64,000 nt of DNA from Deinococcales bacterium (lineage in GTDB: Bacteria > Deinococcota > Deinococci > Deinococcales > JAAFIG01), in contig JANNVX010000018.1 of NCBI GenBank assembly GCA_031414595.1, positions 1-64,000 on the forward strand. The letters are read 5' to 3'. Positions 1 through 64,000 of this stretch are shown here, piece after piece. Position 1 is the first letter of the stretch. Each line of letters begins with the position of its first letter. The notes beneath the pieces were generated by a model. That model made no database searches, was not told the DNA's origin, and was given only the letters and a program-made list of their open reading frames with translations. Both the position numbers and the translations under genes were made by a program.

Positions 1-103
1 CTTCTTGAAAGTATGGAAGTAAGGCTTGGAATTCTTTTTTGGTTAGTCCAGTCAGGGCTAAGAAGCGAGTTTTATTCTTGACGAGTTTGTCGTAATGCAG
101 CAC
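1..103 (-). mobile_element. N-terminus of an IS transposase (IS5/ISL2-like, HTH_Tnp_4-like), running off the left edge; IS end probably near 135
   Basis: Manual translation from GTG at 103: MLHYDKLVKNKTRFLALTGLTKKEFQALLPYFQE. This resembles the FLALTGLTxxEFxxLL start of DDE_Tnp_4-associated transposases. Not in the ORF track. Confidence 0.6.
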
Positions 104-117
104 TCGAATAGTTTATC

Positions 118-219
118 CTAATTTCCGATAACGTCTAATGTTTTCTGAATGATTTCCCTTTCAGATTCTAACTCACGCATTGATGAACTGATGAACACTT
201 GTATACTTTTTTTTTGCAC
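118..219 (-). pseudogene. Truncated DUF4062-like gene (33 codons), apparently interrupted by the IS
   Basis: AAGGA RBS, then GTG at 219: MQKKSIQVFISSSMRELESEREIIQKTLDVIGN*. VFISSxMxxLxxER is the DUF4062 N-terminal signature. The stop lies 14 nt before the transposase start. Confidence 0.6.
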
Positions 220-243
220 AATTATTCCTTTGTATTGGTATTT

Positions 244-1359
244 CTAAAACGTTCTTTCTATCATGTATTTTGCCCAGAATAAAAGTAATCTTTTGCATTC
301 TGAGTCGGTAATAATATCTAAATGGGGTAAGGCTTTTTCAATGTATTGTTTGGCTAGGTCTTCAGTTCTCTTAATTCCATTTAATGAACGCAACAGTGAT
401 GCCACCTTTTTTATATCTTCAATACTCGAGTCACGATTTCCTAGTATTTTTGTTAAAAAGTCATACTCTGTTGGTTTTGCATTGCGAAGAGCTTCAAGCA
501 CAATGATAGTTTTTTTTCCTTCACGAATATCTGAACCAAACGGTTTTCCAGTTTGGGATTCATCTCCTACAACACCAATTATATCATCCTGCAATTGAAA
601 AGCTGTACCACAAAGACTTGTAAAGTTTTTCATTGCTTGAATTTCGGGGTCATCAGAATTGTTTGAATTCTTCCCGATCATTGCACCCGCCCAACCCGAA
701 AATTCATAGAGAACACCTGTTTTTAGCCAAAGCATTTCTACAATTTGTTCATCAGTTAAATTTCTTGACTCAAAAGTCGTCTGATAACTATATTGAACAT
801 CTAGGGTTTCACCATAAACTAGCTTAGCTAGAACATAAGACTGAAGTTGGTAAACGATTTTAAGTACAACCTGAGGTGATACAACTCCTGAAATAGCCAT
901 TTCAAGGAATAGCGTTGTTGCCCAACCATGTTGAGTATCGCCAGTTAATATTGCAAGATTTCTGCCATATTCCTTAGCTAGTATCTCGGACAGTCCAAGA
1001 TTGGACTTTCCTAATTCAGAACCTAATTCATGTGCTGAAGGTAAACCACGTCTCAAAAGATCATTGTCAATTAAATCATCATGCACTAATGTCCATGTGT
1101 GAAAAACCTCTATGCCCGCGGCAGCAGGTAATGCATGTTTCCGATCTCCACCAACTGCTCCTGCCGCCAAAAGTAAAACTGCTGGTCTAAGCCGTTTTGC
1201 TGGGCGTAGAATGTAACTCCAAACAGCAGTGCTAATATCTTGAGGTTTGAAATATGTGGCAACTTGATGAGATTTTAGGTATTCCAAGACTGAATTATCA
1301 ACTTTTAGAAGATATTCAAAAAAGCTACTTTGTGTTATTTCTTTATTTTTATTTTCCAT
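244..1359 (-). CDS. Polyprenyl (short-chain, GGPP/FPP-type) synthetase, AT-rich
   Basis: KRLRP, FARM HTWTLVHDDLID..RRG (Trp at -5), WLKTG, SARM-like FQLQDDIIG, GSDIREGKKT. Confidence 0.92.
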   Translation of the reverse strand: MENKNKEITQSSFFEYLLKVDNSVLEYLKSHQVATYFKPQDISTAVWSYILRPAKRLRPAVLLLAAGAVGGDRKHALPAAAGIEVFHTWTLVHDDLIDNDLLRRGLPSAHELGSELGKSNLGLSEILAKEYGRNLAILTGDTQHGWATTLFLEMAISGVVSPQVVLKIVYQLQSYVLAKLVYGETLDVQYSYQTTFESRNLTDEQIVEMLWLKTGVLYEFSGWAGAMIGKNSNNSDDPEIQAMKNFTSLCGTAFQLQDDIIGVVGDESQTGKPFGSDIREGKKTIIVLEALRNAKPTEYDFLTKILGNRDSSIEDIKKVASLLRSLNGIKRTEDLAKQYIEKALPHLDIITDSECKRLLLFWAKYMIERTF

Positions 1360-1523
1360 ATCTTAAAATCCTTTCTTACATTGTAAACATTATTAAACTA
1401 AATTTCAAATCTAGTGATAAAGCCCCGTGCCTATCAACACAATAATCCCGCAATGTTTGACATTCTATCAAAGATGAATAAAGGATACCACAGTTTAAAC
1501 TAACAAAACTTTCCTTGGGATGA

Positions 1524-2114
1524 TTGGGGATGATTCACCGCACCGCCGAAGGGCAGCACATAGATTTGTCTTGGGTACAAAATAAACGCTGGGATATGGG
1601 TGTAGAAGACTATTTGCAGTTGGTGCGCCTAAAAACTGCTTTTTATACGGTGGTTGCGCCGTTACAGCTTGGGGCTTTGGCGGCTGGGGTTGAGCCAGAT
1701 ACAGGCTTACTCGAGGCTGGCTTAGATTTAGGTATTGCTTTTCAGATTAGAGATGATGTCCTGAATTTAACGGCTGATTTTGCTGTGTATGGCAAAGAAA
1801 TCGCGGGAGATATTTTTGAAGGCAAACGCACTTTGATGCTGATACGTTTACTCGAGGTGGCTTCGGTCACAGAGCGCTTAGAGATTGTGGCGATTCTCGA
1901 GCAGCCACGCGAAGCCAAAACCAAAGCGCAAGTGGGGCATATTCTCGAGTTGATAAAAAAGTATCATTGTGTAGATTTTGCCCAAGAAATCGCAGACCAG
2001 CACGCAAAAAAAGGCTTAGAGCAACTAGCCCTAAGTTTAGAAGCTGCACCCAACCGATTGGCAGTGACCGAAATCCTCGAGACCGCCCGTACCCTCGCAA
2101 CACGTCACGCCTGA
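1524..2114 (+). pseudogene. C-terminal part of a polyprenyl (GGPP) synthetase, 5'-truncated
   Basis: Starts at HRTAEGQHIDL; has LKTAFYT, FQIRDDVLN and GDIFEGKRT but no first DDxxD. In-frame TGA at 1521-1523 with AT-rich unrelated DNA upstream. Confidence 0.8.
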
Positions 2115-2172
2115 GACTTGCAACACGTCACACCTGAGACTTGCAACACGCCACACGACAAGCCTGAAACTT
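2097..2172 (+). repeat. Tandem repeat, 23-bp unit, two copies plus one degenerate copy
   Basis: GCAACACGTCACGCCTGAGACTT (2097-2119), GCAACACGTCACACCTGAGACTT (2120-2142), GCAACACGCCACAC..GCCTGAAACTT. Confidence 0.85.
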
Positions 2173-2186
2173 GGTAGACTACGCCT

Positions 2187-3236
2187 ATGGCAAACATTTT
2201 GGTACTTGATGACGAAGCCTCTTTGCTGCGTCTGATTGTCACCATTCTCGAACGTGGCGGGCATAGCGTGACCAGTTTCCAAAAACCTTTGGAAGCCCTT
2301 GCGAAGCTCGAGAATTTTGTGCCAGATGCAATTATTTCTGATATTTCGATGCCAATTATGACTGGACTGGAATTTTGTAAAAAAGTGCGAGAAATACCGC
2401 ATTTGCAAACCACACCGTTTATTTTCTTAACAGCCTTAAGCGAACGCCCAGACATACGGGCTGGAATGAATGTCGGCGCAGATGATTACTTACTCAAACC
2501 CTTTACACCTTCTGAAATTCTCGAGGCGGTAGATGTTCGCTTAAAACGGGCGGCTTTGTCGCGCCCGTCTGCAAACGTTATTAGCTCGGGTTTAGCCATA
2601 GAAGCCAAAGCCCTTGGTGGCATTAACGTTGTTTATAAAGATGTAGAAGTGGCTTGGGCTTCTAAAAAAGCTGCCGAATTCTTTTTTTATTTACTCGAGC
2701 GACCCAATGGTGTGACCACTTGGGAAGCTGCTGAAGCCTTATGGCGCGATAAAGACGAATCTCGAGCCGCCAGTGTTTTCCATACCACTTTGCATCGTCT
2801 GCGTAAAACCTTAGATGAAGATGTGGTTTTTACCAAAAATCGGCGTTATTACCTAAAAACAAATCTCGAGATTGAATTTGATGTCACCCAGTACCAAGGC
2901 TTGGTGCGTCAGTGTGAACTTGTTCCAGACGAGGCGACTTTTTCACAAGCCATTCAATTATATGGTGGCTCATATATGGCTGGATGTGATTCTGACTGGT
3001 GCGAGGATAAACGCGAAATGCTCCATGCCACACACCTGAGTTTGCTGCTCGAGGCATCGCGTTTTGCCCAAGCCAATCAGGATTTGCGTCGGGCTGCTTG
3101 GTACGCTCACCTTGCCACCCAACACGAAAATTATGCAGAGCAGGCTTGGACGGTGTTGTCTGGAATTTATGAAGCCCTAGGCGATTCTAAACGAGCAGAA
3201 CGGGCAAGGCTTCGGATTGCTGCCTGGGATGAGTAA
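2187..3236 (+). CDS. Response regulator with receiver, winged-helix and BTAD (SARP-like) domains
   Basis: ILVLDDE, SDISMP, GADDYLLKPF; FHTTLHRLRKTL; C-terminal TPR-like activator region. Confidence 0.88.
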   Translation: MANILVLDDEASLLRLIVTILERGGHSVTSFQKPLEALAKLENFVPDAIISDISMPIMTGLEFCKKVREIPHLQTTPFIFLTALSERPDIRAGMNVGADDYLLKPFTPSEILEAVDVRLKRAALSRPSANVISSGLAIEAKALGGINVVYKDVEVAWASKKAAEFFFYLLERPNGVTTWEAAEALWRDKDESRAASVFHTTLHRLRKTLDEDVVFTKNRRYYLKTNLEIEFDVTQYQGLVRQCELVPDEATFSQAIQLYGGSYMAGCDSDWCEDKREMLHATHLSLLLEASRFAQANQDLRRAAWYAHLATQHENYAEQAWTVLSGIYEALGDSKRAERARLRIAAWDE

Positions 3237-3279
3237 CCACATCGGTACATGGACGAGTAACCACATCGGTAGGTACATG
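3231..3279 (+). repeat. Short direct repeat (24-bp period) between convergent genes
   Basis: GAGTAACCACATCGGTA at 3231 and 3255. Confidence 0.8.
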
Positions 3280-3293
3280 ACTTTACTTGGCGC

Positions 3294-4883
3294 TCAGGAC
3301 AGCAAACTGGCTTCGGCTCGAGCGCGAAACGCATCTATTTGAGCTTGTTGCCATGCTTGGTCACGCCCAAGTTCTTTTGCCATGAGGCTTGCCACAAGCG
3401 GCGCAGCTTCAAGGGCGGCTCTGGCATCGAGCAATAAAGCTCGGGTGCGTCTGGACAAGGCATCTTCTAAAGTGCGGCTCATTTCTTGTCGCACTGCCCA
3501 GACAATCTCGGCGGTGATATACGGTAGTTTTTCGTGGATTTTTTGGCTCAGTTCAGGGTTGTCTTGAATCATGCCTTGGATGTGCTTGGAGTCCGTTCCG
3601 TACATGCTCAGGCTTTCTTCAAACGAACCACCGATTTGGTCTGGAGAATCTGCCATGCTTGGCGCACCATGCAAACGCATTTCTGGAGTCGGGGATTCTT
3701 TAAGCTCTAAACCAGCAATCGGTGCAGCTTTGTTAATCACATCTTCGCCCATTTTGCGGTAGGTTGTCCATTTACCGCCAACAATTGTTAATAAGCCCGT
3801 GCGTGAAACCAAAATCGTGTGGTCTCTCGAGAGCGCCGAGGTGTTGCCATCTGAATCTGAGGCTTTGACCAATGGACGTAAACCCGCATAAACCGCCAAC
3901 ACATCGGAACGCACTGGGTCTTTGGTCAGGTAACGCCCAGCGTGTTCGACTAAAAACTCGAGTTCTTGCTCGAGTGGGCGAGGCTCGGCATCAATGGTCG
4001 GCACTGGTGTATCGGTTGTGCCAATAATCGCTTTGCCATGCCACGGCACAGCAAATAACACCCGTCCGTCATCGGTGCGAGGGACCATTAAAGCATTGTT
4101 GCCCGGAAAGAATTCTTTGGGTAGCACCAAATGCACCCCTTGGCTGGGTGAAATCACACTTTTGGCTTCTGGGTCATCCATTTTACGAATGCTGTCGGTA
4201 AAAACACCCGTCGAGTTAATCACGGCTTTCGCCCGAATTTCAATTTCACGCCCGCTCTCGAGGTCAAGCACAATTGCACCAACCACACGGTTTGCTTCGT
4301 GAATCAGGCTTTTGACTGGGGTGTAGTTACAAATTGCTGCCCCTTTGTGACTGGCAGTTTGCGCCAGTGTAACCGCCAGTCTCGAGTCGTCAAATTGTCC
4401 ATCAAAATAGACCACCCCGCCTTGCAGACCTTCTGGCTCGAGGGTTGGAATGCGTTCAAGTGCATTATTTCTGGAAATCAGTTTGCTGCTTCCCAAGTTC
4501 AGTTTACCCGCCAGCACATCGTAAACCTTTAAGCCGACCCCATAATACGGACCCGCCCACCAATCATAGGCTGGAATCACAAACTCAAGGTCACGTACCA
4601 AATGGGCAGCGTTGCGACGTAAACGCCCACGTTCACGCAGCGCCTCACGTACCAGCCCAATGTTGCCTTGAGCCAGATAACGCACCCCACCATGCACCAA
4701 TTTGGTACTTCGGCTGCTTGTGCCTTTGGCAAAATCATGGCTTTCGACCAGCGCAACTTTATGCCCACGAGCCGCAGCTTCAACCGCCGCCCCTAATCCC
4801 GTTGCGCCACCGCCAATAATTAAGAAATCAAAAGGTTCAGATTTAGAGGACTCGAGACGGGATAGGCTATCGTTGCGGTTCAT
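3294..4883 (-). CDS. glpD: FAD-dependent glycerol-3-phosphate dehydrogenase/oxidase
   Basis: IIGGGATG, GTSSRSTKLVHGGVRYL, DGQFDDSRL, GLRPL, GGKWTTYRKM. Confidence 0.95.
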   Translation of the reverse strand: MNRNDSLSRLESSKSEPFDFLIIGGGATGLGAAVEAAARGHKVALVESHDFAKGTSSRSTKLVHGGVRYLAQGNIGLVREALRERGRLRRNAAHLVRDLEFVIPAYDWWAGPYYGVGLKVYDVLAGKLNLGSSKLISRNNALERIPTLEPEGLQGGVVYFDGQFDDSRLAVTLAQTASHKGAAICNYTPVKSLIHEANRVVGAIVLDLESGREIEIRAKAVINSTGVFTDSIRKMDDPEAKSVISPSQGVHLVLPKEFFPGNNALMVPRTDDGRVLFAVPWHGKAIIGTTDTPVPTIDAEPRPLEQELEFLVEHAGRYLTKDPVRSDVLAVYAGLRPLVKASDSDGNTSALSRDHTILVSRTGLLTIVGGKWTTYRKMGEDVINKAAPIAGLELKESPTPEMRLHGAPSMADSPDQIGGSFEESLSMYGTDSKHIQGMIQDNPELSQKIHEKLPYITAEIVWAVRQEMSRTLEDALSRRTRALLLDARAALEAAPLVASLMAKELGRDQAWQQAQIDAFRARAEASLLS

Positions 4884-4930
4884 GGTGAATAGTTTATACC
4901 TTGTAGCCTTGGGAATTCGAGGGGCTGGGT

Positions 4931-5533
4931 CTACACTGCTTTTGCCATAAAGGTCAGCACCCCAAGTATGGCTGGCAGTTCTTGGATGCTATAATCGCGT
5001 AAATCCAAACGAACATCTGTGCCTTGTAACTCGAGAAAACGCCAATCTGTGCCGCTTGTAACTGCCCCATAAATTTTTTCTTTAGGTTTACCTTGGTTGA
5101 TATTAAAACGTTGTGCCGCTACCATTTCTGCGACACATTGAGCGATGCCCCCCGAAACATCTTCGCGCTTAGCTTCGACCAACATAACAACAGGAGCTTC
5201 TATTTCAATCAACATTGGATTTTGGCTGATGAGAAAATCACAAAAACCATGCAGTCCTAACTTTCGATCAACATTAAAAGCCACGCCAGAAAAGATTGCA
5301 ATTGACCGCTCAAGGACTTCCCTAACCTCGAGGAGTATTGGCGCAATAATGTGTTCTGAACGAGCTTTCTCTGTCCCTTTGCTAATAACCAAAGGTAAGC
5401 CACGATCTAAAACCGCCACCAGCAATTCGCTCGGAGCAATTGGCGCTATCGCATCAAATAATTGATTGACTTGAGTAATGGTCAAACCAAAACGCTCAGT
5501 CAGTAACTTAAACGTAAAACCTTCGTAAGACAT
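4931..5533 (-). CDS. Hypothetical protein with restriction-endonuclease-like PD-(D/E)xK fold
   Basis: EKARSE..IAPILLE, GFCDFLI, VEAK, QCVAEMVAAQRFN, GAVTSGTDWRF. Confidence 0.7.
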   Translation of the reverse strand: MSYEGFTFKLLTERFGLTITQVNQLFDAIAPIAPSELLVAVLDRGLPLVISKGTEKARSEHIIAPILLEVREVLERSIAIFSGVAFNVDRKLGLHGFCDFLISQNPMLIEIEAPVVMLVEAKREDVSGGIAQCVAEMVAAQRFNINQGKPKEKIYGAVTSGTDWRFLELQGTDVRLDLRDYSIQELPAILGVLTFMAKAV

Positions 5534-5540
5534 AAAACTC

Positions 5541-5819
5541 CTAAATTAAATCACTGACTTTCTCGGCAGCTTCAAAATCCAAAGCCGTAATTCCACCAAC
5601 ATCATGGGTGATATACGCCACCCGAAGTTTTTTGTACATGATTTCTAAGGAATCTGGGTGATGATTGATTTTTTCCGACAGCATCGCAATTTCTACTGCC
5701 AGTGCCACACCACTGGCATAGGTCGGGCAATTAAAAAACCGAGTCAGCTTGCCATTCTTAAATGTCCAATCTGGCAAGTGACTTAAACGCGCTGTAATTT
5801 CGCTTTCAGATAATTTCAT
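5541..5819 (-). CDS. phhB: Pterin-4a-carbinolamine dehydratase
   Basis: NHHPD and THDVGGITALD motifs, 92 aa. Confidence 0.9.
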   Translation of the reverse strand: MKLSESEITARLSHLPDWTFKNGKLTRFFNCPTYASGVALAVEIAMLSEKINHHPDSLEIMYKKLRVAYITHDVGGITALDFEAAEKVSDLI

Positions 5820-6469
5820 GGCTTCACTCTACGCTCTAAATCCTCGAGTGTCACGTTTTGTAATGTTTCCAAGCGAATCACCCCACTTGGAAACTCGAGA
5901 TGCTTGGTCACAGCGTTCGGTATCACCACACAGGCAATTCCAGCCGCTAGAGCCGCTCGTGCGCCGTTGGGCGAATCCTCGAGAACAACGACTTCATGTG
6001 GCGCAAAACCAAGTTTATGCAGTGCCAATAAAAAAAGTGCTGGGTCTGGTTTGACATGTTCAACCTCGTAACGTGTGGCAAGGGCATCGAACAATTCTAA
6101 AATGCCATGTTTTTGTGTCCAACCAGAGACCCAATCATGGTCACTCGAGGAAGCAATGGCAAGTTTGAGACCAATCGTTTTTGCCTCGAGCATCAAATTT
6201 TTTGTGCCGGGTAGCAACTCAGATTTTCCAATTAAGCGCAGTACCTCAGTCCGATGCTCAGCTTGCAGGGTTTCTCGAGGTAGGGCGTGTCCAAGTTTTT
6301 CTTCAAGGTCAAGCCAGGGGTCAAAACCACCCCAAGTGCCAATACCACGTCCCCAATCGGTGGCACTTAAAACTTGTCCGTAACGCTGATAAAGTTCAGT
6401 CCAAACCGTAAATTCAGGGGTTTCGGTGTCTAGGATTGTGCCATCAAAATCAAAAATTAGGGCTTTCAT
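5816..6469 (-). CDS. HAD-family phosphatase
   Basis: MKALIFDFDGTILDTE, KPDP, EDSPNG. Start moved to ATG 6469, with TAAGCT -10 box 7 nt upstream. Confidence 0.9.
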   Translation of the reverse strand: MKALIFDFDGTILDTETPEFTVWTELYQRYGQVLSATDWGRGIGTWGGFDPWLDLEEKLGHALPRETLQAEHRTEVLRLIGKSELLPGTKNLMLEAKTIGLKLAIASSSDHDWVSGWTQKHGILELFDALATRYEVEHVKPDPALFLLALHKLGFAPHEVVVLEDSPNGARAALAAGIACVVIPNAVTKHLEFPSGVIRLETLQNVTLEDLERRVKP

Positions 6470-6541
6470 GGCTACCAGCTTAACGGGTTGTGTACAGGGC
6501 GTGTCATCTTGGGTGGCGTGGTGTCGTGTCATACTGACAGA

Positions 6542-7318
6542 ATGGAATTACCAGATGTTTCAAAACTCGAAGGTACATTAGGCGATATTTGTCGTCCGCG
6601 AGCCTTAGATTATACCGATGCCAGCCATGAATTAATCGCTCGAGAAAGCTCACGGCGTTTTGAAAATGCCCTAACTGGCTCAAAACTGAAACTGATTGCC
6701 GAGGTCAAACGCGCTTCACCACGCGGCGACCTGAACACTGGCTTGTCCGCACTCGAGGCAGCCCAAGCCTACGCTGCGGGCGGCGCAAGTGCGATTTCGG
6801 TGCTGACCGAACCACGGCGCTTTCTGGGGTCGTTTGAGGATTTAGCCTTGGTCTCGAGCCAAGTGCCACTACCGACGCTTTGTAAGGACTTTGTGCTTCA
6901 TCCCGCGATGCTGGTGCAAGCTGTCCAAGCCCAAGCTTCGGCGGTGCTGCTCTTGGTCAATGTGCTGGGCAAACTCACCAAAACTTATCTCGAGGCTTGC
7001 CATACCGTGGGTTTAGATGCCTTAGTCGAGGTTCACACCGAAGACGAACTGGATATTGCCTTAGAAGCTGGCTCGAGAATTATTGGGGTCAATAACCGCG
7101 ATTTAATCAGTTTAGACATAAACCTTGGCACAGCCCCAAGACTTGGTTTACTGGCAAGAGAATACGACTTTGAAGGGGTACTGATTGCCTTATCTGGGTA
7201 CTCAAACCGCGCTGAGTTGATTTCGCTCGAGGGTGTCTTTAATGCGGTGTTGGTCGGCTCGAGCTTGGTCGCTTCGACTGACCTTAAAGCCAGTGTTCAA
7301 GGGTTACTCGGACATTAG
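6542..7318 (+). CDS. trpC: Indole-3-glycerol phosphate synthase
   Basis: IAEVKRASP, AISVLTE, KDF, LVEVH, GVNNRDL. Start moved to ATG 6542. Confidence 0.9.
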   Translation: MELPDVSKLEGTLGDICRPRALDYTDASHELIARESSRRFENALTGSKLKLIAEVKRASPRGDLNTGLSALEAAQAYAAGGASAISVLTEPRRFLGSFEDLALVSSQVPLPTLCKDFVLHPAMLVQAVQAQASAVLLLVNVLGKLTKTYLEACHTVGLDALVEVHTEDELDIALEAGSRIIGVNNRDLISLDINLGTAPRLGLLAREYDFEGVLIALSGYSNRAELISLEGVFNAVLVGSSLVASTDLKASVQGLLGH

Positions 7319-8901
7319 CCAAGAATAATATTTTGCGGATTTTGAATAATTCGGTTCTTACCAGTGTGTTTTGCCATTAAAAGCGCTTGGTCAGCCTCGG
7401 TCAGCTTTTGCTCGAGTTGTTCTGGCGAGTTGATTTCTGCCATACCAACGCTAACACTGACCATTTGCTTAAACGGTTCAACAATTTCTAAGCGCCACTG
7501 CTCGAGTCGTTCTTCGGCAGTTTCTGGAGAGATATTTGGCAGTAACAAGGCAAATTCATCGCCACCAAAACGAGCAACCAAATCATTGGGGCGTACCCGT
7601 TCACATAAACGGCTGGTGATGGTTTTGAGGACTTTATCACCCGCATCATGCCCAAAAACATCATTGACAGTTTTGAATTTATCCAAATCAAACATCACCA
7701 CCACACTAGAAGTGCTGGTCTGACTGAGGATTTTTTTAGCGCGGTCAATAAACTCGGTGCGGTTCAGAAGTTGGGTTAATTCATCGGTGGTGGCGCGTTT
7801 ATACCAAGTGTCTATCGGACTCGAGATTCGCCAAATCAAAGGAATTGCACAGATAATCACTAAAAAGCTAACCACAACAATTTGCCATAATTGACGGTTA
7901 AAAACGGCTTCGCTCGAGCCGACAAAATCATTTTTTGGCGCATGAATACCCAGCAACCAATCGGCATCTTGGTTAATCAGTAAAGGACGCATCAAACCCA
8001 CCCATTGCTTGTTAGCAACTTGGTAATTTTGCAAACTCTGGGTTTTCGCCCCCAATTTTTGTAAAGCAATTGCTTGGACACTGCCAATTTCAAGTAATTT
8101 AGGCAAGGTTCGGCTGTTGGGTTGTAGTTTCTTGGTTAAATCTGGTAGCCCCACAACCTCACCAGCTTTGGTGACAATAAAAGCTGCTCCATTTTGACTG
8201 GTTGGAATATGACTCATAAAATCAGACAAAACCGAAATTTCAATATCAACCCCAACCACACCGATTTTTTGACCATTTGCTTGGGTAACAGGCAAGGCGG
8301 CAGTGATACCTGGTTGCTGTGAGGTAAAAAAAACATAGGGACCCGTCCAAATTAGGGCATTTCGGCTTAACGCCTTTTTGAACCAAGGGCGAACTCGAGG
8401 GTCGTAACCATCATCTACAATTTTTGCATCAGAAAAAACGGTTGTTTTGGCATCAAGTTTTCTGAACTTAATCATCCGACGACCCTGCGTGACTTCGATT
8501 TCCTTAAAACTAAAACCATAACTTTCACGCCTTGCAAAAATAAAACCACCATCGTTGCCACCAAAGTACAGACCAGTCAATTGCGGCACAGCCCGTAACT
8601 GCTCGAGTAAATAATCCTCAAAAGCCTGTCCTTTGGGGGCAAGTGAACCACGATTGATTAAGCCTTGTAGCACTCGAGCCGATTGTTCGGCGGGGGCAAG
8701 AAAACGTTGGGTGCGCTCGAGAACACTTTCGGAAACATGCTGCATAATCATTCCAGCATTCTCGAGTTGTAAAGTTGAGGTGTTGGCTCGAGCCGCCAAC
8801 AGCAGCGCAATAATGGCAATACTTTGTAGAACAACTAAACCCAACAATAGTAATTGTCGGATTGGGGGTTGAAAGTTTTTCAAACGCTTACGGCTAAACA
8901 T
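7315..8901 (-). CDS. Cache-sensor diguanylate cyclase
   Basis: Two TM segments, YDPRVRPWF (dCache), DLDKFKTVND, RFGGDEF. Confidence 0.9.
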   Translation of the reverse strand: MFSRKRLKNFQPPIRQLLLLGLVVLQSIAIIALLLAARANTSTLQLENAGMIMQHVSESVLERTQRFLAPAEQSARVLQGLINRGSLAPKGQAFEDYLLEQLRAVPQLTGLYFGGNDGGFIFARRESYGFSFKEIEVTQGRRMIKFRKLDAKTTVFSDAKIVDDGYDPRVRPWFKKALSRNALIWTGPYVFFTSQQPGITAALPVTQANGQKIGVVGVDIEISVLSDFMSHIPTSQNGAAFIVTKAGEVVGLPDLTKKLQPNSRTLPKLLEIGSVQAIALQKLGAKTQSLQNYQVANKQWVGLMRPLLINQDADWLLGIHAPKNDFVGSSEAVFNRQLWQIVVVSFLVIICAIPLIWRISSPIDTWYKRATTDELTQLLNRTEFIDRAKKILSQTSTSSVVVMFDLDKFKTVNDVFGHDAGDKVLKTITSRLCERVRPNDLVARFGGDEFALLLPNISPETAEERLEQWRLEIVEPFKQMVSVSVGMAEINSPEQLEQKLTEADQALLMAKHTGKNRIIQNPQNIILG

Positions 8902-8969
8902 ACGGGGCGAAGCGTATCATAAAAAATAAATTGCTTAACTGTGCCAACGGTCAGGTGGAATACCCTGAG

Positions 8970-9422
8970 CTAATCGGTCTTGGCTACCAAAGGACGCACA
9001 AAAAACACCACCCGTTCAGTAGCAACAAAACCCAATGCCAGATGGACATTTTGACTAACCAAATTATCTATAGGCACATCGGAAGCCAGTTCTAAACAAC
9101 CCTGTGATGCTCCCCAAGCGGCAACCGCCTCGATTAAAGCAGCCCCAACGCCCGATTGACGAGCTAAAGTTTCTACATAAACCCCCTCGAGATATGCCAC
9201 AGGGCTAGAATTTGTGCCATTGACATACTCGTGGCGAATGGAGGTTTCGGCAAAACCAACCGCAACGCCGGCACTCGAGTACGCCATAAACTGAGCGCAG
9301 TTATCAGCATCCTCGAGTAATTCTTCTATTTCTTCGCGGTGTTCCTCGAGTGTCGCATCTGACCAAAGGCTGTAGCGCATCCGCAGCCAATCATCATTGA
9401 ATGTGTTGATTTGAACAATCAT
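8970..9422 (-). CDS. aac(6'): Aminoglycoside 6'-N-acetyltransferase, AAC(6')-I family GNAT
   Basis: IRHEYVNGTNSSPVAYLEGVYV, GCLELASD, HLALGF..TERVVFF are characteristic of the AAC(6')-Ic/Iy group. Confidence 0.82.
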   Translation of the reverse strand: MIVQINTFNDDWLRMRYSLWSDATLEEHREEIEELLEDADNCAQFMAYSSAGVAVGFAETSIRHEYVNGTNSSPVAYLEGVYVETLARQSGVGAALIEAVAAWGASQGCLELASDVPIDNLVSQNVHLALGFVATERVVFFVRPLVAKTD

Positions 9423-9477
9423 GATTGACCTTTAGAAAAATGTGATTTATGTTGTGATACAGGGCGAACACAGGGGT

Positions 9478-9763
9478 CATGTACTCCGACTTAATCATTT
9501 TTGCTGTTTGTGACAATAAATCTTATGTTCCAATTCGTGACTTGGCACTTGGTTTTGTCCTCCCCGCGAAGCAGGACGATTAGCACTGCGTGCTAATGGT
9601 GGCAAGCAAAGCGCGTCGGAGGGGTCTTGCACAGCGTCTCTTCGTTTCCGCGCCGCAGACCCCTCCGTCACTCGTTGCACTCCTGACACCTCCCAACTGT
9701 CTAACGACAGGGGAGGACTTTTTCGCGTTGCACACGTTTTTCTTGATTAATTCGGAGTACATG
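9478..9763. mobile_element. 286-bp MITE (IS4-like ends) inserted in a REP
   Basis: TIRs CATGTACTCCGACTTAATCA / CATGTACTCCGAATTAATCA (19/20). 10-bp duplication ACACAGGGGT at 9468-9477 and 9764-9773. Confidence 0.9.
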
Positions 9764-9794
9764 ACACAGGGGTTCGCCCCTACGAAAATTTATG

Positions 9795-12700
9795 TCAGAC
9801 CTTAGCAAGCCCGATTTGTCCACCTTCCTCGAGACTGACCAAAAAATCTGTGGGTAAAGGCGCGGCGTACTCGAGTGAATCACAAAGCGTATCTTCACGC
9901 AAAGTGGCTTCCCATGCTCTGGCAGCCTCGAGCGTGTCGCCTGTTAGCTCGAGCCGTAAAGCAATGCGGTTACTGACTTCTAAGCCAGAATCTTTACGGG
10001 CTTGCTGCACAGCACGGAGTAAATCCCGAGCTAAGCCCTCAAGAATTAAATCCTGGGAAAGCGTTGTGGTAAACGCCACTAATAAACCATCTTGCTCTAC
10101 GGCGGCAAAGCCTTCTGGGGATAAAGCATCTACCAGCACGTCGGCTGGCTCGAGGTCAAAAGCACCATCATCGGTCTCGAGTAGAAAATTCTGGCTGCGA
10201 TTGACATGCGCTACAATTTTACTCGAATCGCTATTTTGTAAGGCTGTTCGGATGGCGGGGATGTTCTTGCCGTATTTGCGCCCAAGCGTCGGTAAATTCG
10301 GTTTGAGGTTATACGAAATTAGGGTTGTGCCTTCCTCGAGTAACTTTACGGCTTTGACATTCAGTTCTTCGGCAATGGTACTCGAGAAGCGCTCGAGTGC
10401 CAGATTATCAGCGTTTTCCCTTGCGCGGAGCATGACTTCTTGTAAGGGTTGACGAAGTTTAAGGTTGGCTTGTCCACGTGCTGCCCGACCCAAATCCACA
10501 GTGCGAATTACAACTTGCATCTCAGAAACAAGTTGAGCATCAAAACGACTTGGGTTAAACTTGGGAAAATCACATAAATGCACACTTTCAGGCGCACTCG
10601 AGTCTACGCCGCAAACCAAATTCTGATACAAACTTTCAGATAAAAACGGCGTGAACGGCGCAGCCAATTTTGTGACTGTCACAAGTGCCTCGTACAAAGT
10701 TGCATAAGCGCTCGAGTCTACTGCCCCGTCCTGAGTCCAGAAACGCCGACGATTACGGCGCACATACCAATTACTCAGTTCATCCACAAAGGCTTCCAGT
10801 GCCTTACCGCCCTTACGTGCATCATAGTTATTGAGGGCATCGGTCACGGTTTGGGTCAAACCCTCGAGTCTCGAGATGAGCCAACGGTCAATTTCTGGGC
10901 GTTCGAGAAGTGGTGGGGCGGTGTTCAGGTCTGGATTATCGAGGTTGGCGTACAAAACAAAAAAACTGTAAACATTCCAGAGTGTATTGATAAAACCGCG
11001 TTGCCCCTCGGCAATTAAACGCTCCGAGAAACGCTTGGTATCGCCCGGTTCAGAACCCGTGAACATGTACCAACGCACACTGTCCGCTCCGAACTTATCA
11101 AAAGCGGGCAAAGGCTCAACCACATTGCCTTTGGATTTGGACATCTTCGCGCCTTTTTCATCCACCAAATGCCCGAGGCAAATTACATTTTTATAGACTG
11201 GTTGGTCGTACAAAAGTGTTCCGATGGCGTGCAAACTGTAAAACCAGCCGCGAGTCTGGTCAATTGCCTCGCAGATGTAATCGGCTGGGAAGTGCTTATT
11301 AAAGGTCTCGAGATTCTGCGCCGTACCATCTTCCCCAAGCATCAAATGCCACTGGGCATAAGGCATTGCTCCAGAATCAAACCAGACATCCAGCACCTCT
11401 GGGACTCGAGAAAACTTCTTGCCGTCCTTGATAAACGTTGCATCATCAATGTATGGGCGGTGTAAATCTTCATTCTCGAGTTTTTTGCCCATTAAGTTCT
11501 CGAGTTCCTGCACTGAGCCAATACAAACATAATCGCGCCCATCCTCAGAGACCCAAAAAGGCAACGGCGAACCCCAATAGCGTTCACGGCTGATGCCCCA
11601 ATCCACATTGCCCTCGAGCCACTTGCCAAAGCGTCCATCGCGGATATGTTCAGGCACCCAATTGATGGCTTGGTTGGTCTCGGACATGCGTTTTGCCATT
11701 TTCTCGGTGCGAATAAACCAACTCGGACGGGCAAAGTACAAAATTGGGTCGCCAGTGCGGTCATGGAATGGGTAACGGTGCTTCAGCGTACCCGCGTGGT
11801 ACATCACGCCCCGTTCCTTCATGATTTTGATTAAGCCTTTATCGGCATCCTTAAAGAACTTACCGCGCTCATCGGTGACTTGCATGATGCCGTTGCCGTT
11901 TGTGCCAAAGCAGAGAACGCAGTCGTAGGATTTCCCAACTTCCAAGTCTTCTGCGCCGTAAACTGGGGCTTGGTGTGCTAGACCAGAACCATCTTCGTCG
12001 CCAACAAAATCGGCTAGGACGACAATGTGCGCTCGAGGGTGGGGTTTGGTGTTGGGCGAGGCATGCCTCGCCCCTACGGTGTTTGGTTTTGGTAGGGCGA
12101 ATTTTTCGAGGTTTAGACCAAGTTCTTCAAAGACTTCTGGGAAAGGCTGCTCATACTGCCAAAAGTGCATCAGTTCGCCTTTGAAGGTTGCCAACACCTC
12201 GAGCGGTGGGGCTTCTTTGTTTAGACTCGAGATTCGCTCGACGGCATTTTTTGCAATGATGATATGACCCATCGGGCTGCCGCACAAGGCATACTCGAGA
12301 TTTGGATTGACGGCGGCTAAAGTATTGCTTGGCAGTGTCCACGGTGTGGTTGTCCAAACAATCAAGGCTGGCTGCTCGAGCTTGGTTAAATCTATGCCTT
12401 GTGCCTCGAGGCTTGACTTTAGTGCTTCTGGGGTAGTCTCGAGTTTAACTGGAAGACGCACATAAACACTCGGGTCATCCACCATTTGGTAACTGTTTTC
12501 GTCGCCCAGTTCGGCTTTAGAAAGCGTGCTGCCAATGCGTGGCGAAACTGGCACAACCTTAAAGTCACGCTCGACCAGACCCTTATCCCAAAGTCGTTTT
12601 AAGAGATTCCAAACCGATTCAATGTACTCGTTTTTATAAGTCACATACGCATTCTCGAGGTCTACCCACATCCCAAGGCGTTCGGTAAAATAATTCCAGT

Positions 12701-13094
12701 CTTTGATGTTGCTAAACACAGACTCACGGCACAAGCGGTTAAATTCCTCGAGTTCGGCGCGGGATGAGCCGTGGTTGCGCCCCTTCATGCCCATTTTCTT
12801 CTCGACAGCGATTTCCACAGGCAGCCCGTGGGTGTCCCAGCCGCCTTTTCGAGTGACATGAAAACCATTCATGACCTTAAAACGTGGAAAAATATCCTTG
12901 AAGGCTCGAGCCAGAACGTGATGCATGGCGGGTTGCCCATTGGCGGTAGGGGGTCCTTCGTAAAAAACAAATTCGCCACTAGGGGCAGGTTTTTGTTCGG
13001 TCTGCCCGAAAATGTCTCGAGACTTCCAGAACTCGAGAACGGTGGCTTCGACATCTTTGTAACTGACTTGTGGACTGACTTCATTAAATTTCAT
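9795..13094 (-). CDS. ileS: Isoleucine--tRNA ligase, type 2 (eukaryote-like)
   Basis: FYEGPPTANG, GWDTHGLPVE, WTTTPWTLPSN, DWGISRERYWG, DQTRGWFY, KMSKS; 1099 aa. Confidence 0.98.
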   Translation of the reverse strand: MKFNEVSPQVSYKDVEATVLEFWKSRDIFGQTEQKPAPSGEFVFYEGPPTANGQPAMHHVLARAFKDIFPRFKVMNGFHVTRKGGWDTHGLPVEIAVEKKMGMKGRNHGSSRAELEEFNRLCRESVFSNIKDWNYFTERLGMWVDLENAYVTYKNEYIESVWNLLKRLWDKGLVERDFKVVPVSPRIGSTLSKAELGDENSYQMVDDPSVYVRLPVKLETTPEALKSSLEAQGIDLTKLEQPALIVWTTTPWTLPSNTLAAVNPNLEYALCGSPMGHIIIAKNAVERISSLNKEAPPLEVLATFKGELMHFWQYEQPFPEVFEELGLNLEKFALPKPNTVGARHASPNTKPHPRAHIVVLADFVGDEDGSGLAHQAPVYGAEDLEVGKSYDCVLCFGTNGNGIMQVTDERGKFFKDADKGLIKIMKERGVMYHAGTLKHRYPFHDRTGDPILYFARPSWFIRTEKMAKRMSETNQAINWVPEHIRDGRFGKWLEGNVDWGISRERYWGSPLPFWVSEDGRDYVCIGSVQELENLMGKKLENEDLHRPYIDDATFIKDGKKFSRVPEVLDVWFDSGAMPYAQWHLMLGEDGTAQNLETFNKHFPADYICEAIDQTRGWFYSLHAIGTLLYDQPVYKNVICLGHLVDEKGAKMSKSKGNVVEPLPAFDKFGADSVRWYMFTGSEPGDTKRFSERLIAEGQRGFINTLWNVYSFFVLYANLDNPDLNTAPPLLERPEIDRWLISRLEGLTQTVTDALNNYDARKGGKALEAFVDELSNWYVRRNRRRFWTQDGAVDSSAYATLYEALVTVTKLAAPFTPFLSESLYQNLVCGVDSSAPESVHLCDFPKFNPSRFDAQLVSEMQVVIRTVDLGRAARGQANLKLRQPLQEVMLRARENADNLALERFSSTIAEELNVKAVKLLEEGTTLISYNLKPNLPTLGRKYGKNIPAIRTALQNSDSSKIVAHVNRSQNFLLETDDGAFDLEPADVLVDALSPEGFAAVEQDGLLVAFTTTLSQDLILEGLARDLLRAVQQARKDSGLEVSNRIALRLELTGDTLEAARAWEATLREDTLCDSLEYAAPLPTDFLVSLEEGGQIGLAKV
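12054..12077 (-). repeat. GTAG-type REP inside the ileS coding sequence
   Basis: Minus strand GTAGGGGCGAGGCATGCCTCGCCC, translated in frame as VGARHASP. Confidence 0.85.
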
Positions 13095-13127
13095 AAGACC
13101 TCGTTTGCATGGGTTGTTTGGTTTTTC

Positions 13128-13151
13128 GTAGGGGCGAGGTATGCCTCGCCC
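13128..13151 (+). repeat. GTAG-type REP
   Basis: GTAGGGGCGAGGTATGCCTCGCCC; identical copy at 30298-30321. Confidence 0.9.
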
Positions 13152-13249
13152 TGTGGAACGACATTATTTGAAATTTCCTTTGAATTGATTTATGGTTCTG
13201 TCTTTGGCTTATCTCGAGAAACGCCGTCCTGATTTCAATAAATTCCATT

Positions 13250-13840
13250 TCAATCTTTTGAACTACGAATGATTTTTGATATTTCTTTGTAAAAACCCAT
13301 TGCAAAATAAGCCGAGCCATAAAATTTGATGGCAGCGTATGGATCATCATATCCAATGATTTGAGGGAAATCCTTTAAGGTTTGGCTAAAGAAAAGTCCC
13401 ATGAAATACTGTTCCATAAAACCAGAGAATAAAAACAAAAATATCAAAAGAGAAAATGATAATATGTAAAATAACAAACAGACGTATTTTCGGTTTTTTT
13501 CAAGATAAAAGTTTCCAAAATCCCAAAGTAAAGCAATCAAAAAAATCGAAAAGAAAAAAAGACTTGCATGAATGTTTGCTCCAGTAAAACCGCTATCTCC
13601 ATTGCGATAAACTTTTTTAAGAATCAATGCTGAAATTTCTTTTGATAAATCAGCATTCGACTTTCCGATAAAAATTTTCTCGTTAGTAATATTTTTTGAG
13701 TTATCAATCCGAAAACCCACTATGACATTATTACGGAAAAAAAAAGTAGAGAAAATGATTAAAACAATTATCAGTAAAATCCATCTTGAATATTTTTTTG
13801 GAATTTCGTGAGTAGCTATGAAAATACCAATAGGGAACAT
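13250..13840 (-). CDS. Hypothetical membrane protein (AT-rich, about 3-4 TM segments)
   Basis: 196 aa with several hydrophobic stretches, AGGAG upstream, no recognised family. Confidence 0.65.
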   Translation of the reverse strand: MFPIGIFIATHEIPKKYSRWILLIIVLIIFSTFFFRNNVIVGFRIDNSKNITNEKIFIGKSNADLSKEISALILKKVYRNGDSGFTGANIHASLFFFSIFLIALLWDFGNFYLEKNRKYVCLLFYILSFSLLIFLFLFSGFMEQYFMGLFFSQTLKDFPQIIGYDDPYAAIKFYGSAYFAMGFYKEISKIIRSSKD

Positions 13841-13896
13841 ATTTCTCCTTCAGTTCTCAGCAAATCGCAATAGATGTCAGAATCTTTAATATAGCA

Positions 13897-13919
13897 GGGC
13901 GAACACGAGGGTTCGCTAC
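13897..13919 (-). repeat. Degenerate GTAG-type REP
   Basis: GTAG---CGAACCCTCGTGTTCGCCC with flanks homologous to the REP at 16763-16788. Confidence 0.75.
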
Positions 13920-13993
13920 AATTGATTGGTTTTGAATTCTCGAGATGTTGTGCATAAAATTGTTGGAGATATTTGTATTTGCTGTCATATAAT

Positions 13994-14785
13994 TCATCCT
14001 CTAAAGTCAAGATTTTTTAGGTACTGCTCGGCAACTTGCCCAAGACATAAGCGAATTGTTGTGAAAAACGGTCTCCATTGATGATCTAAATAACGACTGA
14101 TTAAGTTTAAGGTCACGTCTCGGTTGGCATTTCGCCATTCCTTTTTGTTATGTTCTATGTTTCTGAATACAACAAGCCGTTGCTGTACCAATCGGTCACA
14201 GTTTAAGTTGAGTATTTTTATAGTGTTTTCGACCAATTCAAAAACACTGCTAAACTTATTAGATTCTAATTGAATGGTTTCACAGTGTTGTGCATTTGGC
14301 TCGAGAAAACCATTCTTTGGGTTAAACCAAAACAAACAGGGTGATGCAATTATGGTTAGTGGGTTGAGAATAAAGCCTTCGCAGTCTTTTGATATTTTCC
14401 CCATCTGTTCCATATGATTTTTGTGCGAATCACAACTCAGGTTTTCGGGCAAAGGATACGGAGGGTTGCGTTCATGCAGGTAAGGTTTATCACCACCATT
14501 ACAAACGCCAATCATATTTGACCAAAGTAATGCCCAATTGATTAAGGGGTCGGTTGCATCTGATTTTGGATGAAAATGTTCTACTCGAGTCGTGAGTGGT
14601 TCTGAACCCGATATTTTGCATTCGCAATAAGCGCAAAGTCCATATTGGTCGTTGATAATTTGGTCTCTAATGCCAGCATAGACATTTTCAAAGTTTCGTA
14701 AATTTTCCCAAGTGGCTTTTGGATCGTCACGCTCAAAAGTGGATAATTCTCTAGGGGCAACAGGATTTTTGAAAACAAGTTTCAT
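13994..14785 (-). CDS. ptuB: HNH endonuclease, PtuB-like (Septu / retron Ec78-type effector)
   Basis: DQYGLCAYCE, RVEHFHPKS, WSNMIGVCNGG, SCDSHK, TIKILNLN. ATG 14785 overlaps the ATPase stop (ATGA). Confidence 0.8.
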   Translation of the reverse strand: MKLVFKNPVAPRELSTFERDDPKATWENLRNFENVYAGIRDQIINDQYGLCAYCECKISGSEPLTTRVEHFHPKSDATDPLINWALLWSNMIGVCNGGDKPYLHERNPPYPLPENLSCDSHKNHMEQMGKISKDCEGFILNPLTIIASPCLFWFNPKNGFLEPNAQHCETIQLESNKFSSVFELVENTIKILNLNCDRLVQQRLVVFRNIEHNKKEWRNANRDVTLNLISRYLDHQWRPFFTTIRLCLGQVAEQYLKNLDFRG

Positions 14786-16113
14786 TGGTTCTGCTCCCAA
14801 GTGCGGTTCTCAATGAATAAGTCAGCCTCGAGCAAGGCTGGTTCTTCGCCAAGGTAGCGTTGATCTAAAATCGTTCGTAACTCTTTGGCTCGAGGTGAAT
14901 TCCATTGGTTCTTGTAAACAAGGTCTTGATACTCAAGTAATTCTCGAGTTGCCATGTTGTTCTGCGGTCTAGGGTCAACTCCCAAAATGCGTTTTAGGAT
15001 TCGATTTGACTCAGCCCCTTCTGTACCAGAAGGAACAAAAATCTGATTGTTTTCAATAACCCGAATACATTCTGCTGGAACTGTAGATAAAACTTGTGGA
15101 CTGTGGGTACTAACAATAAATTGTGTGTTTGGAAAAGTACGTCGTAAATCCTCGAGAATTCGTTGTTGCCACATTGGATGCAAATGCAAGTCTATCTCGT
15201 CAATGATAACAATGGCTTCTTGGTGCAGTGGATCACTACCAGTTTCCGAAAATGGATTGGCTTGCGCCATTCGTAACGATAAGTCCATAACAAGGGCTAA
15301 CACAGTACGAAAGCCATCACTAAGCTGGGAAAGACGGAGTGTTTTAACAGTTCCATCCTCGAGTGTTTGATCAATCACAAATTGCAAGGGTTTAAGTTTG
15401 GTACGCGGATGCTTAAATCCTGGAAGCATGATTTGGATGGCTTCACGCATGGCTTTTAAGTCTGGTAACTGATATTCAAAATCTCTGCGTTCCTTTTGAG
15501 CTTCGTTCTCGAGACGTTCAAAATAATCAAAACGTTCATAGATGGTACGAAAATTACTCACTGCCCCAAAAGCGCCTTCTAAGGCTTCAAATCGCTTAAA
15601 CTGCTTACGGAAGTCGGTTCTTCGTTCTACTTCCTCGAGAAAAACACGATTTGTGCCATAGAAACGAATTAAAGGTAATTCATAGGATAGATTACTATTC
15701 TCGGAAGCAAGTAGATTTTTTATAAATTCTTCAAAAGCCCCATCCGTTTTAATTTCTTTAGCGATACCAAAATCTATTTCAGTTTGCTCTGAAATGATTT
15801 TTGTATTTTTATCACGGCGTTTGGCTGCCAACAGTCCTATATATTGAGTAGAGATGTTTGCCAGCAAACCAATCTGCGTAGAATCAACTAACTTGTCCTT
15901 ACTGTCAACTCGTATGTCATTTTGAATCAGTGACTTCCCATCCTTACGAATAAGTTGAGTTGCAAACCGACTCAGAAGGATATTGATTGCTTCAAGAACC
16001 GATGTTTTTCCCCCACCATTTTCAGAAACAAAAACAGTCAGATTATTATGAAATTTGACGTTAAGACTTTCAAAAGCCCGAAAATTTGTGAGTCGTAAGC
16101 TAATTATTTTCAC
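14782..16113 (-). CDS. ptuA: ABC-type AAA ATPase, PtuA-like
   Basis: Walker A SENGGGKT, QLSDG, IIDEIDLHLHPMWQ, STHSPQV; C-terminal GAESNRILKRILGVDPRP..DLFIENRTWE as in PtuA proteins. Confidence 0.82.
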   Translation of the reverse strand: MKIISLRLTNFRAFESLNVKFHNNLTVFVSENGGGKTSVLEAINILLSRFATQLIRKDGKSLIQNDIRVDSKDKLVDSTQIGLLANISTQYIGLLAAKRRDKNTKIISEQTEIDFGIAKEIKTDGAFEEFIKNLLASENSNLSYELPLIRFYGTNRVFLEEVERRTDFRKQFKRFEALEGAFGAVSNFRTIYERFDYFERLENEAQKERRDFEYQLPDLKAMREAIQIMLPGFKHPRTKLKPLQFVIDQTLEDGTVKTLRLSQLSDGFRTVLALVMDLSLRMAQANPFSETGSDPLHQEAIVIIDEIDLHLHPMWQQRILEDLRRTFPNTQFIVSTHSPQVLSTVPAECIRVIENNQIFVPSGTEGAESNRILKRILGVDPRPQNNMATRELLEYQDLVYKNQWNSPRAKELRTILDQRYLGEEPALLEADLFIENRTWEQNQ

Positions 16114-16130
16114 ATCACTCCTGTTTTAAT

Positions 16131-16208
16131 TTAGCAAACATTGACGAAACTCCACAAACCCTTGATGTTTTTGTAGCTGACTTGTGGACTGACTTCATTA
16201 AATTTCAT
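16131..16208 (-). pseudogene. Duplicated ileS 5' fragment (25-codon mini-ORF)
   Basis: MKFNEVSPQVSYK|NIKGLWSFVNVC*. 16170-16208 matches ileS 13056-13094 at 38/39 nt. Confidence 0.9.
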
Positions 16209-16617
16209 TGATTCCTCCGAATTTCAAAAAACGGTTAAATAAATAGGTAAATAATGGAGATAAGTCTCCATTTTGAATAAGAAATCGCTCTCTGGTTTCC
16301 TCGAGAAACCTATCTTCAAAAGGACTTGGACTTAAAACGACTGAGCCGCAATTAATCTGTTCGTTTGAAGAATTAATACCTGTGACAATATCCCAATCAA
16401 ACTCACCGCTCCGCCAAGCAGTAAAGGAACAAATTACACTCCAATCTCCTTTTGAGTTTACCGATACAAGGTCAATTCCACCTGAGTGCAAATTTTCTGG
16501 AGTATCCCAATGAGGATTGCGCCACGTTTTTTCAATCTGCAAATGATTTAGTTCAAGAATGACTTGATTGTTCTCGAGCCATTCAAGTAATTTCTCGGGA
16601 TATTGCAATTCAGTCAT
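16198..16617 (-). CDS. Small acidic protein, putative immunity protein (TriTu-like); paralog of 16960-17328
   Basis: Start moved to ATG 16617 (AAGGA RBS). PEKLLEWLENN..NPHWDTPENLHS..FTAWRSGEFDW. Confidence 0.5.
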   Translation of the reverse strand: MTELQYPEKLLEWLENNQVILELNHLQIEKTWRNPHWDTPENLHSGGIDLVSVNSKGDWSVICSFTAWRSGEFDWDIVTGINSSNEQINCGSVVLSPSPFEDRFLEETRERFLIQNGDLSPLFTYLFNRFLKFGGINEI

Positions 16618-16653
16618 GATTTCCTTGGGCAATCGAGAATTTTTTTTGATTTT

Positions 16654-16963
16654 GTAGGGACAGACCCCCGTGTCTGTCCTCTGAGAAAATATAAATTGGA
16701 ATTCCCTTTGAATCATTTTTATTAAATCCAATTGGTTCATCTCGAGAAATGCCGTCCTAGCAGGGCGAACACAGGGGTTCGCCCCTACAGTTGATTGGTT
16801 TTGAATTGTCAAAACGTTGAACATAAAAAGCCCTTTTTGTTTTCGTAGGGGAGGGTCTTGTACCCTCCCGCGTGAGACGACATTATTTGAAATTTCACAT
16901 TTAATTTTTTGGTGTACCTCAAGAAATGTCGTGTGGCAGGGCGACCACAAGGGTCGCCCCTAC
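16654..16963. repeat. Array of four GTAG-type REPs in alternating orientation (two REP doublets, BIME/REPIN-like)
   Basis: Hairpins at 16654-16680, 16763-16788, 16845-16869 and 16939-16963, each with a GTAGGG(G)/CCCCTAC foot. Confidence 0.9.
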
Positions 16964-17328
16964 AGTTGACTGGTAATCAATTGTTGAAAAAATGGTTTAA
17001 GAATAATGTCAAAGGACGATTCTGAAATGCTAATTTTTTTTCTACCTATTCCGTCATCATCCCCACTTGTTTTTTCTATCTCGAGAAATACTGAATCACC
17101 CAATAGAAGGTCATTATCAGAGCTATAAACCAAAAAATCGAAATGTCCAGCTTGCCAAATTGTCACATCTCCTGCATTGAGATTTGTCCAAAAAATTGCC
17201 CGTGCTGAGTGTAAAATACTTGGATTGTTCCAATCTGGATTTTTATTTGTTTCAATTTCATGAATCCCAAGCGCTAACAATCGCTTTTGATTTTTCTGAA
17301 CCCACTCGAGAAATATTTCTGGCAACAT
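16960..17328 (-). CDS. Small protein, putative immunity protein (TriTu-like)
   Basis: Start moved to ATG 17328. PEIFLEWVQKN..NPDWNNPSILHS..GDVTIWQAGHFDF. Its TAG stop is the TAG of a REP GTAG foot. Confidence 0.5.
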   Translation of the reverse strand: MLPEIFLEWVQKNQKRLLALGIHEIETNKNPDWNNPSILHSARAIFWTNLNAGDVTIWQAGHFDFLVYSSDNDLLLGDSVFLEIEKTSGDDDGIGRKKISISESSFDIILKPFFQQLITSQL

Positions 17329-17559
17329 AAAAACCCCAGCCAACGCATTGTGCGTTCTGCTGGGGCGCTGTTTGCGCGTTACCACCCAACTTCACTCGAG
17401 CCTCGCGGTTCTCGAGCCTTATGCCGTCTTGAACGGCTTGCGCTGTGTCGGGCGCTCCCGAATGGTTCTACTCGAGATTTGGGTCGGCGTGTCACCGCCG
17501 TCTCTTTCTTCCATTGGCTCGGAGGTGATGCTGATTGCTCAGGTTCTCGTCATTGCCGT
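17329..17559 (-). ncRNA. T-box riboswitch, Ile specifier (ileS-type, short stem I)
   Basis: Minus strand: GC-ATC-ACC..GAGCC..GGAAGAA (specifier 17527-17529), AGTAGAACC..CGGG..CCCGACACAGCGC, T-box GGGTGGTAACGCG (17375-17387), antiterminator partner CGCCCC, terminator CCCCAGC..GCTGGGG-TTTTT (17329-17365). Confidence 0.9.
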
Positions 17560-17565
17560 ATGCCT

Positions 17566-17595
17566 AGTTTACGCAACTAGGGGCGGATGTGTCAA
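17566..17595 (-). promoter_or_regulatory. Sigma70-type promoter of the T-box leader
   Basis: TTGACA-18 nt-TAAACT on the minus strand. Confidence 0.75.
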
Positions 17596-17611
17596 CGTGG
17601 TATTATGGCGT

Positions 17612-18112
17612 ATGCGTTCCGCGCCGGTCAAAACCGCTTTGTCCTTTGAACAGTTTCTCGAGTTTGAAAGCTCGAGCCTCGAGCGGCATGAATTTGTGAA
17701 CGGCAATATCCATGTGTACGGTGAGGCTGGAATCGCACATAACGATGTTGTAAGAATTGAACACGTTTTGCACGGTCTTCAAAGGGTACTTGCAGTCTTT
17801 GAATTGCAAGTCGTTCGACCAACAGAATTGCTTGTCTTTGTTGCAGGTGAATTGACAGCTGTCTTTATGGTTTTATCGAGTATGGCAGAATTGTTGGCTC
17901 GTGGTGAGAAGTGGCAGAATTATCAGACCATTCCAAGTCTCGAGCAGTACGTGTTGCTTTCACAATCCGAGCCTTTAGCCGAAGTGTACACCCGTCAAGC
18001 AGATGGTTCTAGGCGCTATCAGTCGTTTTCGGGTGCGGCAATCATTTCTTTTCCAAGTATTTCTTTTGAATTGTCTCTAAAAACTTTATATGCCGATTTG
18101 CCTGTCAATTAA
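17612..18112 (+). CDS. Uma2-family (DUF820) protein with degenerate core
   Basis: Start moved to ATG 17612. FEQFLEFE..RHEFVNG and RGEKWQNYQTIPSLEQYVLLSQ are Uma2-like; the central PD/EVLS region is not conserved. Confidence 0.7.
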   Translation: MRSAPVKTALSFEQFLEFESSSLERHEFVNGNIHVYGEAGIAHNDVVRIEHVLHGLQRVLAVFELQVVRPTELLVFVAGELTAVFMVLSSMAELLARGEKWQNYQTIPSLEQYVLLSQSEPLAEVYTRQADGSRRYQSFSGAAIISFPSISFELSLKTLYADLPVN

Positions 18113-18252
18113 TATCAGGTAAGCATCAGGTTTTGTCTTTAGCATGAAAGTCAGAAGTACGTGAAAGGAGGTGCTTTGGCATCTAAACATCCGTTTTCGT
18201 TTTTCGTCATTTTTTCCACTGGTGCAGACAAAGAGAGGCGTATCCTGACTGA

Positions 18253-19080
18253 TTACAAAAAAGTTGTTGCTATCTCGAGTGCGTTCTGTGTTAATTCTGG
18301 GATGCACTCGAGATTAATGTTGTGTGACAGAAGTGGCAAGACCAGTTCCGTGGGTAAATTCCCGATTAAATGATTGCCAGCAAATGGACAACCGCCAATC
18401 CCACCAAGTGTTCCCTCAAGCCATGTAATTCCAGCATCTAAGGCGGCTTGGGCTAGACCAACAGCAGCTTCGGCTCGAGCATGGAGATGCACACCGATGT
18501 TTTGATTGCCAAAATTTTGAACGACTGCGCTTGTAACTTGTTGCACTCGAGCAACATCGGCAATACCGTAAGTATCGGCAAGAACGATGTTCTGAATACC
18601 AATTTCGCGTAGGTGCGCCACGCTCTCAAGGACTAATTCCACATCCCACGGGTCATTGTATGGGTTGCCAAATCCCATTGAAAGGTAAACCACCAACCGT
18701 AAATGCTCGGCTCGAGACTGAATTTCTGCAACCAATCCCCATGAATCCTCGAGTGAAGTGTTGGTGTTGCGGCGCTGGAATGTATCTGAAATGGACAACG
18801 GATAGCCAACACTACTTACTTTTTTGCAAGCCAAGGCTCGAGTTAAACCTTTTTGATTGGCGATGATGCAGAGTAAATCGGCTTTTGTTGCGGGTAGTGC
18901 TTCAAGTACCGCTTCGGTGTCTGCCATTTGTGGGATGGCGTGACTCGAGACAAAACTGCCACAGTCAAGGTGCGTAAATCCTGCTTCAAGCAGGTTTTTG
19001 AGGTGTGCAATTTTTTGTTCGGTAGGAATAAATGTTTGCATCCCTTGCCAAGCATCGCGTGGGCATTCAACATAAATCAC
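18253..19080 (-). CDS. Hydroxymethylglutaryl-CoA lyase
   Basis: ECPRDAWQG, GSFVS..IPQMAD, LADTYG, GVHLH, GGIGGCPFA. Confidence 0.9.
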   Translation of the reverse strand: MIYVECPRDAWQGMQTFIPTEQKIAHLKNLLEAGFTHLDCGSFVSSHAIPQMADTEAVLEALPATKADLLCIIANQKGLTRALACKKVSSVGYPLSISDTFQRRNTNTSLEDSWGLVAEIQSRAEHLRLVVYLSMGFGNPYNDPWDVELVLESVAHLREIGIQNIVLADTYGIADVARVQQVTSAVVQNFGNQNIGVHLHARAEAAVGLAQAALDAGITWLEGTLGGIGGCPFAGNHLIGNLPTELVLPLLSHNINLECIPELTQNALEIATTFL

Positions 19081-20552
19081 AACAGCCTCAGTTGGGCTAA
19101 TTTGGCTTCCGTGACCCGATTTTTTCCGTTTTTCTTGGCGTGGTATTGGGCATCATCGGTGCGTTTGATCAGTTGGGTCAGGTTTTCTTGTGGCTCGAGT
19201 TGGGCTACGCCGACACTGACGGTTACTCGGATGTTTTTTGTTTCAATCACAAACGGGTGGGCAGCAATAATTTGGTTTAGTTCCGAGGCGAGTTTGACAG
19301 CATTCTCAAGTGGACAGTTTTTTAGGAGCATTAAAAATTCTTCGCCACCCCAGCGAATCATCGTGTCGCTGTTGCGGAGTACGGTTTTACTCAAACTCAC
19401 CACTTCGCGCAGTACCGTGTCACCGGCACTGTGTCCGTAGGTGTCATTGATTTTTTTGAAATCATCAATATCAAAAATAATCAAACTCAAGGCTTTTTGT
19501 TCACGCTTACTTTCTTTTTCGGCTTGCTCGAGTAGGGCTTCGCCAATCGAACGGTTATTTGCTCCTGTCAACGCATCGGTGGTGGCAAAAAACTCGAGCC
19601 GACGCTGATACTGATTGATTGCCAGTACCGTCAAACCCAAAACCAGTGCTGTGGCAATAATACCAAACAATAAATTCAGTAATAACAAGCGTAAAAATGG
19701 GGCGGTGGCACTGCTTTCGTCTTGTTCAATCAGTAAGTACCAACCAAGTTCGCTGATGTATCTTGAATTGAGTTGAACCGTCGCGCCTTGGCGGGTAAAC
19801 GAAGTTTGTTTTGCATTTTTGCTACTTAAAATCTGAGCCGCCACAGTGCCAAGCCCTTCTAGGTCTTTAATCGAAATTTGACGGATGTCTTTGACTCCAA
19901 AGTGTTGTTTATCTGCCAACATCAGATTGCCCTGATTGGAAACAAAATAAACCCGTTGTGAAAACCGATCCTCGATTCTCGAGATCAGTTTATTGAGTGA
20001 ATCAAAAGTAACCCCAACCCCAGTCACGCCAAGTAAACGACCTCCAGCATCAAGTAAGCGGTAATTGATAAAAATAGTCAGTTGGTTGCGGTTGGCTTGG
20101 TCGGTATCGGAACTGAGTTCATAGCGGGCTTTTTGGGCGGTAAAGCGAAAATACCAGTCGTCTCGAGGGTCGGTTTTCGCTAAAGTTTTTAAGATACCGC
20201 CAGCGTAATAGTATTTCTTGCTGCGTTCGGAAATAAAAAAACTGGTGTTGGCATTAAACTGTTTTTTGATGTTGGCAAGGTAACGAATCACCGATTGGGG
20301 GTTATTTTCGCCACTCAGCACCCAGTCTCGCAAAAAAGTGTTTTCTGCCATTTGTGCCGAAATAAATATAGGACGAAGCAATTGGCGTTGAACTTCGGAG
20401 TAGACACTATCGCCAGCCAAAGGCAGACTTTGGGTTTGAATGCTGCTGCGAACCGAGGCTTGGGCAGCAAAAAATCCAAGGATACTGATGCTTAAAAACC
20501 CCAGCCCAAGAATTAAACCAAGTACCCACAGCAATTGCTTTTTTTGCACCAT
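19077..20552 (-). CDS. Cache-sensor diguanylate cyclase
   Basis: Two TM segments, DIDDFKKIND, RWGGEEF. Confidence 0.9.
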   Translation of the reverse strand: MVQKKQLLWVLGLILGLGFLSISILGFFAAQASVRSSIQTQSLPLAGDSVYSEVQRQLLRPIFISAQMAENTFLRDWVLSGENNPQSVIRYLANIKKQFNANTSFFISERSKKYYYAGGILKTLAKTDPRDDWYFRFTAQKARYELSSDTDQANRNQLTIFINYRLLDAGGRLLGVTGVGVTFDSLNKLISRIEDRFSQRVYFVSNQGNLMLADKQHFGVKDIRQISIKDLEGLGTVAAQILSSKNAKQTSFTRQGATVQLNSRYISELGWYLLIEQDESSATAPFLRLLLLNLLFGIIATALVLGLTVLAINQYQRRLEFFATTDALTGANNRSIGEALLEQAEKESKREQKALSLIIFDIDDFKKINDTYGHSAGDTVLREVVSLSKTVLRNSDTMIRWGGEEFLMLLKNCPLENAVKLASELNQIIAAHPFVIETKNIRVTVSVGVAQLEPQENLTQLIKRTDDAQYHAKKNGKNRVTEAKLAQLRLL

Positions 20553-20580
20553 AATCCTAGTTTAGCAAGTTTTTTAAGAA

Positions 20581-21432
20581 TTACGACTCGAGGGCAGTTT
20601 CTAAGGCTTTGATAAACACTTCAGTGTCATCAAACCAAGGGTAATGCCCAGCCTCAAGTTCAAACAGTTCGGCTTGCAGTAAATCCACCAACCAATCAGT
20701 CTGGCTCGGGTAACTGGTGCTGTCTTCGATGCCAGCAATCACAAACACTGGGATTTGGATTTCAGCAAAGTACAACGGGTACTCGAGTTCCCATAAGTTA
20801 TTAAAAACCAATCCTTCCTGCATTGTACCACTGCCAAAAAGCCCGCTTTCAGAATCAATAAATTCCATATGCAGCCGCGAAGCTGGATTTGGGAAATGCA
20901 GGGTTAGCAGTAAATCTTCACGCATTTCAAAGGCAGTTTCGGCTCGAGTTTGGCTGTTTTCAGATATGGGAACATTGCGTTCGGTCATTCGACTGGCAGC
21001 ATCGAGCAACACCCGTGATAACTCTGGAAAATGCACCCAAGGATTGACCACAATTACGCGGTCAATGTGCTTGTTAAAACGTCTTGCGTACTCGAGGGCA
21101 ATGACTGCCCCAAAACCATGTCCAAGTGGTACAAAGCTCCGCAAGCCAAGGTGCGCCCGCAGCGCCTCGAGATCATCTACCAAAGCATCTATCGTAAATA
21201 ATTCTGGGTTGGCTTCGAGTTCTTCAGACCTGCCACAGCTTCGTTGGTCTAAGTAAATCACTCGGTACGACTCAAGCATCTCGCCGCAAACCTCGAAGAA
21301 GCTATAACTGTTATAGCCAAGGTCATGTAGGTAAATAATCGCTTGGGCGTTGTCGCGTCCAGTGTCAGTGTAAAATAAATCCACGCCATTTAAGCGCACA
21401 TAATTTTGTCCAAGTTCAAGGTCATCCATCAT
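20581..21432 (-). CDS. Alpha/beta-fold hydrolase (proline iminopeptidase-like)
   Basis: LDQRSCGRS, LGHGFGA, AGHYPW. Confidence 0.8.
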   Translation of the reverse strand: MMDDLELGQNYVRLNGVDLFYTDTGRDNAQAIIYLHDLGYNSYSFFEVCGEMLESYRVIYLDQRSCGRSEELEANPELFTIDALVDDLEALRAHLGLRSFVPLGHGFGAVIALEYARRFNKHIDRVIVVNPWVHFPELSRVLLDAASRMTERNVPISENSQTRAETAFEMREDLLLTLHFPNPASRLHMEFIDSESGLFGSGTMQEGLVFNNLWELEYPLYFAEIQIPVFVIAGIEDSTSYPSQTDWLVDLLQAELFELEAGHYPWFDDTEVFIKALETALES

Positions 21433-21449
21433 CCTAGCAGTCTACCCGT

Positions 21450-21478
21450 TTGACACACCGCCAAGTCAGTGATAAACT
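21450..21478 (+). promoter_or_regulatory. Sigma70-type promoter of the tRNA operon
   Basis: TTGACA-17 nt-TAAACT. Confidence 0.8.
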
Positions 21479-21511
21479 CCTCGCCGCTTAAGTCACCCAC
21501 TTAAACGGCGA

Positions 21512-21586
21512 GGCGTTGTAGCCAAGTGGTAAGGCAAGGCTCTGCAAAAGCCTCATCCGGCGGTTCAAATCCGCCCAACGCCTCCA
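21512..21586 (+). tRNA. tRNA-Cys(GCA)
   Basis: Acceptor GGCGTTG/CAACGCC, anticodon arm AGGCT-CTGCAAA-AGCCT, GGTTCAAATCC, encoded CCA. Confidence 0.97.
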
Positions 21587-21598
21587 CAATTCGTTTTT

Positions 21599-21673
21599 AG
21601 GCTCGTAGCTCAGGGGTAGAGCACTACATTGACACTGTAGGGGTCAGCAGTTCAAATCTGCTCGAGCCTACCA
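21599..21673 (+). tRNA. tRNA-Val(GAC)
   Basis: Acceptor AGGCTCG/CGAGCCT, anticodon arm CTACA-TTGACAC-TGTAG, GTTCAAAT, encoded CCA. Confidence 0.97.
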
Positions 21674-21680
21674 CGCGAAA

Positions 21681-21717
21681 GACGCATAAATTCATTTTAT
21701 GCGTCTCGTTTTTTTTT
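21681..21717 (+). terminator. Intrinsic terminator after the tRNAs
   Basis: GACGCATAAA..TTTATGCGTC followed by a T run. Confidence 0.85.
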
Positions 21718-21866
21718 GCTTTTACACCCTAACTACACCCTAAAAGTCCCTTTACATGTCTAGCCCCTTTAGCGTCATAGAAGCTAAACAGAATAGTTCA
21801 TGAACTTCAAATGCAAATCAGATTTTTGATGACCATTTTTCACATCAGACTGGGTATACTAAGACC

Positions 21867-22445
21867 ATGACAGGTCTACTTTCTCGAGTCTCGCGCCCCT
21901 TCGTTCTCGTGCTGTTGATGCTCATGCCTTTGGCACAAGCTGCACCGCTTGGTTTGGTGCTTGAATCGGGTTTGACGGCTCGAGTCAATTATGCTTTTTC
22001 GAGTAATCAAGCCCTTGCAATTGCCCTCGAGTTTGAAACCCCGATTTCTGTGCCACTACCGATAGATGTCAGTTTGACGGCTCGGGTTGGGTATAACTTT
22101 AACGCTGGTGGTTTTGACGCTGGCTTCTTAGCCAAAGCCTTGGTCTTAAATTCGATTTCGGGGGGTTTACTCGGTGTTGGCTTATGGTTTGACATTGATG
22201 CGCGAAATATCGGTTCGACCTTAAATACCTTCAAAGTGGCTTTTGGTCCGTTTATGAACATTAACTTTGACCCACTTTATGCCACCCTTAGCGCTTCGAT
22301 TTTTTCTTTGTCGAACGGTGTCTATGCCTTTGACCTTGGATTTGCAGCCCGCTATTACTTTGATATTTTTGCCATCGAATTTGGCATTGATTACAACACC
22401 ATTGGCTTGGCTCGGGCTTCGTTTGGGTTGCGCTTTAGTCTGTGA
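21867..22445 (+). CDS. Exported hypothetical protein, possible small outer-membrane beta-barrel
   Basis: Signal peptide (..PLAQA), amphipathic Gly/aromatic beta strands, C-terminal FGLRFSL. Confidence 0.55.
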   Translation: MTGLLSRVSRPFVLVLLMLMPLAQAAPLGLVLESGLTARVNYAFSSNQALAIALEFETPISVPLPIDVSLTARVGYNFNAGGFDAGFLAKALVLNSISGGLLGVGLWFDIDARNIGSTLNTFKVAFGPFMNINFDPLYATLSASIFSLSNGVYAFDLGFAARYYFDIFAIEFGIDYNTIGLARASFGLRFSL

Positions 22446-23299
22446 AACTTAAATATGTCTTAACCCCCGGTTGGTGGGGTGTAGTGCCGAGTCTAACGCT
22501 GCTGGCAATTTTTGTGATGTATCCGCTTTGGCAAGTGCTGCAAATCTCGAGTCTCAAATGGGATGGCGTGGTGGCTGGCGAAAGTATTGGTTTTGGGAAT
22601 TATGTAAGGCTGTTTAGCGATGCTGACCTTGGGCGCAGTTTAATCACGACCCTGACTTTGGCTGTCTTTGTCCTGCCTATTTTTGTGACTTTATCGGCGA
22701 TTATTGCGATTGAACTCGAGGGGACTAAGTTTGAACGGGTCATTAAAGCCATTTTGTTCCTGCCCGGACTCTGGACAATTGGGGCAAGTGCTATCGGTTG
22801 GTACACCCTGTACGCCCCAGATTACGGAATTATTGCCACCATCACCAATGGCGCGGTTGCCTTGCCATGGGGCGACCAAGGCTGGGCAGCTTTAACACTG
22901 GTTGGGGCGTTTACGATTTGGCAAAACATTGGCTATGCGGTCTTGGTGGTTAGCGCTGGGCTAAAAGGAATTCCACAAGAAACGCTCGAGGCGGCAAGGG
23001 TGGATGGGGCAAATGAAAACCAAGTGCGTTGGAAAATTGTGATTCCACTCCTGCGTCCTAGCCTGACCTTCTTAGCTGTGATTGGTGGCTTATACGCCCT
23101 GCAAAGTTATACGGCGGTGTACTTACTGACCCGAGGTGGTCCTTTTGGTAGCACTCGAGTTTTAGGCTACTTTTTATACGAAACGGCATTTGAAAAGTTT
23201 GAATTTGGCTACGGCGCAGCGCTTTCGATGGTTGCGCTTTTGCTGGCGTTCACTTTTGCAGCGCTTCAAGCTCGGGCGCTGCGTGGGAGCGAGCAATGA
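22442..23299 (+). CDS. Carbohydrate ABC transporter permease
   Basis: LEAARVDGA EAA loop, TRGGP, multiple TM segments. Confidence 0.92.
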   Translation: MKLKYVLTPGWWGVVPSLTLLAIFVMYPLWQVLQISSLKWDGVVAGESIGFGNYVRLFSDADLGRSLITTLTLAVFVLPIFVTLSAIIAIELEGTKFERVIKAILFLPGLWTIGASAIGWYTLYAPDYGIIATITNGAVALPWGDQGWAALTLVGAFTIWQNIGYAVLVVSAGLKGIPQETLEAARVDGANENQVRWKIVIPLLRPSLTFLAVIGGLYALQSYTAVYLLTRGGPFGSTRVLGYFLYETAFEKFEFGYGAALSMVALLLAFTFAALQARALRGSEQ

Positions 23300-24093
23300 A
23301 AACCGCTCGGTTATCTGGGACGTGGTTTGGAAAAATCATTGTCGGGATCGTACTGGTTTTTGTGACCCTGCCGATTCTTTGGTTAGCGTACAGCGCTTTT
23401 TTGCCACCCGATGCGGTCTTCAAAACCGACGGTATTCCCACGGGTTTCACGCTCGAGAATTTTGCCAAGCTGCCATTTGATACACTCATCCGCCCGCTCA
23501 TTCTAAGTTTAATCGTTTCGAGTCTGGTGGTGATGCTGCAATTAACTGTTTCCTTGCCAGCAGCGTATGCGATTCGCAGTGGGGCGAAGCTCTTGCCTTT
23601 GTATTTGTTGCTGCTTTCGATTCCCGCCGAGTTAATGCTGATTCCAATTTACGGACTCTTAAAGGACTTGGGTTTACTGAATAACCCTTTGGCGTTGGTT
23701 TTTCCATTTATTGCTAACCCGTTTATTGTGTTTTTACTCTATAGCGGGATTGCCAAATTGCCTTGGACATTTATCGAGGCAGCACGGTTAGACGGGGCAA
23801 ACAATTTGCAAATCCTCTTAAAAATCGTTGCACCGCTTTTGCGCCCAGAGATGACGGCGGCGGCGGTGTTGGGTTTTGCGGCACACTGGAATTTGGTGCT
23901 GTATCCTAAAGTTGTTCTCGATAACCCACAGTGGTGGACAGTCCAAGTTGCCTTGACCGAAATGCTCCGTAAAGACCCGAACGCATGGGGCAAACTCGGG
24001 GCGGCGGCGATGTTGACCAGCTTACCAATTCTGATTCTGTACATTATTTTTGAATCTCGAGTCACCAAAACACTCGAGGGCGGGCTTAAATAG
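23296..24093 (+). CDS. Carbohydrate ABC transporter permease
   Basis: IEAARLDGA EAA loop, multiple TM segments. Confidence 0.92.
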   Translation: MKTARLSGTWFGKIIVGIVLVFVTLPILWLAYSAFLPPDAVFKTDGIPTGFTLENFAKLPFDTLIRPLILSLIVSSLVVMLQLTVSLPAAYAIRSGAKLLPLYLLLLSIPAELMLIPIYGLLKDLGLLNNPLALVFPFIANPFIVFLLYSGIAKLPWTFIEAARLDGANNLQILLKIVAPLLRPEMTAAAVLGFAAHWNLVLYPKVVLDNPQWWTVQVALTEMLRKDPNAWGKLGAAAMLTSLPILILYIIFESRVTKTLEGGLK

Positions 24094-24131
24094 AGGCGAA
24101 GGGCAAAAGGCAAAGGGTAAAAGGGTAAAAA

Positions 24132-24935
24132 GTGAGTTTGGATTTATCCCGAAAAACCAATATTGCCGTCGGGGATATTCATGGCTGTTTTAAGCAGTTA
24201 CTCAATTTACTCGAGCGTGAAGATGTTATTGACTCGAGCCGAAATTGGAGTGCTGGAAACTCGAGTCTGATTTTTCTTGGTGATTATATGGACAGAGGCG
24301 AGGACGGCATTGGTGTGTTGGACTTTATTATGCACCTCGAGACCCAAGCCAAAAATGCGGGTGGCGAAGTGATTGCCTTACTTGGCAACCACGATGTAAT
24401 TATGCTCGAGGCTTATTATTTTGGAAACCGAGTAGTCGAAACCTTGTTGCTATATGGACAGAATTTAACTTTTAAGCAAATGTGGCTCGAGAATGCAGGT
24501 GGTCAAATTACCGACCTTGAAAATTTTGAGCCAAAGCATCTGCAATGGCTCAAAAGTCGCCCAGTCATGCACCAAATTGGGGAAACATTGCTGCTTCATG
24601 CCGATGGCGAATTTTATCTCGAGTACGGTAGTAGTATTGCGGAAATCAACCAGACAATAACAGCCATTCTTATGCAGCCAGAGATTAAAAAAATAGACCA
24701 TCTCGAGGAGCGTTTTGCAAGCCGAAAAGCCTTTGTCTATGATACCCAAGTGGCTCGAGATTTTGCTCAGTTTTTTGGAGTTAAACATATTGTTCATGGA
24801 CACACACCTATTTTTAGACTCTGCCAACTCGAGGTTAGTGAAGTCACTGAGCCTTTTATTTACGCTGATGGCATCTGTATCAACTTAGACCATGCGCTCT
24901 GTTACGGCGGACTGGGTTTTGTTTACCGTTTTTAA
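24132..24935 (+). CDS. Metallophosphoesterase (calcineurin-like)
   Basis: GDIHG, GDYMDRG, LLGNHD, VHGHT. Confidence 0.9.
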   Translation: MSLDLSRKTNIAVGDIHGCFKQLLNLLEREDVIDSSRNWSAGNSSLIFLGDYMDRGEDGIGVLDFIMHLETQAKNAGGEVIALLGNHDVIMLEAYYFGNRVVETLLLYGQNLTFKQMWLENAGGQITDLENFEPKHLQWLKSRPVMHQIGETLLLHADGEFYLEYGSSIAEINQTITAILMQPEIKKIDHLEERFASRKAFVYDTQVARDFAQFFGVKHIVHGHTPIFRLCQLEVSEVTEPFIYADGICINLDHALCYGGLGFVYRF

Positions 24936-25083
24936 GCCCCGGTCATGAATCATTTTTTTTTCCGTAGCTCGAGTTACAACTGTCTGCCTTTCTTTTGCGC
25001 TAGACTAATTCAGAATCAAAACTAACTCGAGGCAAGCTGCTTTTATCGGTAAGCTCGAGAATTCTATTCTAGGAGCGTGACAG

Positions 25084-25959
25084 ATGTTTCCAGCAAACTT
25101 CGAGTACATACGATCCCACAGCATCGATGAGGCTTTTGCTGCCCTGCAACAACATGGCGGCGAAGCTCGAGTTCTTGCGGGTGGGCAGAGTTTAATCCCA
25201 GCCATGCGTTACCGACTTGCCCGCCCTGCGGTTTTGGTGGATATTAACCCGATTAAAGAACTTTCTTATTTACACGAAAAAGATGGTTTTTTGGTGATTG
25301 GCGCAACCACCCGTGATGCTGCTCTCGAGTTTGACCAAAACATTTTGGCGCGGTACAGCCTGATTACGGCGGTTTCAAAGGTCGTCGCTGACCCAATTGT
25401 GCGCCACATGGGAACAGTTGTCGGTAGCATCTGTCACAATGACCCATCGGGCGACTGGACGGCAACCGCGCTGGCTGCTCGAGCTACAATGGTGGTGCGT
25501 GGCGCAAATGGCACACGAGAAATCCCAATAGATGAATTCTTGGTGGATTCATTTACCACTGCCATTTTAGAGGGCGAAATGGCGCTTGAGGTGCGAATTC
25601 CCATCCCAGATGCCCATACCCAAGGCAGTTATCAAAAAATCGAACGTAAAGTTGGTGACTATGCCACTTGTGCTGCTGCTGTGCAGTTATCCATGAATAG
25701 TGATGGCACAATCCGCCAAGCAGGAATTGCGATTACGGCGGTTGGTCATATTGCCATGCGCGTCAGTGTTGCCGAAGCGATGCTGGTTGGTCAACGTCCA
25801 AGTTTAGAACTGATTAAAGCGGCGGCTGCCGAAGCGCCAAAAATTGCCAGTCCCAACGCTGACCAACGCGGTTCTGCCGGGTACAAAAAAGACATGGCAA
25901 GGGTCTTGGTGGCTCGAGGCATCAAAGAATCCTTACAACGCTTGGGGGTATCCGCATGA
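25084..25959 (+). CDS. coxM: Aerobic CO dehydrogenase medium (FAD) subunit
   Basis: [19 protein letters not shown]; first gene of the M-S-L order. Confidence 0.9.
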
Positions 25960-26438
25960 GCCAAATCAGTCTGAGCATCAATGGTAAATCTCACACTGCC
26001 GAAGTCGAGAACCGCACCCTTTTGGTGCATTTTATTCGTGAGCAAGCCAAATTGACCGGCACACACGTCGGCTGTGACTCGAGCAGTTGCGGTGTCTGTA
26101 CTGTTTTAATGGATGGTGTGCCTGTCAAATCCTGCACCGTGTTTGCAGTCATGGCAGAAGGTCATCAAATTAAAACAGTTGAATCCCTTGCGCCTGGCGG
26201 TGTTCTACACCCAATCCAACAGGCTTTTTGGGATCAACACGGCTTGCAATGCGGTTACTGCACCCCCGGGATGATGATGACCAGCCTTGCGATGCTCGAG
26301 CAGAACCCCAACCCAAGCGAACACGAAATCCGCGAAGGGCTAAGCGGCAACTTATGCCGTTGTACGGGCTACAACAACATCGTCAAAGCTGTGCAGCAAG
26401 CTGCGACTACCATGTCCGCCCAAGCTGCTGATGATTAG
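25956..26438 (+). CDS. coxS: Aerobic CO dehydrogenase small (2Fe-2S) subunit
   Basis: [27 protein letters not shown]. Confidence 0.92.
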
Positions 26439-26442
26439 AACC

Positions 26443-26505
26443 GTAGAGGCGAGGCGACCCAGCCCGTCAGGTGCATCTTTAGGGTCAAGACAGCATGCCT
26501 CGCCC
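26443..26505 (+). repeat. REP interrupted by a ~39-bp mini-element
   Basis: GTAGAGGCGAG[GCGACCCAGCCCGTCAGGTGCATCTTTAGGGTCAAGACA]GCATGCCTCGCCC. Confidence 0.8.
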
Positions 26506-26533
26506 TGTGACCAATAATGCCAAGGAGTTCTCT

Positions 26534-28873
26534 ATGACAACTGAAAAACACGCGATGGGAAAATCCATGAAACGCAAAGAAGACCCGCGTTTCTTGCAAG
26601 GCAAAGGTAATTATATAGACGACATCAATTTACCCGAGCAACTCTGGATGGCGTTGGTGCATAGTCCGTATCCGCACGCCAACATTAAGGGTGTTGACTC
26701 GAGTGCTGCCATGCAAGTTCCGGGTGCAGTGGCAGTCGTCACCAGCAAAGAATTAAATGCCTATAAGGTTGGTTGGTTGCCAACATTTCACGGTTTAGAT
26801 AAGCAAATGGTTTTGGCAGACGGTAAAGTTTTGTACCAATACCAAGAAGTCGCAGCCGTTTATGCCGAAACAAGGGAAGCCGCCTATGACATGGCAGAAC
26901 TGGTGGATGTAGATTACGAACCACTGCCCGTGATGGCAGACCCGTACAAATCCATGACCGATGAAGTGATTTTGCGCCCAGACCGAGCCAATGCCACCAA
27001 TCATATTTTCAATTGGAATGTCGGTAAAAAAGCCGAGACCGATGCGGCACTTGAGGCATCTGAACATGTGGTTAAGCAACATATCAAGTTTCAGCGTTGT
27101 CATGCCGCGCCACTCGAGCCTTGTGGTTGTATTGCTGAGTTTGATGTCATGGGACGCTTGCAGTTTTATGTGACTTCACAAGCCCCACATGTTTACCGCA
27201 CGGCACTGTTTTTGGTGTTGGGTATTCCTGAAGATAAAATCCGTGTCATTAGCCCAGACCTTGGCGGCGGCTTTGGCAACAAAGTACCAGTCTACCCCGG
27301 TTATGTCTGCGCCATTGCTGGTGCATTGGTCTTAAAACGCCCCGTCAAATGGATTGAAACCCGTACCGAAAATATGACCTCGAGTTTTGCCCGTGACTAC
27401 CACATGGACATTGAAATTGGCGCGACCAAAGAAGGTAAAGTCACAGCCCTAAAAGTTAATACCGTAGCCGACCACGGAGCATTTGATGCAGCAGCTGACC
27501 CAAGCAAATATCCAGCTGGAATGTTTGGGATTGTCACAGGCAGTTATGATTTCCCTAATGCTTACGCCAATTTAGATGCCTACTTCACTAATAAAATGCC
27601 TGGAGGAGTGGCGTACCGTTGTAGTTTTCGTGTGACCGAAGCCAGTTATGCGATTGAACGGGCAATGGATATTCTCGCAGACGAATTAAACATAGATGCC
27701 GCCGAACTGCGCCGCAAGAACTTTGTGCAACCCGAACAATTCCCGTATCAATCGCCCTTAAATTTTATTTACGACTCTGGCGATTACGAAAAAACCATGG
27801 ACGTTGCTCTCGAGCGAATTGGTTACAAAGAACTGCTGAAAGAACAAGCCGAAAAACGCGCTCGAGGCGAGTTGATGGGTATTGGATTAAGCACTTTTAC
27901 CGAAGTGACTGGCGCAGGACCGAGCAAGCACTTTGATATTCTCGGGATTAAAATGTTTGACGGCGCAGAAATCCGTATCCATCCAAGCGGCTCGGGGATT
28001 ATTCGTACCGGCACAAAATCCCAAGGACAGGGACACGAAACCACTTGGGCGCAAATTGTCGCCGAAGAACTGGGTTTAGACCCGCAAAACTTCTTGGTTG
28101 AAGAAGGCGACACCGACACCGCCCCATACGGACTCGGCACGTATGCCAGCCGCTCTACCCCTGTGGCGGGTGGCGCTCTGGCTCTGGCTGCCCGAAAAAT
28201 CCGCGAAAAAGCCCGTAAAATCGCCGCCCACGTTCTCGAGGTAAGCGAACACGACCTCGAGTGGAAAGATTATAAATTTAATGTTATGGGTTCGCCCGGT
28301 AAAAGCATCACCATGCAGGAAGTTGCTTTTGCTGCTTACACCAACCCCGGTGATAACGAACCCGGACTCGAGACAACCTTGTACTACGACCCTCCGAATA
28401 TGGTTTTCCCACACGGTACATATGTCGCCGTGGTGGACGTAGACCGCGATACAGGCGAAACAAAAGTGCGGCGCTTTTTAGCCATAGATGACTGCGGCAC
28501 AATCATCAACCCAATGATTGTCGAAGGACAAGTTCATGGTGGTTTAACCGAAGGCTTTGCGATAGCATTTATGCAAGAAATTGCTTACGACGACGAAGGC
28601 AACAATTTAAGTACCAATTTCACCGATTACCTTGTGCCGACCAGTCTCGAGTCGCCACATTGGGAGACGGGTCACACCGTAACACCCAGCCCACACCATC
28701 CAATCGGTGCAAAATCTGTTGGTGAAAGCCCGAACGTCGGCAGCCCAGCCGCTTTTGTCAATGCGGTGATTGATGCGCTATCGCCGCTTGGGGTCAAGCA
28801 TATTGACATGCCACTGACCAGAGAAAAAGTTTGGAGTGCCATCCGAACCGCCGAAGCCCAAGCCGCCGATTAA
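26534..28873 (+). CDS. coxL: Aerobic CO dehydrogenase large subunit, form I
   Basis: Active-site loop AYRCSFR; GGGFGNK, QGQGHETT. Start moved to ATG 26534 (AAGGAG RBS). Confidence 0.95.
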   Translation: MTTEKHAMGKSMKRKEDPRFLQGKGNYIDDINLPEQLWMALVHSPYPHANIKGVDSSAAMQVPGAVAVVTSKELNAYKVGWLPTFHGLDKQMVLADGKVLYQYQEVAAVYAETREAAYDMAELVDVDYEPLPVMADPYKSMTDEVILRPDRANATNHIFNWNVGKKAETDAALEASEHVVKQHIKFQRCHAAPLEPCGCIAEFDVMGRLQFYVTSQAPHVYRTALFLVLGIPEDKIRVISPDLGGGFGNKVPVYPGYVCAIAGALVLKRPVKWIETRTENMTSSFARDYHMDIEIGATKEGKVTALKVNTVADHGAFDAAADPSKYPAGMFGIVTGSYDFPNAYANLDAYFTNKMPGGVAYRCSFRVTEASYAIERAMDILADELNIDAAELRRKNFVQPEQFPYQSPLNFIYDSGDYEKTMDVALERIGYKELLKEQAEKRARGELMGIGLSTFTEVTGAGPSKHFDILGIKMFDGAEIRIHPSGSGIIRTGTKSQGQGHETTWAQIVAEELGLDPQNFLVEEGDTDTAPYGLGTYASRSTPVAGGALALAARKIREKARKIAAHVLEVSEHDLEWKDYKFNVMGSPGKSITMQEVAFAAYTNPGDNEPGLETTLYYDPPNMVFPHGTYVAVVDVDRDTGETKVRRFLAIDDCGTIINPMIVEGQVHGGLTEGFAIAFMQEIAYDDEGNNLSTNFTDYLVPTSLESPHWETGHTVTPSPHHPIGAKSVGESPNVGSPAAFVNAVIDALSPLGVKHIDMPLTREKVWSAIRTAEAQAAD

Positions 28874-28881
28874 AACCAACC

Positions 28882-29044
28882 GTAGGGGTGGGGCTTGCCT
28901 CGCCCTGCAATTCAACCGTAGGGGCGAAGCATGCTTCGCCCTAACCAGCCAAAGCCCAACAGTCTAGGCTCGAGATGAAGGGCTGACGTAAAATGGTCAG
29001 TCAGCCCCTCATCAGCCTTCGGCAGCTTCTCCCACGGGAGAAGC
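28882..29044 (+). repeat. Two tandem GTAG-type REPs plus a second palindrome type (CCCCTCATCAGCCTTCGGCAGCTTCTCCC..GGGAGAAG)
   Basis: REPs at 28882-28905 and 28918-28941. GGGAGAAGCGCTCTCAG occurs twice (near 29035 and 29097). Confidence 0.75.
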
Positions 29045-29135
29045 GCTCTCAGGAGTAGATTATCTACGAGCTTCGCTTGGTTTATGGCTATTCTATGGGA
29101 GAAGCGCTCTCAGTCAATGTATAAGGAGTGATTTT

Positions 29136-29588
29136 TTGAAACTCGAGTATAATGGAACAGAACAAGTGCCACTTGGTAAGGATGCAGTTTGGGCGTTTAT
29201 CAACGACCCACAAAAAGTGGCTTCTTGCTTGCCAGACGTAAAAACCGTGACGGTACATGATGATAAGAATTTTGATGCTGTGGTTAGTATTGGCTTAGGT
29301 CCGGTGCGTGGGAGTTTTAAGTTTAAGATTACGCTCGAGCCGCAGGAGGGCGGCAATCGGATGAATGTCAAAATTAGCGGCGGCGGTTTTGGCAGCGTGG
29401 TGGATTTGCTGGCTGGCGCAGATATTAAGGACAATGGCGATAACACCACCACCCTTGATTGGAGTGGGGCGGCAACGATGCGTGGTCCGATTGCCACGGT
29501 GGGCGGACGGGTGTTGGATGCCCAAGCCCAGAAGTTGATTGCGGGAACGTTTGCCAATGTTAAAACCCGCATGGCAGAGTTGGGATAA
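29136..29588 (+). CDS. coxG: CO dehydrogenase accessory protein CoxG (SRPBCC)
   Basis: VWAFINDP..VASCLP, GPIATVGGRVLD; located in the cox cluster. Confidence 0.85.
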   Translation: MKLEYNGTEQVPLGKDAVWAFINDPQKVASCLPDVKTVTVHDDKNFDAVVSIGLGPVRGSFKFKITLEPQEGGNRMNVKISGGGFGSVVDLLAGADIKDNGDNTTTLDWSGAATMRGPIATVGGRVLDAQAQKLIAGTFANVKTRMAELG

Positions 29589-29593
29589 ACGGC

Positions 29594-30289
29594 ATGAGCG
29601 ATAACATCTCTAAGCATTGGGCGACTCCGATTTTGCGGCGTTCTTTTGATCATGCCGATGTGGTCAATGCGGATTTGGTTGAGCTTTTTTACGCGCATCG
29701 TCAGGCGGATTTGGAAGCTCAAAGGGCGAAGGTTGGGAATTTGTACTCCTCGAGCGATGATTTACTGAGTCGGTATGATAACGCCAGTCTTAAAGAATTG
29801 TTTGGATTTGTCTCCGAAAGTGTGTTTGAAATTGCATCCGAGATGAACGCCCAGATTTGGCAAGGCATGGGTGCGAGCAAATTGCAAATGCACATTGTTG
29901 GGGCATGGTTTCAAATTGCCAACCGCTATGGTTTTCATGATATTCATAACCACGGCAATTGTTCTTGGAGCGGCGTGTATTATGTGCAAATAGACCCACT
30001 CGAACGCCGTCAAGACCATGCGATGCTTGGGTCTACCAATGGGATTACACGGTTTTATGGGCATCAGCTTGGTTTGCTTGGCGGGGCGCACATGGACTTA
30101 GGCAATGCTTACTTGCAACAAAGCAACTTTGATGTGATTCCAAAGGCTGGCGACTTAATTGTTTTCCCAAGTTGGCTAAATCACAAAGCCATGCCATATG
30201 ACGGTGATTCAGACCGAATTATTATTTCATTTAACGCCCAAGTGCATGGTACAAGCGGCGATAAGGCATTTAATTATGGTTTCCATTGA
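29594..30289 (+). CDS. Putative 2OG-Fe(II) oxygenase
   Basis: HNHGNCSWSGVYY, FPSWLNH, RIIISFN. Confidence 0.8.
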   Translation: MSDNISKHWATPILRRSFDHADVVNADLVELFYAHRQADLEAQRAKVGNLYSSSDDLLSRYDNASLKELFGFVSESVFEIASEMNAQIWQGMGASKLQMHIVGAWFQIANRYGFHDIHNHGNCSWSGVYYVQIDPLERRQDHAMLGSTNGITRFYGHQLGLLGGAHMDLGNAYLQQSNFDVIPKAGDLIVFPSWLNHKAMPYDGDSDRIIISFNAQVHGTSGDKAFNYGFH

Positions 30290-30297
30290 TTTTAACC

Positions 30298-30321
30298 GTA
30301 GGGGCGAGGTATGCCTCGCCC
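30298..30321 (+). repeat. GTAG-type REP
   Basis: GTAGGGGCGAGGTATGCCTCGCCC. Confidence 0.9.
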
Positions 30322-30358
30322 TCGTTCTGGCGATTTCATGCCATGATTGCAAAGGCAC

Positions 30359-31588
30359 ATGATGAACACAGATTTTTACCAAACAGTATTATCTCTAAAA
30401 TCCTCTGGCTCGAGTTTTGTGACTGCCACAGTGGTCTCGAGACGAGCGCCAGTGTCTTCACATCTTGGCGACAGGGCGCTGATTTTTGCCGATGGTCGAA
30501 TGCAGGGTTTTGTTGGTGGTTCGTGCAGCCGTGAAATTGTGCGTAAACAAGCCCTCGAGACCTTAAAACTTGGTAAACCCCGCCTTGTGCTGATTCGTCC
30601 AGATGCCACCCTCGAGACACTGCATCATGCCTCTGATGCCGAAGGGATAGTCGTTCCAATGACTTGTGCTTCCGAAGGGGCGGTGGATGTTTACCTCGAG
30701 CCACACAGCCCAGTACCGCTTTTGTTGGTGGCTGGTTTTACCCCCGTTGCCGAGGCTGTGGCGCGAATAGCGGCGCTGCTTGAGTACAAGGTGGTGCGAA
30801 TTGTCACCCTGCCAGAGATGCGAGACCTTGAGCCAAATAGTGCGATTGCCCTGCCAGATTTGCCAGCGTACCTCGACAATTTAGCTTTAGAAACTCGAGC
30901 CAAATTGTCGGCTGTGGTTGCCACCCAAGGGCATTATGATGAACCTGTTCTTGAGGCGCTACTTTTGGCGGGTGTTGGTTTTGTGTCCTTGCTTGCCAGT
31001 CGTAAACGGGCGGTGACGGTGCGGGAACTGCTCGAGTTGCAAGGCGTGCCGCAGGAGAAAGTTGCTGCTATTCGTAATCCAGCAGGACTGGACATCAACG
31101 CCAAAACCCCTACCGAAGTGGCGGTCAGTATTTTGGCGGAAATTATTCAAGCCCGCGACTCGAGCCGTGAAATGTTCACTAACTCGAGCAGTTATCAAAA
31201 GCCAGAAATTGGGAATGATAAAAAATCGCTGGTCACAGGGCTGGCAATTGAAAATGACGAAAAGTCGTTTGTCACAGGGCGAATACAAGCGACCCAAGCC
31301 CGTCAGGTGCTGCTTTCGGGTCAAGAAGATTCGCCCCTACGGGTTGCGGAAAATGAATTGGATTTCCGTAGGGGCGAACTTTATGTTCGCCCTACCACAA
31401 AAAATGGGAATAATGATTCATCTGCTGAGCCTGCTTTTGCAATTTCTCCCGTGGATGGTGAACGAATCGAAATTGCCTCGGCGGTACATTTTGCGGATTA
31501 CAACGGTGTGACCTATTACTTTACCTGTGCCAATTGTAAACGCCGTTTCCTGAAAGACCCAGATAAATTTTTAACGGTTACGCCATGA
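30359..31588 (+). CDS. XdhC/CoxF-family Moco-insertion chaperone with C-terminal YHS-like domain; linker contains REPs
   Basis: GFVGGSC, MTCASEG, VATQGHYD, PAGLDI..TPTEVAVSILAEI; YYFTCANCKRRFLKDP. Confidence 0.88.
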   Translation: MMNTDFYQTVLSLKSSGSSFVTATVVSRRAPVSSHLGDRALIFADGRMQGFVGGSCSREIVRKQALETLKLGKPRLVLIRPDATLETLHHASDAEGIVVPMTCASEGAVDVYLEPHSPVPLLLVAGFTPVAEAVARIAALLEYKVVRIVTLPEMRDLEPNSAIALPDLPAYLDNLALETRAKLSAVVATQGHYDEPVLEALLLAGVGFVSLLASRKRAVTVRELLELQGVPQEKVAAIRNPAGLDINAKTPTEVAVSILAEIIQARDSSREMFTNSSSYQKPEIGNDKKSLVTGLAIENDEKSFVTGRIQATQARQVLLSGQEDSPLRVAENELDFRRGELYVRPTTKNGNNDSSAEPAFAISPVDGERIEIASAVHFADYNGVTYYFTCANCKRRFLKDPDKFLTVTP

Positions 31589-32508
31589 TTGCAGATTTAA
31601 GGGCTGGTTTTGCGGCTCGAGGGTTTGTTACCTCAGATGATTTTGCGGTTGCCTTGCAATTAATGCTTTCACTCGAGAAACCACTTTTAATCGAAGGACC
31701 GGCAGGAGTTGGTAAGACCGAAAGTGCCAAGGTACTGGCTGAGGCTTTGGGAACGCGCCTAATTCGTTTGCAGTGCTATGAAGGCTTAGATGTCTCGAGT
31801 GCCTTGTACGAATGGAATTACCCTAAACAGATGCTGCGGATTCGCCTGACCGAAGGACAAGGTTCGCTCGAGGAACGTGAGGCACAGATTTTTTCTGATG
31901 CGTTTTTACTCAAACGCCCCTTGCTCGAGGCGATTACCCAAGAGGTTGCGCCAGTGCTTTTAATAGACGAGGTGGATAGGGCAGACGAAGCCTTTGAAGC
32001 CTTTCTGCTCGAGCTACTGGCGGAATTTCAAATTTCTATTCCCGAACTTGGGACAGTCAAAGCCAAATCTCGTCCACGGGTGATTCTGACCTCCAATCGC
32101 TCGAGGGAGTTGTCTGATGCGCTGCGGCGGCGCTGCTTGTATTTATGGCAGTCGTATCCGACGGTTTCGCAGGAACTCGAGATTCTAAGGGCGCGTTTGC
32201 CAAGTATCAATCCGCGTTTGGCATTGCAAATTGCAAATTTAATGGAAGCCTTGCGGCGTTTGCCGTTTCATAAAGTCCCTGGTGTGGCTGAAACCCTCGA
32301 TTGGGCGCTTGCCCTGATGAACTTGCATCATGAGGCACTTGATGCCAAAACGGTGCTTTTAACCCGAGGTTGTATCTTAAAAGCCCGTGAAGATTGGGTG
32401 TTACTCGAAAATAATCTTCCAGCCCTCGAGAAAATCTGGAATGACAAAATAGGTCAGCGCAAACCCTTTGAAACAGATTTTGGAATTGGCACGGTTACGA
32501 CCCGCTAA
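31585..32508 (+). CDS. coxD: MoxR-family AAA+ ATPase CoxD
   Basis: EGPAGVGKT, RLQCYEGLD, LLIDEVDRADE, LSDALRRRC. Confidence 0.9.
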   Translation: MIADLRAGFAARGFVTSDDFAVALQLMLSLEKPLLIEGPAGVGKTESAKVLAEALGTRLIRLQCYEGLDVSSALYEWNYPKQMLRIRLTEGQGSLEEREAQIFSDAFLLKRPLLEAITQEVAPVLLIDEVDRADEAFEAFLLELLAEFQISIPELGTVKAKSRPRVILTSNRSRELSDALRRRCLYLWQSYPTVSQELEILRARLPSINPRLALQIANLMEALRRLPFHKVPGVAETLDWALALMNLHHEALDAKTVLLTRGCILKAREDWVLLENNLPALEKIWNDKIGQRKPFETDFGIGTVTTR

Positions 32509-32523
32509 ACCCCTGAGAATGCA

Positions 32524-33702
32524 ATGGCACTGCTCGAGAAAATCACCGCTTTTACCCAAATTCTGCGCCTCGATCATCAATTCAAAATTGGTGTTGGTGA
32601 AGTAGCGGATGCCCTGCGCTCGCTCGAGATTGTGGAGATAACCCACAGCCGAGGGTTGTTGCAATCGGCGTTGCGGGTGGTGCTTTGCGCTAAACTCGAG
32701 GAGATAGAAATTTTTGATGCGGCGTTTCAAGCCTTTTTCTTTCCAGAACGGGCTGGGGTGGCTCAAACTTTGCTGCCATCAGACGAACATCAAGCCTCGG
32801 TGACAGATAAACCCGCTAATCATCCAAGTCCGCAGTCCCGAGAACAACCGCCAGAAGACAATCCAGAACAAGACCCAGACTTTGTGGGTTCTAAAACCAA
32901 GCACCGCCCCGATGAGGATGACACTGAGGCTTCACCAGTCGAACGTTGGATGCGTGACTTGTTCAGTGCCGCCACTAGCCTTTCCGACGCACCCACAGTC
33001 AGTGCCGATGGTCTCGAGGCGATGCTTGGTGCGGCAGGGCATCTGGTGCGCTCATTGCGGCTTGGGCGCTCGAGAAAATGGCGCACCTTGCCAAGTGGCG
33101 CTCGGTTTGATTTTCGTAAAACTTTGCGGAAAAGTTTGGCTACAGGTGGTGAGCCGATTCATCCGTTTTGGTTGGGGCATCCAAAGCGCAACCCACGGAT
33201 TGTGCTGCTTTTAGATGGCAGCCGTTCGATGACCCAAACAACCCAAGCCACCTTGCAATTTGCCTTTGCCTTGGCGCAGCGTTCACGGCGCGTGGATGTC
33301 TTTACCTTTTCGACCGAACTGCGGGATGTTTCTAGTTTTTTGTATCAGCATCAACTCGAGTTACCAAACTTAGCCGCAGCTTGGGGTGGTGGTACTCAGA
33401 TTGGTCATAACTTGCGGGTTTTTTTGCGTGAACATGCGCCTCGGGTTTTAACCCCAGATACCTTGGTGATTATTTCCAGCGACGGCTTAGAGGTCGGTGA
33501 AACGCAGCTACTCGAGTCTAGTCTACGCGAAATAAAACGCCGTTCGGCTGGGATTATTTGGCTCAATCCATTGGCTAGTCAAAAAGGTTTTATGCCAGTC
33601 TCTCGAGGTATGAAAACGGCTTTGCCATTTATTGCAAAACTAAGCCATGCCCAAACGCCAAGCGAATTCTCGAGCTTGCTTGATAGTTTTTTGGCGCGTT
33701 GA
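32524..33702 (+). CDS. coxE: VWA-domain protein CoxE
   Basis: LLDGSRSM (MIDAS), WGGGTQIG, SDGLE, WLNPL. Confidence 0.9.
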   Translation: MALLEKITAFTQILRLDHQFKIGVGEVADALRSLEIVEITHSRGLLQSALRVVLCAKLEEIEIFDAAFQAFFFPERAGVAQTLLPSDEHQASVTDKPANHPSPQSREQPPEDNPEQDPDFVGSKTKHRPDEDDTEASPVERWMRDLFSAATSLSDAPTVSADGLEAMLGAAGHLVRSLRLGRSRKWRTLPSGARFDFRKTLRKSLATGGEPIHPFWLGHPKRNPRIVLLLDGSRSMTQTTQATLQFAFALAQRSRRVDVFTFSTELRDVSSFLYQHQLELPNLAAAWGGGTQIGHNLRVFLREHAPRVLTPDTLVIISSDGLEVGETQLLESSLREIKRRSAGIIWLNPLASQKGFMPVSRGMKTALPFIAKLSHAQTPSEFSSLLDSFLAR

Positions 33703-33733
33703 TTGACGGTATTTGATTTAGGTAGAATCATCT

Positions 33734-35356
33734 ATGTCCTTTGGTTTTGTTGCTTCGTTGCGTTTACAAGAGTTATCGGATTTATTTGCAGTCAATAAAC
33801 GTGATTTTGCCTTTCTTGACGAAGGTATTCAACTTGCCGAGCAGGCAGCCAATTGGCTACTGTACGCTCAGTTTTGCGAATTGTTTGTGCAACGAAGTCG
33901 GGAAAAAGGGCAGTTGGCGCAGGGTTTGGAATTGGCAGATAAGGCTTTACTTGTCTTGCCAGAGTTGAACTGGCTGTTGCCTCGAGCTTTAATCAGGTAC
34001 GAACGCAGTCTTATTTTTATGGTGCTTGGGGATTATGAACTCACCATCAGCCAATTGATTGAATTGCATCCTATTTTTGAACAAGTTGGTTCGCCGCGTC
34101 AAAAAATTGCGATTGTGCGGAGTTTAGGTGTGGCTTTTTCCAAGAACCAGCAACCAGAACAAGGTTTGCAGTATTACCACTTGGCGGTTGAACAATGCTT
34201 GGCAATCGGTGATTTAATTGGGGCAACCTATACCAAGAACAACATTGCAATCAACCTAAAAAACTTAAATAAACCTGATCAAGCTGAACAAATTTTGCGT
34301 CAGTGTCTTGCCGATTTACCAAATTCGGGGCATGACTTTGCTTTAGCAGGTTTTAGTTCTAATTTGGCTTTGATTCTTGATAAACGAGGTTTATTTGCCG
34401 AAGCCGAGGTTCTGCACCGCCAAGCCTTAGAGATTGCCCAAAATACATCGTCGCTCGAAGGCGAAGTTGAATTTTGTTTGTGTTTTGGACGGCATTGGCT
34501 TTTGCGGCAACAACCCTCTGAAGGTTTATTTTTGTTGCAAAAAAGTTTGAAATTGGCAGAACAAGCCCACATGAAAGCCAAAATTTCCGAAACTCATTTT
34601 GAATTAGCGGTTGCCCATAAAGCATTGCAACAATTGGATTTGGCATATGCACATTTAGAACAAGGTTGGATTCTTGAGAAACAAGTTTTTAATGACACCA
34701 ATGCCCAACGAATCCAGCATTTGCAAATCCGTTTTGAAGTCGGTCAGCGTCAACATGAAGCTGATTTAGAGCGTGGCAAACGTCAAGAACTCGAGGTGGT
34801 CAATGCCGAACTAAGTAAAGTCAATCAAGAGAATTTAGATTTACTCGAACAACTCAGTAAACAAGCCCGTGAAGACGGTTTAACCGGCTTACTTAACCGC
34901 CGTGCTTTGGATGCTGCCCTAAATGCAGCTTTTTCGGCGGCGGTGCGACATAACCTCGATTTGTGTTTTATTCTTTTTGACTTGGATCACTTTAAGAATG
35001 TCAATGATCGTTTTGGACATCAAATTGGTGATGCTTGTCTGCGTGAAATTGCCGATTTACTGCGTAGTTCGGCTCGAGATTCGGATATTCTAGGGCGTTA
35101 TGGTGGTGAAGAATTTGTGATTGCTTTTTCACACAGTTCACTTGAACAGTCTTTGCTGTTTGCCAACCGTTGGCGTGAATTGGTCGAACAGTATGCTTGG
35201 CATGATATTCACCCCGAGTTGCATTTGACCATCAGTTTGGGATTGGCGATGTACACCAATCATAAAAATTATGAACGTTTGCTTGCCAGTGCAGATATGG
35301 CACTCTACCAAGCAAAAAATCAAGGTCGTAACAAAGTTGTGGTGAATGAATTTTAA
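33734..35356 (+). CDS. TPR-repeat diguanylate cyclase
   Basis: TPR-like helices, DGLTGLLNRR, DLDHFKNVND, RYGGEEF. Confidence 0.88.
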   Translation: MSFGFVASLRLQELSDLFAVNKRDFAFLDEGIQLAEQAANWLLYAQFCELFVQRSREKGQLAQGLELADKALLVLPELNWLLPRALIRYERSLIFMVLGDYELTISQLIELHPIFEQVGSPRQKIAIVRSLGVAFSKNQQPEQGLQYYHLAVEQCLAIGDLIGATYTKNNIAINLKNLNKPDQAEQILRQCLADLPNSGHDFALAGFSSNLALILDKRGLFAEAEVLHRQALEIAQNTSSLEGEVEFCLCFGRHWLLRQQPSEGLFLLQKSLKLAEQAHMKAKISETHFELAVAHKALQQLDLAYAHLEQGWILEKQVFNDTNAQRIQHLQIRFEVGQRQHEADLERGKRQELEVVNAELSKVNQENLDLLEQLSKQAREDGLTGLLNRRALDAALNAAFSAAVRHNLDLCFILFDLDHFKNVNDRFGHQIGDACLREIADLLRSSARDSDILGRYGGEEFVIAFSHSSLEQSLLFANRWRELVEQYAWHDIHPELHLTISLGLAMYTNHKNYERLLASADMALYQAKNQGRNKVVVNEF

Positions 35357-37398
35357 GCCAAAGCAATCTGGACTCGAGTTCCATTCAATGCCGCATTTCC
35401 AGACACATCAAGTTCCAAGTCATCGGTTAAATCATTGATGCTCACGCCCTTAGCGTGTGTCATCACATCATTTCTTGTGGCATGTCCATACCCGTGCGGG
35501 ATGCTGACCACACCACGGGCAATATCGGCGCTTATCTCGAGTGGAATTTTTACACTACCGACCCTCGAGGTAATGCGTAGGCTTGCGCCGTTGCTTGCCC
35601 CAATTCTTTGTGCGTCTTCTGGGTGGAGGAGAGCCGTGCAGCGTGGTTGGTCACGGTTGAGCCGTGCAACGTGGTGCATCCAAGAGTTATTGCTGCGGAG
35701 TTCACGCCGTCCAATCAGCACAAAACCTTCGGGTCTGGTCTCGAGGTCGTTCTCGAGCCGTTCAAGGTCGTTCATCACCAAACTCGGGGCAAGCCGAATG
35801 CGTTTCTCTGGGTTTTGCAGCCGTTCGGGGCATTGTTCGGTCAGTGCGCCAAGGTCAATGCCGTGTGGATTATTTTTAAGTTGCTCGAGACTTAAGTTAT
35901 ACCGTCCGCGTTTTAAGCCAGCCTCGATGATTTCGGCAGGGTTTTTGGCGGCTTCGCCTCCCATGCGACTGGCGAGTTCGCCAATAATTTCCCAGTCGTA
36001 CATGGCATTGTCGCTTTTAGGAACAGTCACTTGGCTGTACTTGGCAAAGTTATGCACTGACAACGATAAAAACGTCACATCGTAATGCTCAGTCTCGAGT
36101 CCCATGGCGGGTGGCAAAATAATATGTGCGTGTTTGGTTGTTTCGGTGATGTACGGGTCTATGGCGACCATAAACTCGAGTGATTCTAGGGCAGTCTCGA
36201 GATTTTTGCCATTTGGGGTACTTAACACTGGATTACCGCAAGTAATCACAAAGGCTTTAACTTGGTCTTGTCCTTCGGTCAGAATTTCTTCGGCTAGGGC
36301 TGCGACTGGGAATTCACCATTGGCTTCGGGCAGTCCACGAACTCGAGTATGGGTTCTGCCAAATGCCCAATCGCCCTTGCTGCGAACCGTTTCAAAGGCT
36401 GGTGCGGGAAACATCATTCCGCCCACTCGGTCAAAATTGCCTGTCAGGATATTGAGGGCGTAGACCAACCATTGGCAAACTGCTCCAAATTTTTGAATGG
36501 ATAAACCAATCCGCCCATATGCCACGGCGCTTTCACTGCTCGAGAATTCCCTTGTTAGGCGCTTAATCTCTTCACTCGAGATGCCAGTTTTAGCAGCTAC
36601 CCGTTCTGGGGTAAATGGTTGTACGGCTTGGCGCAGTTCTTGCAAGCCGTCGGTAAACCCCTCGAGTTTACCCAGCTTGACTAAATTTTCGGCAAAGAGG
36701 GTCTGAATTATGGACAGTAGCAAAAACGCATCTGTTCCAGGGGTAATAAAATGGTGTTCGCTTGCCATTTTTGCGGTCTCAGTTTTGCGCGGGTCAATCA
36801 CCACGACCTTACCTCCCGCCGTGATGATGTTCTTTAAGTGGTCTTTGACTCCGGGTGCGGTCATTAAGCTGCCGTTACTGGCAAGTGGGTTTGCCCCAAG
36901 AATCAGCCAGTATTTTGTGCGGCTAATGTCTGGTACTGGCAGTAAATTTGGATTGCCGAGCATCAAACCACTGATGACTTGTTGCGGCAGTTGGTCAACA
37001 CTGGTGGCGCTAAAGCGGTTTCTCGAGCCAACTGCCCGCATTAGGTTTGGCATACTTAAAAGCGTCCCAGAATTATGCACGGCTGGATTGCCAATAAAAA
37101 AAGCAATTGCATTTGCTCCATCTCGAGACTTAATCTCGGTTAGTTTTGAGGCTACTTGGCTAAAGGCATCTTCCCAAGAAAGCTGTTCCCAGCCTGATTC
37201 TGTTCGCCTTACTGGGGTACGAAGCCTATTTGGGTCGGTGTTCATGTCGGCTAGGGCTGTGGCTTTTGGGCAGATATGACCCTTAGAAAAAGGGTCGTTC
37301 TGGTCGCCACGAATGCTTTTAACCACATTCCCCTCGAGTTCAATCTCGAGTCCACAGATGGCTTCGCACAGGTTACAAGCTCGGTATTTGGTTGTCAT
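35353..37398 (-). CDS. Molybdopterin oxidoreductase (DMSO reductase superfamily)
   Basis: CNLCEAICG, GHICPKA, SNGSLMTAP, RSNNSWMH. Start moved to ATG 37398. Confidence 0.9.
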   Translation of the reverse strand: MTTKYRACNLCEAICGLEIELEGNVVKSIRGDQNDPFSKGHICPKATALADMNTDPNRLRTPVRRTESGWEQLSWEDAFSQVASKLTEIKSRDGANAIAFFIGNPAVHNSGTLLSMPNLMRAVGSRNRFSATSVDQLPQQVISGLMLGNPNLLPVPDISRTKYWLILGANPLASNGSLMTAPGVKDHLKNIITAGGKVVVIDPRKTETAKMASEHHFITPGTDAFLLLSIIQTLFAENLVKLGKLEGFTDGLQELRQAVQPFTPERVAAKTGISSEEIKRLTREFSSSESAVAYGRIGLSIQKFGAVCQWLVYALNILTGNFDRVGGMMFPAPAFETVRSKGDWAFGRTHTRVRGLPEANGEFPVAALAEEILTEGQDQVKAFVITCGNPVLSTPNGKNLETALESLEFMVAIDPYITETTKHAHIILPPAMGLETEHYDVTFLSLSVHNFAKYSQVTVPKSDNAMYDWEIIGELASRMGGEAAKNPAEIIEAGLKRGRYNLSLEQLKNNPHGIDLGALTEQCPERLQNPEKRIRLAPSLVMNDLERLENDLETRPEGFVLIGRRELRSNNSWMHHVARLNRDQPRCTALLHPEDAQRIGASNGASLRITSRVGSVKIPLEISADIARGVVSIPHGYGHATRNDVMTHAKGVSINDLTDDLELDVSGNAALNGTRVQIALA

Positions 37399-37568
37399 GA
37401 TACAAGTAGTATAAGGCATATTGATTTGAAGACGCTCCTGCACCTATGCCTTTGTCCATAAACCCATAGCCTTTAAGCTCAAGGGAGCATTTGTGAAGGT
37501 AAACTCTGGGATAAGCTATAAGCTATTGGAGATTAAGATTAAATAATTCGCGTGTTATCATAACGGCA

Positions 37569-38891
37569 ATGTTTCGTTTCATAGATTTATTTGCTGGAAT
37601 TGGCGGTTTCCGAGTTGCCCTCGAGTCAGTGGGAGGTGTTTGTGTCGCCTCTGCCGAAATTAACGCCCAAGCCATCGAAGTTTACCGTGCAAACTGGATT
37701 GAAGACGAACTAAATCATAATCTAGGCGATATTTCAAAACTTAGTTTACTTCCCGAACACGACCTGATGGTTGGTGGCGTTCCTTGTCAACCGTGGTCAA
37801 TTGCGGGACAGAACAAAGGTTTTGATGACCCTCGAGGGCAGCTTTGGGGCGACGTGATTCGCTTAGTTGAATTTAACCGCCCAAAAGGATTTATTTTTGA
37901 AAATGTCAAAGGTATGGTAGACCCCAGACATACCGATTGTCTCGAGACTATTTTGTCTTCATTTAGGCAATTGGGCTACCAAGTTCAAGCAAAATTACTC
38001 AATGCCTTTGATTATGGCGTTCCGCAAAATCGAGACCGTGTTTTTGTGGTTGGGACTCGTACTGACTGTACACAGTCGGCTTTTGTTTACCCGCCCTACC
38101 AAGAAAATAAATTGCGTTTGCACGATATTTTTGATATTGAAGCACCAAAAAAACAGACCCCAGAAATCGAATTAGAGCGAGACTTATTTGGTGAGCGTAT
38201 CGGCACGGGCTTTAATAAACTCACGCCAAAAGACCAATACAACGAATTTTTTATCCTTAACGATTTACGCCACGGACCAACCAGTATTCATTCTTGGGAA
38301 ATCTATGACACCACAAACCGCGAAAAAATGATTTGCCTAACCCATCTTCGCAATCGTCGGAACAAGAAATTTGGCGACCTAGACGGCAGTCCACTCAGTT
38401 ATCCACAGTTGCTTGAACTGATTCCAGATTTGCAAGAAATAGAACTCGAGAATTTAGTTGAAAACAAGATTTTTATCAAAACAGAGTCTGGTAGCTATGA
38501 ATTTCTAAACCGGCGAATGTCGAGCGGAATTAACGGCACATACCGAATTTTCTTACCAACCGCCCGTTTTTTTGGCACACTCACGGCTCGAGGGATGAAT
38601 GATGAAATTGCACAAATTGCTGTGACTGGCGATACACCCGCCGAATACAAGCAAAACTTTATTGCACAAATTTTGCGCCCAAAGCTGCATCGTCCGATTA
38701 CGGTGCGTGAAGCAGCCCGTTTGCAGGCTTTCCCTGAATACTTTGAGTTTCATAAAAGTGATGCCGTCAGTATGCGCTTACTTGGCAATAGTGTCGCCAT
38801 CAAGGTTGTTCAAGCCGTAGCAAAGTCTTTACTAGAAACTGGTGTCTTTTCTCGAGTTAGCACAACCCAAAAGGAATTGATTTTAGCATGA
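37569..38891 (+). CDS. DNA (cytosine-5) methyltransferase, HgiBI/HgiCII-like
   Basis: DLFAGIGG, GVPCQPWS, ENVKG, QNRDRVF, REAARLQ, LGNSV. Confidence 0.93.
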   Translation: MFRFIDLFAGIGGFRVALESVGGVCVASAEINAQAIEVYRANWIEDELNHNLGDISKLSLLPEHDLMVGGVPCQPWSIAGQNKGFDDPRGQLWGDVIRLVEFNRPKGFIFENVKGMVDPRHTDCLETILSSFRQLGYQVQAKLLNAFDYGVPQNRDRVFVVGTRTDCTQSAFVYPPYQENKLRLHDIFDIEAPKKQTPEIELERDLFGERIGTGFNKLTPKDQYNEFFILNDLRHGPTSIHSWEIYDTTNREKMICLTHLRNRRNKKFGDLDGSPLSYPQLLELIPDLQEIELENLVENKIFIKTESGSYEFLNRRMSSGINGTYRIFLPTARFFGTLTARGMNDEIAQIAVTGDTPAEYKQNFIAQILRPKLHRPITVREAARLQAFPEYFEFHKSDAVSMRLLGNSVAIKVVQAVAKSLLETGVFSRVSTTQKELILA

Positions 38892-39715
38892 ATACCGACA
38901 TGAAAATAGCCATTCAAAACGTGATTAAAACCATGATGGACAAGGTTATGGAACGGGTTTTACAGACCGACCCATTTATTGCCGAAACGCACCACGCCAG
39001 CAAACCGCTATATGCTGCCCTTGTACCGGACGAAATTTTTAAGGGTTCGCATTTTGAACGTCGGTTTGTTACCCCGTTTGGTGGAGTCTGGGAAAAACTA
39101 GCCGTGGTAGCTGCCGAACAAGGCTCTGCCAAGTGCATCCAGCAACATACCATTCGTGGGAATATTCAAAGTGGAAGACTGCAACGAATCCAAGAAGTGT
39201 TAAATAAACTCGAGCATCCAGAAATTGGTGTGGAGCGCCAAAAACCCAATTGGAACAGCGAACTTGCTTATATTCTCGAGGGCAACGGCGAACCGATACC
39301 TGCCACTGTAGTGTGCGATATTTACACCGAAAATACACAGACGAACCAGCGATTCGCTTTTGAGTTAAAAGCACCACTGCCCAACAGTGACCAAACCAAG
39401 CAAAGCAAAGAGAAAATTTTTAAGCTCAAAGCAATGGATTCAAAGCCCGTAGACGCGGCTTATTACGCATTACCCTACAATCCATATGGACAAAAAGCCG
39501 ATTATGCTTGGACTTTTCCAGCCCGTTGGTTTGACATGCGACAAGACGAAGTGGTTTTAATTGGCGCGGAGTTCTGGGATAAAATTGGCGGAGTTGGCAC
39601 ATATGCAGCCTTTATCGAAGCCATTAACGAAATTGGTTTACCCTACAAAGAACGGATTTACCGCGAATTCTTAGGCATTGAACCACTTGAGCAAGCCTCT
39701 AAACCCGTTTTCTAG
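38888..39715 (+). CDS. Type II restriction endonuclease, TdeIII/HgiBI-like
   Basis: KPLYAALVPDEIFKGSHFERRFVTPFG, FELKAPLPNSD, ALPYNPYG; ATGA overlap with the methyltransferase. Confidence 0.85.
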   Translation: MNTDMKIAIQNVIKTMMDKVMERVLQTDPFIAETHHASKPLYAALVPDEIFKGSHFERRFVTPFGGVWEKLAVVAAEQGSAKCIQQHTIRGNIQSGRLQRIQEVLNKLEHPEIGVERQKPNWNSELAYILEGNGEPIPATVVCDIYTENTQTNQRFAFELKAPLPNSDQTKQSKEKIFKLKAMDSKPVDAAYYALPYNPYGQKADYAWTFPARWFDMRQDEVVLIGAEFWDKIGGVGTYAAFIEAINEIGLPYKERIYREFLGIEPLEQASKPVF

Positions 39716-39913
39716 TCAATACTCGGCATAAAATTCATTTGGCTTAATTCCTGTTTTTTCCTCGAGCCATGCTTGGACACAATCACGAATCTCGGCAATC
39801 ATTTCAATGTCCCAATCTAAATTGACATTAGTTGTGTTTAAGTTGTTCAGTAAGTCAAAAATTTGTGAATCAACAAAGTCTTGGCGTTCAATCTGAGTAT
39901 CGGTCAGTTCCAT
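39716..39913 (-). CDS. Small acidic hypothetical protein
   Basis: 65 aa with GAGGGG RBS, co-oriented with the upstream ABC operon. Confidence 0.6.
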   Translation of the reverse strand: MELTDTQIERQDFVDSQIFDLLNNLNTTNVNLDWDIEMIAEIRDCVQAWLEEKTGIKPNEFYAEY

Positions 39914-39930
39914 AAATTTCCCCCTCGAGA

Positions 39931-40674
39931 CTACAGCCGCCCTGCCTCAATAATGCTTTTCAAAAAGGCTTGGGTACGTGGTTCTTTTGGCGCACTAAAA
40001 ATTTGTTCTGGCGTGCCTTCTTCATGCACTACACCTTGGTATAAAAAACAAACCTTGCTCGAGACTTCTTTGGCAAAACCCATTTCGTGGGTCGCAAGCA
40101 ACATTGTCATGCCCTCGCTTGCCAGTTCTCGCACCAAATCCAGCACTTCTGCCACCAATTCAGGGTCAAGTGCCGAAGTAATTTCGTCTAAGAGCATCAG
40201 CATTGGCTGCATTGCCAGCGCTCTGGCAATTGCCACCCGTTGTTGCTGCCCACCGCTTAATTGGTCGGGGTAACTTCTGGCTTTCTGCTCGAGTTGTACC
40301 CTTTTTAAGAGGTCAAAAGCTCGAGCCTCGGCTTCGGGTTTACTTAGTCCAAGTACCTGACGTGGCGCTAAACAGATATTCTCGAGAACAGTCATGTGTG
40401 GAAATAAATTAAAGCTCTGGAAAACAATGCCAACATCGCGGCGTAAACGGTCTACATCCACCCCAGCCCCAGAAACCCTATCGCCTAGAATCTGAATTTC
40501 ACCGCCGCTTATTGGCTCGAGTCCGTTAATACAGCGCAATAAGGTGCTTTTACCGCATCCAGAAGCGCCGATTAAACAGACCACATCATGTTCTTTGACA
40601 CTTAAATTTAAGCCACGCAGCACCTCGAGCGACCCAAAACGCTTGACCACACCGTGCATCTCGAGAAAACTCAT
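39931..40674 (-). CDS. Amino acid ABC transporter ATP-binding protein
   Basis: [34 protein letters not shown]. Confidence 0.95.
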
Positions 40675-41831
40675 TTTGCCCCTCTGGTTTTTCTTGCGTC
40701 GGACTCGAGTAATCTGTCTACCAGTCTGGCTTGTGGAATGGTGATCAGAACAAAAAGAATCGCAACAATCGTCACAGTGGAAAGATTGAAATTATTAGAG
40801 GCTAAAATTCGGGCTTGGTTAAAAGCATCTATTGTGCCGATGACATTAACCAGTGCGGTGTCTTTTTGCAGTCCAATAAAATCGTTTAAGAGTGGCGGGA
40901 TAATTCGCCGCACGGCTTGAGGCACAATTACAAAACGCATGGTTTGAAAAAAATTTAAGCCTAGGCTTCGGGCTGCCATCATTTGGCTTGGGTGAATACT
41001 CTCGATTCCAGCGCGGTAAACCTCGGCAACATATGCGCCGTAAGTCAGGCTTAGGGCAATAATCGCGTACCAAACTGGCGATAAATCGCCCAATATCGGA
41101 ATGCCAGTCAGTGGTAAACCAAAACCAATCAGATAAATGGTAATTACACTTGGTAAACCGCGAAAAGCATCGGTGTAGAGCGTCGCCAGTAAACGAATCG
41201 GCTGTCCTGCTGCCCCGGGAATCATTCGGGCAAGTGCCACGACCAATGCCCAAACCAGAATAATTGCTTGGGCAACCATAAAAATAAACACATTGGTCAA
41301 GAAAGCCTGTCCGACCAGACCTGCCTTACTAACCATCAAATCGAGCTTAAAAAAAGTTGACCCAACCGCCACATCTTTAGCAATCACAAACCAAAGCCCA
41401 GTAAACCCAAGCAACATAAAAATCGCATAGCCTATCGAAAACCAAGCGGTGTTACTCGAGTCAGCCGTGGCAACTCGAGCCGAAATTAAATCTTCGGCAA
41501 CTAAAAACCTTTTGGCTCGAGCGGCGGCTCTGGCACTTTTTATGGCTGGAATAAACAACCAAAGTGGAGTTATGGCTAGAACCCCTAACACCAACCAAGC
41601 CCAAATTGGTAATGTTAAAACTCGAGTTGACATTTCTGACCAGTAGAGGTTTTTCTCGACTGCTTTAGTGATATTTTCTTCAGTCACACCAGCCAAAACC
41701 AAAGACAATTGCCAAAGCACCCACCAAGCAAAAAGTGTGGTCAGACTCGAGACTAAAAGGGCTGCCAACGAAATTGGCATGGCACTTTTGGGAATACTAG
41801 GAGCGCGGAAACGCGCAGAACGGTCGGTCAT
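40671..41831 (-). CDS. Amino acid ABC transporter permease
   Basis: [30 protein letters not shown]. Confidence 0.92.
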
Positions 41832-41897
41832 AAAAAATTGAGGAAGGAGGAAAGAGGAAGGAAGTGTTGTTTTCCTCTTTCCTTTTTTATCCTGCTC

Positions 41898-42743
41898 TTA
41901 AGGTTTGAAGTATTTGATTTTTAACGGGTCAATGCCCCATTCTTTGGAGAGGTACTGCCCGACAAGTTTGCCGATTGTACCATCTTTGAGCATTTCTTTG
42001 AGGATGTTATCTACAACTTTGTTGTTGGCGTTTCCTTTGGGGAACAATGCGCCGTAACTTTCGCCGGTTTTGTACTGCCCAACAACTTCAAATTTTCCAG
42101 CCGACTCCTTGGCTTGCGATAAGACAATACTGGTGTCGGTCATGGCAATATCTACTCGCTTGGCTTGCAAGGCAACAAACATTCCGGGTGTATCTGGGAA
42201 AACACTGACATTCTTATTCTTCAGGATTTTCTGTGCAAAATTCTCGCCAGTCGTGCCTTGTTGTACCCCAATTTTAGCGGTTTTAATGGTCTTTTCGTCC
42301 ACCTTAAAGCCTTTACGCACCATGACCCCAATGTCGCTCGAGAAGTACGGTGTGCTGAATTCGACGACTTTTTTGCGTTCTTCGGTAATTGAAATTTGGC
42401 TCATGGCGAGGTCAAAGTTCTTGGTTTGCCCAGCCACCAAGCCGTCCCAAGCGACATTTTGAATCACCACTTTCTCGAGTCCAGCGCGGTGGGCAAGGTT
42501 GGCTGCCATGCAGTATTCAACCCCACTTTTAACCAGTTCGGGCGAATCTCCATTCCAAAATCCGGGGCTGGGCAGATTGGTTTGTACTGTCAATTGTCCA
42601 GCAATGGCTGGCGTGAATTTCATTGAACCCATTGCTCCAAAAATGGGGCAATCACCGTACTTAACCATGTTCTGAGCGCCAGAAGTTAAACTTAGGGCGG
42701 TTAAACCCGCCAGTCCAAGGGCTGCCAATACTTGTATTTTCAT
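41898..42743 (-). CDS. Amino acid ABC transporter substrate-binding protein
   Basis: Signal peptide, SQISITEERKKVVEFS, GVQQGTT. Confidence 0.92.
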   Translation of the reverse strand: MKIQVLAALGLAGLTALSLTSGAQNMVKYGDCPIFGAMGSMKFTPAIAGQLTVQTNLPSPGFWNGDSPELVKSGVEYCMAANLAHRAGLEKVVIQNVAWDGLVAGQTKNFDLAMSQISITEERKKVVEFSTPYFSSDIGVMVRKGFKVDEKTIKTAKIGVQQGTTGENFAQKILKNKNVSVFPDTPGMFVALQAKRVDIAMTDTSIVLSQAKESAGKFEVVGQYKTGESYGALFPKGNANNKVVDNILKEMLKDGTIGKLVGQYLSKEWGIDPLKIKYFKP

Positions 42744-42783
42744 TCTTTCCTCCTAAATGCCACATATAGAATACCGCAAATAA

Positions 42784-43617
42784 CTAAACTAAACGCAACT
42801 CCACTGACCAATCTGCCCCGCTTGAGATTTGGTATTTGTCGGCAAAACTTTGGCAGTTAATCGCAATCGCGGCTTGCAGTAAACTGTTGATGTAAATTAA
42901 AGGCTGCCCTTGCTCGACTGCGCCAAACGAATGTACAAAAGGCATCCTGTCTGTAAAGCGCTCGGTTGTTCCCTCGAGTATTCGCACATCAAACTGCACC
43001 TTATGCAAAATTTTACTTGTCTCGAGCATGGTTTTAGGGATGTTCGTCCAGACATTGCCGAAGTTGATGTCAAGGACTGGAATTACGCCAGTTATGACCC
43101 CGTTTTCTAAGGTTGCGGCGCGAATCTCGAGTTGTTGAAATTGACTTAGTTCTTGTCCGATGGCTTCAAAACCCAGTTGTCCAGAAGCAAGTTTTGCCCC
43201 GACATAGGCGTATAAATCTCGTCCTAAAAAAGTATAAGAATCAGAAGAACCGGGCAAACGATGCTTAGATTCATCTATTTCTCGAATGCTTTTTAGACAA
43301 GGCTCGAGCCAAGTCAGTAAGCCGTTGTCTGGGCAGACGATGATTTGCCCATTGTTCAGTTTGGCTGCCAGACTTTTACGATTTGTACCAACCCCGGGGT
43401 CTATAACCACCACAAAAACAGTTTGGTCACGCCAATACGAATGGGTTTGCAATAACCTATACGCCCCTTCCCAAATGTCAAAAGGTTTGACTTCATGAGT
43501 CAGGTCAAGAATGCTTAGCCCAGAATCTACATGCAGCGCCACGCCTTTCATAGCTGCTACAGCCCCATCTCGAACTCCAAAATCGGTCATAAGAACCAGC
43601 GCTTGACGATTCGTCAA
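42784..43617 (-). CDS. SAM hydroxide adenosyltransferase / chlorinase-fluorinase family (DUF62)
   Basis: MTDFG, VIDPGVGT, PDNGLL, TFLGRD, DINFGNV. Confidence 0.9.
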   Translation of the reverse strand: MTNRQALVLMTDFGVRDGAVAAMKGVALHVDSGLSILDLTHEVKPFDIWEGAYRLLQTHSYWRDQTVFVVVIDPGVGTNRKSLAAKLNNGQIIVCPDNGLLTWLEPCLKSIREIDESKHRLPGSSDSYTFLGRDLYAYVGAKLASGQLGFEAIGQELSQFQQLEIRAATLENGVITGVIPVLDINFGNVWTNIPKTMLETSKILHKVQFDVRILEGTTERFTDRMPFVHSFGAVEQGQPLIYINSLLQAAIAINCQSFADKYQISSGADWSVELRLV

Positions 43618-43739
43618 GATTTCACCTCGGTGTTAGGACTAGCCGCAGGAGTAGATGCAAAAGAAATTCGGGCTGTCGGACACCACCACTTTTGAGTCTA
43701 ACATGAGTTTTGCTATACTCCACCGCATGAGGCAACAGC

Positions 43740-44495
43740 TTGAATACCCTTAAACCCGTGGCATTTCTTGGCACAGAAGCCCAAAAGGTCGTGACAGCCT
43801 TGTATAAACTCGAGGCGCAGTTTTTACCCACGCTTGTGCCAACCAGTGCCAAACTCGAGCGGGTGGTGCAAGGACTCGAGCCATTGGGGTTTTTAGGGGC
43901 GGTTTTTGTGGGTGGTGCTTCGACTGAAGCCATGAGTTTTGTGGATGCCGTCTCGAGCAGTGCTGAGCGTGACGGCGGCTTAGATGCCATCAGCGTGACT
44001 CGAGGCACGAACGGTTCTCATACGCTTGAAGATGGATTACTTGCAACCCTTGAATCCATGAAGTACCGTGGTTTTGGTGCAAATGCCGTGGTGTTGGGTG
44101 GCGGAGCTACCGCCAGTGCCGCCGTACAAATTGCCAGGGCTGGGGTAAAAAGCCTGACGATTGCCGCCCCAGACCGCCCTCATGCCGAGCGCTTAGCGCG
44201 GTTTGCTCCTGCGGGTGTCATGATTCACAGTATTTCCTTAGAAGAACCTGCCCTGTTAGAGGCTTTGGAACGAGCCGATTTACTGCTGATTTGTGATGCT
44301 AAGTTGAGGCTCGAACCGCGTTTTTTACAGCCGTATCACACCTTGGTTGAAATTGCTGGCGAGACTTCTTTGGCGGTTGCCCTTGAACGAATTGGTGGGC
44401 AAGTTGTGGCGCATAAAAAAGTTCGGGCGCATCATTTATCAGCCCAATTAGAGTATGTAACAGGGCGTAAACTCAAACTCGAGGGGCTGATTTAA
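43740..44495 (+). CDS. Shikimate dehydrogenase-like protein (divergent)
   Basis: Rossmann AVVLGGGATA and AroE-like layout; substrate-binding motifs not conserved. Confidence 0.55.
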   Translation: MNTLKPVAFLGTEAQKVVTALYKLEAQFLPTLVPTSAKLERVVQGLEPLGFLGAVFVGGASTEAMSFVDAVSSSAERDGGLDAISVTRGTNGSHTLEDGLLATLESMKYRGFGANAVVLGGGATASAAVQIARAGVKSLTIAAPDRPHAERLARFAPAGVMIHSISLEEPALLEALERADLLLICDAKLRLEPRFLQPYHTLVEIAGETSLAVALERIGGQVVAHKKVRAHHLSAQLEYVTGRKLKLEGLI

Positions 44496-44529
44496 CGATT
44501 TTTTGATCTTTACCAGTTAAGCTATAGCT

Positions 44530-46113
44530 ATGAAATCGTTTCTTGCCATTCTTGCCCTGATGCTGCTTTTGGTGGCTTGTCCAGTACAACCCCCAGTCAT
44601 CTCAAGTTTTTCCAGCAATACCCTAAATTTGCCCTTTGGCGGCGGCAATGTAACCCTTTCATGGGCAACTGAACGCGCCTCGAGCCTGAGCTTAAATAGT
44701 GGTGAAGTGACAGGGTTAAACAGTAAAATGATGGCTGTCTCGAGCAGTACAATTTTTACTTTAACGGCAAGCAACGCTGGCGGAAGCGTCACAAAAACCG
44801 TTGAGATTGTGGTTGCACCCGCTCCACCAATCATCTCGAGTTTTACAGCTTCTCCAAGCACATTGCCGTTTGGTGGTGGAAAAGTGACCTTAAATTGGGC
44901 AACCGAAAATACGAACGCTCTGAATTTAGATGGGACTGCTGTAACGGGTACAACCAGTCTCGAGGTTAGCGTCACCAACAGCAAAACCTTTACACTTACG
45001 GCTACAGGCATTGGTGGTACAACTTCTAAAACCGTGGGAATTTTCGTGCTGGATGATGTTCCAGTCATCTCGAGTTTTACCGCCACACCAGACACCCTCG
45101 AGTCTGGACTTGTAACCCTTGGATGGCAATCTTTAGGAGCGACAACCCTGAGTATTTCACCAAGTATTGGCATTGTCACGGGCAACAGTCTCGAGGTCAA
45201 CATTTCAAAAACCACAACTTTTACCCTAACGGCAACCAACAACGGCGGTAGTACCGGTAAAACCGTGCTGGTCGCCAGTACCGCCTTATCGAGTACCGCC
45301 CTTGGTTCGGTCAATTTAGCTTGGGACACCAATAAACGCGATGCTGAGACCGACTCGAGTGGACAGGTTAGTTTTTTACCACTGACCTATTCGGATATTG
45401 ATTTTGTGTCTGGCGGGGTGCGCTACTTGACTGCCACCTACCGCGTCACCAATTTAAGCCCTCAACCGCTCGAGAATATCGCTTTACGGGCTGTGGCAAA
45501 AACGGGTAACGTCGGCGAGACGGCTGCTTTTGATATTCGGGCTTTTCCAGATGCCAATAATCCAGATGGCGCATTGTACACAGACCCAAGTGCAGGGCAG
45601 CGAATCTTGCCGGTTCATGGGATGCAGCTTGGGGCGACCACACCTGTTCCCGACGAAAGCGCTTCGGACTTTCAAGGCTATCGGTTAAGCGAAAGTACAG
45701 CGCTTCAGACGGCTGCTCGAGGCTCGGGCTTAATTGGGGCAACCGAAAGTGTCCTAGATTATTCGTATATTGTCAAAAACAACTTAAGCCGCCGCCTCGA
45801 GTCGGGTGGAACAGCACTGGTCAGTGTAGCGGTGCGAATTCCTCGGCGTTTGGTGCAAACAGACCCACTTTCTAAAATTTTTAAGTTTAAGCTCAGTTTT
45901 TTGGTCAGTTCCGACAGTGCGATTCGGGTTTCACGAGCATTACTTGAAACAACTACCGCCAGCCAGTCTCGAGCTACTGCTTTAGGCTCGAGCAGCAACC
46001 CGACCCAATTGGTGCTGCTTGGTTCGGATTTGGACGCGCCGTCGGATGGGGCTTTGCGTTTGATTCGTTTGCCGAACATTCGGTTTGGTGTGACGACGAA
46101 TTTACTCCCGTAG
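44530..46113 (+). CDS. Surface lipoprotein with three Ig-like repeats
   Basis: Lipobox LVAC; three ~80-aa repeats PxISSF..VTLxW..FTLTA. Confidence 0.8.
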   Translation: MKSFLAILALMLLLVACPVQPPVISSFSSNTLNLPFGGGNVTLSWATERASSLSLNSGEVTGLNSKMMAVSSSTIFTLTASNAGGSVTKTVEIVVAPAPPIISSFTASPSTLPFGGGKVTLNWATENTNALNLDGTAVTGTTSLEVSVTNSKTFTLTATGIGGTTSKTVGIFVLDDVPVISSFTATPDTLESGLVTLGWQSLGATTLSISPSIGIVTGNSLEVNISKTTTFTLTATNNGGSTGKTVLVASTALSSTALGSVNLAWDTNKRDAETDSSGQVSFLPLTYSDIDFVSGGVRYLTATYRVTNLSPQPLENIALRAVAKTGNVGETAAFDIRAFPDANNPDGALYTDPSAGQRILPVHGMQLGATTPVPDESASDFQGYRLSESTALQTAARGSGLIGATESVLDYSYIVKNNLSRRLESGGTALVSVAVRIPRRLVQTDPLSKIFKFKLSFLVSSDSAIRVSRALLETTTASQSRATALGSSSNPTQLVLLGSDLDAPSDGALRLIRLPNIRFGVTTNLLP

Positions 46114-46150
46114 CAGCGAACTGCGCCCCTACTTGAACTTTTCATAAAAG

Positions 46151-46171
46151 AACTTATACTGAGTCTAAGTT
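46151..46171. promoter_or_regulatory. Palindromic operator candidate upstream of the acyl-CoA ligase
   Basis: AACTTATACT-G-AGTCTAAGTT. Confidence 0.5.
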
Positions 46172-46227
46172 TTACTTTCTTTTATCGGCATCAACGCAAG
46201 GCTTCTTTGCTCCTTTGAGGTACACCC

Positions 46228-47919
46228 ATGACACAGCACCCTTGGCTTTCCAAATACGACACTGGCGTTCCAAAATCCTTGATTTACCCCCAAAGCCCAA
46301 TCCATAGCATCTTAGAAGGGGCAGCCAAACGCGCTCCAGACCGTATTGCCCTCGAGTTTTTAGGGTTTACGATGAATTACGCGACCCTGCTCGAGAATGC
46401 CCATAAGTTTGCCAATTCGCTCGATGGCATGGGCGTTAAAAAGGGCGATAGGGTAGCGATTATGCTGCCCAATTGTCCGCAATTTGTAATTGCTTTTTTT
46501 GGTTCAATGATGCTCGGGGCAGTGGTGGTTAATACCAGTCCGCTCTATGTGGCTCGAGAACTCGAGCAGCAACTTCGGGACAGTGGGGCAGAGACGCTGG
46601 TGATGCTCAATTTATTTTATCCGCGTTACCGTGAAATTGCTGGCAGTGTGCCAGTCAAACGGGTGATTATGAGTACCGTGGCTGATTTTTTGCCGTTTCC
46701 TAAGAATTTGCTGTACCCCGTCAAAGCCAAACGTGATGGAACTTGGGTTGAAGTCAAGCCCGAACCATTTATTGTCCAGTTCAAAAAATTACTCGAGAAA
46801 AGTGTCTCTAGCAGCGCTCCGAGAACCAGTGTTCTGCCCGATGACTTGGCGCTGTTGCAGTACACAGGCGGAACGACTGGCACACCTAAAGGGGCAATGC
46901 TGACCCACCGCAACTTGATGAGTAACCTGACCAGTGCTGCCAGTTGGACTCCAACCATGCGGGATGCACAGGAAATCACGCTTTGTGTGATTCCATTTTT
47001 TCATGTTTACGGCATGACGGTTGCCATGAACATGACCATTCGGGCGGCTGGGACAATGGTGTTGCAACCGCGTTTCCAGATAAAAGATGTTCTCGAGGCG
47101 ATTCATAAGCACAAACCAACCATGTTTCCCGGTGTGCCGACGATGTATGTAGCAATTAACAATCATCCAGAAGTCAAAAAGTATGACCTCTCGAGTTTGC
47201 AAATTTGTTTATCGGGCGCGGCTGCCCTGCCCATCGAAGTGGCTCATGCTTTTGAAGCCAGTTGTGGTGGCAAGTTGCTCGAGGGTTACGGGCTAACCGA
47301 ATGCAGCCCCTGTGCCACCAACACCCCAGTCAATGGTGAACGGCGTGATGGCAGTATTGGTATTCCGTTGCCGGGTGTGGAATTGGCGCTATTTACTGAA
47401 AGCCTCGAGCCAGTAGGGATGGGTGAAATCGGTGAAATTGGCATCTCTGGGCATAATGTGATGCAGGGTTATTGGCAACGCCCTGAAGAAACGAGTCACA
47501 GCATCAAAGAAATAGCTGGTAAACGCTGGTTACTGACGGGCGACATGGCAAAGATGGACGACGATGGTTATTTTTATATTGTGGATCGCAAAAAAGACAT
47601 GATTGATGCCAGTGGCTACAATGTCTACCCGCGAGAAATCGAAGAGGTCTTGTACAAGCATTTGGCAGTCCAAGAATGTGTGGTGATTGGTGTACCCGAT
47701 GAGTACCGAGGTGAGACGGTCAAAGCCTTTATTATTTTACGCCAAGGCTCGAGTGCAACTCCCGAAGCCTTGACTGAGTTTTGCAAAGGACAACTGGCAG
47801 CCTATAAAGTGCCAAAACAAATTGAATTTCGGCTCGAGTTGCCCAAAAGCCCGATTGGAAAGATTTTACGTCGGGTGCTGCGTGATGAAGAAGAAGCCAA
47901 GCACAAAGCCAAAGCCTAA
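46228..47919 (+). CDS. Long-chain fatty acid--CoA ligase
   Basis: YTGGTTGTPKG, EGYGLTE, TGD, VDRKKD, PKSPIGKILRR. Confidence 0.95.
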   Translation: MTQHPWLSKYDTGVPKSLIYPQSPIHSILEGAAKRAPDRIALEFLGFTMNYATLLENAHKFANSLDGMGVKKGDRVAIMLPNCPQFVIAFFGSMMLGAVVVNTSPLYVARELEQQLRDSGAETLVMLNLFYPRYREIAGSVPVKRVIMSTVADFLPFPKNLLYPVKAKRDGTWVEVKPEPFIVQFKKLLEKSVSSSAPRTSVLPDDLALLQYTGGTTGTPKGAMLTHRNLMSNLTSAASWTPTMRDAQEITLCVIPFFHVYGMTVAMNMTIRAAGTMVLQPRFQIKDVLEAIHKHKPTMFPGVPTMYVAINNHPEVKKYDLSSLQICLSGAAALPIEVAHAFEASCGGKLLEGYGLTECSPCATNTPVNGERRDGSIGIPLPGVELALFTESLEPVGMGEIGEIGISGHNVMQGYWQRPEETSHSIKEIAGKRWLLTGDMAKMDDDGYFYIVDRKKDMIDASGYNVYPREIEEVLYKHLAVQECVVIGVPDEYRGETVKAFIILRQGSSATPEALTEFCKGQLAAYKVPKQIEFRLELPKSPIGKILRRVLRDEEEAKHKAKA

Positions 47920-48515
47920 AGCAGAACACCATGTAAAAACACACCTGAAATCAGTTCGGCTAAATGGCTGGGGGGTTCAAAATCGTTTGGGATTGGAATG
48001 AACGCCCTTTTGATGCTTGGCTCAAATACCAAGGTGGTCAGTAACCCTGCGTACTCGAGTGGGTGGGCAATTTTAATCACACCTTGCTCGAGTCCGAGTT
48101 GAAAAACCGCTTCGATGGTGTGAATAAATGGCTTGATGGCAAAGTCAACCGCAAAATCATGGGAAAAACTGCTGGACAATAAGACTCGAAAAAACCCCTG
48201 ATTGTGTTGTTGATAGAGCAGCGTTTGACTGACCACAGTTCGCAGTTTGGTTTCAAAATCTGGAATTGGGGCTAAAGCACGGCTGACTTGTTCTGCCAGT
48301 TGACCCAATTTGTATGCTCGCAAGGCAAGGATTAAGGTATTTTTATCCTTAAAGTGTTTGTATAAGCCAACCCGTGTCAGTAAAGCGCGTTCGGCAATTT
48401 TATCCATCGAGGCATGACCGTATCCATCTTCTGAAAGCACCGCTAACGCCGCCTCGAGAATTTCGATTTTGCGTTTTTGGTTGCGTTGTTGACCTAGGGT
48501 TGGTGCGTTCATCAA
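47916..48515 (-). CDS. TetR/AcrR transcriptional regulator
   Basis: ILEAAL..GY..SMDKIAE..GLYKHFKDK. Confidence 0.9.
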   Translation of the reverse strand: MMNAPTLGQQRNQKRKIEILEAALAVLSEDGYGHASMDKIAERALLTRVGLYKHFKDKNTLILALRAYKLGQLAEQVSRALAPIPDFETKLRTVVSQTLLYQQHNQGFFRVLLSSSFSHDFAVDFAIKPFIHTIEAVFQLGLEQGVIKIAHPLEYAGLLTTLVFEPSIKRAFIPIPNDFEPPSHLAELISGVFLHGVLL

Positions 48516-48522
48516 AAACAGT

Positions 48523-49548
48523 CTACCTCTTGTTTGGGGCTAAATTGATGTATCCATGGTCTTTGTACCAACCTAATGTGTCGGTCAGGGTTTGCTCGAG
48601 CGAGCGAAATGTAACTCCAAGTTCAGTTTCGGCTTTTTGACTCGAGAGTGAATGCAGCGCCAGCAGCACTTGGATACCATCTAGCGGCATGGTTGGAGTT
48701 TTTTGCTGTAGCCCAGAAATCGTGGTATCTATTCGCGCCAAAGCCAGAACCAACCAATTGGGCATTTGCAAAGTTGGGGCTTTGACCCCAGAAATCTGCT
48801 CGAGTACCCTAAACAGCTTAGAAAAATCAACAAATTGACCAGCCACAATGTACTTTTCGCCGTTTCGCCCGTGTTGTACAGCTTTAATCATTGCATTTGC
48901 GACATCTCGAGCGTCCACTGTGCTTGTTCCAGCCCTGATGATTCCAGGAATTTTTTGTGCCATAAAATCTAAAATTAGTTTTCCACCCGAAGTTGGGGCT
49001 GCGTCGCGTGGAGCAATCATAAAACCGGGCAAGATGGTGACTATTTTAATGGCTCGAGGAGCGGCTTTTAACCAGTTGCTGATGGCTTGGTCGCCTTTGA
49101 CTTTACTCCTAAAATACAAGTTACGGGTTTCGGTTGCTAACGGCGTGTTTTCGTCGGCGACGGCATGGTTAGCAGGAATAGAGATTGAACCACTCGAGGA
49201 GGTGTGAATAAAGGTTTTGACTCCCGCTTGTTGTGCCGCCACAATCAACTCGAGGCTTGCGTCTATATTGATGCGTTTTAGGGTTGTCCAATGATCATTT
49301 CCAGCCTTGAAATACTCCCTAAAGTAAGCAGCTGTATGAAAAACTGTATCTACGCCCTCGAGTTCTGCACTAAAACCAGCCACATTTTCCATGTCCCCTT
49401 CAATGACTTCAAGGGTTAAGCCTACAAAAAGTTTTTTGGCTTTTTCTTTTGAACGAACCAAGGCTTTGACTTCCCAACCCTCTGCTAACAATTGACGAAC
49501 CAAGTTGTGACCGAGCATTCCTGTGCTTCCAGTGACCAATGCTTTCAT
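48523..49548 (-). CDS. NAD-dependent epimerase/dehydratase (dihydroflavonol reductase-like SDR)
   Basis: VTGSTGMLG, HTAA, YFRSK, VDARDVA. Confidence 0.9.
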   Translation of the reverse strand: MKALVTGSTGMLGHNLVRQLLAEGWEVKALVRSKEKAKKLFVGLTLEVIEGDMENVAGFSAELEGVDTVFHTAAYFREYFKAGNDHWTTLKRINIDASLELIVAAQQAGVKTFIHTSSSGSISIPANHAVADENTPLATETRNLYFRSKVKGDQAISNWLKAAPRAIKIVTILPGFMIAPRDAAPTSGGKLILDFMAQKIPGIIRAGTSTVDARDVANAMIKAVQHGRNGEKYIVAGQFVDFSKLFRVLEQISGVKAPTLQMPNWLVLALARIDTTISGLQQKTPTMPLDGIQVLLALHSLSSQKAETELGVTFRSLEQTLTDTLGWYKDHGYINLAPNKR

Positions 49549-49582
49549 GATGTACTCCTTTTTGATTCTTTAGTGTTAATTT

Positions 49583-49619
49583 AGTTTACATTATGTATAC
49601 TTTTATTAGTATTTGTCAA
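49583..49619 (-). promoter_or_regulatory. Promoter with overlapping palindrome (likely TetR operator)
   Basis: TTGACA (49614-49619)..CATAAT; palindrome AGTTTACA-TTA-TGTATACT at 49583-49601. Confidence 0.55.
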
Positions 49620-49687
49620 CCATTGTGCCAATGCCTAAACCCAGACCTATTTTGGCAACTTGTCTATCTATCTGGTAGCATCGCCTT

Positions 49688-51133
49688 ATGACGTTGGCAC
49701 TGACAAAAAAAATTTTAAGTGGTGGGACAACCGCCCTAGAAGTCGTTTCAAAAAGCCTTGAAGCCGCCCAAGCCGATTCGCTGAATGCCTTTATTTCGCT
49801 CAATCCAAATGCTTTAGAAACTGCCATAAACCTAGACGCTCGAGTCAAAGCGGGCGAGCATTTACCACTGGCGGGGTATCCCTTGGCTATTAAAGACAAC
49901 ATTGTGATGCATGGGCTTGGGGCAACGGCTGGCTCAAAAATTTTAGAAAAATTTGTTTCGCCTTACACCAGTACCGCTTTGCAGCGCTTACTGGATGCTG
50001 GTGCGGTTGTGATTGGCAAAGCCAACATGGATGAATTCGGGATGGGTTCAAGTGGCGAAAACAGTGCTTATGGCGCAACCAAAAACCCTCGAGACCATAC
50101 CCGAGTCCCCGGTGGTAGTAGCTCTGGCAGTGCCGCCGCCGTTGCCCAAGGTATGGTTTCTGGGGCGCTTGGCACGGACACAGGCGGCAGTATTCGTTTA
50201 CCTGCCGCATTTTGTGGTGTACTTGGCATGAAGCCAACATATGGGCGAGTCTCGAGGTATGGCGTGGTTGCCTATGCCAGCAGCCTTGACCAAGTAGGTC
50301 CTTTTGCCCGTAGCAGTGCAGATTTAGCCGCACTGCTCGAGGTGATGTCGGGGCATGACCCAATGGATGCCACTTCGCTGGAAGCCAAAGCCGAATTCTC
50401 GAGTGCCTTGAACCAAGACATCAAAAGCTGGAAAATCGGGCTGGTACGCCAAGGCATGGGCAGTGGCAACAGTCCAGCCGTGCTGAGTGCCGTGGATGCC
50501 ACACGGGTTGCCCTCGAGCAGCTTGGTGCAACCGTAGTAGAGGTCAGCTTACCCAGTTTAGAAAATGCCTTGGCTGCTTACTACTTGATCGCTTGCCCCG
50601 AAGCCAGCAGTAACTTGGCGCGGTACGATGGCATGGTCTATTCAAATCGGGCGGATGGGTCAGATTTACTAAACGTCATGAGTCAGTCAAGGGGCTTAGG
50701 GTTTGGGGCAGAAGTCAAACGCCGAATTTTAATGGGAACATATGCCTTGTCCAGTGGCTATTACGATGCTTTTTACAGCAAGGCGCTGCGAGCCAGAGCC
50801 ATGATTGCTGCCGATTTTGCACGGGTTTTTGCTGGCGTGGAGGCGCTTTTAATGCCAACTGCGCCAAGTGCTGCCTTTGAATTGGGCGCAAAAGCCGACC
50901 CTTTAGAAATGTACTTAACTGACGTGGATACAGTGGCGGTCAATTTAGCGGGCTTACCAGCCATCAGTATTCCATTTGGCTATGAAGACAATAATTCATT
51001 TAGTACCTCGAGCGGGCTGCCCATCGGTGTCCAATTTATTGCCCCGACCCTCAAAGATGCTCGCTTAATCTCGATAAGTGCCGCCCTCGAGCAACACACC
51101 AGTGCTGCTTTTCTTAAACCAGTGCAGGAGTAA
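49688..51133 (+). CDS. gatA: Asp/Glu-tRNA amidotransferase subunit A
   Basis: IKDN, PGGSSSGS, GTDTGGSIR, EASSNLARYDG, EVKRRILMGT. Confidence 0.96.
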   Translation: MTLALTKKILSGGTTALEVVSKSLEAAQADSLNAFISLNPNALETAINLDARVKAGEHLPLAGYPLAIKDNIVMHGLGATAGSKILEKFVSPYTSTALQRLLDAGAVVIGKANMDEFGMGSSGENSAYGATKNPRDHTRVPGGSSSGSAAAVAQGMVSGALGTDTGGSIRLPAAFCGVLGMKPTYGRVSRYGVVAYASSLDQVGPFARSSADLAALLEVMSGHDPMDATSLEAKAEFSSALNQDIKSWKIGLVRQGMGSGNSPAVLSAVDATRVALEQLGATVVEVSLPSLENALAAYYLIACPEASSNLARYDGMVYSNRADGSDLLNVMSQSRGLGFGAEVKRRILMGTYALSSGYYDAFYSKALRARAMIAADFARVFAGVEALLMPTAPSAAFELGAKADPLEMYLTDVDTVAVNLAGLPAISIPFGYEDNNSFSTSSGLPIGVQFIAPTLKDARLISISAALEQHTSAAFLKPVQE

Positions 51134-51134
51134 A

Positions 51135-51569
51135 ATGCACCCAGACCAAGTTTTTCGCGCCGAATACCTTGCCACCACTTACCATGCGGCGGGTTTAGAA
51201 ATTCGCTTCTCGAGTACCGAGACAGGACTGGTTTTATTTGCGGGACGGCGTTTTGCCCTTATTTCGGCACAGAATCCACGCAGCACTCCACTCGAAGCCG
51301 ATGAGAATTTGGCACGCAATGCCATGTTGCAAACGGTTTTACTCGCCAAAGGTTGGTCTTTTGGCAACAGCCACGGACACAACGCTGACCTTTCTTGGTC
51401 AGAAGACGGTTTTATTGTCTGGGATGTGGATTTACCCGATATTTTAAGAGTTGCTCGAGATTTTGAACAAAATGCTATCATGTTTAGCGAAGGTTCACGT
51501 TTGGCTTTATGTTGGTGTTTTTCGGGGGAGATTGACTGGTTGTATCCGAGTTACCTAGCAAAGGACTAA
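51135..51569 (+). CDS. DUF3293-like protein
   Basis: YLATTY, ISAQNPRS, WSEDGF, FEQNAI. Start moved to ATG 51135. Confidence 0.75.
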   Translation: MHPDQVFRAEYLATTYHAAGLEIRFSSTETGLVLFAGRRFALISAQNPRSTPLEADENLARNAMLQTVLLAKGWSFGNSHGHNADLSWSEDGFIVWDVDLPDILRVARDFEQNAIMFSEGSRLALCWCFSGEIDWLYPSYLAKD

Positions 51570-52718
51570 ATGGAACGCATAATTTACGCAGCAGATGTTG
51601 TTTACAACGGCGTTGGCTTACCGCTCGAGAACGCTGGGGTGGTGGTTTCTAAGGTTGGTAACCAAGCCACCATTGTTGGTTTTGGCAAACTTGAAGTCTT
51701 ACAGGCTAGTTTTCCAGAGGCTCGAGTGCAGCGCCTCGGGCGAGTGATTCTGCCACGTCCAGTCAATGCCCATACCCATTTGGATTTATCGCATCTGCCT
51801 TTTAAGGCGCTGCCTTATCCGCGTTGGATTCCAGAACATGTGGTTGCCAATGCTGGGCTACGTGGTCTAAAAGCTGCCAAAGATGGCTTAAATACTTTGC
51901 GTACCAGTGGTATTGCCGCCTTTGGCGATATTGTCGCTAAAGAAGAAGTGATGGATTTCTTGCTGACCGAAAGTGAACTGGCTGGAGTAGCCTACTGGGA
52001 AGTGATTGAAGCCAATCCAGAAAAAGCTGATGCGGTCATGTCGGCTACCTTAGAACGGGTGCGGCGTTGGCGTAAACTCGAGGGGAAACCTGTACGATTG
52101 GGATTATCGCCACACACACCGTTTACCGTCTCGAGTAAATTGTTGCAGCGCTTGGCAGAATTTGCTCGCTTAGAAGGACTACCTTTGCAGATTCATGTGG
52201 CAGAACACCCCAGTGAACTCGAGTTATTTCAGACGGGTGGCGGTCTGCTTGCAAAAACCATGCAATCTTTTAACGTCCCATCCTTCGAGACTTCTTGGGG
52301 AAGAACGCCCAGCACTAATTTAAGTCCAATTAAATACCTAGCCGAGTTGCGGGTACTCGAGGCAAAACCGACGCTCATCCATGCAGTCAATGTTTCTGAA
52401 GAAGATGTGCGAATCATTGCCCAATATGGTTGCAGTGTGGTTTCGTGTCCACGCAGCAACCATAACCTCGAATGTGGCAACATCCCTTGGAAACTTTTTG
52501 CTAAACATGGTGTGGAATTGGCACTTGGTACAGATTCTAGTGCCAGTGGTCAAAGCCTAGACATTCGGGAAGAAGCCAGTGCCGCCATGCGCTTACTCGA
52601 TATTGACTTAAAACAGATAGTTCGTTGGGCAGTCAAAGGTGGCTACCGTGCTTTGGGCTTAAAACCACCTGTGGTGCAACGCGGCGATTCATTCTCGAGC
52701 CTGACCGTCTGGGAATAA
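51570..52718 (+). CDS. Metal-dependent amidohydrolase (aminodeoxyfutalosine deaminase-like)
   Basis: VNAHTHLD, SPHTPF, IHVAE, CPRSN, ALGTDS. Confidence 0.85.
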   Translation: MERIIYAADVVYNGVGLPLENAGVVVSKVGNQATIVGFGKLEVLQASFPEARVQRLGRVILPRPVNAHTHLDLSHLPFKALPYPRWIPEHVVANAGLRGLKAAKDGLNTLRTSGIAAFGDIVAKEEVMDFLLTESELAGVAYWEVIEANPEKADAVMSATLERVRRWRKLEGKPVRLGLSPHTPFTVSSKLLQRLAEFARLEGLPLQIHVAEHPSELELFQTGGGLLAKTMQSFNVPSFETSWGRTPSTNLSPIKYLAELRVLEAKPTLIHAVNVSEEDVRIIAQYGCSVVSCPRSNHNLECGNIPWKLFAKHGVELALGTDSSASGQSLDIREEASAAMRLLDIDLKQIVRWAVKGGYRALGLKPPVVQRGDSFSSLTVWE

Positions 52719-53090
52719 TTACAAGGCTTTCCACTCGAGTTTAATGCTGTAGACATCGCGCAGGGTTTCTTCAAAAGAAACTTTTTCTCTGCCGATTTCA
52801 AGCATAATATCTTTGCCATCTTTGCTGACCGTACCAACGAGGTTTTTAACATCTTCATAAGGCACAGCCACCCAAAGATTAACCTTGGCTAGGGCTGGCA
52901 AACGAGCTTTATCGGCAATTAAGGTTAAGGTTTTTTTGACAATTACCCCTGTGGCATGTTTGACCTTTAAGTCTAGTCCAACCACATCTATACGGCTGGC
53001 TTCGGGTAAATTAGGCACGTTTGGCAATGGTTGAAGTGGCGCGGAAAACGCCAAACCAAACATTAAAAACCAAACCAGAAAATACCTCAT
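52719..53090 (-). CDS. Exported hypothetical protein
   Basis: Signal peptide, 123 aa. Confidence 0.65.
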   Translation of the reverse strand: MRYFLVWFLMFGLAFSAPLQPLPNVPNLPEASRIDVVGLDLKVKHATGVIVKKTLTLIADKARLPALAKVNLWVAVPYEDVKNLVGTVSKDGKDIMLEIGREKVSFEETLRDVYSIKLEWKAL

Positions 53091-53146
53091 CGGTTTAATC
53101 TAACAATTTTTTTACCCAAGAACGGTGGGAATAGTCCTAATGAGTC

Positions 53147-55804
53147 TTAATCATTCGAGTTAATTCTTATCGTAAAAAGAATACTGTCTAACTGATTTGC
53201 TGGCACTGGTTCGGCAAATAAGAATCCCTGGACGGCATCACACTGTAATTCTTGTAAGATTGCCAGTTGCGCCTTGGTTTCTACCCCTTCGGCAACCACC
53301 CGTAAACCAAGGCTCTGGGCTAGTAAGATAATCGCTTTGGCAATGGCTCGGGTTTGGTTTTTATCAATGTCTTTCACAAAACTTTTATCAACTTTTAAGG
53401 CAGATACAGGGAAGCGGTTTAAGTAACTCAAACTCGAATAACCGGTACCAAAGTCATCTATTTGTACCTGCACACCCAAGGCTCGTAGGGCAATTAAATT
53501 CACCTCGGCACTTTCAAGTAAGGCGCTTTCGGTTATTTCAAGGATTAAACGGTGTGGCTCGAGACCGGTTTGTACCAGCACTTGATGAACAGTGCCAACA
53601 AAAGAATCGCTTTCAAATTGCCGACTGGCAACATTGACGCTGATGCTGTACTGGTTTTGCCATTGCTTGGCGGTTTGGCAAGCCCTTAATAGTACCCATG
53701 CGCCAAGTTCGACAATCAAACCACTTTGTTCGGCAATCGGAATAAAAACATCGGGGGCAATAAATTCACCGTCTTTTTGTTGCCAGCGCAATAAGGCTTC
53801 AAAGCCAAGAATTTTTAGATTTTGCGTCTCGAGAATTGCTTGGTAGTACAGTTCTAATTCTTGGTTGCGAATCGCTTGGCGCAAGGCATTTTCTAATTCT
53901 AAGCGCTTATTTAAGCGCACACTCATTTCTTGGTCAAAAAAGGCGATTCTCGAGCGGGTGCTTTTTGCGTGGTACATGGCGGTGTCGGCGGCACTCAAAA
54001 ATTCATCGACTTTGCTAAAGCCACTGTTGGAATCTACGATGCCAATGCTGCCACTGATGTTTAATTGCTGATTGTTGAGCGTAAATGGTAACTCGAGTTG
54101 ACGGATTAAGCGCTCAGCAAGCATGGCAGTGCTGATGCTTTCTAAAGTGGTTTTGTCGGGTTTGCTGCGCCTTTCTGCCAGAATTGCAAATTCGTCGCCC
54201 CCTAAACGCGCCAGTGTATCGCCTTGACGTACCGTGGTTTCTAAGCGCCGAGCGACTTGCAGCAGTAATTCATCGCCAATTAAGTGTCCTAGGCTGTCAT
54301 TGACAATCTTAAAATCGTTTAAGTCAAGAAACATCACCGAAAAAGCATCACCATATCTGCTTTGACGCTGCATTGCCCGTTCGATGTAATCTCTAAATAA
54401 ACCCCTGTTGGCTAAACCAGTTAAAGAATCATACGCTCCACTTCTGCCGGTAATATCGGTCAGCGAACCTGCCATTCGGACAGTTTTGCCATTTTGCCTG
54501 ACGGCTAAACCACGCATTAAAAACCAACGGTATTCTTGGTTGGCACAAAGGTAGCGGGTCTCGAGCGAAAAATGGTCTTGTTCGCCTTTGATGTGTTTCC
54601 AAATTTCTTCGCTGACTCGTTCAAAATCATCGGGGTGGGTCATTTTTTGCCAATTTTTTAGACTGCCAATTGTTTCCACTTCAGGGTAGCCAAGGGCAGC
54701 ATTTAAGCGTGGAGACTGCCGCACAGTGTCATCTAAGAGTTTCCAGTCCCAAAATCCATCGTTAGAACCACGCAATGCCAATTGTAACCGTTCGTCTGCC
54801 TCGAGCAATTCATCGGTTAAATTGACATTGACTTGATTGGCGAGGATTAAGCGCCAGCCGGTTAAAAAAGAAAGAATCCCAATCCCAATAATCAAACCAA
54901 TCTCGACTATTTTTGGCGCGGTTTCATGGTCATTGCTGCTAAAAAACCCTAAGAAAACCACATAGGTCATGACAAAAACCACATATGGAATGGAATTGAC
55001 CAGCCGTACCCAGTATCGCTCGATGGTGCTGCGTGTTTCGGGTAGTAAACTGCTGATTCCAGCCGCCGCGAACAGCCCATAAGCCAAAGAAGCAAATACA
55101 TCTACAAAATGACCTGTTTTGTAGCCGCCATAAGCCCGAGCAATATCTGCCCCTTCGATTAAAATGGCAATGCACAACGTACCCAAACCCAATAACAAAC
55201 CAGTTCTTAGGGCTAAGCGCTGGCTGAGCAAATTGGAAAATACAAACCCAACCAAACCTAAGCCAATAATCGGTGAAAGAATATCAATCACTAAGTTACC
55301 AAAGGGCTGGAATGCGACTTGTTTACCAAGAAAAACCGTCCATAAAATCGCCCCAGAACCAACCATAATAATGGCTGTCTCGAGCAGTAAAGCAGTGCGT
55401 TCAGAACTACCTCGAACCCCATTGTCCAAGTAGGAAACACTAAAAATCATTATAAAAGTAGCCACAAAATAGGCAATCGAAAGCCACGGTGCGTTAGCTG
55501 GTTGCACTCGGAAGACAATTTCAGTTAGACCATACAAAACATCGGCAATAAACCAAGTAAAAACAGCAGTGCTGACTAGATACCAGCCTGTTCGTACTCG
55601 CCCAGCGTGTTGGCTCGAGACCAAAAACAATAAGCCAATGGTTGTCAACGCAGGTGGGAAACGCAACAGTGTTCCCAGTTCTACGGTTGGCGATAGAAGC
55701 AGTAAAATCAGATGCAGCACAACAAAAAATAGAGTTAAAACAATCAATGCCAGCAGCCACTGAGCCATTTGTGACGATGTGTTTTGCCCCAGCCTTTTAA
55801 GCAT
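53147..55804 (-). CDS. Membrane-bound PAS-GGDEF-EAL protein
   Basis: Multi-TM N-terminus, NDGFWDW..HPDD, RLGGDEF, FEALLRW, DDFGTGYSSL. Confidence 0.93.
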   Translation of the reverse strand: MLKRLGQNTSSQMAQWLLALIVLTLFFVVLHLILLLLSPTVELGTLLRFPPALTTIGLLFLVSSQHAGRVRTGWYLVSTAVFTWFIADVLYGLTEIVFRVQPANAPWLSIAYFVATFIMIFSVSYLDNGVRGSSERTALLLETAIIMVGSGAILWTVFLGKQVAFQPFGNLVIDILSPIIGLGLVGFVFSNLLSQRLALRTGLLLGLGTLCIAILIEGADIARAYGGYKTGHFVDVFASLAYGLFAAAGISSLLPETRSTIERYWVRLVNSIPYVVFVMTYVVFLGFFSSNDHETAPKIVEIGLIIGIGILSFLTGWRLILANQVNVNLTDELLEADERLQLALRGSNDGFWDWKLLDDTVRQSPRLNAALGYPEVETIGSLKNWQKMTHPDDFERVSEEIWKHIKGEQDHFSLETRYLCANQEYRWFLMRGLAVRQNGKTVRMAGSLTDITGRSGAYDSLTGLANRGLFRDYIERAMQRQSRYGDAFSVMFLDLNDFKIVNDSLGHLIGDELLLQVARRLETTVRQGDTLARLGGDEFAILAERRSKPDKTTLESISTAMLAERLIRQLELPFTLNNQQLNISGSIGIVDSNSGFSKVDEFLSAADTAMYHAKSTRSRIAFFDQEMSVRLNKRLELENALRQAIRNQELELYYQAILETQNLKILGFEALLRWQQKDGEFIAPDVFIPIAEQSGLIVELGAWVLLRACQTAKQWQNQYSISVNVASRQFESDSFVGTVHQVLVQTGLEPHRLILEITESALLESAEVNLIALRALGVQVQIDDFGTGYSSLSYLNRFPVSALKVDKSFVKDIDKNQTRAIAKAIILLAQSLGLRVVAEGVETKAQLAILQELQCDAVQGFLFAEPVPANQLDSILFTIRINSND

Positions 55805-55890
55805 CTAAAGCCAGTGTAATACTTTTTTGGCTCTTAAACCTGTAATCCTGCGCTTGATTGTGATGGTGCGTTAGACGTTAGACTGCTTCT

Positions 55891-56898
55891 ATGAGCCTTT
55901 CCGCCCGTAAACTCAAACATATTCAAGTTTGTCTCGAGTACCCTGTGCAATTTAGTACCAAGACCACCGGTTTTGAAACACTACCTTGGGCGTACCAAGC
56001 CCTGCCAGAACTTAGACTCGAGGATGTCAAACTCGAGACTACTTTTTTGGGTAAACCGCTTAAAGCCCCGTTGCTAATAGGAGCAATGACTGGCGGAGCG
56101 GACTTGGCTGGTACAATCAATAAAAATTTAGCCATAGCCGCCGAAACCTTGGGGCTTGGTTTAATGCTCGGTTCGCAACGGGTGATGCTCGAGAACGAAA
56201 GTGCAAGGGCAAGTTTTGCGGTACGTCAATATGCACCAAAGGCGCTTTTGATTGGTAATCTTGGTGTAGCCCAATTCAAAAAAGGCTACGGCAGCCCTGA
56301 AGCTACAAAAGCCATCGAACTGATTGGGGCAGATGCGATAGCCTTTCATACCAACCCATTGCAAGAAGCCTTGCAGATTGGTGGCGATACCGATTTTTTG
56401 GGTTTACTCGAGCGGTTAGCAGAAATTGTGCCAGATGTGGGTTATCCAGTGATGCTTAAAGAAGTCGGGCATGGTATTTCGGGTAGCGTGGCTAAGTTGG
56501 TCAAAGACATTGGTTTTGCGGCGCTCGATGTGGCTGGGGCTGGTGGGACTTCATGGGCGAAAGTCGAAGATTTTGCCCATCATGGTAAATTGATGCACCC
56601 AGATATTTGTGAAATTGGTATTCCCACCTTAGAAGCCCTCGAGCAGTGCCGCATAGCCTTACCAGAGATGCCCTTAGTGGCTTCTGGGGGTATTCGCTCT
56701 GGTTTGGAGATTGCCAAAGCCCTAGTGAATGGGGCAAGTGTTTGTGCAACTGCCATGCCATTGTTAGAACCCGCGACCAGAAGCCCTGAAGCTGTTATGG
56801 AAGTTCTCGAGAAGATGATTTATGAACTTCGCGTGGCTTTTTTTGTGGCTGGAATTGCCAATCTAAAGGCACTTAAAAACCAATTGTTTGGCGCTTAA
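55891..56898 (+). CDS. fni: Type 2 isopentenyl-diphosphate isomerase
   Basis: RKLKHI, GAMTGG, GSQR, NPLQE, LKEVGHG, GAGGTSW. Confidence 0.95.
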   Translation: MSLSARKLKHIQVCLEYPVQFSTKTTGFETLPWAYQALPELRLEDVKLETTFLGKPLKAPLLIGAMTGGADLAGTINKNLAIAAETLGLGLMLGSQRVMLENESARASFAVRQYAPKALLIGNLGVAQFKKGYGSPEATKAIELIGADAIAFHTNPLQEALQIGGDTDFLGLLERLAEIVPDVGYPVMLKEVGHGISGSVAKLVKDIGFAALDVAGAGGTSWAKVEDFAHHGKLMHPDICEIGIPTLEALEQCRIALPEMPLVASGGIRSGLEIAKALVNGASVCATAMPLLEPATRSPEAVMEVLEKMIYELRVAFFVAGIANLKALKNQLFGA

Positions 56899-57704
56899 GT
56901 TGTTTGAGTTTCGGGTTGTTGTGGCTCGAGCGATTCCCATAAGGTATCATCAAACAATTGGGCTTTTTCGCCAAAGTCCTTGGTTAAGCCGCGCTGTACA
57001 AGGTAATACGCCAGTCCAAAAGCCGCAAAACTTGCCAGCGTACTTGGTAAATACAACACGCCATTGGCTTTGGCAACCATGGCGTTAAAGTCTTTTGTGC
57101 CAAATTTTGCGGTCACGATATTAAAATTAACCACAAAATTTATGACTGCCATGATGATACTTTCAATACCAATAGCCGCCGTGCCTTGAAACAATCCGCG
57201 TTTGACATTGGGCGCACTTAGTAATTTCTCGAGCAGAGGCTTGCGTTCTTCGGTCATATCCTGCATCGCAACCCGCAGAAATACAGCAAAAAAAGGTTTG
57301 CCCAGCGCAAGACTGCCGAGCATGATGACTGCAAAGACTATTGGGCGATACGAGTCTTTTAAGGCAAATTGCCAACCATCTATTTGTAAAAATGCTAACC
57401 CTCCACCAATTAAGGCACTCGAGGCGGCAACGGTGGTGATGGGGTTAAAGACCCGTGTTCGCAGTGTGTCTATTAAAATGTAAGCCACGGGTATTAGGGC
57501 TGCAATCACATAAGCCAGAACTGTGCCAATCAGGTCAGAAACCCCAAATCCAACTGCTTTGCCATCTTGTAATTCTGAGCCTAAAAAATGGATTCCACCC
57601 AGCGATAAACTTGGGGAAAGAATAGAAATAGGGATTAAAAGCGTAAAAATTAAATCCCAAACGATTTTTGGGAATCCAGCCGATTTTTTGGTAGTTGAAG
57701 CCAT
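56895..57704 (-). CDS. Membrane protein (VC0807-like)
   Basis: DLIFTLLIP, FALKD, LGKPFF, multiple TM segments. Confidence 0.65.
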   Translation of the reverse strand: MASTTKKSAGFPKIVWDLIFTLLIPISILSPSLSLGGIHFLGSELQDGKAVGFGVSDLIGTVLAYVIAALIPVAYILIDTLRTRVFNPITTVAASSALIGGGLAFLQIDGWQFALKDSYRPIVFAVIMLGSLALGKPFFAVFLRVAMQDMTEERKPLLEKLLSAPNVKRGLFQGTAAIGIESIIMAVINFVVNFNIVTAKFGTKDFNAMVAKANGVLYLPSTLASFAAFGLAYYLVQRGLTKDFGEKAQLFDDTLWESLEPQQPETQTT

Positions 57705-57780
57705 GACGTTAGCTTAACTCGAGGGAAGGCAAAAGGCGAAAGGCAAAGGTTCTACTTTCGCCCTTTGCCCTTTGCCTTCT

Positions 57781-58410
57781 TCACCTCTCGTTTTCGTCAA
57801 GGTCGGAGTGTTGTGCCATACGCTCTAAGGCAGCTTTGCTGAGCAAGGTAATGCGGCGGTAGCCACTTTGCAACAAGCCTTCTGAGCGCAGTTCGGTGAT
57901 GATTTTGGAGACACTTTCACGGGTGCTGCTGGTGCCTTCGGCAATCAGTTCGTGGGTGGCACGGACATACATGCGGTTGTTATCGTCCAAGCCGCCAAGC
58001 GGGGTTTGGGCAAGTTGCAATAAGTAACGGGCAACCCGTTGACGTAAATCACCAATTTGTAAGTGGTATTCGTATGCCATGACCCGTTGCAGTTGGTCAG
58101 ATAAGCTGCGTGTGACCACGCCAAGGCTATCGCCAGTGATGCTTTGTGGGTCTACGGGGACAAGGGTTGCGTCGGTTAGGGCTTCGACTTGATGATCGCG
58201 CCATTGCTTATTGAGTGCTTCTTCACCAAAGTAATCGCCGGGCAGCACATGGCGCACGGTCAGAACCCGTCCTTTTGGGGTCAGTTTAGCAATGCGTATT
58301 AAGCCACTTTCGACCCGAAATAACGACAAAGCTGGGTCGCCTTCGTAGTAGACAGTTTGTCCACGGCGGTAACGCATTTGGTGTGGGCGGTTCATTCCGA
58401 CATTCATCAT
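57781..58410 (-). CDS. CRP/FNR-family regulator, LdrP-like
   Basis: RHVLPGDYFGEE, ATHELIAEGTSSTRESVSKI. Start moved to 58410 (AAGGAG RBS). Confidence 0.85.
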   Translation of the reverse strand: MMNVGMNRPHQMRYRRGQTVYYEGDPALSLFRVESGLIRIAKLTPKGRVLTVRHVLPGDYFGEEALNKQWRDHQVEALTDATLVPVDPQSITGDSLGVVTRSLSDQLQRVMAYEYHLQIGDLRQRVARYLLQLAQTPLGGLDDNNRMYVRATHELIAEGTSSTRESVSKIITELRSEGLLQSGYRRITLLSKAALERMAQHSDLDENER

Positions 58411-58459
58411 AAAATACTCCTTACATTCGTTCTTTGCGTCGAATGCGCCGCCATAAGTT

Positions 58460-60025
58460 CTAAGTAGATAATGTTGCACTAGATTGATGATTTGCCGTTA
58501 AAAACCGATTTGCGGTACGGGCAGCGTTAAAACCACTGACCGCCACGCCGAGTGTGCCTTGTCCGGGGAAAACAGTCTCGCCAGCCAGTAACAAGCCAGC
58601 CAAACCAGTTGTGTGATGCAGCGCCTTAAAATTTGCGCTGTGAGGCATTTGTGGGATGCCACCAACCCTTCCGAGGCTATGCAAGGTAAAACGCTCAAAG
58701 GTACGGGGCGTTCCGCTTTCTAAAAGCACAATTGCGTCGGAAAAACCGGGGAATAGAGTCTCGAGGCGTTGTAAAATCTTGTACTCGAGATTTTGTTTTT
58801 GGTCACGGTAGGCATCTTGGCTCAAGTTAAAAAATTGTTCGGGCTTGACATGGGTCGAAATGGTCAGGCTGCGGTAGCCTTCGGGCGCACGTAAACGGTC
58901 GTCGCGGCTCGAGATAGAAACTAAAAAATTTTGGGTTAAGCCGCTTTGGTCATAATCGGTGATTTGTTCAAATAACAGTGTGTTTTTTGGTAAAACTTTT
59001 TCGTTAATCCCAATGTAAAGCGTAAATGCTCCCCAAATTTCGGGCATGTCCTTTAATTTTTCTTCGATGGATTCTAATTTGTGGTCTTGTAGCAGATTAA
59101 GGGTGTCTTGAACTGGGGCGGTGGAAATCACCACGGGTGATAAAAAGTTGCGCCCATGGGTTTCGACCCCTTTAGTTTGACTCCTTTCCACTATTAATTT
59201 TCTGGCTCGAGTCGCATAATGCACTTGTCCGCCATGGTTGTTGATGTATTGGGCTAAATCCTCGGCAATACTGGCTAATCCGCCCGGGACATACTGAGCG
59301 CCAAATCGGTAAACCTCGAGCGCATATGCGCCGTTTGGCAAGGCGCAGTGATTGGAAATGCACTGCATCGAATCGAGCAACTGACCATCTATAAAGGCTT
59401 TGTGGGCTGGGTCGGTAATCTTGTGCTTCTCGAGCAGATGACCGACGGTGTTATTTAAGTTCAGCAGCACTTTAAGTACACCTGGGTGAATTCCTTGGGC
59501 AGTATCCCAGACATCTTGTAAACTTTTCCAAGGCATACTTGGGAAGCGCTTGGCAGCGTGGTGCATTGTGTCGGCTAGGGCTTGGATTTCTGACCAAAAG
59601 GCTTGTTTTTGTTTTTCTTGCCCGGGGAAGGCGCGTGACAGTTCGTTTTTCCAGCCTGCTCGAGTGCCACTGACTTGTACTTGGCGCTCACCAAGGTGCA
59701 AACGCATCACGGGGTCAAGGTTTGGTAATTGGCGCGTAATGCCGAGTTGCTGATGAATGTTTTGCAAAATTCCATTTGGCTCGAGTCCAGCGCAGACGGT
59801 CGCACCAACCGCAAACGAGAACTTGCCAAGCGCATGGTGGCGTTCATAGCGTGCTGCACAACCACCGGGGTGAATATCGCGCTCGAGAATCCGCACTTTA
59901 CGCCCACGTTTTGCCAGTAACGCCCCAGCCACAAGCCCCGCAAAGCCAGCCCCGATAATCGTCACATCGGCGTGGAGGTCTTGGCGGTAAACTTTTGGTC
60001 GGGCAGTCTCGAGGGCTTGGGTCAT
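58460..60025 (-). CDS. Phytoene desaturase/carotenoid isomerase-family FAD oxidoreductase
   Basis: IGAGFAG, PGGCA, TPRTFERFT, GETVFPGQG. Confidence 0.8.
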   Translation of the reverse strand: MTQALETARPKVYRQDLHADVTIIGAGFAGLVAGALLAKRGRKVRILERDIHPGGCAARYERHHALGKFSFAVGATVCAGLEPNGILQNIHQQLGITRQLPNLDPVMRLHLGERQVQVSGTRAGWKNELSRAFPGQEKQKQAFWSEIQALADTMHHAAKRFPSMPWKSLQDVWDTAQGIHPGVLKVLLNLNNTVGHLLEKHKITDPAHKAFIDGQLLDSMQCISNHCALPNGAYALEVYRFGAQYVPGGLASIAEDLAQYINNHGGQVHYATRARKLIVERSQTKGVETHGRNFLSPVVISTAPVQDTLNLLQDHKLESIEEKLKDMPEIWGAFTLYIGINEKVLPKNTLLFEQITDYDQSGLTQNFLVSISSRDDRLRAPEGYRSLTISTHVKPEQFFNLSQDAYRDQKQNLEYKILQRLETLFPGFSDAIVLLESGTPRTFERFTLHSLGRVGGIPQMPHSANFKALHHTTGLAGLLLAGETVFPGQGTLGVAVSGFNAARTANRFLTANHQSSATLST

Positions 60026-60957
60026 GCTTGGAACCCCTTTTGGGCGGCTTCAAGAACTTCTAAAAGATAATCGCGGGCTTGTTCGGCGTTGTTGCCAACG
60101 TAAATACCACCGAGTTCTTGGGCTAGACTTGGGCGTTCGTTAAAGACCCGTCCGCCAAAGACAAGGGTTGGCACAACTTCTTGCAATAAATGAATTTGGG
60201 GGCGTATTGCATCTACGTTTTCGGCAGAGCCAACCGAGAGCATCACGGCGGTGGCGCGGACTTGCCTCGAGAAACGGGCTAAATCCACAATTGGCATATT
60301 TGCCCCCAAGTAATGGGTGCGGATTCCAGCCCGACGCAAAAAAATACCAATCGCCAGTGCGCCAATTTCATGGTACTCGTTTGGTCCACAAGCAATCACC
60401 GCCACAGGTCCGCCCCTTGGACTGCCCGCCATTTCAAAGAGTTGTAACATTCGCCCTTTGATAAAACTGGTGGCTTGGTGTTCGTGGGCAATCGTAATTT
60501 CGCCGCGATGCCATTTTTCGCCAATTTCGATGAGGGATGGTTGAATAATGTTTAAGACCACATCCTCCACAGGCATGGTGGCATGACCTTGGGCAAGGAC
60601 TTTTTCGGCTTTGGTCATATCGCCCTCTAAAGTTGCTAGTACCATGGCTTCGACCAACTGACTGGCGGGCATGGCTCGAGGGTGGACCCGTTCTTGGTTG
60701 TTTTGGGCTTTTGGGGCATCGCGCCATAACTGGGTGGCACGCGAAACGGGAATACCATCAAGGATATGGTTTTTGATAAATTCGATACATTCAACATCCA
60801 AAGGGCTGTACATACGGTAGCCACTCGGGGTGCGTTCTGGACTAGGGATACCATAGCGCCGTTCCCACTGCCGCAAGGTGGTTGCGGGTACGCTTGTGCG
60901 AGTTTCGACTTCGCTAGCGGTGAATAGGGGAGTGGTGTCTACAGTTTGACTGGTCAT
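60022..60957 (-). CDS. CarH/LitR: MerR-type regulator with B12-binding domain
   Basis: TLRQWERRYG..RTPSGYRMY; GEKWHRGEITIAHEH; EYHEIGA; YLGAN. Confidence 0.9.
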   Translation of the reverse strand: MTSQTVDTTPLFTASEVETRTSVPATTLRQWERRYGIPSPERTPSGYRMYSPLDVECIEFIKNHILDGIPVSRATQLWRDAPKAQNNQERVHPRAMPASQLVEAMVLATLEGDMTKAEKVLAQGHATMPVEDVVLNIIQPSLIEIGEKWHRGEITIAHEHQATSFIKGRMLQLFEMAGSPRGGPVAVIACGPNEYHEIGALAIGIFLRRAGIRTHYLGANMPIVDLARFSRQVRATAVMLSVGSAENVDAIRPQIHLLQEVVPTLVFGGRVFNERPSLAQELGGIYVGNNAEQARDYLLEVLEAAQKGFQA

Positions 60958-60974
60958 GGTTTCCTTTTGAAGAC

Positions 60975-61037
60975 TTGTGCAACCTTGTACGAACTTTGAA
61001 CAAGGTTAGTATCGTACAAGGTTTGTCAAATGTCAAG
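60975..61037 (-). promoter_or_regulatory. Candidate CarH operator and promoter
   Basis: Repeats TTGTGCAA (60975), TTGTACGA (60985), TTGAACAA (60996), TCGTACAA (61012); minus-strand TTGACA at 61031-61036 and GATACT 17 nt downstream. Confidence 0.55.
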
Positions 61038-61636
61038 GGCAGAGCCTTACTGAAAGATATTCTATCTATAACGAACTATTTTAGGTTTTATGAAAATGTT
61101 TTGATAGAACCTGTTTTGCAAAAATTAGTTTCAAGATACAATTCGTAGGTTATCTTGAATACCACTGTCTAAGGTTATCGCCTTTTGAATAAGGTTGGTA
61201 AGCCAAACTTAGATTTTCTTGTGCTTGGCGCTTCAATAGGTTTATACAATTTCTCGAGCCTCTAAAAATTGAAAATATGCTGTTTAGAAAGATGTATTTT
61301 CTAAAAATTAAGAATTTTACTAAACTTAAATTGTAAACTAATCTACAGAATAATGAAAAAATTAGGTTTGATGAATAAGACATTTGAAGTGAGCAAATCT
61401 TGCTATTTCGAGTTTAGAGTAAGTCAAGCTACAATTGAAATAAAATCTAAGATGCAAATACATTTCAAAGAATTACTTGCGGGTCATGCGGTTTGCACAA
61501 AAACTTTAGATATGCTCAAAAATTAAGTTCAGAACGAAAAGCAAAGAACTAGAAGCTACATAAATAATCCCAGTCTCGAGAAATTTAGTGTGGATAGGTG
61601 CTGTCTTTGTACCAAGAGCCATGTAAACTGTTTTCA

Positions 61637-62374
61637 ATGACCATCGTCAATAAAATGCCTAAAAATGCCAGTTACACCCTTGCCCAAAGCAGTAACTTCT
61701 TGCCTTTGACTGCCCAAATGTATGACTTATGGCGCGAACGATCTTTGAGTCTACTGACCCAAGAAAATTATTCTCTGCAACGAGAATTTGCCTTGCTGCG
61801 CGAATGGATGCAGGTGCAAGCCGAACAGACTTTTTTGGACATTGGCACAAGCACAGGTAATTATGCACGGGTTCTTGCCCAAGCAGGCGGTATGGTAACA
61901 GCCATAGACATCTCAAAACCGATGCTTGAAAAAGCCGTGGCTCGAGGCAACAACCAAAATATCAGCTATGAACACGCCAACGTCGAATACTTACCGTACC
62001 CAGACCAAAGTTTTGATGGCGTTGTGGTTGGCGCAAGCCTGAACGAATTCCATGACACCAAACGCGCCCTAGAACAAATGGCTCGAGTGCTAAAACCAAA
62101 TGGCAAACTTTTTATGATGTATTTATGCCAGTCAGACACCAGCTTTGGACGATTTGTCCAAGCCCCGTTTAAGCTCAGTGGGGTGCGTTTCCCTAACCGA
62201 ACTTGGATTGCCCAGACCCTTAGCCAACTTGGACTGCAAGCCACTCGAGCCGAAGTGCGCCGCGCCGTGGCGATAGAAATGTACACCAAGACCGAGTTAA
62301 ATTCTGAGCAGCCCCAAGCAGACCGCCCCTTGGCTCGAGCCGCCGGAAAACCTGCTCGAGAACCGATTGCTTAA
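61637..62374 (+). CDS. Class I SAM-dependent methyltransferase (UbiE/MenG-like)
   Basis: FLDIGTSTG, AIDIS, LPYPDQSFD, ARVLKPNG. Start moved to ATG 61637. Confidence 0.88.
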   Translation: MTIVNKMPKNASYTLAQSSNFLPLTAQMYDLWRERSLSLLTQENYSLQREFALLREWMQVQAEQTFLDIGTSTGNYARVLAQAGGMVTAIDISKPMLEKAVARGNNQNISYEHANVEYLPYPDQSFDGVVVGASLNEFHDTKRALEQMARVLKPNGKLFMMYLCQSDTSFGRFVQAPFKLSGVRFPNRTWIAQTLSQLGLQATRAEVRRAVAIEMYTKTELNSEQPQADRPLARAAGKPAREPIA

Positions 62375-63239
62375 GCAAATGAAATCTAATTTTGAAACAC
62401 CAGTCCAATCAACCGTGGGGGCAGACCCCCGTCGCTTGAAGCTCCGTCGCCCCTACAAAATTGTATTCAAATTGTTCCTAATGGCAATTTTGTTGACCCT
62501 AACCCAACTTATACCAACCCAAGCCCAAGACAAAACCCTAACCGTATTTGCAGCCTCGAGCCTAACCGAAGCCTTTACGCAAATCGGATTGAGCTTTACT
62601 CAACAAACAGGGACAAAGGTACGATTTCAATTTGCTGGTTCGCAAATCCTTAAAACCCAACTGGAAAATGGCGCTCCTGCTGATGTTCTTGCGACTGCTG
62701 AGCCGAGTATCAACACTCAACTCGAGCAGAGCAAAATTCTCGAGAAAAGCCAAATTTTTGCCCAAAATCGCTTGGTTGTGATTGTGCCTAAACGCGGTGC
62801 GGCTCGGGTTAAAACCTTAGCCGATTTAGCCAAGCCAAATATAAAGCTGATTATTGCCCAAGCCAATGTTCCAATTGGCAGTTACACCCGACAAGTCTTG
62901 CAAAAACTCGAGGACAGCAAACGCTACGGCACAGATTTTGCGGCTCGAGTTCTTAAAAATGTGGTTTCTGAAGAAAACAATGTGCGGCAGGTGCTGCTCA
63001 AAGTCAGGTTAGGCGAAGCCGACGCAGGAATTGTCTATGTGACCGATGCAACCCCAGAAATTCGTTCTAGCCTGATCCAAATTGCTATCCCAGAACGCCA
63101 GAACGTGATTGCCCAATACCCAATTGGGGTCGTGCGCCAATCTAAGAATCTTATTTCCGCCAAGGAATTTATGCAGTATGTACTTAGTCCAGCTTCACAA
63201 GGTATCTTGCAGTCATGGGGTTTTCTCAAAAAACCATAA
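62367..63239 (+). CDS. modA: Molybdate ABC transporter substrate-binding protein (start uncertain; REP-derived sequence at 62415-62456)
   Basis: VFAASSL, FAGSQ, GAPADV, VPIGSY, GEADAGIVYVTD. Confidence 0.92.
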   Translation: MLKQMKSNFETPVQSTVGADPRRLKLRRPYKIVFKLFLMAILLTLTQLIPTQAQDKTLTVFAASSLTEAFTQIGLSFTQQTGTKVRFQFAGSQILKTQLENGAPADVLATAEPSINTQLEQSKILEKSQIFAQNRLVVIVPKRGAARVKTLADLAKPNIKLIIAQANVPIGSYTRQVLQKLEDSKRYGTDFAARVLKNVVSEENNVRQVLLKVRLGEADAGIVYVTDATPEIRSSLIQIAIPERQNVIAQYPIGVVRQSKNLISAKEFMQYVLSPASQGILQSWGFLKKP

Positions 63240-64000
63240 ACACAAAAGCACCTGTGTGGTTACTGATGATGGCGCTGGGGCTGATCGTGTTTTTGCTTCT
63301 GCCTGTGGCGATTATTCTCTTGCGGGGGTTGTCCAGCCTTGGTTCAATCTCGAGCAATGCAGTTCTCGAGGCGTTGCGGGTCAGTGCTTGGACAACTGCC
63401 ACAACCGTTGTTATTACAATTGCCTTTGGAACGCCCGTGGCATATTTGCTGGCGCGGTTTGAATTCTGGGGCAAACAAGCCTTGGATGCCGCCCTAGATT
63501 TGCCCTTGGTGTTACCGCCCGTTGTGGCTGGGCTAGGATTACTGCTGACCTTTGGGCGCAATGGTTTTCTGGGTTCTGGACTCGAGATGGCTGGAGTACA
63601 ATTGGCATTTTCCCCTGCGGCTGTGGTCATGGCACAACTTTTTGTGGCAGCCCCATATTATATTCGCACGGTTCGGGCGGGTTTAGTGCAACTCGACCCA
63701 GATTTTGAAAATGCAGCAAGGGTAGATGGTGCTAACGAAACAATTGTGCTACAACGAATTACTTTGCCCTTACTCAGACCAGCCCTCCTCGAGGGGATTG
63801 TTTTAACGTGGACAAGGGCATTAGGCGAATTTGGCGCAACCATTCTTTTTGCAGGTTCACTCGAGGGCAGCACCCGCACCATGACTTTAGCGGTGTATGG
63901 GGCGCTTGAGTCGGATTTTTCGGCTGCCTTGGTGCTTTCTGGACTGATGGCAGCCATTGCTTTTTTAGTGCTTTTTTTGTTGCGTTCTCGAAAAAATTAG
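63215..64000 (+). CDS. modB: Molybdate ABC transporter permease
   Basis: DLPLVLPPVVAG, ENAARVDGA, RALGEFGATI. Confidence 0.93.
   Translation: MGFSQKTINTKAPVWLLMMALGLIVFLLLPVAIILLRGLSSLGSISSNAVLEALRVSAWTTATTVVITIAFGTPVAYLLARFEFWGKQALDAALDLPLVLPPVVAGLGLLLTFGRNGFLGSGLEMAGVQLAFSPAAVVMAQLFVAAPYYIRTVRAGLVQLDPDFENAARVDGANETIVLQRITLPLLRPALLEGIVLTWTRALGEFGATILFAGSLEGSTRTMTLAVYGALESDFSAALVLSGLMAAIAFLVLFLLRSRKN

Follow-up and report, generated by a model that had tools for sequence, protein, structure and literature searches.

Conflict-system genes between an Ile T-box leader and ileS in a Deinococcales bacterium: a probable lineage-specific cassette slot

In the 64,000-nt stretch of DNA from an uncultured Deinococcales bacterium analysed here (the window), an Ile T-box is followed in the same orientation by two TriTu-like genes, a 13-codon ileS relic, ptuA-ptuB, a membrane protein gene and ileS itself (Table 1). 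Our best reading is that the T-box-led ileS and valS operons of this lineage contain cassette-accretion slots. For the window we propose, at a probability of about 0.6, one composite transcription unit in which the Ile T-box attenuator stands first, the essential ileS stands last and conflict-system cassettes were inserted successively between them. The cargo would be co-transcribed under tRNA-charging control, as geometry and conservation suggest, and anti-phage and other conflict genes would probably be switched on together with ileS. A literature search found no earlier description of such T-box cargo slots.

Table 1. Features from the leader promoter to ileS, in the direction of transcription
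Feature	Position	Strand	Remarks
Promoter-like site, sigma-70 type	17566..17595	-	TTGACA (17595-17590), 18-nt spacer, TAAACT (17571-17566); 10/12 matches
Ultrashort Stem I	17516..17557	-	GA/K-turn-like base, 4-bp stem, GCAA tetraloop cap; structural reading by eye
Linker with presumed Stem II and Stem IIA/B pseudoknot-like element (CGGGAGCGCCCGACACAGCGC)	17421..17515	-	conserved alignment blocks; which we take to be these elements by eye and from general T-box anatomy
Stem III (CUCGAG/CUCGAG), T-box sequence, antiterminator, terminator, U tract	17329..17420	-	model match, alignment, fold
TriTu-like immunity-fold gene 1, 122 aa	16960..17328	-	ATG abuts terminator U tract
Two REP-like repeat units	16640..16958	-	GC-rich hairpins, noncoding; repeat families D1-D4
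TriTu-like immunity-fold gene 2, 139 aa	16198..16617	-	paralogue of gene 1
ileS 5' relic	16131..16208	-	repeat D6; GGAGG Shine-Dalgarno and 13 ileS codons, then unrelated sequence and stop
ptuA, Septu ATPase, 443 aa	14782..16113	-	PADLOC PDLC00311 2.2e-119; Pfam AAA_15, SMC_N, AAA_21
ptuB, Septu HNH-type nuclease, 268 aa from TTG	13994..14800	-	PADLOC PDLC00338 8e-93; overlaps ptuA end
Small membrane protein, 196 aa, four predicted helices	13250..13840	-	fast-evolving family recurring in ileS slot
Spacer: REP-like hairpin (GGGCGAGGCATACCTCGCCCC) and ileS ribosome-binding region	13095..13249	-	
ileS, isoleucyl-tRNA synthetase, 1099 aa	9795..13094	-	Pfam tRNA-synt_1 4.7e-107, Anticodon_1, DUF5915

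The leader (17557-17329, minus strand) is a genuine, Ile-specific T-box and holds every sensing and switching element of this class. In an Rfam model search, RF00230 matched in full length at 17562-17358 with 27.4 bits (E 0.0033), which is below the gathering score of 93 and thus unreported at that threshold; the score is low because Stem I is truncated. Orthologous leaders score 107.5 (G016), 89.7, 85.9, 83, 76.7, 76.4, 58.4, 41 and 32.1 bits. The specifier AUC (17529-17527) with the following A (17526) and the segment GAAGUUGGGUGGUA.CGCG, with its UGGU bulge at 17384-17381, are invariant across 15/15 leaders. The terminator hairpin (17365-17334) with U5 (17333-17329) folds at -23.3 kcal/mol, is retained in all 15 leaders and covaries, with compensatory changes between genera; the first ATG (17328-17326) lies directly 3' of the U tract. 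Moreover, tRNA-Ile(GAU) is encoded twice in the genome, each time with an A-CCA end (A73-CCA), and no second T-box was found near ileS, 12900-18300 containing a single T-box match at E<=10. Comparison of leader sequences showed that the promoter-like site is kept in G001, G005 and G007.

In the 15-leader alignment, 12 relatives have a stretch of distal Stem I, about 70 nt long, that is missing from the window's genome (G000), G001 and G005. Since sister species retain the long stem, the truncation arose independently within one Deinococcales genus. According to a review (PMC7583486), transcriptional T-boxes generally require distal Stem I, so sensing by the window leader may be weakened or partly translational. 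Five nt ahead of the ATG, the 3' strand of the terminator carries GGGG, a stretch that might also act as a sequestered Shine-Dalgarno sequence.

The two genes behind the leader are paralogous (34% identity, E 8e-08), and REP-like repeats lie upstream of the second. Their designation as immunity-like in an earlier, sequence-only reading is borne out by the fold, which is that of TriTu, the immunity protein of the Salmonella Rhs1 TreTu toxin (PDB 7zhm; Z 9.0, rmsd 2.5 A, 86/87 residues aligned), although the window protein is just 15% identical to it and, unlike in the TriTu/TreTu pair, no toxin gene is adjacent. No direct Pfam match was found for the window's TriTu-like protein; its relatives do match Pfam TriTu. 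The gene list of that reading placed all elements correctly on the minus strand, save that its "orf250" is truly the 139-aa gene (16198-16617). In 71 genomes we found four TriTu-like genes, all four within the Ile T-box slot. Their ATG abuts the terminator U tract in G000, G006 and G013, and the called N-termini of three more database relatives include translated T-box or terminator sequence.

As in known Septu systems, including Retron-Eco7/Ec78, ptuA and ptuB show full-length model matches, overlapping genes and conserved catalytic motifs. In the ortholog alignment, the P-loop and Walker B region of PtuA are invariant, as are the CxxC and EHFH motifs of PtuB, whose model match begins at residue 6. 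Neither a reverse transcriptase nor a retron ncRNA was found with ptuAB in a Pfam scan of ORFs and an Rfam search. In contrast to stand-alone Septu of defence islands, the putative Septu pair of the window lies inside a T-box-led aaRS operon.

One insertion junction falls inside the first 13 ileS codons, where a 39-nt duplication forms the scar: relic codons 16208-16170 are identical in 38/39 nt to 13094-13056, the true ileS start. The two REP hairpins occur in about 43 and 77 genome copies (sequencing depth 350-1100) and might act on RNA by terminating, processing or stabilising it. The membrane gene sits between the halves of a REP-like unit, and a hairpin similar to that of the last spacer lies upstream of ileS in G015. 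The GC content of the cargo is 27-43% versus about 50% in the flanks, and its 4236 nt contain 16 copies of CTCGAG where base composition predicts about 0.6. The cargo, foreign by composition yet bearing the CTCGAG signature of the lineage, thus appears to be of foreign origin and long residence.

Such repeats raise the question of whether the 32-39-nt repeat and REP copies caused the ptuAB block to be misjoined to the leader and ileS. In fact, the breaks between short-k unitigs coincide exactly with the ileS duplication and the REP copies, and the ptuAB-membrane unitig of 3142 nt is flanked at both ends by the same 32-nt word. However, we consider an artefact very improbable, because five separate MAG assemblies share the layout; in four of them (G003, G005, G007 and G016) leader, ptuAB and ileS are contiguous without that duplication. 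In run X4, unitigs chain across the whole interval at equal depth (35.7/37/33.4/35.3); in run X1, the shared 32-mer, the exact core of the duplication, shows doubled depth (29 vs 11.5 and 14); and the contig itself measures 201 kb. The sequence-only reading had named a missing T-box model match and a chimeric interval as grounds against itself; the match exists and the chimera is unlikely.

We further compared the interval among relatives, as had been proposed from the sequence, and found variable cargo whose contents differ by species. All genomes are MAGs, and the family counts cover the 15 loci resolved at ileS, 4 of the 19 family genomes being unresolved there. Cargo lies between the Ile T-box and ileS in 11 of these loci and the other four are empty; ptuAB is found in 5 of the 15, the membrane family in 7, TriTu-like genes in 3 and Nudix genes in 2. 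G001, with an IleRS 99% identical over 193 aa, has no ptuAB. All five PtuA orthologues at >=65% identity occupy the slot. Within the genus, PtuA is 64-98% identical versus 95-98% for IleRS. The G003 pair is a mosaic, with PtuA nearest that of G007 (83%) and PtuB nearest those of G000/G005 (79-81% vs 62%), and across species the ptuAB alleles are mosaic, yet they occupy a fixed position. Of the same-contig T-box/ileS pairs outside the family, taken from other genomes of the order and paired by hand from coordinates, 32 of 33 are adjacent with gaps of about 27-320 nt, and the ileS or valS slots there hold at most one small gene.

A second slot was found at valS. In the window's own genome the Val T-box and valS are 5.2 kb apart, and the interval holds a Nudix gene together with a type II R-M system of MTase (1.8e-105) and REase (6.8e-68). 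Altogether, 9/10 family Val T-box/valS pairs carry 0.86-5.2 kb of cargo, which in relatives includes HicB, PIN, YhcG nuclease and AAA_21+DUF4276. This locus with its variable cargo strongly reinforces the earlier idea that the leader of an essential gene acts as a cassette-accumulation site. As a negative control, the Gly T-box of the family directly precedes glyQS in 18/18 pairs and never has cargo; therefore, a T-box alone is insufficient to attract cassettes.

The spacing of these operons bears on how the cargo is expressed. In G016, about 41 nt separate the U tract from ptuA and 39 nt separate ptuB from ileS; in G005, the U tract is 16 nt from ptuA and the membrane gene 12 nt from ileS; in G009, the membrane gene TGA overlaps the ileS GTG start. 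These tight junctions leave no room for separate promoters. Because a conserved, intact terminator lies 0-44 nt upstream of the first cargo gene, and because the most compact loci lack promoter room, the cargo is probably transcribed by T-box read-through. Uncharged tRNA-Ile would then increase read-through and cargo expression, and ileS would be reached solely by transcription through the cargo.

Alternatively, the interval may be a hotspot that collects insertions passively, the cargo having promoters of its own and ileS an internal one; position would then have no regulatory meaning, and the T-box would govern no more than the first small ORF or be in decay. Promoter-like hexamers do occur on the minus strand of the AT-rich cargo (16073-16045 and 13988-13959), the window cargo genes are set apart by REP-bearing spacers of 153-345 nt, and the ultrashort Stem I and the N-terminal HTH of the valS-slot R-M methylase, which may be self-regulating, point the same way. 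In the window, the 1.2 kb that separate ptuA from the leader include two REP units, the second ORF and the ileS relic, and the repeats there could hold a promoter. However, this alternative is quite unlikely: the leader is conserved in 15/15 loci, cargo-bearing ones included, the top-scoring T-box (107.5 bits) is the one with ptuAB behind it in G016, the junctions of G016, G005 and G009 argue against promoters, and promoter-like sites are no commoner than in shuffled controls (11 vs 10.8). Terminator-like sites total 5 versus 4.6 in shuffled controls, and past the leader the minus strand has only two, both weak, one inside imm2 and the other at the ptuA/ptuB junction.

The sequence-only reading had seen a dedicated tRNA-sensing defence locus, in which the T-box linkage is adaptive and uncharged tRNA-Ile is the alarm, so that a tRNA-cleaving Septu, the TriTu-like proteins and ileS would be induced by phage takeover, by a toxin that targets translation or by inhibition of IleRS. 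Its background on PtuAB and tRNA agrees with published abstracts, which report that Retron-Eco7 PtuAB degrades tRNA-Tyr and that stand-alone Septu cleaves the tRNA-Tyr variable loop (PMC11555353, PMC12673091, PMC13096335); this effector class therefore acts on tRNA. The confinement of 5/5 PtuA orthologues and 4/4 TriTu-like genes to the Ile T-box slot, the three TriTu-like start codons abutting the U tract and the intact maintenance of ptuAB (250/451 PtuA columns invariant) are consistent with such a locus. We nevertheless regard it as unlikely, since the slot contents are mixed (R-M, HicB, PIN, Nudix, nucleases, membrane protein) with no obvious tie to tRNA-Ile or tRNA-Val, ptuAB is absent from 10/15 family loci and differs between close relatives (G001), the known Septu target is tRNA-Tyr rather than tRNA-Ile, and recombination in the conserved flanks explains the fixed position equally. 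The data can be explained without a specific immune use of the tRNA signal, though such a use is possible. Under the composite transcription unit that we prefer, the slot may persist and gain cargo for three reasons. First, transcription would be guaranteed between an essential gene and its sensor or promoter. Second, cassettes would be hard to silence or to delete imprecisely. Third, the conserved flanks would allow relatives to exchange them by homologous recombination.

T-boxes have been reported for the ile and gly ligases of Deinococcus radiodurans (PMC2494555). With the canonical transcriptional ileS T-boxes of Bacillus and Staphylococcus, the window leader shares the specifier codon plus purine, Stem II and the pseudoknot-like region, the UGGN bulge, competing antiterminator and terminator, the U tract and a cognate aaRS downstream; it differs in the 4.2 kb and five unrelated genes between leader and ileS, and in the distal Stem I deleted in its clade. 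An ultrashort Stem I is also known from actinobacterial ileS T-boxes (Sherwood et al. 2015, cited in PMC7583486), which likewise have Ile specificity, a Stem I cut just above the specifier loop, and a retained Stem II and pseudoknot. As described there, however, these control translation, in that they sequester the Shine-Dalgarno sequence, whereas the window leader retains an intrinsic terminator and U tract. Finally, integron arrays and core-gene-flanked defence hotspots resemble the slot in their fixed position, one upstream promoter, variable co-oriented cassettes including toxin-antitoxin or defence genes, and allele exchange between relatives. No integrase was found among the ORFs scanned. 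Here, in contrast to those systems, a riboswitch leader serves as the platform, an essential gene comes last, and the repeats are hairpins of a generic REP-like type.

Between the isoleucine T-box leader and ileS there is an interval, here called the slot, which we compared among 19 genomes of the family and could resolve in 15 (ileS has no match in G004, G008 and G012 and is cut by a contig end in G010; a second copy of the leader in G005 ends its contig). The slot is occupied in 11 of the 15 resolved loci and its contents differ, so the variable cargo that the sequence-only reading had proposed to look for is indeed present. The window's own genome, G000, carries two TriTu-like genes (named after the immunity protein of the Salmonella Rhs1 toxin TreTu), an ileS relic, ptuAB and a membrane protein. 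The gene pair ptuAB is followed by a membrane protein in G005, occurs between a membrane protein on one side and repeats and a membrane protein on the other in G007, and is the sole content in G003 and in G016, which belongs to another genus. Without ptuAB, we found a TriTu-like gene with a membrane protein (G006), a TriTu-like gene (G013), a membrane protein (G001 and G018), a Nudix gene with a membrane protein (G009) and a Nudix gene (G014), while the slots of G002, G011, G015 and G017 are empty (about 90-170 nt). The cargo is foreign and stands directly behind the terminator of the sensor, there is a recombination scar within ileS, and alleles have moved from species to species. We favour, with a probability of roughly 0.6, the reading that the slot accretes genes because transcription is guaranteed there, deletion or silencing is hard without harming an essential gene, and exchange can proceed via the conserved flanks.

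Features of the ileS slot in the window and of the Val T-box of the same genome (C4, a contig of G000)
Feature	Position	Strand	Remarks
Promoter-like site TTGACA, 18-nt spacer, TAAACT	17595-17566	-	upstream of the 230-nt leader
Terminator hairpin, followed by U5	17365-17334	-	fold -23.3 kcal/mol
TriTu-like gene 1, 122 aa	ATG 17328-17326	-	start directly after the terminator U tract
TriTu-like gene 2, 139 aa	16198-16617	-	paralogue, 34% identity, E 8e-08
REP-like units, two kinds of GC-rich hairpin	16640-16958, 13892-13959, 13130-13230		flank the cassettes
ileS relic (GGAGG and first 13 ileS codons, then unrelated sequence and a stop)	16208-16170	-	38/39 nt identical to 13094-13056
ptuA	14782-16113	-	PADLOC 2.2e-119, residues 1-441
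ptuB, HNH-type nuclease	13994-14800	-	PADLOC 8e-93, residues 6-268; overlaps ptuA
Membrane protein, 196 aa	13250-13840	-	
ileS	9795-13094	-	
Val T-box	C4:27110-27356		61 bits; GUC specifier read by eye

The T-box proposed from the sequence was upheld. In a permissive scan, the window leader matches RF00230 over the full model span 1-219 (17562-17358, 27.4 bits, E 0.0033), and the specifier, the UGGU bulge and the terminator are kept across 15 leaders. The match lies below the gathering score of 93 bits, which is a classification cut-off without structural meaning, and is unreported at that threshold. The orthologous leaders score 107.5 (G016, above the cut-off), 89.7, 85.9, 83, 76.7, 76.4, 58.4, 41 and 32.1 bits. 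The low score of the window leader is due to deletion of the distal Stem I: in the 15-leader alignment, about 70 nt are absent in G000, G001 and G005 and present in 12 relatives. Thus the window leader lacks the long Stem I with the distal tRNA-elbow platform of the canonical transcriptional class. The permissive Rfam scan found no second T-box in 12900-18300, and weak matches to CRISPR-DR5, PK-repZ and sR14 in the interval (E 1.1-7.5) were treated as chance.

The specifier AUC followed by A and the T-box block GAAGUUGGGUGGUA.CGCG are invariant in all 15 aligned leaders, and the UGGU bulge complements the encoded A73-CCA of tRNA-Ile. The genome has two genes for tRNA-Ile(GAU), both with encoded A73-CCA. 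Since this tRNA fits both the specifier and the bulge, we consider the T-box, on its sequence features, to be genuine and Ile-specific. The terminators fold at -18.7 to -26.4 kcal/mol in the eight leaders captured whole; in the other seven (G009, G011, G014-G018) the automated fold ended at the loop UUUU and the stems were read from the printed sequence. Compensatory changes in the terminator stem separate the genera (CCCCAGC/GCUGGGG, CCCCAACACGAG/CGUGUUGGGG and CCCGACACAG/CUGUGUCG), and the 5' strand CCCCA is common to terminator and antiterminator, a pairing logic read by eye. Applied to the MAFFT alignment of the 15 leaders, RNAalifold was uninformative and gave spurious long-range pairs, and per-leader folds were used instead. 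The GGGG of the 3' terminator strand sits 5 nt before the first ATG, and one might speculate that the same helix could hide the ribosome-binding site.

The leader carries an ultrashort Stem I (17516-17557, minus strand) and retains an intrinsic terminator, while sister species have the long stem. According to excerpts of a review (PMC7583486), transcriptional T-boxes generally require a long Stem I, the distal part is dispensable in the known ultrashort subclass, and ultrashort stems are in print for Actinobacteria, being typical of their translational ileS leaders. Because those excerpts tie ultrashort stems to translational leaders, an ultrashort stem together with an intrinsic terminator appears unusual.

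Transcription from about 17560 would stop at 17329 or, with uncharged tRNA-Ile, run through the cargo into ileS. We infer that the conserved T-box controls what follows it, which at 11 loci is cargo. The tightest operons leave no room for other promoters. In G016, about 41 nt separate the U tract from ptuA and 39 nt separate ptuB from ileS; in G005 ptuA follows the U tract after 16 nt and ileS follows the membrane gene after 12 nt, and in G009 the stop of the membrane gene overlaps the GTG start of ileS. We consider it improbable that the cargo genes have autonomous promoters and that the slot is merely a passive hotspot. The best-scoring T-box is the G016 copy, which stands in front of ptuAB. 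Downstream of the leader, the minus strand has two weak terminator-like sites only, and the totals of sites found match shuffled controls.

All five PtuA orthologues of at least 65% identity in the family are located in the ileS slot, and more distant PtuA-like ATPases (29-38% identity) are located outside it. The PtuA motifs VFVSENGGGKT, DEIDLHLHP and QLSDG and the PtuB CxxC and EHFH motifs are invariant in the five orthologues; PtuB has no Pfam match at E<=0.01. Within the genus, PtuA proteins are 64-98% identical where IleRS is 95-98% identical. Moreover, PtuA of G003 is nearest to that of G007 (83%), and its PtuB is nearest to those of G000 and G005 (79-81% vs 62%). PtuAB thus appears to be fast-evolving and mosaic, a pattern that fits allele exchange inside a fixed slot. 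Among genome contigs, PtuA relatives were found at seven loci, of which only two from Deinococcales MAGs (L033 and L034) are close; the next-best relatives have 39-40% identity and come from other phyla.

The membrane protein has no Pfam or PADLOC match, found no relative but itself in a search of 5.8 billion proteins, and falls only into unnamed clusters of the Atlas (at most 0.88). Its structure model is of moderate quality (pLDDT 73.6), with generic helical matches only (best Z 8.9).

The two small proteins could be placed further. None of the four family members matches Pfam TriTu (PF24689), even at E<=10, and a profile search recovered 21 relatives of the small proteins among 1.84 billion representatives. 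One of these relatives, P0022, reaches 48.5 bits against Pfam TriTu (cut-off 27), and three others (P0008, P0013 and P0016) reach 23-25 bits. The Atlas lead to TriTu scores 0.84. The structure model of the TriTu-like protein (pLDDT 92, pTM 0.85) has 7zhm_C as its top match and the sole one with Z of at least 8 in VIA-align (Z 9.0, rmsd 2.5 A, 86/87 residues aligned), and Foldseek gives E 0.065 and probability 0.97 for the same chain. Four leads converge on the TriTu immunity family for both small proteins, which are predicted to share its fold. The TreTu toxin neutralised by TriTu presumably targets EF-Tu; the PDB title names only a toxin-immunity complex. No Rhs or toxin domain that could represent an adjacent cognate toxin occurs among the scanned ORFs, the neighbours being the T-box, REP units, the paralogue and ptuA. 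In 71 genomes of the order, four TriTu-like genes could be detected and each of them sits in the ileS slot, and the called N-termini of three further database relatives are translated T-box or terminator sequence. With a narrower alignment (A5), metagenome contigs gave 123 pattern matches and no confirmed TriTu-like relative.

The cargo has a GC content of 27-43% vs about 50% in the flanks. The ileS relic and the true ileS start form a 39-nt direct repeat (16170-16208 and 13056-13094; one mismatch, 32 nt exact) that brackets a 3.1-kb block of ptuAB and the membrane gene. This repeat resembles an att-type duplication and would permit precise excision via recombination. Across the genome, the two REP-like hairpins recur about 43 and 77 times. 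The membrane gene sits between two halves of one REP-like unit, and G015, whose slot is cargo-free, has a similar hairpin immediately before ileS. A long ORF of the mechanical list, 'orf250', is mostly REP-like repeat sequence.

Could the arrangement be a product of assembly? Short-k unitigs of independent runs chain across the whole interval, interrupted by nothing but the ileS duplication (32 nt exact) and REP copies, and leader, ptuAB and ileS are contiguous in four other MAG assemblies. For these reasons a chimera, which the sequence-only reading had named as a way in which it could fail, is unlikely, and we give an assembly artefact hardly any weight. Sequencing run X4 has equal depth in the block and its flanks (35.7, 37, 33.4 and 35.3) and run X1 has about double depth at the shared 32-mer (29 vs 11.5 and 14), both being possible sources of the MAG and hence not independent of it. 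In the roughly 74% of run X2 that was read, there is no cover over 13218-16080 (run index 0.99 of words), a gap to which we attach no meaning. A joint 13628>16221 in X1, from a single contig with side 21, was set aside as unreliable.

The genome is rich in the palindrome CTCGAG, with 23,235 sites in 4.49 Mb vs about 970 expected; the next 6-mer palindrome has 3,131. Within the window there are 346 sites (one per 185 bp), and sampled loci of 15 relatives have one per 125-271 bp. Such an excess resembles the highly iterated palindromes of cyanobacteria. The cargo contains 16 sites in 4236 nt vs about 0.6 expected (calculated from composition), and because it carries the excess of the family, we regard it as long resident in the lineage. 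Around the slot, a gene for a Uma2-family putative endonuclease (about 17650-18112, plus strand, Pfam 3.6e-07) diverges from the leader promoter, and its mechanical ORF call overlaps the leader on the opposite strand. Two tRNA genes (21512-21583 and 21599-21673, plus strand) lie 4 kb from the leader, and the second, tRNA-Val(GAC), corresponds to the GUC specifier that we read in the Val T-box.

A comparable slot exists at the valS leader. In G000 (C4:27110-35200; locus L098, 611-8716), 5.2 kb lie between the Val T-box and valS. The genes there have a GC content of 37-40% and comprise a Nudix gene, a 148-aa ORF, a type II N6-adenine methylase (PADLOC 1.8e-105) that has both a TaqI-like specificity domain and an N-terminal HTH, a restriction enzyme (PADLOC 6.8e-68) and a 257-aa ORF; valS itself is followed by a SMEK_N/Aga-REase-like gene. 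Where the Val T-box and valS of family members share a contig, nine of the ten pairs have 0.86-5.2 kb of cargo and the slot of G002 is empty; four more Val T-box contigs (G001, G004, G007 and G017) have Pfam-annotated cargo before the contig end, and that of G016 ends within its first ORF, Nudix-like by eye. The first gene is almost always Nudix and the remainder varies: HicB with a small upstream ORF (G014, G015 and G017), a Phd/DUF2281-like gene with PIN (G018 and G008), YhcG/DUF1016 nucleases (G007 and G004, with a fragment in G018) and AAA_21 ATPases (G007, with DUF4276, and G017). In a fourth genus (G010:C268; L069, 2681-5101) a Nudix gene and a PIN-like ORF, the latter recognised by eye, stand between a T-box and valS, and the mechanical ORF call joins the PIN-like frame to valS as one open frame. 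ORFs of 250-290 aa stand directly before valS in several genera of the order (L102, L105, L108, L114 and L117, from G015, G013, G001, G074 and G067); they have similar N-terminal tryptophan-rich patterns (by eye) and no Pfam match.

T-box and IleRS match coordinates were paired by hand in 71 genomes of the order, so that distances may be off by up to about 35 nt. Outside the family, 33 genomes have the T-box and ileS on one contig, and 32 of these show a gap of about 27-320 nt; the exception, G067, has a gap of about 1.5 kb with an alpha/beta-hydrolase gene. For valS, 16 of 30 outside pairs are direct (15-130 nt) and 14 have 540-990 nt, room for one small gene; four sampled fillers are a Nudix gene, a SAM methyltransferase and two unknown ORFs. 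The Gly T-box adjoins glyQS in all 18 family pairs (27-90 nt). As the outside gaps are small and the Gly pairs direct, multi-gene accretion is specific to the family and to its ileS and valS leaders. The apparent enrichment of defence genes at T-box slots is drawn from comparative counts in genomes that are all MAGs. At the Gly locus of G000 (C1:70846-71745), matches of the GlyRS N-terminus to all relatives except G012:C790 break between about residues 122 and 160, and the GlyRS of G000 may hold a variable or inserted segment there.

The sequence-only reading went further and took tRNA charging to be used as an immune alarm. Septu-type PtuAB has been reported, in the portions of the papers available, to cleave tRNA-Tyr (PMC11555353, PMC12673091, PMC13096335), and all TriTu-like family members found stand behind Ile T-boxes; the cargo, however, is heterogeneous, and we hold this stronger idea to be doubtful. 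A broader version, also unlikely, would treat the ileS and valS leaders as integron-like platforms of promoter-less conflict cassettes dosed by tRNA charging. Among these cassettes would be Septu as a tRNA-nuclease system, TriTu-like proteins, RNase toxin pairs of the HicAB and VapBC types, an R-M system and further nucleases. In this view uncharged tRNA would be a general alarm (starvation, phage takeover, translation-targeting toxins) that boosts immunity and synthetase, with the TriTu-like family as a dedicated protector of Ile charging.

T-boxes are textbook regulators of amino-acid supply genes, and Septu is well known. Excerpts of one study (PMC2494555) already describe T-boxes for the ile and gly ligases of Deinococcus, as well as T-box operons in which another gene precedes the synthetase gene. 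A full-text search, with most subscription journals and supplements outside its scope, found no paper tying a T-box to Septu, anti-phage or toxin-antitoxin cargo. Should transcription extend through the cargo, as its geometry implies, the accreting slot would be a naturally occurring link between immunity genes and the tRNA-charging state, and also an example of mobile cassettes sheltered between an essential gene and its only sensor. It also offers testable material: the compact T-box-ptuAB-ileS operon of G016, a transcriptional T-box whose Stem I is ultrashort, alongside long-stem sister versions, and an immunity-fold family known only behind Ile T-boxes. The T-box-to-synthetase distance is a simple genome-wide screen for more such slots.

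The ileS slot can be compared with retrons and integrons. The type I-A retron (Retron-Eco7/Ec78) has a reverse transcriptase and an ncRNA beside ptuAB, whereas no RT domain was found in the six cargo-interval ORFs scanned or in the divergent upstream ORF 17348-18112, and no retron RNA family at E<=10 in 12900-18300; we therefore regard the window locus as a stand-alone Septu. Integrons are defined by IntI and attC; the interval ORFs scanned contain no integrase domain, and the repeats are generic REP-like hairpins.

Follow-up and report, generated by a model that had tools for sequence, protein, structure and literature searches.

A REP-hairpin unit split by a membrane-protein gene in a variable T-box-to-ileS gene array of a Deinococcales bacterium

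Results

Gene content of the T-box-to-ileS gap

The window analysed here is the whole 64,000-nt stretch of contig JANNVX010000018.1 of a Deinococcales bacterium (genome G000; assembly 94% complete), and the locus under study is the gap between a T-box leader and ileS. The downstream end of this gap is the ileS gene (9795..13094, minus strand), which encodes an isoleucyl-tRNA synthetase of 1099 aa and is the conserved anchor of the locus, adjoining it in all relatives searched. The upstream end is a T-box leader with a terminator hairpin (17329..17562, minus strand), which scores 27.4 bits against Rfam RF00230; the relatives score 29.5-66.9 bits, and all of these matches are full-length and below the gathering score of 93. 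The match includes the GGGUGGUA core, after which come a hairpin and a T-run, and stem I of this copy is shortened to 18 nt. In G015 and G002, the T-box leader lies 110-140 nt from ileS.

The genes of G000 in this gap are, in order from the leader, Y2, Y1, the Septu genes PtuA and PtuB, and gene X, all on one strand. Y2 (16960..17328, minus strand) probably starts, as its sequence reads, at the ATG right after the leader T-run and stops at the TAG of a GTAG tag. Its paralogue Y1 (16198..16620, minus strand) is an ORF of 140 aa with no match in the family scans. A hairpin scan located two intact REP doublets on the plus strand, namely doublet A (16654..16788, 83-nt spacer), which folds better than all 200 shuffles (z -3.7), and doublet B (16845..16963, 69-nt spacer). 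The ATPase PtuA (14782..16113, minus strand; PADLOC PtuA E 2.2e-119, Pfam AAA_15 and AAA_21) and the HNH nuclease PtuB (13994..14800, minus strand; PADLOC PtuB E 8e-93, NCBIfam PtuB 137.8 bits) are adjacent, with overlapping ORFs, as in a Septu system. Just upstream of PtuA lies an orphan copy of the ileS 5' end (16170..16208, minus strand), which is identical to the first 39 nt of the coding sequence at 38 of 39 positions and is overlapped by the stop codon of Y1. No Pfam match to a recombinase or transposase was found in the 21 scanned ORFs of at least 170 aa at 2187-28873 of the window (24 ORFs are listed for this interval, the other three overlapping larger genes on the opposite strand), and a promoter and terminator scan of the array gave sites no more numerous than in shuffles.

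The split REP unit and its insertion

Beside ileS, positions 13128-13230 and 13893-13955 are the two halves of a single REP-doublet unit, with 662 bp between them. The left half consists of a REP hairpin (13128..13151, plus strand), recognized in the hairpin scan and in the sequence by its GTAG tag and 8-bp stem, and of the spacer with both its arms up to the left junction (13152..13230, plus strand), which can be aligned to the intact copies as well as to the empty sites in three relatives (G001, G003 and G005). The right half consists of AGCA, a degenerate REP hairpin and a CTAC tag (13893..13919, plus strand; sequence and alignment), followed by a conserved linker (13920..13955, plus strand) that aligns with 16789-16828. 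The intact copy reads through at 16739-16772, while the left half stops at 13230 and the right half restarts at 13893, and in a MAFFT alignment the 662 bp form a single clean gap against each of the two intact local copies. A stretch of 4 nt separates the break from the foot of the right hairpin. The 3' arm and tag of this hairpin read GTTCGCTAC; at 16763-16788 the intact copy is longer by three C, and three extra C are also present in a copy of the hairpin at 13893-13919 from another organism.

Over 70 nt, the right flank is 83% identical to 16759-16828 (E 5.8e-14), and given this score and the uninterrupted orthologous sites described below, the match between the two halves and the intact unit is not due to chance. 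Because the spacer and flank sequences of the unit, generic hairpins apart, occur nowhere else in G000, the unit is locus-specific rather than a dispersed REPIN. An unrelated high-copy MITE likewise has CCTAGCA and a following hairpin without interruption, so the break falls inside a standard half-unit. Reading CCT|AGCA as the end of an element with a TAG duplication was rejected, as the identical string is internal in that MITE.

The inserted segment (13231..13892, no strand assigned) has a GC content of about 29%, is single-copy in the genome, and contains the complete gene X, which is its sole real gene, with 52 nt of leader upstream and 19 nt past the stop codon. The junction is ambiguous by 1 nt (a T). 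Neither a target duplication nor terminal repeats were found at the ends, and the junctions share at most 1 nt. The segment contains no CTCGAG site, has no GC-rich subterminal hairpins at its ends, and encodes no transposase. A preliminary description of this DNA had reported a doublet split by about 662 bp holding one AT-rich membrane-protein gene, with no target duplication beyond one T and with an outer flank shared by the two copies; its coordinates were exact, and the shared flank was found at 13922-13938 and 16791-16807. Misassembly was rejected, as three other studies supply independent contigs that each span one of the junctions with 3 mismatches (X5, 13142-13547; X7, 13131-13281; X6, 13645-13928). 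No 13230-to-13893 joint, which would mark an empty site within the species, was seen in the contigs of four runs; since contigs drop rare variants, this absence carries little weight.

Gene X and its family

Gene X (13250..13840, minus strand) encodes a predicted membrane protein of 196 aa with four helices and a small beta sheet; its family is restricted to one lineage. It has no Pfam or PADLOC match, and its single NCBIfam row is sub-threshold (MSC_0882 domain, 17.1 bits against a cut-off of 60). The ESM Atlas gave no usable match, Foldseek against the PDB reached a best E of 1.3, and VIA wide returned generic helical bundles with a best Z of 11.6, which is below the meaningful level for helical proteins. 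The family is tiny: a profile search found 17 members among 1.84 billion proteins, 6 of them being query rows, and a six-frame search found it in 8 of the 151 genomes of the order, spanning four genera within one taxonomic family. Eight of the nine matches in relatives sit in the T-box-to-ileS gap, in the orientation of ileS, and X is directly upstream of ileS in six of the eight placed cases.

Inside the genus, the X alleles are 21-25% identical despite IleRS proteins that are 92-99% identical (84% for G002), so that the alleles are swapped rather than vertically inherited. No donor or second copy of X was found in G000; a word-indexed protein search for a donor gave only the query itself, and JGI metagenome contigs gave none. 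X was also considered as a third Septu gene and rejected in this role, since it occurs without Septu in the stretches read of G001, G006, G009 and G018, while G003 has Septu but no X. On these sequence comparisons, X is not arbitrary cargo but an allele from a very small and extremely diverged family of predicted membrane proteins of about 200 aa that is bound to the T-box-to-ileS gap.

Empty and filled sites in related genomes

An uninterrupted unit is present at the orthologous site beside the ileS start in G001, G003 and G005, which belong to the same genus. The insertion is therefore true, and the empty-site comparison bears out the precise insertion proposed in the preliminary description; it shows that the X segment is derived and entered a previously intact unit. 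In the six genomes with REP units (G000, G001, G005, G006, G007 and G009), seven X-family genes lie at seven different breakpoints, which range from the hairpin loop to 22 nt past the tag and also fall within ileS. In G018, an X homologue occupies the same gap with no REP at all. Outside G000, filled doublets were seen in G006 and G007, at the T-box-to-ileS locus only and with differing breakpoints; their CTCGAG box is on the opposite side of the gene. Direct repeats of units lie on both sides of PtuA/PtuB in G007, and in five congeners the segment of right hairpin plus linker was matched solely on the ileS contig.

G000, G003, G005 and G007 have Septu, which the gap of G001, G002 and G006 lacks; the stretch read in G018 and G009, from X to ileS, contains none. 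The G005 contig C542 stops at the leader. Across the related genomes, the array contains from 0 to 5 genes. As read from the sequences, the T-box-to-ileS gap is a variable same-strand gene array punctuated by locus-specific REP units.

Recombination scars at ileS

A homologous anchor, a microhomology junction and duplicated recipient sequence were seen together for the PtuA/PtuB block of G000, for X of G009 and for the insert of G005. The 39-nt ileS fragment upstream of PtuA is such a scar. In G009, about 50 nt from the start of ileS are duplicated upstream of X, and the G005 insert, which shows 2 nt of microhomology, begins in the loop of a half REP and ends 9 nt short of the ATG of ileS. The identity between G000 and G005 is a mosaic, with 88% in ileS, about 90% in PtuB and 96-100% in PtuA at 14989-16100.

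REP hairpins and the RAYT-like gene of G000

G000 has 246 GTAGGG hairpins, with GTAG-tagged inverted pairs among them, and the window contains one split pair and two intact pairs. However, 156 of the 246 lie within a 191-nt inverted-repeat MITE flanked by TAA or TTA, and the uniform 22-nt spacing of 51 pairs is the core of this element. Outward-GTAG pairs are rare and irregular (8 with spacers of 39-183 nt), unlike a dispersed family of uniform spacing, and none of the other nine such pairs in G000 is filled. Two long outward-GTAG pairs, on C33 and C45, were rejected as filled doublets; they enclose ordinary genes of normal GC between separate repeats. A 37-nt mini-hairpin element is nested in many of the REP hairpins, and hairpins occur even within the ileS coding sequence and within a T-box leader.

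A search for a RAYT gene gave a single RAYT-like gene, on C98 (Pfam Y1_Tnp, 39 bits; NCBIfam REP_Tyr_transpos, 62.9 bits with a cut-off of 80). It lies between hsdS and hsdM, overlapping hsdM and 34 nt from hsdS, and carries a REP-like insert. No REPs flank it, as they would a cognate RAYT gene. RAYTs are described, in PMC8266576, as cutting 5' or 3' of REPs at CT, a rule that applies to characterised RAYTs and may not hold for the enzyme of this organism. The junction of the split unit follows TGCT or TGCTA, which places it 1-2 nt 3' of the C|T bond.

Discussion

The split doublet appears to record a single round of gene shuffling by recombination in a variable array rather than the action of a repeat-specific gene-capture enzyme. 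We put at about one in two the probability that X was inserted illegitimately at the hairpin foot during cassette turnover. In this scheme, the array would be remodelled by recombination with DNA of related strains, with one homologous crossover in ileS or another conserved part and a second, illegitimate crossover at 0-2 nt of microhomology, which is the pattern known from homology-facilitated illegitimate recombination (HFIR). The X insertion would most likely be one such illegitimate join, or two. What the hairpin contributed, and which enzymatic steps made the X junctions, we infer; the hairpin-forming REP would have been a break-prone or stall-prone site. HFIR is a described process, and the locus resembles it in having ileS as a conserved anchor, an illegitimate join opposite, duplicated ileS 5' fragments and mosaic identity. 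In contrast, the X junctions have 0-1 nt of microhomology, against the 3-10 nt given in PMC6382021, and no donor copy was found. Furthermore, both junctions are new with respect to every relative seen, and the event cannot be derived by one HFIR event; either the donor already had the structure or two illegitimate joins were needed. The position of the break, 4 nt from the hairpin foot and right after CT, might fit a hairpin-directed nuclease too, and the 37-nt mini-hairpin may reflect some hairpin-directed machinery. Capture by Ku end-joining was rejected, as the genome, 94% complete, yielded no Ku.

The preliminary description had instead proposed that a REP-associated tyrosine transposase (RAYT/HUH) cut single-stranded DNA by the right REP hairpin and joined a foreign gene to it, so that doublets are cassette sites. 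The GTAG tags, the single RAYT-like protein, the nested mini-hairpin and a break on the 3' side of the GTAG-first REP, directly after CT, speak in favour of this idea. That description had itself named an absence of other filled doublets, random breakpoints and homologues carrying the same flanks in REP-free genomes as grounds for giving the idea up, and the results go largely that way. Doublets with cargo were found at this one locus; the breakpoints, expected to recur 4-5 nt from the hairpin, differ from genome to genome; and G018 carries its X homologue without any REP. In addition, the junction is offset from the C|T bond, the inserted DNA has no subterminal hairpins, most hairpins are cargo of the MITE, and the RAYT-like gene is below its cut-off, carries a REP-like insert and is free of flanking REPs. 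We consider RAYT capture unlikely. A broader version, in which the gap is a dedicated gene-capture platform where a hairpin-specific single-strand enzyme (the RAYT-like protein or the mover of the 37-nt mini-hairpin being candidates) inserts genes beside the hairpins of locus-specific units, seems to us quite unlikely as well. The integron-like cassettes of the preliminary description hold up as a same-strand gene-cassette array at the locus, but not with REP and RAYT as their mechanism.

A site-specific system of the integron kind would make the units of about 190 bp attC-like sites, with a recombinase encoded elsewhere and the T-box promoter as the cassette promoter. It would account for genes on one strand downstream of a single leader, for stably folding units that alternate with the genes and are confined to this locus in G000 and to the ileS contig in the five congeners, and for the direct unit repeats around PtuA/PtuB in G007. 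We nevertheless find it highly improbable, given that no recombinase matched among the scanned ORFs at 2187-28873, the gene-unit junctions vary in position with no single core site, the cassettes, as their sequences read, share no end motif, and the ileS 5' fragments indicate homologous-anchor events. That X is ancestral at this spot, and that relatives with uninterrupted units have lost it by precise deletion, would suit a family that is old at the locus (four genera) and mostly placed directly upstream of ileS. Yet precise losses in G001, G003 and G005 that restored the generic continuity of CCTAGCA and hairpin, shared by the MITE and other units, are unlikely without a site-specific system, and no single deletion scheme fits both G000 and the layout of G006 and G007, where the CTCGAG box is on the other side of the gene; this makes it very unlikely. 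The left and right pieces could also have been inserted separately around an X already in place, given that G000 has mobile REPs and MITEs, with hairpins reaching even the ileS coding sequence and the T-box leader. We regard this as extremely unlikely, because the two pieces fit to the nucleotide, like the intact copy A and the G005 units and like the filled G006 and G007 units on their right-hand side, and the spacer sequence is confined to the T-box-to-ileS locus.

The illegitimate insertion favoured above can also be set beside known systems. Like REPIN/BIME elements with their RAYTs, G000 has GTAG-tagged, GC-rich inverted-pair hairpins able to form a longer hairpin together, and one RAYT-like gene. 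Unlike them, the spacer and linker of its units are specific to one locus, its outward-GTAG pairs are rare and irregularly spaced, with most hairpins riding in the MITE, and the RAYT-like gene is not REP-flanked. REPINs are not known to carry genes. No report of gene-carrying REPINs was found among the matches listed in a literature search (including PMC3390384). Integron arrays and integrase-less attC clusters have similar structured repeats between promoter-proximal, single, same-strand, AT-rich genes; here, in contrast, no integrase was found nearby (among the scanned ORFs at 2187-28873), the junctions vary, and each unit of about 190 bp contains two self-palindromic REPs. As in defence hotspots flanked by core genes, the site is fixed between conserved genes, and defence and unknown genes differ among relatives, but it lies within an operon, between a leader and the synthetase gene it controls, and the inserted genes follow the operon strand. 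IS200/IS605 elements with passenger genes likewise show no target duplication and hairpins near the junction; here, however, the hairpins are outside the inserted DNA, with none subterminal inside it. The IS200-type TnpA of relatives (139-150 bits) is absent from the G000 assembly, and four loci examined had no nearby GTAG hairpins.

RAYT capture, if true, would make REPs a novel type of cassette site, although the evidence points away from it. If the gap were a dedicated capture platform, it would be an integrase-free counterpart of the integron, with Septu and a hyper-variable membrane protein under the control of tRNA-Ile charging. More unusual than the split doublet is the T-box-to-ileS gene array, in which an anti-phage system and a divergent membrane-protein family lie inside an operon, between a tRNA-sensing leader and an essential synthetase gene. 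The growth of this array is legible from clear scars, and its inserted genes are all on the operon strand. The series of 0 to 5 genes could serve to study how foreign genes are added beside an essential gene without breaking it, and could also reveal whether defence genes can couple to tRNA charging.

Insertion of a single gene into a REP unit upstream of ileS

On re-reading the sequence, all strings quoted in the preliminary description were found in place. The left part of the split unit comprises a GTAG-tagged hairpin (13128-13151) and a 79-nt spacer to 13230, and the right part, from 13893 onward, consists of AGCA, a hairpin, CTAC and a conserved linker extending to about 13955. When both parts were aligned with MAFFT to the intact copy at 16654-16788 (unit A), the 662 bp between them formed one gap; the second copy at 16845-16963 (unit B) aligned more loosely. 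Against the intact copy, the right flank gave an E value of 5.8e-14, so the match is not due to chance. The insert (GC 25-31% in 200-nt windows vs 47.2% for the genome) is single-copy in G000, the genome holding the window, and its sole credible gene, preceded by a GGAG box, is X (13250..13840, minus strand), encoding a predicted membrane protein of 196 aa. At the junction, one T can be assigned to either side and a duplication is absent. Because contigs from three other studies bridge the junctions (one junction each, about 98-99% identity), an assembly artefact was ruled out; the insertion is real and scarless.

The direction of the event was examined by searching 41 related genomes (G000 included) with positions 12700-14300, which located the orthologous site beside the ileS start in relatives. 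The unit is uninterrupted there in three genomes of the same genus (G001, G003 and G005). CCTAGCA with an immediately following hairpin is also contiguous within an unrelated high-copy repeat of G000, and therefore the X break falls within a standard half-unit (tag, hairpin and arm). The filled state is the derived one, and the proposal that a gene entered a formerly intact doublet stands.

REP hairpins and other repeats of the genome

A hairpin scan of G000 returned 272 GTAG hairpins, 246 of which begin with GTAGGG. In the main layout, seen in 51 of 70 inward-facing neighbour pairs, 22 nt separate the two tags; this arrangement forms the centre of a 191-nt MITE that has terminal inverted repeats (for example, C33:43648-43838, and about 50 contig ends), and 156 of the 246 GTAGGG hairpins lie inside MITE matches. 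This MITE, bordered by TAA or TTA on the left in 24/28 and on the right in 28/33 cases, breaks the assembly: among 111 BLAST pieces, 8 are full copies within contigs and 44 stop at contig ends. Outward-pointing pairs, the type of the split unit, are rare (n = 8, spacers of 39-183 nt). The search for other filled doublets in G000 yielded two further outward pairs, 2.0 and 2.4 kb apart, which enclose ordinary genes of normal GC between separate repeats. The spacer and linker of all three window units, hairpins excluded, had no match elsewhere in G000, and matches of relatives to the right-hairpin-plus-linker segment lie on the ileS contig only. The window units are locus-specific and assembled from generic REP hairpins.

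A mini-hairpin element about 37 nt long, traced by a 12-nt motif with 33 hits, is nested within several types of REP hairpin (for example, C33:45876-45938 and contigs C15, C17, C31 and C39-C41), and given this nesting, something in G000 may act on REP hairpins. The element also occurs once inside a T-box leader, that of G018 (L020). A full GTAG REP hairpin lies in frame within the ileS coding sequence (12054-12077, minus strand; translation GARHASP), with a variant of this stretch in G005. The top hexamer of G000 is CTCGAG, which occurs 23,235 times (once per 193 bp) and outnumbers the runner-up about threefold; window examples are at 13213-13218 and 13939-13944. This abundance resembles that of cyanobacterial highly iterated palindromes. 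The GC-rich palindromes GGCGCC (3), TGCGCA (2) and GGGCCC (0) are nearly absent.

A same-strand gene array between a T-box leader and ileS

The insert lies between ileS (9795..13094, minus strand) and a T-box leader (17562-17358, minus strand), which is followed by a hairpin and a T-run. The leader scores 27.4 bits in Rfam, and those of relatives score 29.5 (G005), 32.1 (G001), 41 (G002), 58.4 (G009) and 66.9 bits (G018), all below the gathering score of 93; all these sub-threshold matches are full-length, with the conserved T-box core. Stem I is matched in full in G018 and G009 (58-67 bits), and G001 and G005 score low like G000, in which Stem I has 18 nt vs 75 model positions. Two additional T-box matches in G000 reach 77 and 61 bits, and the leader of G009 contains a GTAG REP hairpin (L018 632-656).

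The leader-to-ileS distance is about 140 nt in G002 and about 115 nt in G015; the G000 leader is now 4.3 kb from ileS. The remaining genomes have genes lodged in this gap, every one on the ileS strand. From leader to ileS, G000 carries Y2, unit B, unit A, Y1, PtuA, PtuB and X inside the split unit; G003 carries PtuA, PtuB and a unit, and G005 the same followed by the X-family gene X'. The order is X'' and a unit in G001; a Y-like gene, units and a gene inside a unit in G006; and X''', units, PtuA, PtuB, units and a gene inside a unit in G007. G009 has a putative NUDIX hydrolase ORF (identified by eye) before its X gene, while G018 has X only and no REP whatsoever. PtuA and PtuB constitute a Septu defence system. 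No recombinase or transposase was found among 21 ORFs of at least 170 aa scanned in window positions 2187-28873 (21 of 24 listed, the other three overlapping larger opposite-strand genes). Y1 (16198-16620) and Y2 (16960-17328), which had no family match, are paralogues of about 35% identity, and a distant relative directly follows the leader in G006 (L015 2307-2675). The first gene after the leader has its start codon immediately 3' of the terminator T-run in G000 and likewise in G006.

X had no Pfam or PADLOC match and one sub-threshold NCBIfam row (MSC_0882 domain, 17.1 bits vs a cut-off of 60). Its AlphaFold model (mean pLDDT 82.7; four long helices and a small sheet) gave no informative PDB match. 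Five further X-type genes occur in the loci of relatives, with alleles 21-25% identical to X, and a profile built from the six sequences retrieved 17 proteins, including the 6 query rows, from 1.84 billion representatives. Six-frame searching of 151 genomes from the order (G000 included) gave 9 matches in 8 genomes, all in one family. Eight of the nine lie in the gap between leader and ileS start, in the orientation of ileS (G000, G001, G005, G006, G007 with two genes, G009 and G018); the ninth, in G008, is weak (E 5.7e-7) and sits on a 2-kb contig without ileS. The eight placed genes have a GC content of 24-34% and 0-1 CTCGAG sites each; ileS has 9 per kb. IleRS identity is 92-99% within the genus and 84% for G002, and that of X alleles is about 22%. 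The X alleles are old allelic lineages under exchange, not orthologues diverging with the species.

Recombination scars in the gap

The first 39 nt of the ileS coding sequence recur as an orphan copy (38/39 identical) at 16170-16208, just upstream of PtuA. The Y1 stop codon overlaps this fragment, and therefore Y1 formerly abutted ileS; the PtuA-PtuB-unit block then came in with a fresh ileS 5' end. In G009, roughly the first 50 nt of the resident ileS are duplicated upstream of the X gene. The insert of G005, which stops 9 nt short of the ileS ATG and shows a 2-nt microhomology, is consistent with a single illegitimate join plus a homologous crossover in ileS. G000 and G005 show mosaic identity: 88% in ileS, 84-93% in PtuB and the PtuA 3' part, and 96-100% over the PtuA 5' two-thirds (14989-16100), the last a sign of recent interspecies exchange of the Septu gene. 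Together, scars and mosaic show the pattern expected when one-sided homologous recombination is coupled to an illegitimate join, a process termed homology-facilitated illegitimate recombination for transformable bacteria in excerpts of PMC6382021.

Origin of the X insertion

The preliminary description attributed the insertion to REP/RAYT-mediated capture, and a search for a RAYT gene in G000 did find one Y1_Tnp protein (C98, 234 aa; Pfam 39 bits), whose top NCBIfam model is the REP-associated tyrosine transposase (62.9 bits, under the cut-off of 80). Its gene, the only RAYT-like one (positions 1417-2121 of locus L001, C98:105348-108518), sits between the hsdS and hsdM genes of a type I restriction system; since it overlaps hsdM and is 34 nt from hsdS, it has no flanking REPs. 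Parts of PMC3733652 describe REPs within genes and RAYT genes bordered by REPs or long inverted repeats. The counterpart locus of G001 contains one GTAG hairpin, which when translated matches VGALLAAP in the G000 protein and, by our reading, would be a REP-like insert in the RAYT-like gene; the G000 gene contains an in-frame insert of low complexity that resembles a REP. In congeners, the strong Y1 genes (139-150 bits) encode IS200-type TnpA, and the four loci examined (3.2-3.4 kb each) have no GTAG hairpin. RAYTs cleave a C|T dinucleotide on the 5' or 3' side of the REP, one enzyme also cutting at CA (in sections of PMC8266576). On the GTAG-first strand, the right REP reads hairpin, TGCT, then insert, placing the X junction 1-2 nt past the C|T bond, allowing for the 1-nt ambiguity. 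'Cargo', as used in passages of PMC3390384, means prophages and islands. The predicted recurrence of breakpoints at a fixed hairpin offset was not observed, positions differing from genome to genome: 4 nt from the right hairpin in G000; mid-spacer in G006 and G007 (roughly 20 nt away from the left hairpin and roughly 25-30 nt from the right, with the spacer partly replaced); about 28 nt from a hairpin for the second G007 gene; about 15-22 nt past the CTAC tag in G001; within the ileS 5' end in G009; and outside the resident unit in G005, where the insert starts in the loop of a half REP brought along. Nearness to the hairpin is the one feature linking a REP-specific enzyme to the insertion.

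An illegitimate join during recombinational turnover at the gap is our main reading, in which the hairpin would be a likely break or stall site. In its favour, other rearrangements at the locus also end in or at REP hairpins, for example the G005 loop junction and the G007 replacement of about 68 nt, in which unrelated sequence takes the place of the 5' arm of a right hairpin (L014 2170-2245) and ends at the hairpin foot and loop. Against this reading, no layout seen yields both X junctions by one anchored event, no X donor was found, the microhomology at the X junction is below that of published cases, and the mini-hairpin nested in REP hairpins (33 motif hits) also counts. On balance of this evidence, we therefore give the illegitimate join a probability of roughly 0.5 and regard RAYT-mediated capture as improbable.

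REP pairs, RAYTs, MITEs, Septu, T-box leaders and variable hotspots are all already known. Two features are unusual here: the array sits within an operon, where it separates a riboswitch-like leader from its essential gene, and it is strictly same-strand and includes a hyper-divergent gene family bound to this locus.
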